A stretch of 32,000 nucleotides of DNA from Geobacter metallireducens GS-15 (lineage in GTDB: Bacteria; Desulfobacterota; Desulfuromonadia; Geobacterales; Geobacteraceae): contig NC_007517.1 of assembly GCF_000012925.1 (NCBI RefSeq), positions 3,330,001-3,362,000 on the forward strand, read 5' to 3'. Below the pieces are notes generated by a model, which saw only the letters and a list, made by a program, of their open reading frames with translations, made no database searches and was not told the origin of the DNA. Made by a program: the position numbers and the translations under genes. Below, piece by piece: positions 1-32,000 of the stretch (positions within the stretch are counted from its first letter, which is position 1; the number at the start of each line of letters is the position of its first letter).

Positions 1-243
1 CCATGATGGCCTCTACACTTTTCAGGTTCTCGGCCACCTGGGCGGCCAGGACCGACGGATAGCTCTTATTGTTGGCGTAGTAGTAGGTGCAGACCTCGGT
101 GGTGATGGTGAAGCCGGGGGGAACCGGCAGTCCGATCGCGGTCATCTCCGCCAGGTTGGCCCCCTTGCCCCCCAGCAGGTTCTTCATGTCGGCTTTGCCC
201 TCTGCCTTGCCGTTCCCGAAGAAATAGACATACTTTTCAGCCA
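1..243 (-). CDS. ppdK: pyruvate, phosphate dikinase, N-terminal 81 codons (gene runs off the window start)
   Basis: My own translation of the minus strand from the ATG at 243-241 gives MAEKYVYFFGNGKAEGKADMKNLLGGKGANLAEMTAIGLPVPPGFTITTEVC..., which matches the conserved PPDK N-terminus as I recall it. A GAGGAGG ribosome-binding site (RBS) lies 5 nt upstream (250-256 on plus). The ORF is missing from the ORF track because it is truncated by the window edge. Confidence 0.8.
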
Positions 244-362
244 TTGCACTCCTCCTCTGTGGTTGTGACGGTGACACCGCCGTTTACTGAAAGTCAAAAC
301 CCTTCAGCTGCATTAAATGTGATTAAGCGTAACTCAACAGAGATTCAGCCGGACTAAAACAT

Positions 363-393
363 AAAAAAAGCCGCCTAGCGTGGGCTAGGCGGC
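363..393 (-). terminator. Rho-independent terminator downstream of glyS
   Basis: A perfect 10-bp stem (370-379 GCCGCCTAGC pairing with 384-393 GCTAGGCGGC) has a 4-nt loop. On the minus strand it is followed by a run of 7 T (363-369). The glyS TAG stop (385-387) lies inside the stem. Confidence 0.65.
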
Positions 394-2445
394 TATCTTG
401 GCGAAGTCGGCGATGGCGCCGAGCATCCGGGCGATCCCGGTCAGGAGCGCCAGACGGTTGGTCCGGACCCGTTCGTCCTCGGCCATGACCATGACCTTGT
501 CGAAGAAGGTGTCGACGGGTCCCCGCAGGGCGGCGATCTCCGTGAGGGCTTCCAGATAGGCTCCGGTTGCGATCTTTTCGCGCACCGATACGGCAACCCC
601 CTGGACGGCATCGTTGAGGAGCCCCTCGGCGGCGTCCTGGAAGAGAGCCGTATCCACAGGGGCGTCCACCCCTTCCTTCACGATGTTGCCGACCCGCTTG
701 AAGGCCACGGCCAGAGGCTCGAAGTCGGGGTGCGACCTGAACTCCGAAAGGGCCGCGATCCGGGCGGCGGCATCCACGAGATCGGCGCAGCCGGCGGCCA
801 CGGCGGCATCCACCGCGTCGGAGGCATGGCGGTCGGCCATCAGGTTCACGAACCGGCCCCGGAAGAACTCCAGAACGTCGGCCTTCACGTCAACGGCCGG
901 CCGGGTGAGCTTGGCGGCCAGAAGGCCAAGGGCCTTGTCCACCTGCTCCTCCAGGGAGAGGCGGTACCCCTTGTCGAGAATGATATTGATGATCCCCAGG
1001 GCCGAGCGGCGCAGGGCGTAGGGGTCGGCGGAACCGGTGGGGATGAGCCCCACGCCGAAGCAGCCGCAGATGGTGTCCAGCTTGTCGGCCATGGAGACGA
1101 AGGCGCCAATGTCCGACGCCGGCAGCTCGCCCCCCGCCTGGGTCGGGAGGTAGTGCTCGGCGATGGCCGCGGCCACCTCGGCGTCCTCCCCCTCGATGAG
1201 GGCGTACTCGCGCCCCATGATCCCCTGCACCTCGGGGAACTCACCCACCATGCCGGAGACGAGATCCGCCTTGCAGAGGAACGCGGCCTGGGAAACCTTC
1301 ACTTTCACCGCCGGGTTCAGGAGGTCGGCAAGTCCCTCGGCCAAGGCACGGAACCGCTCCATCTTTTCAAAGGAGGTGCCGAGCTTTTGCTGGTAGACCA
1401 CGTTCTTCAGGGACTCCACCCGGGTCTCCAGCTTGACCTTCTGGTCCTCCTCGAAGAAGAAACGGGCATCGGAGAGCCGGGCCCTGAGCACCCGCTCGTT
1501 CCCCTTGACCACCACGGTGGGATCCTCGGTGAGGGTGTTGTTGATGGTGATGAAACCGGGCATGAGCTTACCGGCGTCGTCGACAATGGAGAAGTAACGC
1601 TGGTGGCTCCGCATGGAGGTGATGAGAACCTCCCGGGGAACCTTCAGGAACTCGGCGGAAAAGGTGCCGTGAACCGCGCTCGGGTACTCGCAGAGGAAGG
1701 AGACCTCCTCCAGAAGCCCCTCGTCGGGGAGAAGATGCCCGCCGGCGGCCTTGGCAACCCGGTGGATCTCCCGCCGGATGATCTCCTGTCTCCGTTCCGG
1801 GTCGGGAATGACGAAGTGGCGCTCGCACTCCTCCAGATAGTGGGCAAAGTCCCGCACCGGGAAGGGCTGGTTGGCCATGAAGCGGTGCCCCCGGGAAATG
1901 GTGCCGCTTTCGATGTTCCCGAAGGTGAAGGGAACCACGACGCCGTCAAAGAGGGCCACGATCCAGTGGATGGGGCGGGCGAAGCGGACGTCGAGAGCAC
2001 CCCAGCGCATGGACTTGCGGAAAGGGATATTCGCAACAAGCCGCGGCAGGATCTCGGCCAGGAGCTCCGGCACGGGGCGACCGCTCTCCTTGCGGACGGC
2101 GGCCACGTACTCACCCTTTTCAGTGGCGACGAGGGTGAGGGACGCCACGTCCACCCCCTGCCCCCGGGCAAACCCTTCGGCAGCCCTGGTGGGTTTTCCT
2201 TCGGCGTCGAAGGCTACGTTCCTGGCCGGCCCCATGGCAGTGATCTCCGCATCGGGCTGGACCGTCGGAAGACCCTTCACCGTCAGGGCCAGGCGACGGG
2301 GGGTGCCGAGGGTCCGGATGTCGTCGAAGGAGATGCGGGCATTCTCAAGCTCCTTCGCCAGCAGGGCCTCCATATCGGCCATGGCCTTCGGGATGAAGCC
2401 CGCCGGGATCTCTTCGGTGCCTATCTCAAGGAACAACTCTTTCAT
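385..2445 (-). CDS. glyS: glycine--tRNA ligase beta subunit
   Basis: The 686-aa ORF begins MKELFLEIGTEEIPAGFIP, typical of GlyS, with conserved blocks throughout. Its ATG lies 1 nt after the glyQ stop (TAGCATG), the classical glyQS arrangement. Confidence 0.95.
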   Translation of the reverse strand: MKELFLEIGTEEIPAGFIPKAMADMEALLAKELENARISFDDIRTLGTPRRLALTVKGLPTVQPDAEITAMGPARNVAFDAEGKPTRAAEGFARGQGVDVASLTLVATEKGEYVAAVRKESGRPVPELLAEILPRLVANIPFRKSMRWGALDVRFARPIHWIVALFDGVVVPFTFGNIESGTISRGHRFMANQPFPVRDFAHYLEECERHFVIPDPERRQEIIRREIHRVAKAAGGHLLPDEGLLEEVSFLCEYPSAVHGTFSAEFLKVPREVLITSMRSHQRYFSIVDDAGKLMPGFITINNTLTEDPTVVVKGNERVLRARLSDARFFFEEDQKVKLETRVESLKNVVYQQKLGTSFEKMERFRALAEGLADLLNPAVKVKVSQAAFLCKADLVSGMVGEFPEVQGIMGREYALIEGEDAEVAAAIAEHYLPTQAGGELPASDIGAFVSMADKLDTICGCFGVGLIPTGSADPYALRRSALGIINIILDKGYRLSLEEQVDKALGLLAAKLTRPAVDVKADVLEFFRGRFVNLMADRHASDAVDAAVAAGCADLVDAAARIAALSEFRSHPDFEPLAVAFKRVGNIVKEGVDAPVDTALFQDAAEGLLNDAVQGVAVSVREKIATGAYLEALTEIAALRGPVDTFFDKVMVMAEDERVRTNRLALLTGIARMLGAIADFAKIAA

Positions 2446-2446
2446 G

Positions 2447-3322
<876 letters not shown>

Positions 3323-3425
3323 AACGGCTCCTCCGTCGGCAGAAAAATGAGAGTTCTTTACCCGTTATAAACAGTGTTTGATGAAACTTAAAAACAGTCC
3401 AAGTTACGGGCAATTAGAGTCGGAA

Positions 3426-3454
3426 AGATTACATTGTCCGGCGGGTCGTGTCAA
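3426..3454 (-). promoter_or_regulatory. putative sigma70-type promoter for glyQS
   Basis: The minus strand reads TTGACA (3454-3449), a 17-nt spacer, then TAATCT (3431-3426). It starts 4 nt downstream of the recO stop and about 100 nt upstream of the glyQ start. This is a motif match only. Confidence 0.4.
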
Positions 3455-3457
3455 GGA

Positions 3458-4192
3458 TTAATCGGGTTCAATCTGTTTCAGAAAGGCGAGAGAGTTGAGG
3501 GGACGGGTGAGGTGGGCGGCAATGGCGCCGTCCAGGAGGGTACCGGCCTCCCGCAGGGACTGAGGGGAGAAGAGCACAGCCCCGAACCGCCCCGTGGCGA
3601 TGCATCGGCCCAGGAGCGCCGCGGCTTCCGGCCCGACCGATGCGCCGTACCGACCGCAATTGGCACAGAGGATCATCCCCGATGCTCCGGTGCGCCGCTC
3701 GGCAGTTGCCGGAAGCTCCACGCCGCAGGAGGCGCAATGGTCCAGAGATATCCGGTAGCCGAGGATATTGAGGAAGTTGGCCTCGAAGAAGCGGCGGTCC
3801 GACGGCAGCGGTTCCCCCTGGTCGAGCCGCTCCAGATAGGAGGACAGAAGCCGGAAGAGCCGGGGGCTCGGCGCCCCGTCGGGAAGGTAGCGGTCCACGA
3901 GCTCCACGGCGTAGCCGGCGAGGCCGATGGCGCGGAGGTCACGCCGGATGCCGGGATAGAGGGTGACGATATCGGCCCCCCGGAGCGAGGAGAGCCCTTC
4001 CCGCACCACCAGCTCCACGCCGATGCGGGCGAAGGGCTCCAGGGCCGGGCCGAAGCGGCGGGCGCTCCGCTTGGCCCCCTTTGCCACCCCCCGCACCTTT
4101 CCGTACTGAAGCGTGAAGAGGGTGACGATGCGGTCGCTCTCCCGGTAGTCCATGGCGGCGAGAACGATGGCTTCGGTGCGGGTCGATTCCAT
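3458..4192 (-). CDS. recO: DNA repair protein RecO
   Basis: The product MESTRTEAIVLAAMDYRESDRIVTLFTLQYGKVRGVAKGAKRS... has a typical RecO OB-fold N-terminus, and the C-terminal half carries CxxC...CxxC (CASCG...CANCG). I prefer the ATG at 4192 over the TTG at 4201 used by the ORF track. Confidence 0.9.
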   Translation of the reverse strand: MESTRTEAIVLAAMDYRESDRIVTLFTLQYGKVRGVAKGAKRSARRFGPALEPFARIGVELVVREGLSSLRGADIVTLYPGIRRDLRAIGLAGYAVELVDRYLPDGAPSPRLFRLLSSYLERLDQGEPLPSDRRFFEANFLNILGYRISLDHCASCGVELPATAERRTGASGMILCANCGRYGASVGPEAAALLGRCIATGRFGAVLFSPQSLREAGTLLDGAIAAHLTRPLNSLAFLKQIEPD

Positions 4193-4269
4193 GGCGCACA
4201 AGGTAGCACCGGATTGCGCCCTCCGTCAACGGCAGCCACAACATTGGACGGAAATAATACTCTCCCCTC

Positions 4270-4297
4270 TTGACCGGGCCGGTCGGACCATGATACT
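4270..4297 (+). promoter_or_regulatory. possible sigma70-type promoter of the porin gene
   Basis: TTGACC (4270-4275), a 16-nt spacer, then GATACT (4292-4297). This would give a leader of about 190 nt. The evidence is weak and motif-only. Confidence 0.3.
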
Positions 4298-4495
4298 TGA
4301 AAAAGACTTTCATTTTTAAGCATAACCTGCGTCGAGTCGGGCTTTTTTTGCAAATCCATCAGCCGTACCCGTACAGGGGGCAGTGCGTCACCTGCATGAA
4401 TATGAATTTCAATTTCTTGCATTTCATCTGGTGGAAGTCCTTCGCCGAACGGCGGAGCTTTTCACCATGCACACCATCACAGGAGGAATCGCACC

Positions 4496-5758
4496 ATGAA
4501 GAAACGCTTCATCATTCCCACAACCGCATCGTTCCTGCTCGCTGCCGCCACCCTGGCAAGCGCGGCCACGGTGGACGAACTGCAACACCAGCTCGATGAT
4601 CTGAGCGGCCAGATCAAGGCGCTCCAGGCGGAAAAGGCCCAAAAACCGGCGGCAGCGCCCGCCCCTCAGGGTGAGGGGTACCTGAAAACTGTCTGGGACC
4701 GGACACGGATCGGCGGCTACGGCGAGCTCGACTACATCATGAAGAGCGACAACGGCAACGGCAAGGGGGGGAATACCTTCGACCCGCACCGCTTCGTCCT
4801 CTACGTCAACTCTGATCTGGCCGACTGGATCACCCTCAACGCGGAGCTTGAGTGGGAGCATAGCGGGGTCAACGATGAAGTAAAAGGCGACGAACTCTCC
4901 GGGGAAGTGGTCGTCGAGCAGGCGTTTCTCGACTTCAAACTGTTCCGCCCCCTCAACGTAAAGGCAGGGATCATGCTCGTGCCGGTGGGGGCCATCAACC
5001 TCTACCATGAGCCCACCAACTTCAACTCCTCCGAACGGCCCGACCTGGACAAGTACCTGATCCCCTCCACCTGGAGGGAGATGGGAATCGGCATCCACGG
5101 CTCCCTGGGGGACCGGGCCGATTACCAGCTCCTCGTCATGAACGGTCTTGACGGCAAGGAATTTTCCGCCAAAAACGGCCTGCGCGATGGCCGCCAGGAC
5201 ATGAACAAAGACAACAACCGGGGAAAGGCGCTTACGGGCCGACTCGAATTGCGCCCCGTCACCAACCTCTACACCAACTTCTCCTTCTACACGGCCAACT
5301 CGGCGCCCAAGGGGTCGGACAACGCCTACACCACTATTCTGGCCTTTGACGGCAAGTACCGCATCAGCGACTTCGAGATCGCCGGTGAATACGTCCAGGT
5401 AATCCAGGACAAACCGGGGCTCCTGGCAAGCGACATCGGCCACCGGATGTCGGGCTACTGGGTCGAGGGGGCCTACCACCTGATGCCCGCCGCCCTGAAA
5501 ACCGGAAAACTCGCCGAGGCCGACCTGGTCGCCTTTGCCCGTTACTCGGAATTCGACACCCAGCAGGGGAGCATCGCCGACCCCACCAAGGCAAGCGGCA
5601 AATACGACCGGAATTACACCAATTTCGGTTTCTCCTTCAAGCCCGTTCCCACCGTCGCCATCAAGGCCGACTACCAGATTTACGACGATCACCGCAGCGG
5701 GGGCGAGAAACCGCTGGACAACGACAAATTCCAGGTAACCCTCGGTTTTGTCTTCTAG
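4496..5758 (+). CDS. outer-membrane porin with N-terminal coiled-coil segment
   Basis: A strong RBS (AGGAGG) lies 8 nt upstream of the start. The product has a signal peptide (MKKRFIIPTTASFLLAAATLASA), a heptad-like segment (VDELQHQLDDLSGQIKALQAEKAQ) and a Pro/Ala linker. A long region of alternating beta-strand pattern then ends in ...FQVTLGFVF, with a terminal aromatic residue typical of OM beta-barrels. Confidence 0.7.
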   Translation: MKKRFIIPTTASFLLAAATLASAATVDELQHQLDDLSGQIKALQAEKAQKPAAAPAPQGEGYLKTVWDRTRIGGYGELDYIMKSDNGNGKGGNTFDPHRFVLYVNSDLADWITLNAELEWEHSGVNDEVKGDELSGEVVVEQAFLDFKLFRPLNVKAGIMLVPVGAINLYHEPTNFNSSERPDLDKYLIPSTWREMGIGIHGSLGDRADYQLLVMNGLDGKEFSAKNGLRDGRQDMNKDNNRGKALTGRLELRPVTNLYTNFSFYTANSAPKGSDNAYTTILAFDGKYRISDFEIAGEYVQVIQDKPGLLASDIGHRMSGYWVEGAYHLMPAALKTGKLAEADLVAFARYSEFDTQQGSIADPTKASGKYDRNYTNFGFSFKPVPTVAIKADYQIYDDHRSGGEKPLDNDKFQVTLGFVF

Positions 5759-5770
5759 CAGACCTAAAAA

Positions 5771-5804
5771 GCAAAGGGCGCCCGGCCATCCGGACGCCCT
5801 TTGC
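5771..5804. terminator. bidirectional hairpin terminator between convergent genes
   Basis: A 10-bp stem (GCAAAGGGCG at 5771-5780 pairing with CGCCCTTTGC at 5795-5804) is flanked by AAAAA on the left and TTATT on the right. It lies between the porin stop and the TPR gene stop. Confidence 0.6.
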
Positions 5805-5817
5805 TTATTCTCCCCGT

Positions 5818-6261
5818 CTACCGCAGCCTGAGCCGCGCCAGGAGCTTCCCCACATACTTGTTGAGGGGATGATTGCGATGGAGCCGTCGGAAGGGCGGCT
5901 GCTTCCGGGTGCCGATCCGGTTCAGTTCGGCAACGGCCTCCTCCCCGGCCCCGCGCCGTACCCCCTCGCGCAGGACCTCCACCGCATCCATCCTCATGCC
6001 GGCCAACTGATAGATGCGGCCAAGGTTCTGATAGAGGAGCGGATTGTGGGGCTCACGGGCAATGGACTCCCGGGCCAGCGCAATGGCGTCGCTGAACTTC
6101 CCGCGGGTTTTCGCCTGACAAAGGGCAAGGTACGAACTGGCGGCGGGATGCTGATTCACCCGAGCAACGTGCTCGAAACAGCTCCGCGCCAGATAGACCT
6201 GGTCATGCCCCAGGGCCTCTACCCCCCGCTCAAACCATTCTTCAACACGTGACGTTTCCAT
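5818..6261 (-). CDS. TPR-repeat protein
   Basis: The 147-aa ORF has tetratricopeptide-like helical repeats (...AASSYLALCQAKTRGKFSDAIALARESIAREPHNPLLYQNLGRIYQLAGMRMDAVEVL...). Its ATG is at 6261. Confidence 0.65.
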   Translation of the reverse strand: METSRVEEWFERGVEALGHDQVYLARSCFEHVARVNQHPAASSYLALCQAKTRGKFSDAIALARESIAREPHNPLLYQNLGRIYQLAGMRMDAVEVLREGVRRGAGEEAVAELNRIGTRKQPPFRRLHRNHPLNKYVGKLLARLRLR

Positions 6262-6578
6262 GATGCGCCTCGCGGTTCCGTTGCAACCCTGACAGAACTT
6301 GATTCAACCTGCCTAATTCAAGATTCAAGCCAGCGATATAACGATATCTCCCAACCCGCCAAACGCCTCAAAATCATTACAACTAGCTAAAAAATAAATC
6401 CATTATCACTACTAAGCATTAACAAATTGCGACAACTGCTCAGCTATTTGGCAACAAAAAAGTCCTACAGATACAAACCACGGCCCCACCACCAGCCCCC
6501 CCGTCCCCCGGTCGGGTACCGGCACTTCAGTGAGGTGAAGGGGCACTCTCCGGCCCGTCGAAGATCATCGCACGCATG

Positions 6579-7715
6579 TCATACCTCCACGTACCGCCTG
6601 AGTTCCCGCCGGAACCGCGCTTCGTCCTCGAACACGATCCCCCGCACCCCCCGGCTTTCGGCCCGCACCACGTTGGCGAGCATGTCGTCCACGAAGAGGG
6701 CCTGCCGAGGTTCGATGCCGAGCTCCCGGGCCACGTCGTCGAAGAGGGACGGATCCCGCTTCCCCTTGCCGAGCCGGTAGCTGTTGAAGACCCGGTCGAA
6801 CTCCCGGAAAAAGCCGTCGCGCCGGTCGAGCCATTCGAGCCAATCGGTCTGGTCGCTGACGATGGCGGTGATGTACCCCTTCGCCCGCAGGGCCCGGACG
6901 AGCTCCAGCATCCCGGGGCGGAGGACGAAGCGGTCGAGGATGAGGGCCGACAACTCCCGGGCGCTCCCCCGCAGGCCGGCCTGTTCCCGCATCCGGCGCC
7001 AGAACGCGGTCTCGCTCCCCTTCCCGAGGACATAGCCGCTCCCGTAGACTGCCTCCATGCCGGCACCATGCACCGCGATGGGGTCGAGCCCCTGGCGGCG
7101 GGCGATCTCGAAGAGCCCTTCCCGGAACCCCTCTTCGGCCAGCACCCCGCCGTAGTCGAAGAGGACCGCCCGGATTACCGGCTCCCCGAGCCGCACCCGG
7201 AAGAGGGTCTGCCACCGTCTGACATCGCTCCAGCCGGTGATCGAGTCCGGGGTCACGATCTTCACCTCGTCGAAACGGATCTCCTCCCGGTCCAGGGCGA
7301 CGGTGCGGGCCGCCATCTCCTTTTCCGCCAGGGGCATGTCGGCGTAGAGGAGCGAGAGGTGCGGCATGAGCACGTACCCCGAATCCCGGGCCACCGCCCC
7401 TTTCACCCCCTCGTGGAGCCGGCGCAGGCGGGGTTCCTCTTCGAAGGAAACAAAGAGGGTCTTGAAATATTCCTCGGTCACGCCAAGCCCTGACACCCGC
7501 AGGGTAATGGGCCCTCCCTCTGCCGCGGCCTCGGCAAGAACCTGGCGTACCGGCTCCAGCTCCCCATCATCGACGCAGGAACCGCCGTAGACCGTCACGT
7601 GGGGCTCGAAGGGAGGTGTGTCGTAGCGGGCGGCAAGCTCGGCGATCACCCCCTGGGCCCAGCGGCGGTCATCGGATGCAGGTACGAGAAAGACGGAAAA
7701 GCGGCGTTCGGTCAT
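6579..7715 (-). CDS. fusion protein: N-terminal 2H (cyclic) phosphoesterase-like domain plus C-terminal HAD-family hydrolase
   Basis: The N-terminal half carries two H-x-T/S-x motifs (PHVTVYG and PHLSLLY), the 2H-superfamily signature. The C-terminal half carries HAD motifs (VLFDYGGVL, IVSDQT, FVDD). I place the start at the ATG at 7715 (MTERRFSVFLVP) because it overlaps the folA stop as ATGA. The ORF-track start at 7787 would overlap folA. Confidence 0.7.
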   Translation of the reverse strand: MTERRFSVFLVPASDDRRWAQGVIAELAARYDTPPFEPHVTVYGGSCVDDGELEPVRQVLAEAAAEGGPITLRVSGLGVTEEYFKTLFVSFEEEPRLRRLHEGVKGAVARDSGYVLMPHLSLLYADMPLAEKEMAARTVALDREEIRFDEVKIVTPDSITGWSDVRRWQTLFRVRLGEPVIRAVLFDYGGVLAEEGFREGLFEIARRQGLDPIAVHGAGMEAVYGSGYVLGKGSETAFWRRMREQAGLRGSARELSALILDRFVLRPGMLELVRALRAKGYITAIVSDQTDWLEWLDRRDGFFREFDRVFNSYRLGKGKRDPSLFDDVARELGIEPRQALFVDDMLANVVRAESRGVRGIVFEDEARFRRELRRYVEV

Positions 7716-8197
7716 GGCGTCGACCCCCTCCGCCGCTCGAAGGTGATGAAGGAGTGAGGCGGCTTCCCCTCCCCATGCTCCCGGCACGTTTCCTCGAAAT
7801 CGGCGGGAAGCTCGGGAAAGGTGGTGTCCCCTCCGTAAGCACGGTGAATAACGGTGAGGTGGATGCGGTCGGCCAGCGGCAACGCCTCCCGGTAGACCTC
7901 ACCGCCGCCGCAGATGAAGACTTCTCCGGCGGTCCCCGCAAGGATCAAGGCCTCGGCAAGGGTCCGGGCAACGGTCACCCCTGAGGGGGCATACCCCGCC
8001 TGCCGGGTGAGGACGATATTCAGCCGCCCCGGCAGGGGACGACCGATGGATTCGAAGGTCTTTCGCCCCATGACGACCGGATGCCCCATGGTGATGGCCT
8101 TGAAGCGGGCGAGATCGTCGGGGAGGTGCCACGGCATGGCGCCCTCCTTCCCGATGACCCGGTTCCCGGCCATGGCCGCAATGATGGTGACGATCAT
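7712..8197 (-). CDS. folA: dihydrofolate reductase
   Basis: The product is MIVTIIAAMAGNRVIGKEGAMPWHLPDDLARFKAITMGHPVVMGRKTFESIGRPLPGRLNIVLTR...GGGEVY, a canonical DHFR of 161 aa. The ATG at 8197 overlaps the cstA stop as ATGA. The 70-codon upstream extension in the ORF track lies inside cstA. Confidence 0.9.
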   Translation of the reverse strand: MIVTIIAAMAGNRVIGKEGAMPWHLPDDLARFKAITMGHPVVMGRKTFESIGRPLPGRLNIVLTRQAGYAPSGVTVARTLAEALILAGTAGEVFICGGGEVYREALPLADRIHLTVIHRAYGGDTTFPELPADFEETCREHGEGKPPHSFITFERRRGSTP

Positions 8198-10122
8198 GCC
8201 GGCTCCTCGAACTCCAGCACCTCGCTCGTGGTGATGGGTCTCCGCTCGGAGAGGTAGCCGCGCCACTTGAGGAGCATGTCGAGCAGAGTCACCACCGCCA
8301 GGATGGCCATCAACACCACCAGGCCGGCGTTCATCCTCAAGGTGAAGGCCTCGGCAGCCGTGGCAGCTGCGGCGGCCTTGCCGAGGAAGCTGCCGGTCAG
8401 CTTCCACGCGGCGGTGAAGGTGGTGGCGTACATGAACACCATGGGGAGGACCGTGGTCCAGGCATAGCGCGCCTTGCCGCTCTTGATGAGGATCGTGGTG
8501 CCGATCCCCAGGGCGATGGCCGCCAGGAGCTGATTCGATACCCCGAACATGGGCCAGATGGTGGAGACGTTGCCGGACCAGATCAGGTACGACCAGGCGG
8601 CCACCACGAGAAAGCTGGTGATGATGATGCCGGGGAGCCAGTTCTGCTGGCCCAGGCGGGGGAAAGCCCGGCTCCCCAGCTCCTGGAGGAGAAACCGCGC
8701 CACCCGGGTGCCGGTGTCGACGGTGGTGAGGATGAAGAGGGCCTCGAACATGAGGGCGAAGTTGTACCAGTAGGGCATGAGCCCCTTCATGCCGGGGAGG
8801 GACGACAGGATGGAGGCCATACCCACGGCAAGGGAGACGGCGCCGCCGGGGCGGCCGGCCACGTCGGTCCCCACCATGGCCGACAGCTCACGCACCCGTT
8901 CCACCGGGAAGCCCAGGGCCGCGATGGCGTCGAAGGAGAGCTTCGTATTGATGGCGAAGTAGTCCCCCGGGATGAGGATCGTGGCCGCCACCAGGGCCAT
9001 GACCGACACGAATCCCTCGGCCAGCATGGCGCCATACCCGATCATGGGGATCTCCCGCTCGCTCATGATCATCTTCGGCGTGGTCCCCGAGGAGATGAGG
9101 GAATGGAACCCGGAGACCGCCCCGCAGGCGATGGTGATGAACATAAAGGGGAAGAGCTTGCCGGGGATCACCGGCCCACCGCCGGCCACGAACCGGGTCA
9201 TTGCCGGCATCTGGATGGTGGGGGCCATGAAGACGACCCCGAAGGCCAGGAGGATCACCGTGCCGATCTTCATGTAGGTAGAGAGGTAGTCCCGGGGGCA
9301 GAGGAGCATCCAGACCGGAAGGATGGAGGCGATGAGGCCGTAGGCGGCCATGGCCAGGGTCAGCCCCCCCTTCCCGAGACTGAAGATGGGCTCCAGGGGA
9401 GAGCCGGGGATGAAGTGGCCGCTGAAGACCGCCGCCAGCAAAAGCACAAAGCCGATGGCGCTCACCTCCCCCACCCGGCCGGGGCGGATCTTGTAGAGGT
9501 AGAGCCCCATGAAGAGGGCGATGGGGATGGTAAGGAAAATGGTAAAGGTCCCCCAGGGGCTCTTGGCCAGGGAGTTCACCACCGCGAGCCCCAGCCCAGC
9601 CAAGGCCACGATCAGGATGAAGAGGATGGCGAGAGAGGCCGCCAGCCCCCCCACCGGCCCGATCTCATCCTTGGCGATCCTAGCCAGGGAGCGGCCGTTG
9701 CGCCGCACCGACGCCGCCAGGATCACCATGTCGTGCACCGCCCCCACCATGACGGCCCCCACCAGAAGCCAGAGGAAGCCGGGGAGATAGCCGAACTGGG
9801 CCGCCAGCATGGGACCGATGAGGGGACCGGCGCCAGCGATGGCCGCAAAGTGGTGACCGAAGAGGACCCAGCGGTTGGTGGGGTGGTAATCCATGCCGTC
9901 AGCCAGGCGCCGGGCCGGGGTCTTCAGGCGGGGATCCAGGGAGAGGACCTTCGCCGCCAGAAAGGCGCCATAGAACCGGTAGGCAACTAGGTAGAAACAG
10001 GCGGCGGCCGTCACGAGCCAGAGGGCGTTCACCTTCTCCCCCGGGTTCACGACGCCGGCCACTACAGCAAGGGAACCGGCCGCAACCGCCGAAATCACCA
10101 GCCAGACGAGCTTTCCGAGCAT
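8194..10122 (-). CDS. cstA: carbon starvation protein A family transporter (CstA/BtsT-like)
   Basis: This is a 642-aa polytopic membrane protein. Its N-terminus matches CstA-family signature blocks as I recall them (...YRFYGAFLAAKVLSLDP...TPA...DGMDYHPTNRWVLFGHHFAAIAGAGPLIGPMLAAQFGYLPG...). A GGAGG RBS lies 7 nt upstream of the ATG at 10122. Confidence 0.9.
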   Translation of the reverse strand: MLGKLVWLVISAVAAGSLAVVAGVVNPGEKVNALWLVTAAACFYLVAYRFYGAFLAAKVLSLDPRLKTPARRLADGMDYHPTNRWVLFGHHFAAIAGAGPLIGPMLAAQFGYLPGFLWLLVGAVMVGAVHDMVILAASVRRNGRSLARIAKDEIGPVGGLAASLAILFILIVALAGLGLAVVNSLAKSPWGTFTIFLTIPIALFMGLYLYKIRPGRVGEVSAIGFVLLLAAVFSGHFIPGSPLEPIFSLGKGGLTLAMAAYGLIASILPVWMLLCPRDYLSTYMKIGTVILLAFGVVFMAPTIQMPAMTRFVAGGGPVIPGKLFPFMFITIACGAVSGFHSLISSGTTPKMIMSEREIPMIGYGAMLAEGFVSVMALVAATILIPGDYFAINTKLSFDAIAALGFPVERVRELSAMVGTDVAGRPGGAVSLAVGMASILSSLPGMKGLMPYWYNFALMFEALFILTTVDTGTRVARFLLQELGSRAFPRLGQQNWLPGIIITSFLVVAAWSYLIWSGNVSTIWPMFGVSNQLLAAIALGIGTTILIKSGKARYAWTTVLPMVFMYATTFTAAWKLTGSFLGKAAAAATAAEAFTLRMNAGLVVLMAILAVVTLLDMLLKWRGYLSERRPITTSEVLEFEEPA

Positions 10123-10214
10123 CTATTCGCCTCCTTTCCTGCCGAGCGCCTCTGTGAGACACATCTAACAGTGCCGGAAGCCACACAAAAAATCAAGCGG
10201 CTCGGGAAGTTGGA

Positions 10215-11087
10215 CTATCCCAGCCGAATCATGATCGCACCGGCGAGGATCACCAGGGCCGCGCCGAGACGTATGCGGCCGCATGACTCGCCGAGGAAGA
10301 GAATGCCGATGAGCACCCCCATGAGGATGCTCACCTGCCGCACCGGCACGGCATAGCTCATGGGGGAGAGGTTAAGCCCATAGCGGAACGTGAGAAACGA
10401 CGCCATCATCACCGGGCCGCTCACGAGGATGAGCGGCCAGTGCTCCCGGAATTCGGCGACGATAAGGGGGCGGTAGCAGGGGCGGAGGAGGTTGACCGAC
10501 ATGAGCCCCAGCATGATGAGAACCAGGAAATAGGTGAAGTAGAGGGGGGTGTAGTCCCGCACCCCCACTTTCTCGGCGATGGAGCCGAGGGAGTAGATGA
10601 ATCCCGCCGCAAGGGCGTTTCGAACCGTCGGGGAACCGAGATTGCGGAAGGGCCGCAGGAATTCCGCCAGGGAGAGGCGCTCCATCTGCACCGAGAAGGC
10701 CCCCAGGATCACCAGGAGGATGCCGGCGATCCCCGGCATCGTCAGCCGCTCTCCCAGGATGCTCATTCCCCAGATGGGGACGTAGACCATGGAAGTCTGG
10801 GAGAGGGGGTAGACCACCGACAAGTCCCCCCCCCGGTACGCGCGGCCGTTCAAGAGGTGGTAGAGGACAAAGCAGACCGCCCCTGCCGTCACGAGGAGGA
10901 GGGTAGCAGGGTCGGGCCACCGGAACCGCTCCGGCAGGAACGGTATCGTGAGGGTGAAGAGGGAACTGGAGGCGACAAACATCCACCAGATGAAGACGGT
11001 CTTGTGCCTGCTCCGCTTCACCAGCAGGTTCCAGAGGGCGTGCATCACGGCGGAGATGACGATGAGGGTAAAGGCGAGAGTGCTCAC
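10215..11087 (-). CDS. EamA/DMT-superfamily transporter
   Basis: The 290-aa ORF has about 10 hydrophobic helices arranged as two EamA-like halves. It uses a GTG start at 11087, and the exact start is uncertain. Confidence 0.75.
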   Translation of the reverse strand: MSTLAFTLIVISAVMHALWNLLVKRSRHKTVFIWWMFVASSSLFTLTIPFLPERFRWPDPATLLLVTAGAVCFVLYHLLNGRAYRGGDLSVVYPLSQTSMVYVPIWGMSILGERLTMPGIAGILLVILGAFSVQMERLSLAEFLRPFRNLGSPTVRNALAAGFIYSLGSIAEKVGVRDYTPLYFTYFLVLIMLGLMSVNLLRPCYRPLIVAEFREHWPLILVSGPVMMASFLTFRYGLNLSPMSYAVPVRQVSILMGVLIGILFLGESCGRIRLGAALVILAGAIMIRLG

Positions 11088-11105
11088 CAGGGAAGTATAG
11101 CCAAA

Positions 11106-11135
11106 CTAAAATTTTAGTGATAGTAAAAATTTTAG
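11106..11135. promoter_or_regulatory. AT-rich palindrome/direct repeat upstream of the EamA gene
   Basis: CTAAAATTTTAG (11106-11117) is a perfect 12-bp palindrome. AAAATTTTAG recurs at 11126-11135. The block begins 19 nt upstream of the GTG start, so it is a possible operator or promoter element. Confidence 0.35.
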
Positions 11136-11139
11136 CCAT

Positions 11140-11319
11140 TCGCCGGAGCGGCACCCATATCTCGGTTCCGAGATTTTCCGGTTTGGTGCGACGCGAGTCC
11201 CGGTTGAGATAGACCTCGAAGCAGGGGGCATCCCGCAACTTCTCGCCGCTGCTCGGGAGCCAGCGGGAGAAGATCACGCAGTAGGTGTCCGCAATGGCGA
11301 ACAACCGCTCCGCAGCCGA
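11140..11319 (-). pseudogene. remnant of a GyrI-like (SbmC/AraC effector-binding) domain gene, C-terminal ~60 codons only
   Basis: The minus frame reads ...SAAERLFAIADTYCVIFSRWLPSSGEKLRDAPCFEVYLNRDSRRTKPENLGTEIWVPLRR. This resembles the C-terminus of GyrI-like domains (compare E. coli SbmC ...PKPCFEVYLNN...). The frame is closed by TAG TAA immediately upstream (11320-11325). It has no start codon or N-terminal half, and no stop of its own: it runs on into the EamA gene out of frame. Confidence 0.45.
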
Positions 11320-11374
11320 TTACTACACCGGGGGATTCCGCTCGTAGCGCTGTGCGATTCGATCGGAATCCATA

Positions 11375-12061
11375 CTAGACCCTCGCCTTTAAGAGATAAT
11401 CGTAGAACGGGGCCAGCATTCCAAAGCCAGTGCGCAGGTCGTCCACCAGCTTCCGCGAGAAGAGGGCATTGTCCGGCTGCCGGTTGCAGACGAGGTAAAG
11501 GTTTTTTCGCCGGTGCCACTCCTGCAGATCCTCGGGCAGATCGTGCCGCAAGGGTCTTCGATACACCTCCCCCTCAAGCACAAACCGTTTCTGCCCCCCG
11601 AGGAACGCCACGGTCTCCCGAAACTGCGCAGGCTTACGCTCGATCGTTTCCCGCAACCGGTCCATGGTCCCTTTCGAGGCGCTGTAAAATCCCATGCCGA
11701 AACGGTAGGAACAGGCGGTCAGCTCGAAAAAATAACACGGCGCATCCCGCCACTCCGTAATCTGACGCTTGAAGGTGATCCACAGGGTTGTCTTGTAAGG
11801 GGATTTGTCGCGGGAAAAGCGCGTGTCGCGGTGGATGCGGGAAATCGCTCTGCCCGGAACCGTCACAAAATCCTGGTCAATGGAGAGCATGAAATCGGAA
11901 AGCTCCGCAACCAGGGCCTTCATCGGCTCCAGCAGGCGTTCTTCGTAATCCCCTCGGTGCGTCTCGAACCATGCTTTGGTGTTGTTCCCGGCCAGACTGC
12001 TTAAGAACGTTACTGTTTGCGGCGAGAAACCGGTGAACGTGCCGCGGGGTCTATCGTCCAT
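11375..12061 (-). CDS. DUF2461 (TIGR02453) family protein
   Basis: The product is MDDRPRGTFTGFSPQTVTFLSSLAGNNTKAWFETHRGDYEERLLEPMKAL...RIHRDTRFSRDKSPYKT..., which matches the family signature from memory. I prefer the ATG at 12061, which has a purine-rich AAGGAAAAGG upstream. An alternative ATG lies at 12094. Confidence 0.7.
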   Translation of the reverse strand: MDDRPRGTFTGFSPQTVTFLSSLAGNNTKAWFETHRGDYEERLLEPMKALVAELSDFMLSIDQDFVTVPGRAISRIHRDTRFSRDKSPYKTTLWITFKRQITEWRDAPCYFFELTACSYRFGMGFYSASKGTMDRLRETIERKPAQFRETVAFLGGQKRFVLEGEVYRRPLRHDLPEDLQEWHRRKNLYLVCNRQPDNALFSRKLVDDLRTGFGMLAPFYDYLLKARV

Positions 12062-12120
12062 AGCCTTTTCCTTTACGAGTCGATGCCTTCCCATCCGGAC
12101 AGTCCCCCCTGTCCCGGCCC

Positions 12121-12678
12121 TCAGCCCTTCTTAGCCAGCGAACCGACCCACGCAGCCGTGGTCATCACCGTGGCGAACATGAGCTGTTGTGTCACCAGCA
12201 CCGTCCGGTGAAGCTCTTCGGCGGTGACGGAGCCGGCGTTGTTTGCAAACGCCAGCGTTCCCGTGGCATCGGAGAGGAACTCCACGCTGAAGCCTCGGTG
12301 AAACGCCTGGCGGGACGTGGTGTCGCAGCACATCTGGGTCATGTAGCCGCTGATGACCACGGTGCCGATCTCCCGCTCGCGGAGCCAGGCCTCCAGGCCC
12401 GTGCCCGTAAAGCTCCCCGGCAACTGCTTTTCCAGCAGCAGGTCGTGGGGGCGTTGGGCCACCTCAGGGTGAAGGTCCCAGGCCGGCGTTCCCGGCTGGA
12501 AACTCGCCGCACCGGGGCGGTTGGACGAATGGCGGACGACGACCACCGGAATCCCGTTGGCCGTGGCGGCATCCATGGCAGCGAGGATGTTGGCGAAGCT
12601 CCCCGCCGGATGGGTCACCGGCAGCGCGCCGGTGAAGTATTCGTTCTGTACGTCGATGACCAGCAATGCCTTTTTCAT
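12121..12678 (-). CDS. isochorismatase-family cysteine hydrolase
   Basis: The product is [15 protein letters not shown]...VVVVRH...[19 protein letters not shown], which shows the D/K/C catalytic-triad context typical of the family. Confidence 0.85.
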
Positions 12679-12696
12679 GGTCCTCTGTCCTTTCCC

Positions 12697-13224
12697 CTAC
12701 ATATCGCTTATCACTCTCCCGAAGGCCTCGACCTGGCCCCAGTCGGTGAATTCCACAACGGCTTTGGGGTCGGTCGGCCCCTTGGTCATCCGCATGATCA
12801 GCCGAATCATCAGGCGGTCGAAAAACCGGTAGCTCGGATAATCGATTTTTCCGGCGAAGACTGCCAGCTTTCTCGGTTTCCACTCTATTCGATTGAGGAA
12901 TTTCTGCAGGTAGGGGTTGTGCTCGGGCTTGCTCTTCTCGGGTTTTCGCGCCACGACGTTTACCGAAAAAAACGCGTTCGGTCTGCTCTCCAGAAATGAC
13001 TTGTTCTTCTCGATGAAGTCGGTAATCAGCGGGCTGTGCTTACCGTAGCGGATGCTGGCCCCGATGACGATCTTGTCGAAGGCCGTCAGGTCAAGGCTCG
13101 GTGCATCCTCAATGGGAACAACGGTGACGTGGTGTGACTGACGTTCGATGACCTCTTGCAATCTCCTGGATATCCTTCTGGTTTGCCCGTCCGTGGTGGC
13201 ATAGATGATGAGAATGTTTGCCAT
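12697..13224 (-). CDS. hemG: menaquinone-dependent protoporphyrinogen IX dehydrogenase (flavodoxin-like)
   Basis: The 175-aa product aligns along its whole length with my recollection of E. coli HemG. Shared blocks include ILIIYATTDGQTRRIS, VIGASIRYGKH, NAFFSVNVVARKPEKSKPEHNPY, YPSYRFFDRLMIRLIMRMTKGPTD and FTDWGQVEAF. Confidence 0.85.
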   Translation of the reverse strand: MANILIIYATTDGQTRRISRRLQEVIERQSHHVTVVPIEDAPSLDLTAFDKIVIGASIRYGKHSPLITDFIEKNKSFLESRPNAFFSVNVVARKPEKSKPEHNPYLQKFLNRIEWKPRKLAVFAGKIDYPSYRFFDRLMIRLIMRMTKGPTDPKAVVEFTDWGQVEAFGRVISDM

Positions 13225-13317
13225 GATCTGAAGAAGTTTCCTCTCGGGGTATGGTCGTGACAGCGTGAAGGCCTGTCGCTGCGCGCCCGGCCAGGACCGT
13301 GTCCCTGGCTGTTATGG

Positions 13318-13962
13318 CTAGAATTTACTCCGGTCACCGCCCGAAGAACGCTCCAGTTTTTTCTCGCGGACTCGCCGGTCTTCAACCGCCGCCTTTTCCG
13401 CAAGCTTGTCGTCAACGTACAGGACGACCACCTCTCCGCCCATCATTTTCCAGTGCGATTCCATGGTTACCGTGTCGCCGCCCCCCTTCCAAGTGCGGCG
13501 CTTCACATCGCGCACCTTGTCGACCAGTCCCCCGATCATGCTTTCCGCTGCCGGCTCACCCTGGTCCCTGTATTTGGTATCGAGTTGCCGGGCAATGGTA
13601 TCAGCCAGAACATCCATATCCGCCTTTTCCGAAGACATGGGGAGCACCACCGTCACCCGCAACGTGTGGAGCACGCGGCTCAAGGGCGCGAAGGAAAACA
13701 GTATCCTCGCATCATACCCCATGAGCTTGGTGTCGCACTGGTATTCAACCTTGACGGCCAGATCCTCGGGCTCCTTTTTTGAAAACAACCCGCCACCCGC
13801 CAACTTGACAGAGACATCCTTCTTTTTCCCCGCCTCAATGACTCGGTCAGGTTTCATGCCGGATTTCCACACATCAAACACGAAGGCATCCGCCGATGCA
13901 GAAGCAATCAGCAGGAGGCCTAAGGCTGAGATTATACGTTTGGTTGCTGCTCTGTGAGACAT
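13318..13962 (-). CDS. exported hypothetical protein
   Basis: The ATG at 13962 has an AGGAGG RBS 6 nt upstream. The signal peptide is MSHRAATKRIISALGLLLIASASADA. I recognise no family. The ORF-track N-terminal extension to 14148 overlaps the neighbouring methyltransferase gene. Confidence 0.6.
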   Translation of the reverse strand: MSHRAATKRIISALGLLLIASASADAFVFDVWKSGMKPDRVIEAGKKKDVSVKLAGGGLFSKKEPEDLAVKVEYQCDTKLMGYDARILFSFAPLSRVLHTLRVTVVLPMSSEKADMDVLADTIARQLDTKYRDQGEPAAESMIGGLVDKVRDVKRRTWKGGGDTVTMESHWKMMGGEVVVLYVDDKLAEKAAVEDRRVREKKLERSSGGDRSKF

Positions 13963-14017
13963 ATGGTTCCTCCTGATTGGGCGATAAATGTTTTTCGTCG
14001 TACCAAGGCTCTCCTCT

Positions 14018-14623
14018 TCACGGCTTGCGCGCCACCACCTGCACCACGGCGCCCCGCCCGGTGTGGAACCGTCCCTCCACCACCTCCCGCTCGATCTCCC
14101 GGGCCTGGAGGAATTCCAGACCGGCCAGCTCCTCCCGCAGGCCGGCAAGGGTCATCATCACCTCCTCCGTCGGCGGGCCACCGGTCCGAAGCTTCAGCTG
14201 CGCCGGCGTGTACGCCTCCAGAATGAAGAGCCCGCCGGGGCGAAGCCCCTCGACCACTTTGCGGTGGAGTGCCCGGCGCACCTGCGGCGGGACATGGCAG
14301 AAGATGGAGACGATGGCGTCCCAGCACACCGGTTCGATGGCGAATTCAGCCAGATCGGCGGTCTCGGTCTCGATCCGCACCCCGCTCTCCTCGGCCAGCC
14401 GCGCCGCCTTGACCAGCCCCACGGCGGAGGAATCCACCGCCAGTACCCGATGCCCCTGCTTTGCCAGAAAGACGGCGTTCCGTCCTTCTCCCTCGGCGAG
14501 GCAGAGGACATCCCCCGGCGGAATCTGCTGGACCACTTCGGCGAGGAAGGCGTTGGGCTCCCGCCCGTAGACAAAATCCGTCGTATCGTATCGTTCATCC
14601 CACATGGTTTTCCGGTCAGACAT
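14018..14623 (-). CDS. class I SAM-dependent methyltransferase (TehB-like size)
   Basis: The 201-aa product has SAM-binding motif I (VLCLAEGEGRNAVFLA) followed by an acidic residue (VLAVDSS). An AAGGAG RBS lies upstream of the ATG at 14623. Confidence 0.8.
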   Translation of the reverse strand: MSDRKTMWDERYDTTDFVYGREPNAFLAEVVQQIPPGDVLCLAEGEGRNAVFLAKQGHRVLAVDSSAVGLVKAARLAEESGVRIETETADLAEFAIEPVCWDAIVSIFCHVPPQVRRALHRKVVEGLRPGGLFILEAYTPAQLKLRTGGPPTEEVMMTLAGLREELAGLEFLQAREIEREVVEGRFHTGRGAVVQVVARKP

Positions 14624-14798
14624 GGCTGCTCCTTCTCGATTTCACGGTGATATAGTGCCTTTAAAATAACAGACAACGCTAGCCGCCAGGCTTCGGGAAC
14701 GGTAGGTCCGGGCGGGTGCAGCGGTCAAGTCCGCGTCTCTTCTTCATCCTCCACCAGCAGCATTGAAACCGGCCTCCCCGGCGTTTCAGCAGTCACCG

Positions 14799-17141
14799 TC
14801 ACACCTCGATCCTGAACTCTGCGCCGTCGGCCGTGTTGCACACCGTCAGCTTCCCCCCCATGTTGTTCTCGATGATCGTCTTCGCCATGAACAACCCCAC
14901 CCCTGACCCCTGATGGGGTCCCTTGGTGGTGAAGTAGGGATTAAAAATCTTGTCTATGATCTCTTCCGGGATGCCGCCGGCATTGTCGGCAATGGTCACG
15001 ACCGCCTTCCGGCCTTCGGCGCCGATGGCGATGGTGATCTTCGGGTGCTGCACGCCCCTCTCCGTCAGGGCATCCCTGGCATTGACCAGGATGTTGAGCA
15101 GCGCCTGGGCGAATTCGTTCTCATAGCCGGTTATAACTACATCATCCAGCACCTTCAGCTCAACATCGATCTGCTGGTGCCGTAGATTGTCCCCGATGAG
15201 CGACAGGGACCGGGCGATTGTCTCGCGCCCGCTGAAATCGATCCGGGCCTTGTCCGGCTTGAAATAGTTTCTGAAATCATCGATGGTCTTGGACATGTAC
15301 TGGATAAGCTCCATCGACCGGTTGACCGCCTGCTCCAGGAATTCCCTGTTGAACTCGCCAAGATCGTAGAACAGGGGCAACTGCTGGATGGTGAGCCCCA
15401 GGGTGTTCAGGGGTTGCCGCCACTGGTGGGCGATATTGCCGATCATCTCACCCATGGCTGCCTGGCGCCCCTGAACCAGCAGCATCCGGTCCTTTTCCCG
15501 CAACTGCGCCGTCCGTTCGGCGACCCGCTGTTCCAGAATCTCGTTCAGCTTTCTAAGCTCCTCTTCGGCCTGCGTCCGTTCGATGAGGTCGGTGACCTGT
15601 CTGGCCAGCAGGTCCATCCGCCACAGGTCGTGCTCATCGGGCACGTGCGGCGAGTCCCAATGCGTGGTAAGGACGCCGAGCACCCGGCCGGAGCGGGTGA
15701 AGAGCGGCGTGGATTGCATCGCGCGCACCCCGGCGGCGCGCAGCACCGACAACGACGGCGTGCCGGCGAACAACGGGCTTTCCTCCACGTCGTGGACCAC
15801 CACCCGTTCGCCGCACTGCATCGCCTTGCCACACGTGGAGGCGACGTTTTCGGCGGCCGTAAAAAAATCCAGGAACGGCGGCTCGTGGCCGTGGTGCGCA
15901 ACAATGTGCAACGTATCGGCTTCGAGCAATTGCAGCGTCCCCTTGGCCGCGCCGACGATGCTTAATGCCGCGTCCATCGCCTCCTGGAGGAGCTGCTGGA
16001 GACCCGCCGTTTCCAGCAGCTTGCCACTTAACTCGTGCATGCGCGTAAGGGCGGCCAAGTCCGCCTGCAATTCCTTCTCCGCCTTGCGCCGAAGCATGGC
16101 GACGGCCACATGGTCGGCGACCGTCTTCATCAGCTCCAGATCGTCACTGCTGAACGAATCCCTGTCGGTCGCCCCGAAGGAGAGGGTCCCGATGGCTTCG
16201 TTGGCCGGGCCCAGCAGCGGATGGCAGGCATAGGCGCGAATGCCGAGGCTCCGGACCAGGGAACTGCGCGGATCGGCGCTGGACCCGAGGTTCTCCGCAT
16301 GAACCCGGCAGCGGCCCTGGGCAGCCGTGCCGCAGAGGGATCCGGAAAGCTCCAGATCTTCCACAAGCCGCGCCAGCCGCCTGTCTACCCCGCCGCAGGC
16401 GTTGAATTTGAGCCTCCCGGTGTGGGGATCGAAGAGATAGTTGAAAAAAACCGCGCACTGCAGGAATTCCCGAACCTCATTGCATAATTGCTCGACCACG
16501 TCCTGGGGATCCGCGGCGGTCAGCAGGGCGCTGATGGTCCGCGACAACAGTTCCGAACGTTCCTCGCTCGCGCGCAGTTCCTTTTCGGTTTTTCTGCGCT
16601 GGGTAATGTCGGAGAAACAGACGGCAATGCCGTCGCCGAGCTTGATGGTCATGTTGCGGAACCAGCCGTCAACCCCCTCGGACTGGTAGTGAAGCTCGTA
16701 ATCATGGGGTTCGCCCGTCTCGACAACCTGAACGTAGCGCTCGAAGAGGTCGCTGTTCTCCTGGTTTCCGGGCAGGACCTCCAGCAGCCGCCGGCCCACC
16801 AGCTCTGCCTGTGGTTGCCGCAACATCCGGCTTGCCGGCGGGTTCACGTATGTCCAGCGGAAATCCACCACATGTCCACCATCGTCCCGGACAGCTTCCA
16901 TCAACGTAAAGCCGTCCAGTGAAAGCTCCTGGGCCGCCAGGAACCGCGTTTCGCTTTCCTTCCGCGCCAGCACGGCGCTTTTCCGCTCCACCTCCTCCTC
17001 GGCCAATCGCCGGGTCAGCTCTTCCGCCATCCGGGCCTGCGATTCGGCCTCGCGGGCACGCTTTTCCGCCTCAACAAGGCGAGCGCGGAGGTCCTTGTTT
17101 TCCGCCAGCAACTCCTCACTGGTTTTCGTCTTTATAGTCAT
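14799..17141 (-). CDS. cytoplasmic sensor histidine kinase (coiled coil-PAS-GAF-GAF-HisKA-HATPase)
   Basis: The H-box is IGNIAHQWRQPLN, and the N/G boxes (ILVNARDA, DNAGGI, GSGVGL) lie at the C-terminus. PAS-like and two GAF-like regions lie upstream, and no TM helices are seen. I prefer the ATG at 17141 (MTIKTKTSEELL) because the predicted promoter lies inside the longer ORF-track version. Confidence 0.85.
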   Translation of the reverse strand: MTIKTKTSEELLAENKDLRARLVEAEKRAREAESQARMAEELTRRLAEEEVERKSAVLARKESETRFLAAQELSLDGFTLMEAVRDDGGHVVDFRWTYVNPPASRMLRQPQAELVGRRLLEVLPGNQENSDLFERYVQVVETGEPHDYELHYQSEGVDGWFRNMTIKLGDGIAVCFSDITQRRKTEKELRASEERSELLSRTISALLTAADPQDVVEQLCNEVREFLQCAVFFNYLFDPHTGRLKFNACGGVDRRLARLVEDLELSGSLCGTAAQGRCRVHAENLGSSADPRSSLVRSLGIRAYACHPLLGPANEAIGTLSFGATDRDSFSSDDLELMKTVADHVAVAMLRRKAEKELQADLAALTRMHELSGKLLETAGLQQLLQEAMDAALSIVGAAKGTLQLLEADTLHIVAHHGHEPPFLDFFTAAENVASTCGKAMQCGERVVVHDVEESPLFAGTPSLSVLRAAGVRAMQSTPLFTRSGRVLGVLTTHWDSPHVPDEHDLWRMDLLARQVTDLIERTQAEEELRKLNEILEQRVAERTAQLREKDRMLLVQGRQAAMGEMIGNIAHQWRQPLNTLGLTIQQLPLFYDLGEFNREFLEQAVNRSMELIQYMSKTIDDFRNYFKPDKARIDFSGRETIARSLSLIGDNLRHQQIDVELKVLDDVVITGYENEFAQALLNILVNARDALTERGVQHPKITIAIGAEGRKAVVTIADNAGGIPEEIIDKIFNPYFTTKGPHQGSGVGLFMAKTIIENNMGGKLTVCNTADGAEFRIEV

Positions 17142-17261
17142 GGACTGAAGCCTCTGCGCCCGTTTCGAGGAGAACCGGTTCTTCCTGAGCCGGATACTGG
17201 CTCGCAACGGCGGATGGTGCAGCTTGACGAACAAGGGCGCGACGACCGTTCCCATCAAACT

Positions 17262-17289
17262 ATAATAAATTGCCAGCCTTGAGAGTCAA
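17262..17289 (-). promoter_or_regulatory. putative sigma70-type promoter of the histidine kinase gene
   Basis: The minus strand reads TTGACT (17289-17284), a 16-nt spacer, then TATTAT (17267-17262). The -35 element overlaps the palindrome CTTGAGAGTCAAG (17278-17290). Confidence 0.45.
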
Positions 17290-17328
17290 GGGACGGGAGA
17301 GGGCCGGAGTGTCCGTCCCGTCACACCA

Positions 17329-17357
17329 TTGACACGGAAAAGCCAATCCATTACTGT
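17329..17357 (+). promoter_or_regulatory. putative sigma70-type promoter of the YkgJ-like gene
   Basis: TTGACA (17329-17334), a 17-nt spacer, then TACTGT (17352-17357), about 50 nt upstream of the ATG at 17408. Confidence 0.45.
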
Positions 17358-17407
17358 CGCCGGAGCCGGCAACGGCCACCAACCGCAGCATACAGAAGGA
17401 GCGATTC

Positions 17408-18112
17408 ATGTGGCAGCAACTTATGGCTGAAGTCAGGGACCAGCAGGCGCTGTTCGACGTTGCGGTCAGGGAGTGGGTTGCCGGCTACGCCCTGAAGCAG
17501 GGGACCATTCTCTGCGGGAAGGGATGCCATGCCTGTTGCAGCCTGGCGGTAAACTGCACCTTTACCGAGGCTCTGGCCGTCTCCACGGTGCTTGCCGACC
17601 GCCATGCCGCGGCCCTGGCAGAGCACGCGGCAGCGATCCGGGCGGCTGCCTTTTCCTCCTCCGATTTCCCGTCGTTTCTCCGGGCACGTCGGGCGCTGGG
17701 CGACTGCCCCTTCCTCGACAACGACGGGGCCTGCGGCGTCTATGGCCGGCGCCCCTTCTCCTGCCGCTCCCTCCTCGCCACCAGGGAGAGCCACTGGTGC
17801 GGCGCCGACTTCTCGATCCTTTCCCGGGAAGAAAAACGGGCCTTCATGGAGAGCCTCGACCAGACGGTGGTGGCCTTTCCCATGCACTACGTGAAGGCCA
17901 CTCAGGATCTGGGGCAGGAGTTCGAGGAGCGCAGCGCCGGCCGCATGATCGAGACCTTCGGCTTCAGCCTCTACGGGAACCTCCCGGCCCTGGTCTTCCT
18001 GGAGCGCGAGCACCGGCTGAGCGAGGCGGCCGCCAAGGGACGGGATGCGGTGCAGGAGCTGGTGGAGCGGGCGGGATACGGCCATCCCTTCCTCGTGTCA
18101 TTCCTTCCCTGA
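17408..18112 (+). CDS. YkgJ/UPF0153-type Cys-cluster (putative Zn/Fe-chelating) protein
   Basis: An AAGGAG RBS precedes the start. The product has an N-terminal CGKGCHACC cluster and a second cluster (CPFLDNDGACGVYGRRPFSCR), the usual layout of the CxxCxxCC family. Confidence 0.65.
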   Translation: MWQQLMAEVRDQQALFDVAVREWVAGYALKQGTILCGKGCHACCSLAVNCTFTEALAVSTVLADRHAAALAEHAAAIRAAAFSSSDFPSFLRARRALGDCPFLDNDGACGVYGRRPFSCRSLLATRESHWCGADFSILSREEKRAFMESLDQTVVAFPMHYVKATQDLGQEFEERSAGRMIETFGFSLYGNLPALVFLEREHRLSEAAAKGRDAVQELVERAGYGHPFLVSFLP

Positions 18113-18136
18113 CCCCTGCCGGACCAGTCTACTTCA

Positions 18137-18973
18137 TCACGGCTTGCGGCAGATCAGCTGTATGGGGTGGGTGCGGCCTTCTTCGATGTTGCGCGCGGCA
18201 TTGCGCATCTTCTCCACCATGGACTCGCCCATGAACAGGTGCAACCCCAAGGGGGGCAGAGCGCCCTTTTCGGCCCGTTCGATCACCTTCCCGTAACCGG
18301 CCACGCACTTGGCTCCGGTATCCTCGACGGTGATGGCTTCGAACCCCGTCCTTTCAAGAATCGCCCGGGTTTCGGCCGGTGCGGTCAGATAGGCGCCGGT
18401 GCCGTCATCGGACCAGGGGACGGGGTAATGGGGCTTCCCCTGCGGTCCCAACCCATGCTCCGAGAGCGCGAAGAAGGCGCCGGGCTTCAGCACGCGGTAC
18501 GCCTCCGCGAAAAATCCCGCGCGTTCGGCCACGTTCATGGTGACGTCCTGAGTATAGGCGCCGTCAAAGCAGGAATCCGGATACGGCAGGCGCTGGCCGT
18601 TGCCCTGGGCAATTTCCACCTGTTGTTCCATGTGGAGAAGCGCCGTCAGCCTGTTAGCCGCCTCCACGAAGGGCCCGGTGATGTCGATGCCGCTCACCCG
18701 GCACTGGAACCGTTTCGCCATATACCGGGCAGGGCCCCCCAGCCCGCAGCCGATATCCAGGATCTGCTCGCCGGCATTGATCGGGAGCCGGTCGGCGAAC
18801 TCCACGGTTGCGGGAAAGCCCCGGGAGTGGAAATGGTCCACCGGCGCCAGCTCTTCAACCGTCAGGCCATCCAGGGGCTTCGCCATCTGGTTCAGAGCCG
18901 CCACGATCAGGCCGAACACGTCGCCTCTCCCCCAATGGTCTGCAATCGCTTGTGCGTCTGTCACATCGCTCAC
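18137..18973 (-). CDS. class I SAM-dependent methyltransferase
   Basis: Motif I is ILDIGCGLGGPARYMA, with a post-I acidic residue (SGIDI). The gene uses a GTG start at 18973, with a GAGGAG RBS 7 nt upstream. Confidence 0.8.
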   Translation of the reverse strand: MSDVTDAQAIADHWGRGDVFGLIVAALNQMAKPLDGLTVEELAPVDHFHSRGFPATVEFADRLPINAGEQILDIGCGLGGPARYMAKRFQCRVSGIDITGPFVEAANRLTALLHMEQQVEIAQGNGQRLPYPDSCFDGAYTQDVTMNVAERAGFFAEAYRVLKPGAFFALSEHGLGPQGKPHYPVPWSDDGTGAYLTAPAETRAILERTGFEAITVEDTGAKCVAGYGKVIERAEKGALPPLGLHLFMGESMVEKMRNAARNIEEGRTHPIQLICRKP

Positions 18974-18991
18974 GGTCGCGCTCCTCTAATC

Positions 18992-19498
18992 CTACCTGCC
19001 ATTATTCAGATAATACTCCAGGGTCTCCGGAGAGAAGCCTGACATCTTGTTCGACCCGATGATGATCAGCGGCACGCCGTTCCCTCCAAGCTCCCGGTGC
19101 CGCTGCCGGGCGGCGCTGTCCTTTTCGATGTCGTAGGCCACGTAGGGAATCCCCTTGCTCTTCAGGTAGCTCTCCGCCCGCCGGCAGTAGCCGCACCATG
19201 AAGTCACGTACATCTCCACCGTGCCGGTGAAGTGTTCTTTTTTGGGGGAAGCGGGTTGCGCTTCCGCTGCGGCAGCGCCCTTGGCGCTACGCTTGGCGGG
19301 CGTCGGCTGCGGGGGAGGAGCCGGAGCGAAGTCGCCATCGTTGTAGACCTTCACCTTCTTGCGCTTCTTGGATGGGGGAGGAGGCGTGTCCGTGATGACC
19401 ACGGTCCCCTTCCCGTCCACCCACTGGTACATCTCGGCGCCGGCGAGGGAACAGGAAAGGTGCAGGATGAGGATGGAAAGGAGTGTGCGTGTTGGCAT
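18992..19498 (-). CDS. exported DUF4124 domain / glutaredoxin-like fusion protein
   Basis: The ATG at 19498 has an AGGAGG RBS. The signal peptide is MPTRTLLSILILHLSCSLAGA, and a DUF4124-like MYQWVDGKGTVVITDTPPP follows. A Pro/Lys/Ala linker then leads to a Grx fold carrying a CGYC active site (VEMYVTSWCGYCRRAESYLKSKGIPY...). The ORF-track extension to 19753 runs through sugE. Confidence 0.75.
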   Translation of the reverse strand: MPTRTLLSILILHLSCSLAGAEMYQWVDGKGTVVITDTPPPPSKKRKKVKVYNDGDFAPAPPPQPTPAKRSAKGAAAAEAQPASPKKEHFTGTVEMYVTSWCGYCRRAESYLKSKGIPYVAYDIEKDSAARQRHRELGGNGVPLIIIGSNKMSGFSPETLEYYLNNGR

Positions 19499-19532
19499 TG
19501 GTCCTCCTGACAATGGAGTTGGCGCACAGGTA

Positions 19533-19850
19533 TCAATGCGCCATTTTGAGCGTGGCAACACCAGCCACGATAAGTGCCACGCCCGCGTATCGAGCAATTG
19601 ACGTCGGATCACCATAATAGTGAACCCCGACAAGAAAGGTTCCAGCAGCGCCGATGCCTGTCCAGACGGCATAGGCAGTGCCGATTGGAATTTGCCGTTG
19701 AGCCATCCAAAGAAAAAGTCCGCTGAACGCCATGAAAACAACGGCGACTCCAATGCCCGGCCACCGGGTCTCGGGTGCTTGTGCCATCTTCAGGCCGACT
19801 GGTCAGCCGATCTCAAAGAGGCCGGCAAGAACGAGGTAAAACCATGCCAT
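19533..19850 (-). pseudogene. sugE: SMR-family transporter (SugE/Gdx-like) interrupted by an in-frame TGA
   Basis: My own translation from the ATG at 19850 (GGAG 6 nt upstream) gives MAWFYLVLAGLFEIG*PVGLKMAQAPETRWPGIGVAVVFMAF...IPIGTAYAVWTGIGAAG...ALIVAGVATLKMAH. This aligns residue for residue with E. coli SugE ([26 protein letters not shown]...). The TGA at 19805-19803 sits exactly at the conserved Trp. The ORF track shows only the 84-aa downstream piece, which lacks the essential membrane Glu. Confidence 0.75.
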
Positions 19851-19929
19851 GATGATCTCCGTACTTGGGAACTAATGGAGCGGGGGATTGACCTGCCGGG
19901 CGGATTCCCCGCCCGGTCTGAGTGCGTGG

Positions 19930-20211
19930 TCATGCCAGTTCAATTTTCAGGCTTTTGCCGAGGGCAAGGGCCGCTCTTTCGAGGGTTTGGAGGGTAACGG
20001 AAACATTGGCGGGATCAAGGAGCCTGTCAAGGGCAGTGCGACTGGTGCACATCCTTTCAGCCATGGCGGTTTTTGAGAGATTCGCCAGTTTCATCTCCTG
20101 CTCTATCTGGAATGCGATAACCCTCTTGATTGCGGCAGCTTCCGCCTCCGCACGCAGCCCTTCTTCTTCAAGAAAGTCGTCAAAGCTCGATCCTACATGT
20201 TCGTTTTTCAT
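19930..20211 (-). CDS. XRE/HTH antitoxin (COG5606-like partner of Gp49/HigB-type toxins)
   Basis: The 93-aa product is MKNEHVGSSFDDFLEEEGLRAEAEAAAIKRVIAFQIEQEMKLANLSKTAMAERMCTSRTALDRLLDPANVSVTLQTLERAALALGKSLKIELA. It has the typical SFDDFLxEEG N-terminus followed by an HTH. Its ATG overlaps the stop of the upstream toxin frame as ATGA. The 181-aa ORF in the track is this gene plus unrelated upstream read-in. Confidence 0.8.
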   Translation of the reverse strand: MKNEHVGSSFDDFLEEEGLRAEAEAAAIKRVIAFQIEQEMKLANLSKTAMAERMCTSRTALDRLLDPANVSVTLQTLERAALALGKSLKIELA

Positions 20212-20471
20212 TTTGTGCCTCTCTTGCAATTGCCAAGGCGGCTTAATGCCGTCTTCAGTTCGTTTTGTGGGGTCTTTTGAGATTTCTTGATGAAGCCATG
20301 CAGTAAGATCATGTAGTCGCTGTCCACCGTGAAGAAAACCCGAGCAATACCATCCGCCAATCTGATTCTGACCTCTCATATATCCTTGTCGATCTTTCTG
20401 AATTTGGGTGGTGAATAACGGTTGGGGAGATCGCCTGACCAAATTGTGGGGGGATCTGCTTGGTTGGGCTC
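20208..20471 (-). pseudogene. decayed Gp49/RelE-ParE-type toxin (N-terminally truncated, internal TGA)
   Basis: My own translation of the third minus frame gives ...SPPKFRKIDKDI*EVRIRLADGIARVFFTVDSDYMILLHGFIKKSQKTPQNELKTALSRL.... The block (W/Y)E(V/L)RI...RVFF...LLHGFxKK(S/T)QKTPxxE is the core of phage Gp49-like (PF05973-type) toxins as I recall it. The in-frame TGA lies at 20378-20376. No start codon exists between the upstream stop (20472-20474) and that TGA. Confidence 0.6.
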
Positions 20472-20481
20472 TCATTCGCTG

Positions 20482-21891
20482 TCAATAAGAATAGCACTCC
20501 GCAAACTTCTTATTGATAATAGGTTCTTCTGTGAAAGAATACTCCCTTTTTGCCTCCTCCCAGCTGCTCACAACACCCCTCTGTAACAGAGCGTTTGGAG
20601 TTCTTTGGCTCCACAAGTTCTCCAGCTCTTCATAACAGCTGAATTGTCTTATCTGTACCGGAGCAATATCCCCACTCATAGTTTTCGCAACTCTAGCTTC
20701 ATCTAATAATTCAACAAGCTGTTCGTAACTCATACCGCTTCGTAGCTTCACCTTCATCCTCGCAAGACTTTCCTCAAATCTAACGTTTTTGGAAGTCGTG
20801 TGTTCCTGCACAGGCGGAGGAGAGGCAACTGAGGAGGACGACAAGTTGCGCATGACAGGTGTTTTCGCTACTTCGTGTAGTTGAGGGGCGGTCTGAGAAT
20901 TAATCTTGTTATTGTCCTCTGTTCCGCGAAATAACGCCACAAGCCCTATCAGCGAGGCAATTGCCGCAAGAATCATCAGAATGACATAGACAGGATGCCG
21001 TTGTGCCCTGTCCCATACAGTCTGGCTCCTTTCCCTGTCCATCCTTTCCCGCTGTCGGTCCGATAGAGTTATTTCCCGTTTGAAATACATCGGGCTGGTT
21101 GCGATTAAATGTTTTTCCCAGTCCGACGTGGCGGCGTTCTTATTGATCTTGACAAAGCTCAGTTCATAGTCGGGATCTTTGTAATAGTGCATCTTCACCG
21201 TATCGCCAGTAATCCTATAATCGTCCAACGCTCTTTGCAGGTGCGGATTTTCTTGCCGACAGTAGATTTCGTACGTTTTTATTTCAGGGTGTTCATACAT
21301 TTCAACGATCAGGTTTTCAACGTCCTGCGCGGTATAGTCGTCGCATTCCGTTATGGAAACCAAGTGGCTGGTAATCGAATCCGGCATGCCGATGTCGGGA
21401 AAAATCGGTTTGGGGCCATCCTTGCCTTTCCCGACCCTTAACAACGAATAAAGCGGGCATTGGGTGTAATGCATCGACTCAACCAAGCTCCAATTCCATC
21501 GCCAGTCTTCGGGCGTGGCCCCCTCATTGCGAAGCGTTTTATGAGTGCAATCTACATCTATTTCATCTGCAAACCTATGCAGTTCAGCGGCAAAAAGACC
21601 AAAGCGGTCATACGACACTTCAGGGCAAAACCGCATGAAGTGCTTAACCTCGTTTCCTGGTCCTGATATTGAGGTTGCTTGTTCGGCGGTGACCGGCCAT
21701 ACCTCAGTTTGCTCCCACTGTTGTTTTAATCTGCTATCTTCAGCAGGGGCGATTCCAGTACTTCCAGCCTCACCAAGCAAGGATAGGCTTTGGTAGTATC
21801 TTGGGCAGTGATATACCGTGGCATAGGGACAGCGAGGACTTAGTTGTTGTTGCGTACTGATGCTTAAATACCAATCCAAATTCGGGATCAT
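20482..21891 (-). CDS. hypothetical membrane-anchored protein (469 aa), Cys-rich N-terminal domain, one central TM helix
   Basis: The ATG at 21891 has GGAG 7 nt upstream; the TTG at 21897 used by the track is also possible. It has a single hydrophobic helix, VYVILMILAAIASLIGLVALF, near ORF-track residue 303-323. N-terminal motifs include CPYATVYHCPRYYQSL and FCPEVSYDRFG. I recognise no family. G+C is mixed (two lines spot-counted at 40% and 58%). Confidence 0.6.
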   Translation of the reverse strand: MIPNLDWYLSISTQQQLSPRCPYATVYHCPRYYQSLSLLGEAGSTGIAPAEDSRLKQQWEQTEVWPVTAEQATSISGPGNEVKHFMRFCPEVSYDRFGLFAAELHRFADEIDVDCTHKTLRNEGATPEDWRWNWSLVESMHYTQCPLYSLLRVGKGKDGPKPIFPDIGMPDSITSHLVSITECDDYTAQDVENLIVEMYEHPEIKTYEIYCRQENPHLQRALDDYRITGDTVKMHYYKDPDYELSFVKINKNAATSDWEKHLIATSPMYFKREITLSDRQRERMDRERSQTVWDRAQRHPVYVILMILAAIASLIGLVALFRGTEDNNKINSQTAPQLHEVAKTPVMRNLSSSSVASPPPVQEHTTSKNVRFEESLARMKVKLRSGMSYEQLVELLDEARVAKTMSGDIAPVQIRQFSCYEELENLWSQRTPNALLQRGVVSSWEEAKREYSFTEEPIINKKFAECYSY

Positions 21892-21909
21892 TGCCAACTC
21901 CGATTGTTT

Positions 21910-23394
21910 AGTCGCCCCTGAAAAAGTATAACATACTGATGTTATTGATATAATTTGCGTTTATTGTGTGGTAAAATCGCCAGCAATTGAATCAACACTC
22001 TCAAAACCTGGTGATTTCATGAAACCAAAAACAAGCGCCACCGGCCAGGAAGATCTGTTCCGCTCCCGACTCGATCAGATCCTCAACGCCGGCATCCCCT
22101 GTTCCGCCTGGCCAACACCATCGACTGGACGGTCTTTGACAAGGAGTTTGGTTCCCACTACGTCGCCAAAATCGGTCGACCGGGACTGCCGATCCGTTTG
22201 CTGGTCGGGCTGCACTACCTCAAGCATGCCTACAATGTGAGCGATGAGGCGGTGGTAGCCCAGTTCATCGAAAACGGTTACTGGCAGTACTTCTGCGGCT
22301 TCGAACACTTCCAGCACCAGTTCCCGCTCGATCCGACCACGTTGGTCAAGTGGCGCAAGCGCATCGGACCCAAGGGGATGGAGAAGTTGCTCCAGGTGAC
22401 CATCGAGACGGCCAAGGGCAAGGAGTACGTGACCGAAAAAGACCTGGAGCGAGTCAACGTCGACACCACGGTCCAGGAAAAGGCCATCGCCTTTCCGACC
22501 GACGCCCGACTTTACCACAAGGCCCGGCGTATTCTGGTGCGGCTCGCCAGAAGAGGCGGCATCGAGCTTCGCCAGAGTTACGAGCGACTTGGCAAGCGGG
22601 CCTTCATCATGCAGGGTCGTTACAGCCACGCCCGGCAGACGAAACGGGCCAAGCGGGAACAAAAGCGGCTGCGCCTGTACCTTGGCCGGGTGATTCGTGA
22701 CATCCAACGCAAATGCGAGGCTCCGGCCCCTCTGCTGGCCACCATGCTGGAGCGGGCGAAGCGGATCTTTGGCCAGAAGCGAAACGACTCGAACAAGCTC
22801 TACAGCATGCAGGCCCCCGAAGTGGAATGCATCGCCAAGGGCAAGGCCCACAAGAAATACGAATTTGGCTGCAAGGTATCGCTGGTCAGCACCTCAGAGA
22901 ACAGCTGGATCGTCGGCGTTCAGGCCGTCCATGGCAACCCGTATGACGGGCATACCCTAAAAGAGGCGCTCGATCAGGCACAGGCCATCAGTGGCTGGCG
23001 CCCCCAGCATGCTTATTGCGACAAAGGCTACAAAGGCGCCCCGGCAAAACTCGACAGCACCGAGATCCATCTGGCCAACAAGAAAAAGAAGAGCATGAAG
23101 GCCAGCGCCTGGAAATGGTATCGCAGGCGCAGCGGCATCGAGCCGATTATCGGCCACGTCAAGCAAGACCACCGGATGGACCGCAACTACCTGAAGGGCG
23201 AAGAAGGCGACAAAATCAACGCCATCCTGGCCGGGTGCGGCTTCAACATCAGGAAGCTCCTCAGAGCTATCCTTTTGTGGCTTTTCAAAGAGCGATTCAG
23301 GGGCATCGATCTGAACCTGATGCCCTTGCTGGAGTGCTTACCCTGCCGGTTTCAGACCAACTGAGACCGTTTGGGGACTTTTTCAGGGACGACT
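21910..23394 (+). mobile_element. IS5-family insertion sequence (about 1485 bp)
   Basis: The 18-bp terminal inverted repeats match 17/18: AGTCGCCCCTGAAAAAGT (21910-21927) against the reverse complement of 23377-23394 (AGTCGTCCCTGAAAAAGT). The element is flanked by direct repeats TGTTT (21905-21909 and 23395-23399). Because the 8-mer TTGTTTAG occurs at both junctions, the exact end and target-site duplication length (4-7 bp, possibly a YTAR-type TTAG) are ambiguous. It encloses a DDE transposase gene. Confidence 0.8.
22019..23364 (+). pseudogene. IS5-family (DUF772 + DDE_Tnp_1) transposase with a frameshift near 22087
   Basis: Frame A from the ATG at 22019 reads MKPKTSATGQEDLFRSRLDQILN. The homologous continuation RRHPLFRLANTIDWTVFDKEFGSHYVAKIGRPGLPIRLLVGLHYLKHAYNVSDE... 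lies in the -1 frame from 22087. This is consistent with loss of one C from AAC CGC CGG. The downstream frame has DDE-like blocks (NVDTTVQEK, AYCDKGY, GIEPIIGHVKQ). Confidence 0.75.
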
Positions 23395-23485
23395 TGTTTA
23401 GCCTACCAACTGGACCGGACTTGACCCGCCCGCCCAGTTTCTTTGGGCGGTCGGTGTCCAAGGGCGTGGTTATACCCTGTCCTCT

Positions 23486-24130
23486 CTATGTTCGTGCGCT
23501 TGCAAATGGCTCAAGCATAGGGAATTGACGTTTAACAGCATATGCGAGTTTGTCGTAGATGGCCTGATCTCCAGCATCATGTGTTGCCATACATAAATAG
23601 TAATTGTTTCCATCTTGTTTGGCGAAGATGAGCCATTCTCCAGTCATACGTCCTTCATCGGAACGAGCCTCAAAAGGTTCGTGGACGACACGATGCGCCA
23701 ACTCGTTTATCATCTCACGCGTAATGATAGGTGACTTATTGGGATCTAATACTTCGTTTACTAAATTTTCGAGCTTTCCTCCGCGATTTAACTCTGCATG
23801 TATGTTGTGAGGCACGAAATGAGCTGAAAAGTAGTGCTTGTGCCATAATGGATGTAGTGGAGGATGTTTAAACTGCGTAGCAGGTTTGACGAAACTGGTA
23901 TGACTACTGCTTTCCAATGCTTTAATTTCTTGAACGATTTGTGTTGGGTCGATGCCATTTACTTCCAAATTTACCAACATATCCACCACAAGCAGCCATG
24001 AATATCGATTGGGTGCTACTGCATCAAGTCCTGTTAGGTCGGCGAAATCAGCTAATCGCTCATGAGTAATTTCTTTGATATAATCTCCGACATGTACTCG
24101 CAGTGTGACATTTGTAATTGGTTCGTTCAT
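23486..24130 (-). CDS. hypothetical protein C (214 aa), third gene of the island operon
   Basis: The ORF is intact, with an ATG at 24130 and an AGGAG RBS 7 nt upstream. G+C is low. The protein is soluble and has a His-rich segment (HPPLHPLWHKHYFSAHFVPHNIH). I recognise no family. Confidence 0.6.
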   Translation of the reverse strand: MNEPITNVTLRVHVGDYIKEITHERLADFADLTGLDAVAPNRYSWLLVVDMLVNLEVNGIDPTQIVQEIKALESSSHTSFVKPATQFKHPPLHPLWHKHYFSAHFVPHNIHAELNRGGKLENLVNEVLDPNKSPIITREMINELAHRVVHEPFEARSDEGRMTGEWLIFAKQDGNNYYLCMATHDAGDQAIYDKLAYAVKRQFPMLEPFASART

Positions 24131-24170
24131 ATTATTGCTCCTATTTTTACTGAAGAAGCCCTAATCGCTT

Positions 24171-25100
24171 TTATATCTCATCATCTCTTGCGCGATCTTT
24201 ATTTCGACCACTCCGCGGCATTGCTTCAGGGACTCCTTCTCCAGGCGAAACTATTGTCCGAATGTTTGCATCTTTGAGCCTTTCTCTAAGCACTGATGCC
24301 ATTGTTCTGCCTGTCGCTTTAGCTTCTTCAAAGGCTTCATGGATTTCATCACCTGAGATGGTGCCACCTTCTGGTGCCATTACGATTGTACTCATGTGAA
24401 AAGCCGCTTCGGCGTCAGTCGTAGGTGTTGACTTGTCTATGATGAAATTGAGAGCATCCTCATTGCTGAAAATGGCTTCCATGCCATCTCCTCGACCATA
24501 CGAATGCTTGACTATGTCACTGTTGTTTATAAGCAGTTCCAGATCGCATAGGTCCTCGTTATGAAACGGAATATGAAAATCGTTGTACTTTATAAAGGGC
24601 ATCTTGTTCACATACATTTGCATGTGGTAGTGCGGAAAATCGCTATTCCTACTTGTAGAATGCCCTTTAAAGTCGGTGTCTGAACAAGAATACGACCAGG
24701 TTATATGCTTGTATCTTGCAGTAAAATCGAAAATCTTATTTCCTGAATGCTCATCTTTTAAATCGTTGATATTTCTTATTGGTCCATCAATAGCTGCCAC
24801 CCATCTTGCATAGGCGGATATTCTAAAGTACCTGAAGTTCTCCATAAGGTATTTAAAGTGGTTTTTCTTGAACCCTTTTGGTTTTAAAAGCCAATGAAGG
24901 CAAGGATTACTAACGCTAAAGGTTTTCAGTGGCTTGTTGCAAATGCTGCAAACGCCTTTTCTGAAGAGTTCTGAGAAGTTTTCCCAATCCTCTTCCGCCC
25001 GCAGTGCCTCAATTTGACTACCCTTACGCTTCTCTTTTTCTGGTAGTTCCCTGAACCATTTTGCAAATTCGACCGGATTAATTTCAGTTTGTTTTTTCAT
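24171..25100 (-). CDS. hypothetical protein B (309 aa) with CxxC...CxH and His-rich motifs
   Basis: The ORF is intact, with an ATG at 25100. It carries C51-x2-C54-x12-C67-x-H69 (CSICNKPLKTFSVSNPCLH), then FPHYHMQMY and HIPFHNEDL. No TM helix is present. I recognise no family. Confidence 0.6.
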   Translation of the reverse strand: MKKQTEINPVEFAKWFRELPEKEKRKGSQIEALRAEEDWENFSELFRKGVCSICNKPLKTFSVSNPCLHWLLKPKGFKKNHFKYLMENFRYFRISAYARWVAAIDGPIRNINDLKDEHSGNKIFDFTARYKHITWSYSCSDTDFKGHSTSRNSDFPHYHMQMYVNKMPFIKYNDFHIPFHNEDLCDLELLINNSDIVKHSYGRGDGMEAIFSNEDALNFIIDKSTPTTDAEAAFHMSTIVMAPEGGTISGDEIHEAFEEAKATGRTMASVLRERLKDANIRTIVSPGEGVPEAMPRSGRNKDRARDDEI

Positions 25101-25167
25101 GTCTTAGTTCTCTGTATAACGGGGCTGCGCCTGACCTGCCGGGCAGCCTTATCGCCCGGTCATGGTC

Positions 25168-26538
25168 TTAGCGCAAGTTGGGTGCTAGGTCGGTGTTAGT
25201 TATCACAGATGACAAATCCCATTCTGCTATTCCTTCTAACCCCTTGGCTAAATATGTTGCCTTTGTGGGTGAAAACGAGCTGACTGTGCAGCCAAATGTT
25301 CTGCTGATTTCCTCTTTATGATCTTTTGGCAATTGTTCCCACCAAATTGGAGAAATGGCGTGATTTTCACAGGCGGAAATCACCAAGCGGAAAAGCATAT
25401 CTGCGACACGGCTTCCAGTTGACATCTCTTCGAATAGTGACGACAGAAACCTATTGCAGATCTGAGAACTTGTATGGTGCCAAGCGAACAAAAACCCCCA
25501 TCCCTTCGCCATTGGTGCAGAACAAAAAGTAATGAGGTCAAAGTCATTCCGATGGTCGGCTAGATATTGTAGCTGTGTCCCTTTAAAGTCATAGTCAGGG
25601 TAGAATAAACCCGAAAATGCGATAGGTGGGGCGCCCTTGAACGTGAATAATGCATGCTTTATGTCATTAAAGGCTGATTTTCTCAATGAATCGTCATAAT
25701 TTGACTTGTGACGTTTGAGGTTTTTAAATCCAATTTCTGTTCCAGCTTTGAAAGCTTCTAGGTGGCCTCTTAAGAAGTTATTGGCTGGGATATCATTTAT
25801 CTTGTGGGTTATGAGATTTAACGCATTATCCTTAACGAAAACCTCTCGGCAAATGGACCTATAAGCATACAGGAACACTTGTTCATTTGTAGGAAGAAGC
25901 AGGCTATTATCTATAGGAGCAAAAAGTTCGTTATCGTGTTTTTTACAGAATCCTAGAAATGTTGATACGGTGCCTATGCCATTCAATTCATAAGCAGGTG
26001 CACCTCTGTTTTCCCTCAACGTAGTCATGTTCGCTGAAGGAGTATAAACATGGCCATCGCGCGATATTGCTGACAGCGCTTGATTCTTTTGGATTGAATG
26101 AGCATTTATATATTCACGACATCGGACTCCGCCATCGTAATGCAGGCATCTTCCTCGATTTTTTTCCTGTTTCTGCTTCCTTAAGTGAGATTCGACATTT
26201 GGTTTGAACGATGGCCTGATTGTAATAGGCTCTACAGACGTCTTTTTGTCTCTCGCCCATCCGACGTAAAAGAAGGCGAGCCCTTCCTGCTGGGCTTTTG
26301 CATATTGTTCTGCACCTATGTCCTCACCGACAAAGTTCTCTTGTGTTACTTCAATAGGTGGGGTTTCTACTCCTGTGATTAGCCAGTCGTATTTTGAAAC
26401 CTGGAATGTAGCTTTCGCAAAGGCAACTTCAGGGTCAGTTTCGAGAATCCAGCATCCCACCAAAGCTCCTTCTGCCATATCGTAATTTTCATTTTCTCGC
26501 GTAGGCACGACTTGAAGTTGCATGAAAAATGTCTTCAT
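25168..26538 (-). CDS. hypothetical protein A (456 aa) with central Cys/His motif reminiscent of His-Me-finger (HNH-like) nucleases
   Basis: The ORF is intact, with an ATG at 26538 and an AGGTGA RBS 5 nt upstream. The central block is GRCLHYDGGVRCREYINAHSIQKNQALSAISRDGHVY...FLGFCKKHDNELFAPID. No Walker A motif or TM helix was seen by eye. The family is not recognised. Confidence 0.6.
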   Translation of the reverse strand: MKTFFMQLQVVPTRENENYDMAEGALVGCWILETDPEVAFAKATFQVSKYDWLITGVETPPIEVTQENFVGEDIGAEQYAKAQQEGLAFFYVGWARDKKTSVEPITIRPSFKPNVESHLRKQKQEKNRGRCLHYDGGVRCREYINAHSIQKNQALSAISRDGHVYTPSANMTTLRENRGAPAYELNGIGTVSTFLGFCKKHDNELFAPIDNSLLLPTNEQVFLYAYRSICREVFVKDNALNLITHKINDIPANNFLRGHLEAFKAGTEIGFKNLKRHKSNYDDSLRKSAFNDIKHALFTFKGAPPIAFSGLFYPDYDFKGTQLQYLADHRNDFDLITFCSAPMAKGWGFLFAWHHTSSQICNRFLSSLFEEMSTGSRVADMLFRLVISACENHAISPIWWEQLPKDHKEEISRTFGCTVSSFSPTKATYLAKGLEGIAEWDLSSVITNTDLAPNLR

Positions 26539-26560
26539 TTTTATTCACCTAACTCGATAT

Positions 26561-26592
26561 TGAGCGGTTCACGTGCGCGCGTGAACCGCTCA
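26561..26592. repeat. perfect 13-bp GC-rich inverted repeat (hairpin) between the TA pair and gene A
   Basis: TGAGCGGTTCACG (26561-26573), a 6-nt loop TGCGCG, then CGTGAACCGCTCA (26580-26592). It lies 23 nt upstream of the gene A start and 64 nt downstream of the antitoxin stop. No U-tract follows on the minus strand. Confidence 0.7.
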
Positions 26593-26655
26593 TCTACCCA
26601 AATAGAACATTTCGCTGGCGGCGAAGAAAAAGCGCGGCACTTCCCCATCGAGCAC

Positions 26656-26997
26656 TCAGGCCGCTTTCAGCATAAAATCCACATGCACCGCGTCAAAGGG
26701 AAAGACAATCAGCCCTTTGTCAGTTTTCTGCACTATCCCAGCCTTGAGCAGCACATGCACATCGGCATGCACCGCTTTTACATCCCTCTTCATTCGGCGG
26801 GCTGCCTCACGAATTGTCATCGGTCCGGCACCGGTCATAACTTTGAGCAGATCCCAGCGCCGGCCCGAAATCACCTTGAACAGGAGTTCGGGCGACTCGA
26901 AACTGATAAAGGCCCCTTGCGATTCGTCATCGAACGCCCGCAGAAACCTGCGATTGATTTTTTCACGGGAAGCAATTTCCAACGTTACGGTACGCAT
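26656..26997 (-). CDS. winged-helix/MarR-like DNA-binding protein, putative antitoxin partner of the DUF6516 gene
   Basis: The 113-aa product is MRTVTLEIASREKINRRFLRAFDDESQGAFISFESPELLFKVISGRRWDLLKVMTGAGPMTIREAARRMKRDVKAVHADVHVLLKAGIV.... A GGAGG RBS lies 7 nt upstream. Its ATG sits 1 nt after the upstream TAA (TAATATG). The longer 183-aa track ORF overlaps the toxin gene. Confidence 0.7.
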   Translation of the reverse strand: MRTVTLEIASREKINRRFLRAFDDESQGAFISFESPELLFKVISGRRWDLLKVMTGAGPMTIREAARRMKRDVKAVHADVHVLLKAGIVQKTDKGLIVFPFDAVHVDFMLKAA

Positions 26998-26998
26998 A

Positions 26999-27280
26999 TT
27001 AAAACCTCCGATTGTCCACATCTCTCCAGAAGTCATCCAACAGGTCCTGAGGCGAGGTAAAGGAATACGGCATTTCTTCTTCGCCCAGGTGCTTGTGATC
27101 ACCCTTGCCCGCCTCATTGTCATAGCGAAGCACACATTGCTCATCGACAACAAGGGCAAGTCGATACTTGAAGCCATGTGCGCTTCCGGGAAGAGGCGAC
27201 GGCACACGCCACACCACCATCTCTACAAACGCATTTTCAGAAATGATGTGGCGTTCGTTCAGAAGAAGTTTCGCATTCAT
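26999..27280 (-). CDS. DUF6516-family (TumE-like) putative toxin
   Basis: The 93-aa product is MNAKLLLNERHIISENAFVEMVVWRVPSPLPGSAHGFKYRLALVVDEQCVLRYDNEAGKGDHKHLGEEEMPYSFTSPQDLLDDFWRDV. The pattern ...KY.L.......v..YDNE.GKG.H.H... matches my recollection of DUF6516/TumE-type proteins. No SD precedes the ATG at 27280. Confidence 0.65.
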   Translation of the reverse strand: MNAKLLLNERHIISENAFVEMVVWRVPSPLPGSAHGFKYRLALVVDEQCVLRYDNEAGKGDHKHLGEEEMPYSFTSPQDLLDDFWRDVDNRRF

Positions 27281-27287
27281 GTTGGAG

Positions 27288-27329
27288 AGAGTAACAACGG
27301 CAATTAGTGTTGTCAACACCTACAACACT
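27288..27329 (-). promoter_or_regulatory. putative promoter plus operator of the DUF6516 TA operon
   Basis: The minus strand reads TTGACA (27316-27311), a 17-nt spacer, then TACTCT (27293-27288), with the ATG only 7 nt after the -10. The 13-bp palindrome GTGTTGTCAACAC (27307-27319) covers the -35. A second dyad is AGTGTTG (27306-27312) with CAACACT (27323-27329). Confidence 0.5.
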
Positions 27330-27344
27330 TCATTTTTATTCTCT

Positions 27345-28025
27345 TCATCCCCGCCGTAAAACATTCAACCTCCGCCCCGCATCAAGCACAACCCCCTCCG
27401 CCGTCCGGTGCCGGGCCAGAAACTCCCGCACCTCCTGCTGGAACGCCTCCGGCTTCTCCCCAAAGCCGGGGAGCTTCGTGGCGATGAAGTCATCCTCGTC
27501 GGCAAAGAGGAACCGGACCCGGAAGAGGACCGTCTCCCCCACGGTCCAGCCGTCAAGCCCGTGCATGGCGCGGATGGCGGCTTCCCGGCCGGGGCGCTCG
27601 TCGCCGCTGCCGGCGCCGAAGCGCTCCTTGGCCTCGGTGAAGGAGCCGCCGTCGCCGGGCTCCACCACGACGATGACGCCCCCGTCCCGCACAAGGCCGG
27701 CGGCGGCGCGGAGGCTTTCGTTCATCCGATCGAGGGGAACATGGTGGAGGGAGAGGGTATGGATGACCACATCGAAGGAGGCGGGGGGGAAGTGGAGGAC
27801 GCCATCGGGCATGGGGAGGAATTGGACGTTGGGGGCGGGGACGGCGGAGCGGGCCTTTGCCAGGGCAGTTTCGTCGGGATCCACGGCCACGACCCGGCGG
27901 GCGTGGCGGGCCAGATCACGGGTGATGCGGCCGGTGCCGCACCCCACTTCGAGGACCTCTTTCCCCGCCAGGTCGCAGTGGGCGGTGATGGTGCGGATGT
28001 ACTCGTCGGTCGGGTCCTGAAACAC
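27345..28025 (-). CDS. class I SAM-dependent methyltransferase
   Basis: Motif I is VLEVGCGTGRITRDLA, followed by VVAVDPD. The gene uses a GTG start at 28025, with GAGGGA upstream. G+C returns to the high host level here. Confidence 0.8.
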   Translation of the reverse strand: MFQDPTDEYIRTITAHCDLAGKEVLEVGCGTGRITRDLARHARRVVAVDPDETALAKARSAVPAPNVQFLPMPDGVLHFPPASFDVVIHTLSLHHVPLDRMNESLRAAAGLVRDGGVIVVVEPGDGGSFTEAKERFGAGSGDERPGREAAIRAMHGLDGWTVGETVLFRVRFLFADEDDFIATKLPGFGEKPEAFQQEVREFLARHRTAEGVVLDAGRRLNVLRRG

Positions 28026-28145
28026 GGCAATTCCCTCGTTTACCCCTGTTTTACATAAAAATTACAGTTACCAAACCTGCCGGGGGGTACAATTTCACCC
28101 GGACATTGCCCCCCTGACAGGGAGGCATGGATCACGGAGGATTCC

Positions 28146-29660
28146 ATGAACGTTCTTCTCGTCTACCCCCGCTACCCCGATTCCTTCTGGAGCTTCAGCC
28201 ACGCCCTGAAATTCGTCGGCAAGAAGGCTGCGTTCCCACCCCTGGGGCTCCTGACCGTTGCCGCCCTCTTCCCCGATTCCTGGGAAACGCGCCTCATGGA
28301 CCAGAATGTCCGGGAGGTCACCGACTCTGATCTCGCCTGGGCCGACATGGTCTTCGTGAGCGCCATGATCATCCAGCGGGACGCGGTGCGGGACCTCTTC
28401 GCCCGGTGCCGTACGCTCGGAGTCACCACCGTTGCCGGCGGCCCCCTCTTCACCACGGCGCCCGAGGAGTTCCCCGAGGCGGACCACCTGGTTCTGGGGG
28501 AGGCGGAGCTGACCTTCCCCCCCTTCCTGGAGGATCTGGCGGCGGGGCACGCCCAACGCTCCTACACCGCCAGCGGGCGGGCCGACCTGACCCGGACCCC
28601 GCTCCCCCGGTGGGAGCTTCTGGACATCGGGGACTACGCCGCCATGAACATCCAGTACTCCCGGGGGTGCCCCTTCGACTGCGAATTCTGCGACATCACC
28701 CAACTCTTCGGTCGCAGACCCCGCACCAAGAGCCGGGAACAGCTGGTGGCGGAGCTGGACAGCCTCCACATCCGCGGCTGGAAGGGGGGCGTCTTCTTCG
28801 TGGACGACAACTTCATCGGCGACCGGAACAAGCTGAAGCGGGAGCTCCTCCCCACCATCATCGCCTGGCAGGAGGCACACGGCCGCCCCTTCTCCTTTTT
28901 CACGGAGTCCTCCATCGACCTGGCCGACGACCCCCAACTCATGGCCCTCATGGTGGAGGCCGGGTTCACGGAGGTCTTTGTCGGCATCGAGACCCCCCAC
29001 GAGGAGGGGCTTGACGAAAGCGGCAAGGTGCAGAACCGTAACCGCGACCTCCTGGAGAGCGTCAAGCGGCTCCAGCGGGCGGGGCTCCAGGTGCAGGGGG
29101 GGTTCATCGTCGGCTTTGACAGCGACCCGGCCTCCATCTTCGAGAAGCAGATCCGCTTCATCCAGGAGAGCGGCATCGTCACCGCCATGGTGGGGATGCT
29201 CACGGCCCTGCGGGGAACCAAGCTCCACCAGCGCCTGGCCGACGAGGGGCGGCTGTTGCGGGACGCCTCCGGCAACAACACCGCCATCGCCCTCAACTTT
29301 GTCCCCCGAATGCCAACGGACGACCTCATCCGCGGCTATCGGCAGATCCTCAAGGGGATCTACTCCCCCCGCCCCTACTACCGGCGGATCATCACCTTCC
29401 TCAAGGAGTACCGGACCCCGCCGGGAGGGTTCCAGCCGAACCCGGCCCACCTCCGGGCCTTTTTCTCATCGATCCTGTTCCTGGGGGTGCTGGGAAGGGA
29501 GCGGTTCCAGTTCTGGAAGCTCTTCGCCTGGTCCTTGGTGCGGCGCCCCCGGCTCTTCCCCCTGGCCATCACCCTGGCCATCTTCGGGTTCCACTTCCGG
29601 AAGGTGGCCGAAGGCATCAGCGCCACCGGCATGTTCGAGGGGAAGGAGTGCGCGGAGTAG
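28146..29660 (+). CDS. B12-binding-domain radical SAM protein with DUF4070-like C-terminal region
   Basis: A GGAGG RBS precedes the start. The N-terminal Rossmann-like B12-binding region is MNVLLVYPRYP...GLLTVAALFP...VFVSAM. The radical SAM cluster motif is YSRGCPFDCEFC (CxxxCxxC). The long C-terminal extension is typical of the DUF4070 subgroup. Confidence 0.85.
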   Translation: MNVLLVYPRYPDSFWSFSHALKFVGKKAAFPPLGLLTVAALFPDSWETRLMDQNVREVTDSDLAWADMVFVSAMIIQRDAVRDLFARCRTLGVTTVAGGPLFTTAPEEFPEADHLVLGEAELTFPPFLEDLAAGHAQRSYTASGRADLTRTPLPRWELLDIGDYAAMNIQYSRGCPFDCEFCDITQLFGRRPRTKSREQLVAELDSLHIRGWKGGVFFVDDNFIGDRNKLKRELLPTIIAWQEAHGRPFSFFTESSIDLADDPQLMALMVEAGFTEVFVGIETPHEEGLDESGKVQNRNRDLLESVKRLQRAGLQVQGGFIVGFDSDPASIFEKQIRFIQESGIVTAMVGMLTALRGTKLHQRLADEGRLLRDASGNNTAIALNFVPRMPTDDLIRGYRQILKGIYSPRPYYRRIITFLKEYRTPPGGFQPNPAHLRAFFSSILFLGVLGRERFQFWKLFAWSLVRRPRLFPLAITLAIFGFHFRKVAEGISATGMFEGKECAE

Positions 29661-29679
29661 AGGGAAAATTTATTTTCGG

Positions 29680-29985
29680 CTAGGCCACGAGGCGTGTGTG
29701 AACTTCACGCTCGATTTTCGAGCCCAGTTCCCGTTCGGCGATCTTAAGGTCGTAACTGGTCTGCAGATTGAGCCAGAACTGCGGCGTTGTGCCGAAGTAC
29801 CGGGCCAGCCTGAGAGCCGTGTCGGGCGTAACGGCACGGCGCTCGCGCACGATGTCGTTGATGCGCGGCGCCGGCACCTTGAGTTCCAGCGCCAGCGCAT
29901 GGGCACTCATCCCCAGGGGGATCAGGAACTCCTCACGCAGCACTTCACCGGGATGAATGGGGCGCATTCTGTTGGTGGGGTTCAT
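29680..29985 (-). CDS. higA: HigA-family antitoxin (XRE HTH)
   Basis: The product is ...RPIHPGEVLREEFLIPLGMSAHALALELKVPAPRINDIVRERRAVTPDTALRLARYFGTTPQFWLNLQTSYDL, the canonical HigA signature. The start may be the ATG at 29985 or the internal Met at residue 7. Confidence 0.9.
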   Translation of the reverse strand: MNPTNRMRPIHPGEVLREEFLIPLGMSAHALALELKVPAPRINDIVRERRAVTPDTALRLARYFGTTPQFWLNLQTSYDLKIAERELGSKIEREVHTRLVA

Positions 29986-29999
29986 AACGTTTCATCTCC

Positions 30000-30278
30000 T
30001 CAATGGTAATCCACGATCTCCACATCAAAGGCGTTGCCATCCTCAAAGCGAAAGCAAAGGCGCCACTGATCGTTGATCCGGATGCTCCACTGTCCTTTGC
30101 GGTCACCGCGCAAGACTTCCAGGCGGTTGCCCGGGGGCGAGCGGAGATCTTCGGGCGAGTGGGCGTCATCAAGCATTTGCAGCTTTCGCTCGGCAACCGT
30201 AGAGAACGCCTTGAACCGACGCGGGCATTTCCCCTCGAACAAAGCCTGGGTGTCCTTGCAGCGGAATGACTTGATCAT
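30000..30278 (-). CDS. higB: HigB-family toxin (RelE-like, plasmid maintenance system killer)
   Basis: The 92-aa product is MIKSFRCKDTQALFEGKCPRRFKAFSTVAERKLQMLDDAHSPEDLRSPPGNRLEVLRGDRKGQWSIRINDQWRLCFRFEDGNAFDVEIVDYH, a canonical HigB. It lies upstream of higA, the order expected for this family. Confidence 0.9.
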   Translation of the reverse strand: MIKSFRCKDTQALFEGKCPRRFKAFSTVAERKLQMLDDAHSPEDLRSPPGNRLEVLRGDRKGQWSIRINDQWRLCFRFEDGNAFDVEIVDYH

Positions 30279-30284
30279 GGCAAA

Positions 30285-30313
30285 AAGATATAACGCTCCA
30301 CGTTAAACGTCAA
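30285..30313 (-). promoter_or_regulatory. putative higBA promoter with operator dyad
   Basis: The minus strand reads TTGACG (30313-30308), a 17-nt spacer, then TATCTT (30290-30285), with the ATG 6 nt after the -10 and no SD. The dyad ACGTT-A-AACGT (30300-30310) overlaps the -35 and spacer. Confidence 0.45.
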
Positions 30314-30326
30314 GCAGATTTACCCC

Positions 30327-32000
30327 CTACCTTAGCAGCACCACCGTGGCCCCCTCGCCCCCCTCGAAGGGCTCGCCGGGGCGGAACTCCCGCACCAGGG
30401 GATGGCCGTCCAGGTACTCCCGCACCCCCCGCATGAGGGCGCCGGTCCCCTTGCCGTGAACGATCCGCACCTCGCCGTACCCTTCCAGGGATGCATGGTT
30501 CAGGAACGGCTCCAGCCGCCCCAGGGCATCGTCCACCCGCAGGCCGATGAGGTTCAGTTCGTGGGGTGTGGACTCCCGGGAAGGGGCGGCGATCTTGGCG
30601 GCGGCCCTGGCCTTGGGTTTCTTCCCCCCCTTTTCCCTCGGCGGGGCCACGTCGGCCGCCTCCACCACCAGCTCGAAGGTGCCGGCCCGGACCTTGAGGG
30701 TCTCCCCCTTCCGGTCCACGGCGAGGACGGTCACGTCGTGGCCGAGACGCTTCACATGGACCGTGTCCCCCTCGCTGATGGCCTCCAGGGGAACGCGCTC
30801 CTCGGGGTGGAACTCCTGGAGCTGCTCCTCCACCCGCGCCTCGGCCTCGTCGATCTTTTTCCGGGCCTCGCGGCTCTTCTCTTTCCGGGCCTCCTCGATG
30901 ATGGCGTTCACCTCCCGCCGGGCACTTCGGACAATCTCCTTCGCCTCCTGAAACGCCTTTTCCACCGCCTCCCGCCGCTTCGCCTCGGCCTCGGCCAGCC
31001 GCTCACGGACGATGCGGGCCTTTTCCTCGGCATCCCGCCGCAGTCGCTCCGCCTCGGCCAGGGCCTCCTCGTGGCGCCGGCGCTGGTCCTTCAGCTCGGC
31101 CAGAAGCTCGTGGAACTCGGTCTCCATGCGGGAGAGCATGCCGGTGGCGAACTCCACCACCCGGTCCGGGAGGCCGTAACGGCGGGCGATCTCCAGGGCG
31201 TGGGACTGCCCCGGCTCCCCCTTCTTGAGGCGGTAGAGGGGGGTGAGGGTCGCCCGGTCGAACTCCATGGAGGCGTTCACCATCCCGTCCCGCTTGTGGA
31301 CGAAGCCGACGATGTCGGTGAGGTGGGTCGTGGCGATGACCCGTGCCCCCTTCTCCTGGAGATCGGCCAGGACGGCGCAGGAGATGGCCGCCCCCTGGAC
31401 CGGCTCGGTACCGGTCCCCAGCTCGTCCAGAAGCACCACGGTCCGGTCGTCGGCCCGTTCCAGGATCCCCGCGATGTTGGAGACGTGGGCCGAGAAGGTG
31501 GAGAGGCTCTGCTCGATGGACTGCTCATCGCCGATGTCCACCAGGAGGTCGGAGATGAGGGGGAACGACGAGGTGGATGCGGCCGGTACCGGAAGCCCGG
31601 CCAGGGCCATGAGGTGGAGGAGGCCGGTGGTCTTGAGGGAGATGGTTTTGCCGCCGGCGTTGGGGCCGGTGATGACCATGACCTGCTCAGTCTCCCCGAG
31701 GGAAAGGTCCAGGGGCACGACCCTGCCGGCACCCCGCTCCCGGGCCATGAGGGCCAGGAGGGGATGCCGCCCTTCGTTTACCCGGATGAAGCGGGCGTCG
31801 TTGATCTCGGGGTTTTCGGCGGAGAGGGAATCGGCGAAGGTGGCCACGGCGTTCAGGAGGTCCAGGTGGACCAGGGTCCGGAACTGTTCCGCCAGGGGAT
31901 CGGCCTCGCGGCGAAGCATCCGGCAGATGGCCCGGACGATGCGGATCATCTCGGCCTTCTCCTCGGCCACCAGGTTTTCCAACTCGTTGGCGAGGCCGAT
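30327..32000 (-). CDS. mutS2: endonuclease MutS2 (C-terminal ~555 codons; gene continues beyond window end)
   Basis: The MutS ATPase motifs are ITGPNAGGKT (Walker A) and VLLDELGTGTEP. A long Lys/Glu/Arg-rich coiled coil follows. The C-terminal Smr domain is ELNLIGLRVDDAL...VRIVHGKGTGALM. The reading frame stays open to the window edge. Confidence 0.9.
   Translation of the reverse strand: MGLANELENLVAEEKAEMIRIVRAICRMLRREADPLAEQFRTLVHLDLLNAVATFADSLSAENPEINDARFIRVNEGRHPLLALMARERGAGRVVPLDLSLGETEQVMVITGPNAGGKTISLKTTGLLHLMALAGLPVPAASTSSFPLISDLLVDIGDEQSIEQSLSTFSAHVSNIAGILERADDRTVVLLDELGTGTEPVQGAAISCAVLADLQEKGARVIATTHLTDIVGFVHKRDGMVNASMEFDRATLTPLYRLKKGEPGQSHALEIARRYGLPDRVVEFATGMLSRMETEFHELLAELKDQRRRHEEALAEAERLRRDAEEKARIVRERLAEAEAKRREAVEKAFQEAKEIVRSARREVNAIIEEARKEKSREARKKIDEAEARVEEQLQEFHPEERVPLEAISEGDTVHVKRLGHDVTVLAVDRKGETLKVRAGTFELVVEAADVAPPREKGGKKPKARAAAKIAAPSRESTPHELNLIGLRVDDALGRLEPFLNHASLEGYGEVRIVHGKGTGALMRGVREYLDGHPLVREFRPGEPFEGGEGATVVLLR

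Follow-up and report, generated by a model that had tools for sequence, protein, structure and literature searches.

A low-G+C island of Geobacter metallireducens as a probable mosaic of single-gene conflict modules, with a divergent relative of the anti-phage protein Rugutis

Three adjacent genes of Geobacter metallireducens GS-15, here called A, B, and C, are three unrelated solo genes and not one system. The low-G+C island in which they lie is probably a mosaic of independent single-gene conflict modules. By its sequence, A belongs to the family of the anti-phage protein Rugutis as a divergent member, and B and C are unrelated solitary genes. The window analysed is a stretch of 32,000 nucleotides (NC_007517.1, positions 3,330,001 to 3,362,000), and all positions given below are those of the window. 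The main features of the locus are the following.

19930-20475: Gp49-like/HTH remnant, frame-broken
21910..23394, plus strand: IS5-family element (DUF772 and DDE_Tnp_1; 18-nt terminal inverted repeats)
23486..24130, minus strand: gene C, 214 aa, orphan family phrog_33791 (ORF, PHROG match)
24171..25100, minus strand: gene B, 309 aa, orphan family with a zinc-ribbon-like motif and a His cluster (ORF, alignment)
25126..25175, minus strand: imperfect G+C-rich hairpin across the A stop codon, in the A-B spacer (DNA fold)
25168..26538, minus strand: gene A (Gmet_2967), 456 aa, Rugutis-family single-gene candidate anti-phage protein (ORF, homology)
26561..26592, no strand assigned: palindrome of 16+16 nt, 15/16 complementary (repeat scan)
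26656..27319, minus strand: TumE toxin (26999-27319; PF20126, E = 9e-17) with an HVO_A0114-type HTH partner (26656-26997; PF25212, E = 8e-27)

All three ORFs are intact, and gaps of 67 bp and 40 bp separate A from B and B from C. Clear Shine-Dalgarno sequences precede A (AGGTGA) and C (AGGAG), and B has only a weak GAGAA. A preliminary description of the locus had given the same ORFs, gaps, and ribosome-binding sites. It had also reported low G+C, a TumE-like pair upstream, a decayed Gp49-type toxin-antitoxin pair, and an IS5 element, all of which were found here. The G+C content is 0.42-0.44 over 23.5-26.5 kb versus 0.60-0.68 in most flanking windows, and the A-B-C stretch has ~42% G+C in a chromosome of ~63%. 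The flanks consist of ordinary chromosomal genes. From the G+C dip and these flanks, the island is of foreign origin. It covers ~7.4 kb (~19.89-27.33 kb) and contains TumE/TumA, A, B, C, the IS5 element, a 471-aa orphan (ORF471), and the decayed Gp49/HTH pair. The DDE-type transposase of the IS5 element (22198-23364) lies between inverted repeats at 21910 and 23394. The element is located ~90 bp downstream of C and shows 71% nucleotide identity to ISGlo4. TumE and its HTH partner are directly upstream of A and form an independent toxin-antitoxin module, which is unlinked to A in other genomes. A literature search on Gmet_2964 to Gmet_2968 found nothing.

Neither a promoter-like site nor a canonical terminator was found in the A-B and B-C spacers. 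The hairpin at 25126..25175 has a folding energy of -17.2 kcal/mol (z = -3.3, DNA fold), and it lacks the T-run of a canonical intrinsic terminator. A copy at 19889-19918, likewise just 3' of a minus-strand stop codon, shares 80% identity with the 30-nt core of this hairpin. The palindrome at 26561..26592 is located between the TumA-like gene, which stops at 26656, and the A start codon, 23 bp upstream of the latter. It forms a 13-bp stem in the computed fold and could be an operator or a terminator.

The gene neighbourhoods were compared in 36 genomic loci for A, 80 metagenomic loci for B, and 41 viral loci for C. B or C was beside an A homologue in 0 of 36 loci by tblastn and HMM searches. 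Likewise, A or C was beside a B homologue in 0 of 80 loci, and A or B beside a C homologue in 0 of 41. None of the 36 A loci contained TumE, TumA, or ORF471. The preliminary description had read the trio as one defence or addiction system and had set beforehand, as refuting this reading, the absence of the trio or of its synteny elsewhere. Such absence is what the three sets of loci show, and the reading has to be given up.

Apart from the window, B and C adjoin each other only in two contigs (L037 and L038), whose near-identity makes them a single independent observation. The window and these contigs share 83% nucleotide identity over 1660 bp, with a B-C spacer of 40 or 41 bp. The homology spans 23456-25100 only and ends exactly at the B start codon. 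When L037 is compared with the window, B has a dS of 1.18 and C one of 0.40, a threefold difference. The next-closest homologues of B have no C beside them (L039, 75% identity; L168, 69%), and the closest independent homologue of C has no B (L169, 78%). The best non-self homologues are 58% identical for A, 78% for B, and 93% for C, which points to different histories of the three genes. A conserved A-B-C or B-C operon was thus rejected on the synteny scans and the discordant dS values. A, B, and C may be co-transcribed in this strain, but the result would be an accretion operon and not a functional unit.

None of A, B, and C has a match in Pfam, NCBIfam, or PADLOC, and profile searches against PDB sequences found nothing for any of them. 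To this extent, the earlier statement that the proteins cannot be placed in a family holds. It no longer holds for A, whose homology points to the Rugutis family. The parts of A are listed below.

26239..26538, minus strand: N-terminal alpha/beta domain, residues ~1-100 (AF2 model)
25189..26217, minus strand: conserved Rugutis-type core, residues ~108-450, ~340 aa (profile search, hhalign)
25933..26148, minus strand: Cys/His-rich motifs C131, H133, C140, AHSIQ (146-150), and GFCxxHD (C198, H201, D202) (alignments)

Rugutis is a validated anti-phage protein of 359 aa from the Lactococcus plasmid pUCCL633 (Grafakou et al. 2024, NAR 52:9760; PMC11381338; escape study, PNAS 2025), and it acts as a single gene (PMC11381338). 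A tblastn search with A matched a 359-aa SEC-C protein on plasmid pUCCL633A. In BLASTP, A is 26% identical to Rugutis over 314 aa (E = 6e-26). The hhalign comparison gave a probability of 100% (E = 1.7e-43, 325 columns), with the core of A aligned to Rugutis residues 3-333. The C/H, AHSIQ, GFCxxHD, YR...E, and EN motifs are common to A and Rugutis. Furthermore, C131, H133, C140, AHSIQ, and GFCxxHD are invariant or nearly so in two alignments of the A family. These Cys/His residues would bind metal or take part in catalysis, and they probably form a metal centre for the effector activity. An HNH-like nuclease, which the 'AHSIQ...HD' pattern suggests by eye, was not supported in profile and fold searches.

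The AF2 model of A is confident (pLDDT 89.5, pTM 0.88), and its N-terminal domain has the order beta-beta-alpha-beta-alpha-beta. A Foldseek search against the PDB gave no fold match (best E = 0.07, TM <= 0.14 among the 50 matches listed). The sequence search found 449 homologue clusters of A, and the homologue records seen carry no Pfam domain and at most the name 'hypothetical protein'. A profile search found 4351 cluster representatives at E <= 1e-3, most of them matching the core only. Many relatives have no N-terminal domain and start at about residue 100-120 of A. In 22 of 34 distant relatives, a SEC-C motif (PF02810) takes the place of this domain, and the Pfam search detected no SEC-C motif in A. 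Most of the 4351 profile matches are of the SEC-C type, and there are 30 plasmid matches of this type. On a Salmonella IncHI2 plasmid, one such gene is part of a P4-like integrase/AlpA/DUF927 element and adjoins a PARIS-like AAA+DUF4435 pair. The replacement of SEC-C by a domain of ~100 aa probably changes the regulation or the trigger specificity of the protein.

Around A, no recurring neighbour family was found in the 36 loci. A homologues elsewhere adjoin restriction-modification, BREX, GmrSD, HEPN, TIR, and toxin-antitoxin genes. By homology to Rugutis, A alone would act after phage DNA entry as a sensor-effector of the abortive-infection type. [quoted passage not shown] Similarly, a phage late protein may switch A on, leading to cell arrest or death. 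This mechanism is proposed at the level of phenotype. With only 26% identity to Rugutis and no SEC-C motif, A could differ from it in activity, in trigger, and even in whether it acts against phages.

B and C each have conserved positions that are listed here.

24894..24950, minus strand: B, C51-x2-C54-x12-C67-x-H69, putative zinc ribbon (invariant alignment columns)
24573..24674, minus strand: B, D143, G146, H147, H157-x-H159-x-Q161, and H176 cluster, putative metal or active site (invariant columns)
23567..23845, minus strand: C core, PLxxLWHKHYFSAHF (P91-F105), TGEW (163-166), and YLCxxTHxxGD (178-188) (invariant alignment columns)

B has 123 homologue clusters. Its AF2 model has a pLDDT of 90.1 and places HxHxQ on a predicted beta-strand, and fold searches found no structural neighbour of the model in PDB or BFVD. 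The structure models, which the preliminary description had called for, are confident and without a PDB neighbour for both A and B. Less firmly, B is read as a probable zinc-ribbon protein whose His cluster would be a metal-dependent hydrolase site acting on nucleic acid. A HIT/Cwf19-like hydrolase was considered because of the HxHxQ motif and the UniRef name of one homologue, and it was rejected. No Pfam CwfJ or HIT match was found in 33 members, and no HIT fold was among the Foldseek matches. The hhalign probability against an FHIT sequence was 0.2%. A tblastn search of B against phages and plasmids found nothing, and no recurring neighbour family was found around the B loci. The neighbours of B include AbiJ-NTD, Abi_alpha, GmrSD, ResIII, and several DNA methylases, and many others code for integrases or recombinases and not for defence.

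C has 176 homologue clusters and is the only one of the three proteins that matches a PHROG. Residues 36-204 match phrog_33791 (E = 4e-17), which has no annotated function. C homologues are found as morons in the head-tail morphogenesis region of ~17 related prophages and of Acinetobacter phage PhabP_R1. One homologue is a true integron cassette with attC, next to a split intI (L183/L184), and in one genome C has Cas1 and PIN genes nearby. With less assurance, C is probably a His/Glu-dependent enzyme. A YafQ/RelE-type RNase, to which the JGI name of one homologue and inspection by eye had pointed, found little support. Against YafQ and RelE sequences, hhalign gave a local, non-significant match of 27-38 columns at ~4% probability for YafQ and 0.2% for RelE. 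C had no match to PDB profiles even with its insertion spliced out, and the spliced construct did not match YafQ either.

The dN/dS ratio is ~0.11 for B and ~0.06-0.08 for C, and these ratios indicate that both genes are under purifying selection. Together with the numbers of homologue clusters, this bears out the earlier claim that the genes are maintained. B and C were also considered as distant paralogues. MAFFT aligned their HxH motifs, but hhalign gave a probability of 0.3%, and this relationship was rejected. Both genes recur in variable regions rich in integrases, recombinases, methylases, and Abi genes, at prophage ends, and as prophage morons, and homologues of both are also present in IMG/VR contigs. 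The defence association of B and C is a qualitative reading of the top-25 neighbour-family lists, and many neighbours are housekeeping genes. By guilt by association, we infer with some reserve that B and C may each be a stand-alone conflict gene for defence or exclusion. It is possible, and we put it forward tentatively, that A represents a subfamily in which the Rugutis effector core is joined to a different N-terminal domain for sensing or regulation, and that B and C each found a new single-gene anti-phage or anti-mobile-element family, B as a zinc-ribbon and His-cluster enzyme domain with a predicted fold without relatives in PDB and BFVD.

The arrangement of the genes invites other explanations. 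A, B, and C share one strand, short gaps, intact frames, and low G+C in surroundings that resemble a defence island, and the spacers without a promoter-like site or canonical terminator would suit an operon that encodes one new defence or addiction system of three genes. Such a system is very unlikely given the complete lack of co-occurrence in the A, B, and C loci, homology blocks that stop at gene borders, the disparate best identities, and the single-gene action of Rugutis, the relative of A (PMC11381338). A two-gene module of B and C, either a toxin-antitoxin or a sensor-effector pair with A separate, fares a little better and is still improbable. Its adjacency and spacer are kept in the window and in L037/L038, and shortly after B there is a strong ribosome-binding site for C itself. 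However, these contigs amount to a single independent observation, the close homologues of either gene occur without the other, no pairing was seen in the 80 B and 41 C loci, and dS differs threefold within the same contig pair. The preferred explanation is a mosaic, in which the modules would be independently mobile and placed head-to-tail by chance, and any co-transcription of A, B, and C would be an accident of insertion order.

The hairpins after several stop codons, the compact single genes on one strand, the toxin-antitoxin modules, and the attC cassette beside the split intI in L183/L184 might instead recall a chromosomal integron or attC cluster with A, B, and C as gene cassettes. This is extremely improbable. 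A crude scanner (an R''/R' box motif and hairpin fold scan, not the IntegronFinder model) detected no attC sites in L037/L038 or anywhere in the island, whereas it recovers those of L183/L184. The island hairpins have no RYYYAAC/GTTRRRY boxes, no integrase is among the window ORFs examined, and an attC-like site follows only 1 of 47 A, 2 of 85 B, and 2 of 49 C genes. Somewhat doubtful, with a real chance of being right, is the reading of B and C as mobile-element cargo, serving anti-defence, superinfection exclusion, or maintenance, or as genes of non-conflict function, and not as host defence. The PHROG match of C and its homologues within prophage head-tail regions, the IMG/VR homologues of both genes, the many integrase and recombinase neighbours, and the lack of a PADLOC match among 70 family members all speak for it. 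On the other hand, a defence or exclusion function is common among prophage morons and integron cassettes, and the Abi, GmrSD, ResIII, and methylase neighbours of B and the Cas1/PIN neighbourhood of C argue against it. A defence role, which the preliminary description had considered, is thus plausible for single genes, with homology to validated Rugutis behind it in the case of A, and is not retained for a three-gene system.

As the locus illustrates, intact genes that are tightly packed on one strand of a defence island do not have to form a single system. The homology links an anonymous Geobacter gene, together with several hundred close homologue clusters, to Rugutis. The Rugutis family has a second architecture without SEC-C, which is useful for telling the sensing part from the killing part. 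If the A-type subfamily is real, it would offer a second handle on how the Rugutis fold kills cells. B and C are two compact orphan families and cheap candidates for new single-gene conflict functions.

B and C resemble single-gene abortive-infection proteins and orphans of defence islands in being small solitary genes that have no conserved partner, are under purifying selection, and move between variable regions, prophages, plasmids, and integrons. Unlike such Abi proteins, they have no sequence or structural similarity to PADLOC, Pfam, or PDB entries. Among known families, phrog_33791 is the closest to C. In related prophages, distant C homologues occupy a fixed place as morons. Identity to C is 24-30% for the phage copies, whereas the chromosomal, plasmid, and integron copies reach 40-90%. 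The closest likeness to a known system is that of A to Rugutis. Both have a core of ~340 aa, both stand alone amid mobile elements or defence genes, and the AlphaFold model of Rugutis also has high confidence and no PDB counterpart (PMC11381338). Rugutis differs in having a 20-residue SEC-C zinc motif where A has the alpha/beta N-terminal domain of ~100 aa, and it is encoded on a lactococcal plasmid, whereas A lies on the chromosome of the gram-negative Geobacter. The 'SEC-C domain-containing proteins' of ~370 aa, found on plasmids and chromosomes of Proteobacteria and Firmicutes, share the core domain with A. These proteins are annotated by the short SEC-C motif alone, whereas A belongs, by its sequence, to a separate subfamily of a few hundred clusters that carries the N-terminal domain.

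Genes A, B and C lie in a low-G+C island of approximately 7.4 kb (about 19.89-27.33 kb), where every gene except the IS5 transposase is on the minus strand. The G+C content of the A-B-C stretch is 42-44%, compared with 60-68% in most flanking windows. The features of the island are as follows.

25168-26538, minus strand: gene A, ORF of 456 aa (Gmet_2967 of Geobacter metallireducens GS-15)
24171-25100, minus strand: gene B, ORF of 309 aa
23486-24130, minus strand: gene C, ORF of 214 aa
26656-27319, minus strand: TumE/HVO_A0114 toxin-antitoxin pair
21910-23394, transposase not on the minus strand: IS5-family element
20482-21897, minus strand: unassignable ORF of 471 aa
Within the island, minus strand: frame-broken Gp49-like/HTH remnant

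The three minus-strand ORFs, separated by 67 bp (A-B) and 40 bp (B-C), and their ribosome-binding sites are as the preliminary description had them. Its comparison of the setting to a defence island is also upheld by the low G+C content, the TumE pair, the IS5 element and the decayed Gp49-like remnant. The flanks are ordinary chromosomal DNA encoding glutaredoxin/DUF4124, methyltransferases, a GAF-PAS histidine kinase and a B12-radical-SAM enzyme. Approximately 2.4 kb past the island, an intact HigB-like toxin (PF05015) and its HTH antitoxin (HigA) are encoded at 29680-30278 on the minus strand, forming the third toxin-antitoxin locus inside 11 kb. Just outside the island, an SMR/SugE-like small multidrug transporter frame (~19790-19870, minus strand; MAWFYLVLAGLFEIG*PVGL...), as read by eye, is apparently broken by an in-frame TGA. 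SMR/SugE-like proteins usually have Trp at this position. The 471-aa ORF has a hydrophobic segment and matches no family. Its first ~130 residues match a fragment (L168:1540-1922; 35-42% identity) of a Desulfuromonas locus that carries a B homologue ~6 kb away.

A, B and C are genuine, maintained genes. Full-length homologue clusters number 449 for A, 123 for B and 176 for C, and B and C are under purifying selection (dN/dS 0.06-0.11). None of the three proteins matches Pfam, NCBIfam or PADLOC; with PHROG included, the sole match is that of C to one unnamed PHROG. PDB chains, searched by sequence and by profile, gave no match, and 33-34 family members scanned singly against Pfam added nothing further.

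The preliminary description read A-B-C as a possible three-gene defence or addiction system and took conservation of the trio and its order elsewhere as one measure of this reading. Co-occurrence was examined by tblastn and by HMMs built from the A, B and C alignments, in three sets of loci: 36 with an A homologue from species-representative genomes (up to 8 kb per side), 80 with a B homologue from metagenomes and 41 with a C homologue from IMG/VR. B or C was near A in none of the 36 A loci, A or C near B in none of the 80 B loci, and A or B near C in none of the 41 C loci. All-against-all clustering of flanking ORFs revealed no recurring neighbour family beside A or B. Since neither the trio nor its synteny is found in these loci, a single system formed by A, B and C is refuted on that measure.

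Outside the window, B and C are adjacent only in two near-identical contigs (L037 and L038), with a 41-bp spacer and amino acid identities to the window of 77% for B and 93% for C. The nucleotide homology runs from 30 bp past the C stop codon to exactly the B start codon and then stops; a 172-aa gene precedes B, instead of A. Compared with L037, gene B of the window has a synonymous divergence of 1.18 and gene C one of 0.40; thus, the two did not diverge as one block. B homologues of 75% identity (L039) and 69% identity (L168, Desulfuromonas) have no C after them, and a C homologue of 78% identity (L169/L170) has no B in the available 476 bp upstream. Best non-self identity, too, differs between the genes (A, 58%; B, 78%; C, 93%).

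The A-B and B-C spacers have no predicted canonical terminator or sigma-70-like promoter, so that transcription reading through from upstream into A-B-C is plausible. Co-transcription of the three genes, if any, would represent an operon by accretion. A palindrome of 16+16 nt (15/16 positions complementary; TGAGCGGTTCACG.../...CGTGAACCGCTCA) at 26561-26592 follows the TumA-like gene and precedes the A start codon by 23 bp; it is a candidate operator or terminator. A G+C-rich 30-nt hairpin-former (GACCGGGC...GCCCGGCAGGTCA, minus strand) occurs at 19889-19918 and 25132-25161 (80% identical), in both cases 7-12 nt past a stop codon on the minus strand, one belonging to the HTH remnant and the other to gene A. 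The left edge of the island coincides with one of the copies. This repeat may represent a REP-like element, a site of processing or the scar of a recombination event.

An integron array was suspected because of the compact one-strand layout, the toxin-antitoxin modules and the hairpin past several stop codons. This reading of A-B-C is rejected by a simple attC scan, which finds no site in the island or in L037/L038 and, as a positive control, picks up those present in a bona fide integron in two other loci (L183 and L184). Across the families, attC-like sites follow 1 of 47 A genes, 2 of 85 B genes and 2 of 49 C genes. The first cassette of the bona fide integron, by a split intI, is a 46%-identical C homologue, and a 65-nt attC overlaps its stop codon. 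In this integron (L183:5806-13278 and L184), intI is split into parts of 258 and 66 aa that lie on one strand; the small cassettes, which share a strand, form a run, and many have a 57-123-nt attC behind them. Nearly all cassettes other than the C homologue lack a Pfam match.

Gene C encodes a His-rich conserved core (PLxxLWHKHYFSAHF, TGEW and YLCxxTHxxGD). Similarity to YafQ is confined to a local stretch and does not reach significance. Distant homologues (24-30% identity) occupy one fixed slot of the morphogenesis region in ~17 related prophages (L141-L163, IMG/VR). In Acinetobacter phage PhabP_R1, a C-like gene (L166:2741-3382) lies between head-completion genes and an HK97-gp10-like gene, with a ~220-bp gap after it. 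This slot is a typical moron position. Closer homologues are found on plasmids, and one near Cas1 and PIN genes. In another organism, a TumE/HVO_A0114 pair (L169:1285-1936) adjoins the 78%-identical C homologue, in the other orientation to the pair in the window and with a TumE identity of only 36%. This suggests that TumE-type toxin-antitoxin pairs and orphans like C share hotspots. Our best guess is that C is a stand-alone conflict gene.

In the AlphaFold model of B (pLDDT 90.1), a helical hairpin is accompanied by a beta-rich domain and, at the C-terminus, an alpha/beta domain bearing a basic tail. The alignment contains an invariant C-x2-C-x12-C-x-H motif, and D143, H147, H157-x-H159-x-Q161 and H176 are invariant in the beta-rich domain. 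Foldseek found no match to the model in the PDB or BFVD. An assignment to the HIT proteins was rejected by the Pfam scan of members, Foldseek and hhalign against FHIT. B was not detected by tblastn in phage or plasmid collections; it is present in six IMG/VR contigs, several times at or near the contig end. Its immediate neighbours elsewhere are mixed with housekeeping genes. They include serine recombinases, integrases, four DNA methylases, ResIII, GmrSD and AbiJ-NTD proteins, a YoeB toxin, an Abi_alpha protein, and a cluster of a cysteine-desulfurase-type aminotransferase, a HATPase_c_3 protein and an FtsK-like protein. B is best guessed to be a stand-alone conflict gene for a zinc-ribbon protein with a putative metal-dependent hydrolase site. 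By profile comparison, B is not related to C, and PADLOC matched neither them nor 70 family members. Both are orphan families in defence or mobile-element contexts, B having a confident fold with no known neighbour.

A, formerly considered unassignable, can now be placed with Rugutis. For its confident AlphaFold model (pLDDT 89.5, pTM 0.88), Foldseek returned no structural neighbour from the PDB (best E 0.07; TM <= 0.14 among the 50 matches listed). Among 1.8 billion cluster representatives, a profile search retrieved 4351 relatives, mostly of ~370 aa and matching only residues about 110-450 of A. The SEC-C zinc motif is present at the N-terminus in 22 of the 34 relatives scanned. Searching plasmids with A by tblastn gave 30 'SEC-C domain-containing proteins', including a 359-aa protein of Lactococcus plasmid pUCCL633A. 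The published Rugutis gene is pUCCL633_059, with 359 aa and a SEC-C motif; from strain, length and motif, we infer that the two are the same protein. BLASTP aligns A with the pUCCL633A protein over 314 residues at 26% identity (E = 6e-26), and a profile built from A and its relatives matches that protein with 100% probability (E = 1.7e-43, 325 columns). The invariant motifs C131-x-H133-x6-C140, A-H-S-I-Q (146-150), G-F-C198-x2-H201-D202, Y226-R227...E232 and E391-N392 are preserved. At the start of A (26460-26538), the annotation in strain RCH3 (EHP87181.1, 430 aa) begins 26 codons late. The alignment of homologues begins at residue 1 of the 456-aa form, as annotated in GS-15.

Homologues of A elsewhere adjoin a Type ISP restriction enzyme, NERD, HipA, TIR/SEFIR, BrxL, GmrSD, LA2681-type HEPN and YhcG-type PD-(D/E)xK proteins, DNA methylases, integrases and transposases. 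In Salmonella IncHI2 plasmid pS2122_1 (L164; record 165-175 kb), a Rugutis-type SEC-C protein is encoded within a P4-like module with integrase, AlpA and DUF927 primase, beside an AAA ATPase and DUF4435 pair resembling PARIS. This arrangement suggests a satellite-borne defence hotspot.

Rugutis, an anti-phage system of a single gene, has been validated in plaque assays. It works after DNA injection, with an abortive-infection-like phenotype in culture; phage c2 escapers carry mutations in the large terminase ATPase domain, and co-expression of the c2 large terminase with Rugutis is toxic (PMC12184496). The defence reading is upheld in part, for the island setting and through the tie of A to a validated family, and fails for a three-gene system. 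In Geobacter, A would by homology have an anti-phage role. Considering its homology to Rugutis, its N-terminal difference and its defence and mobile-element neighbours, A is a new architectural variant of this known single-gene defence family, in which an N-domain of ~100 aa (beta-beta-alpha-beta-alpha-beta) replaces the SEC-C motif of Rugutis.
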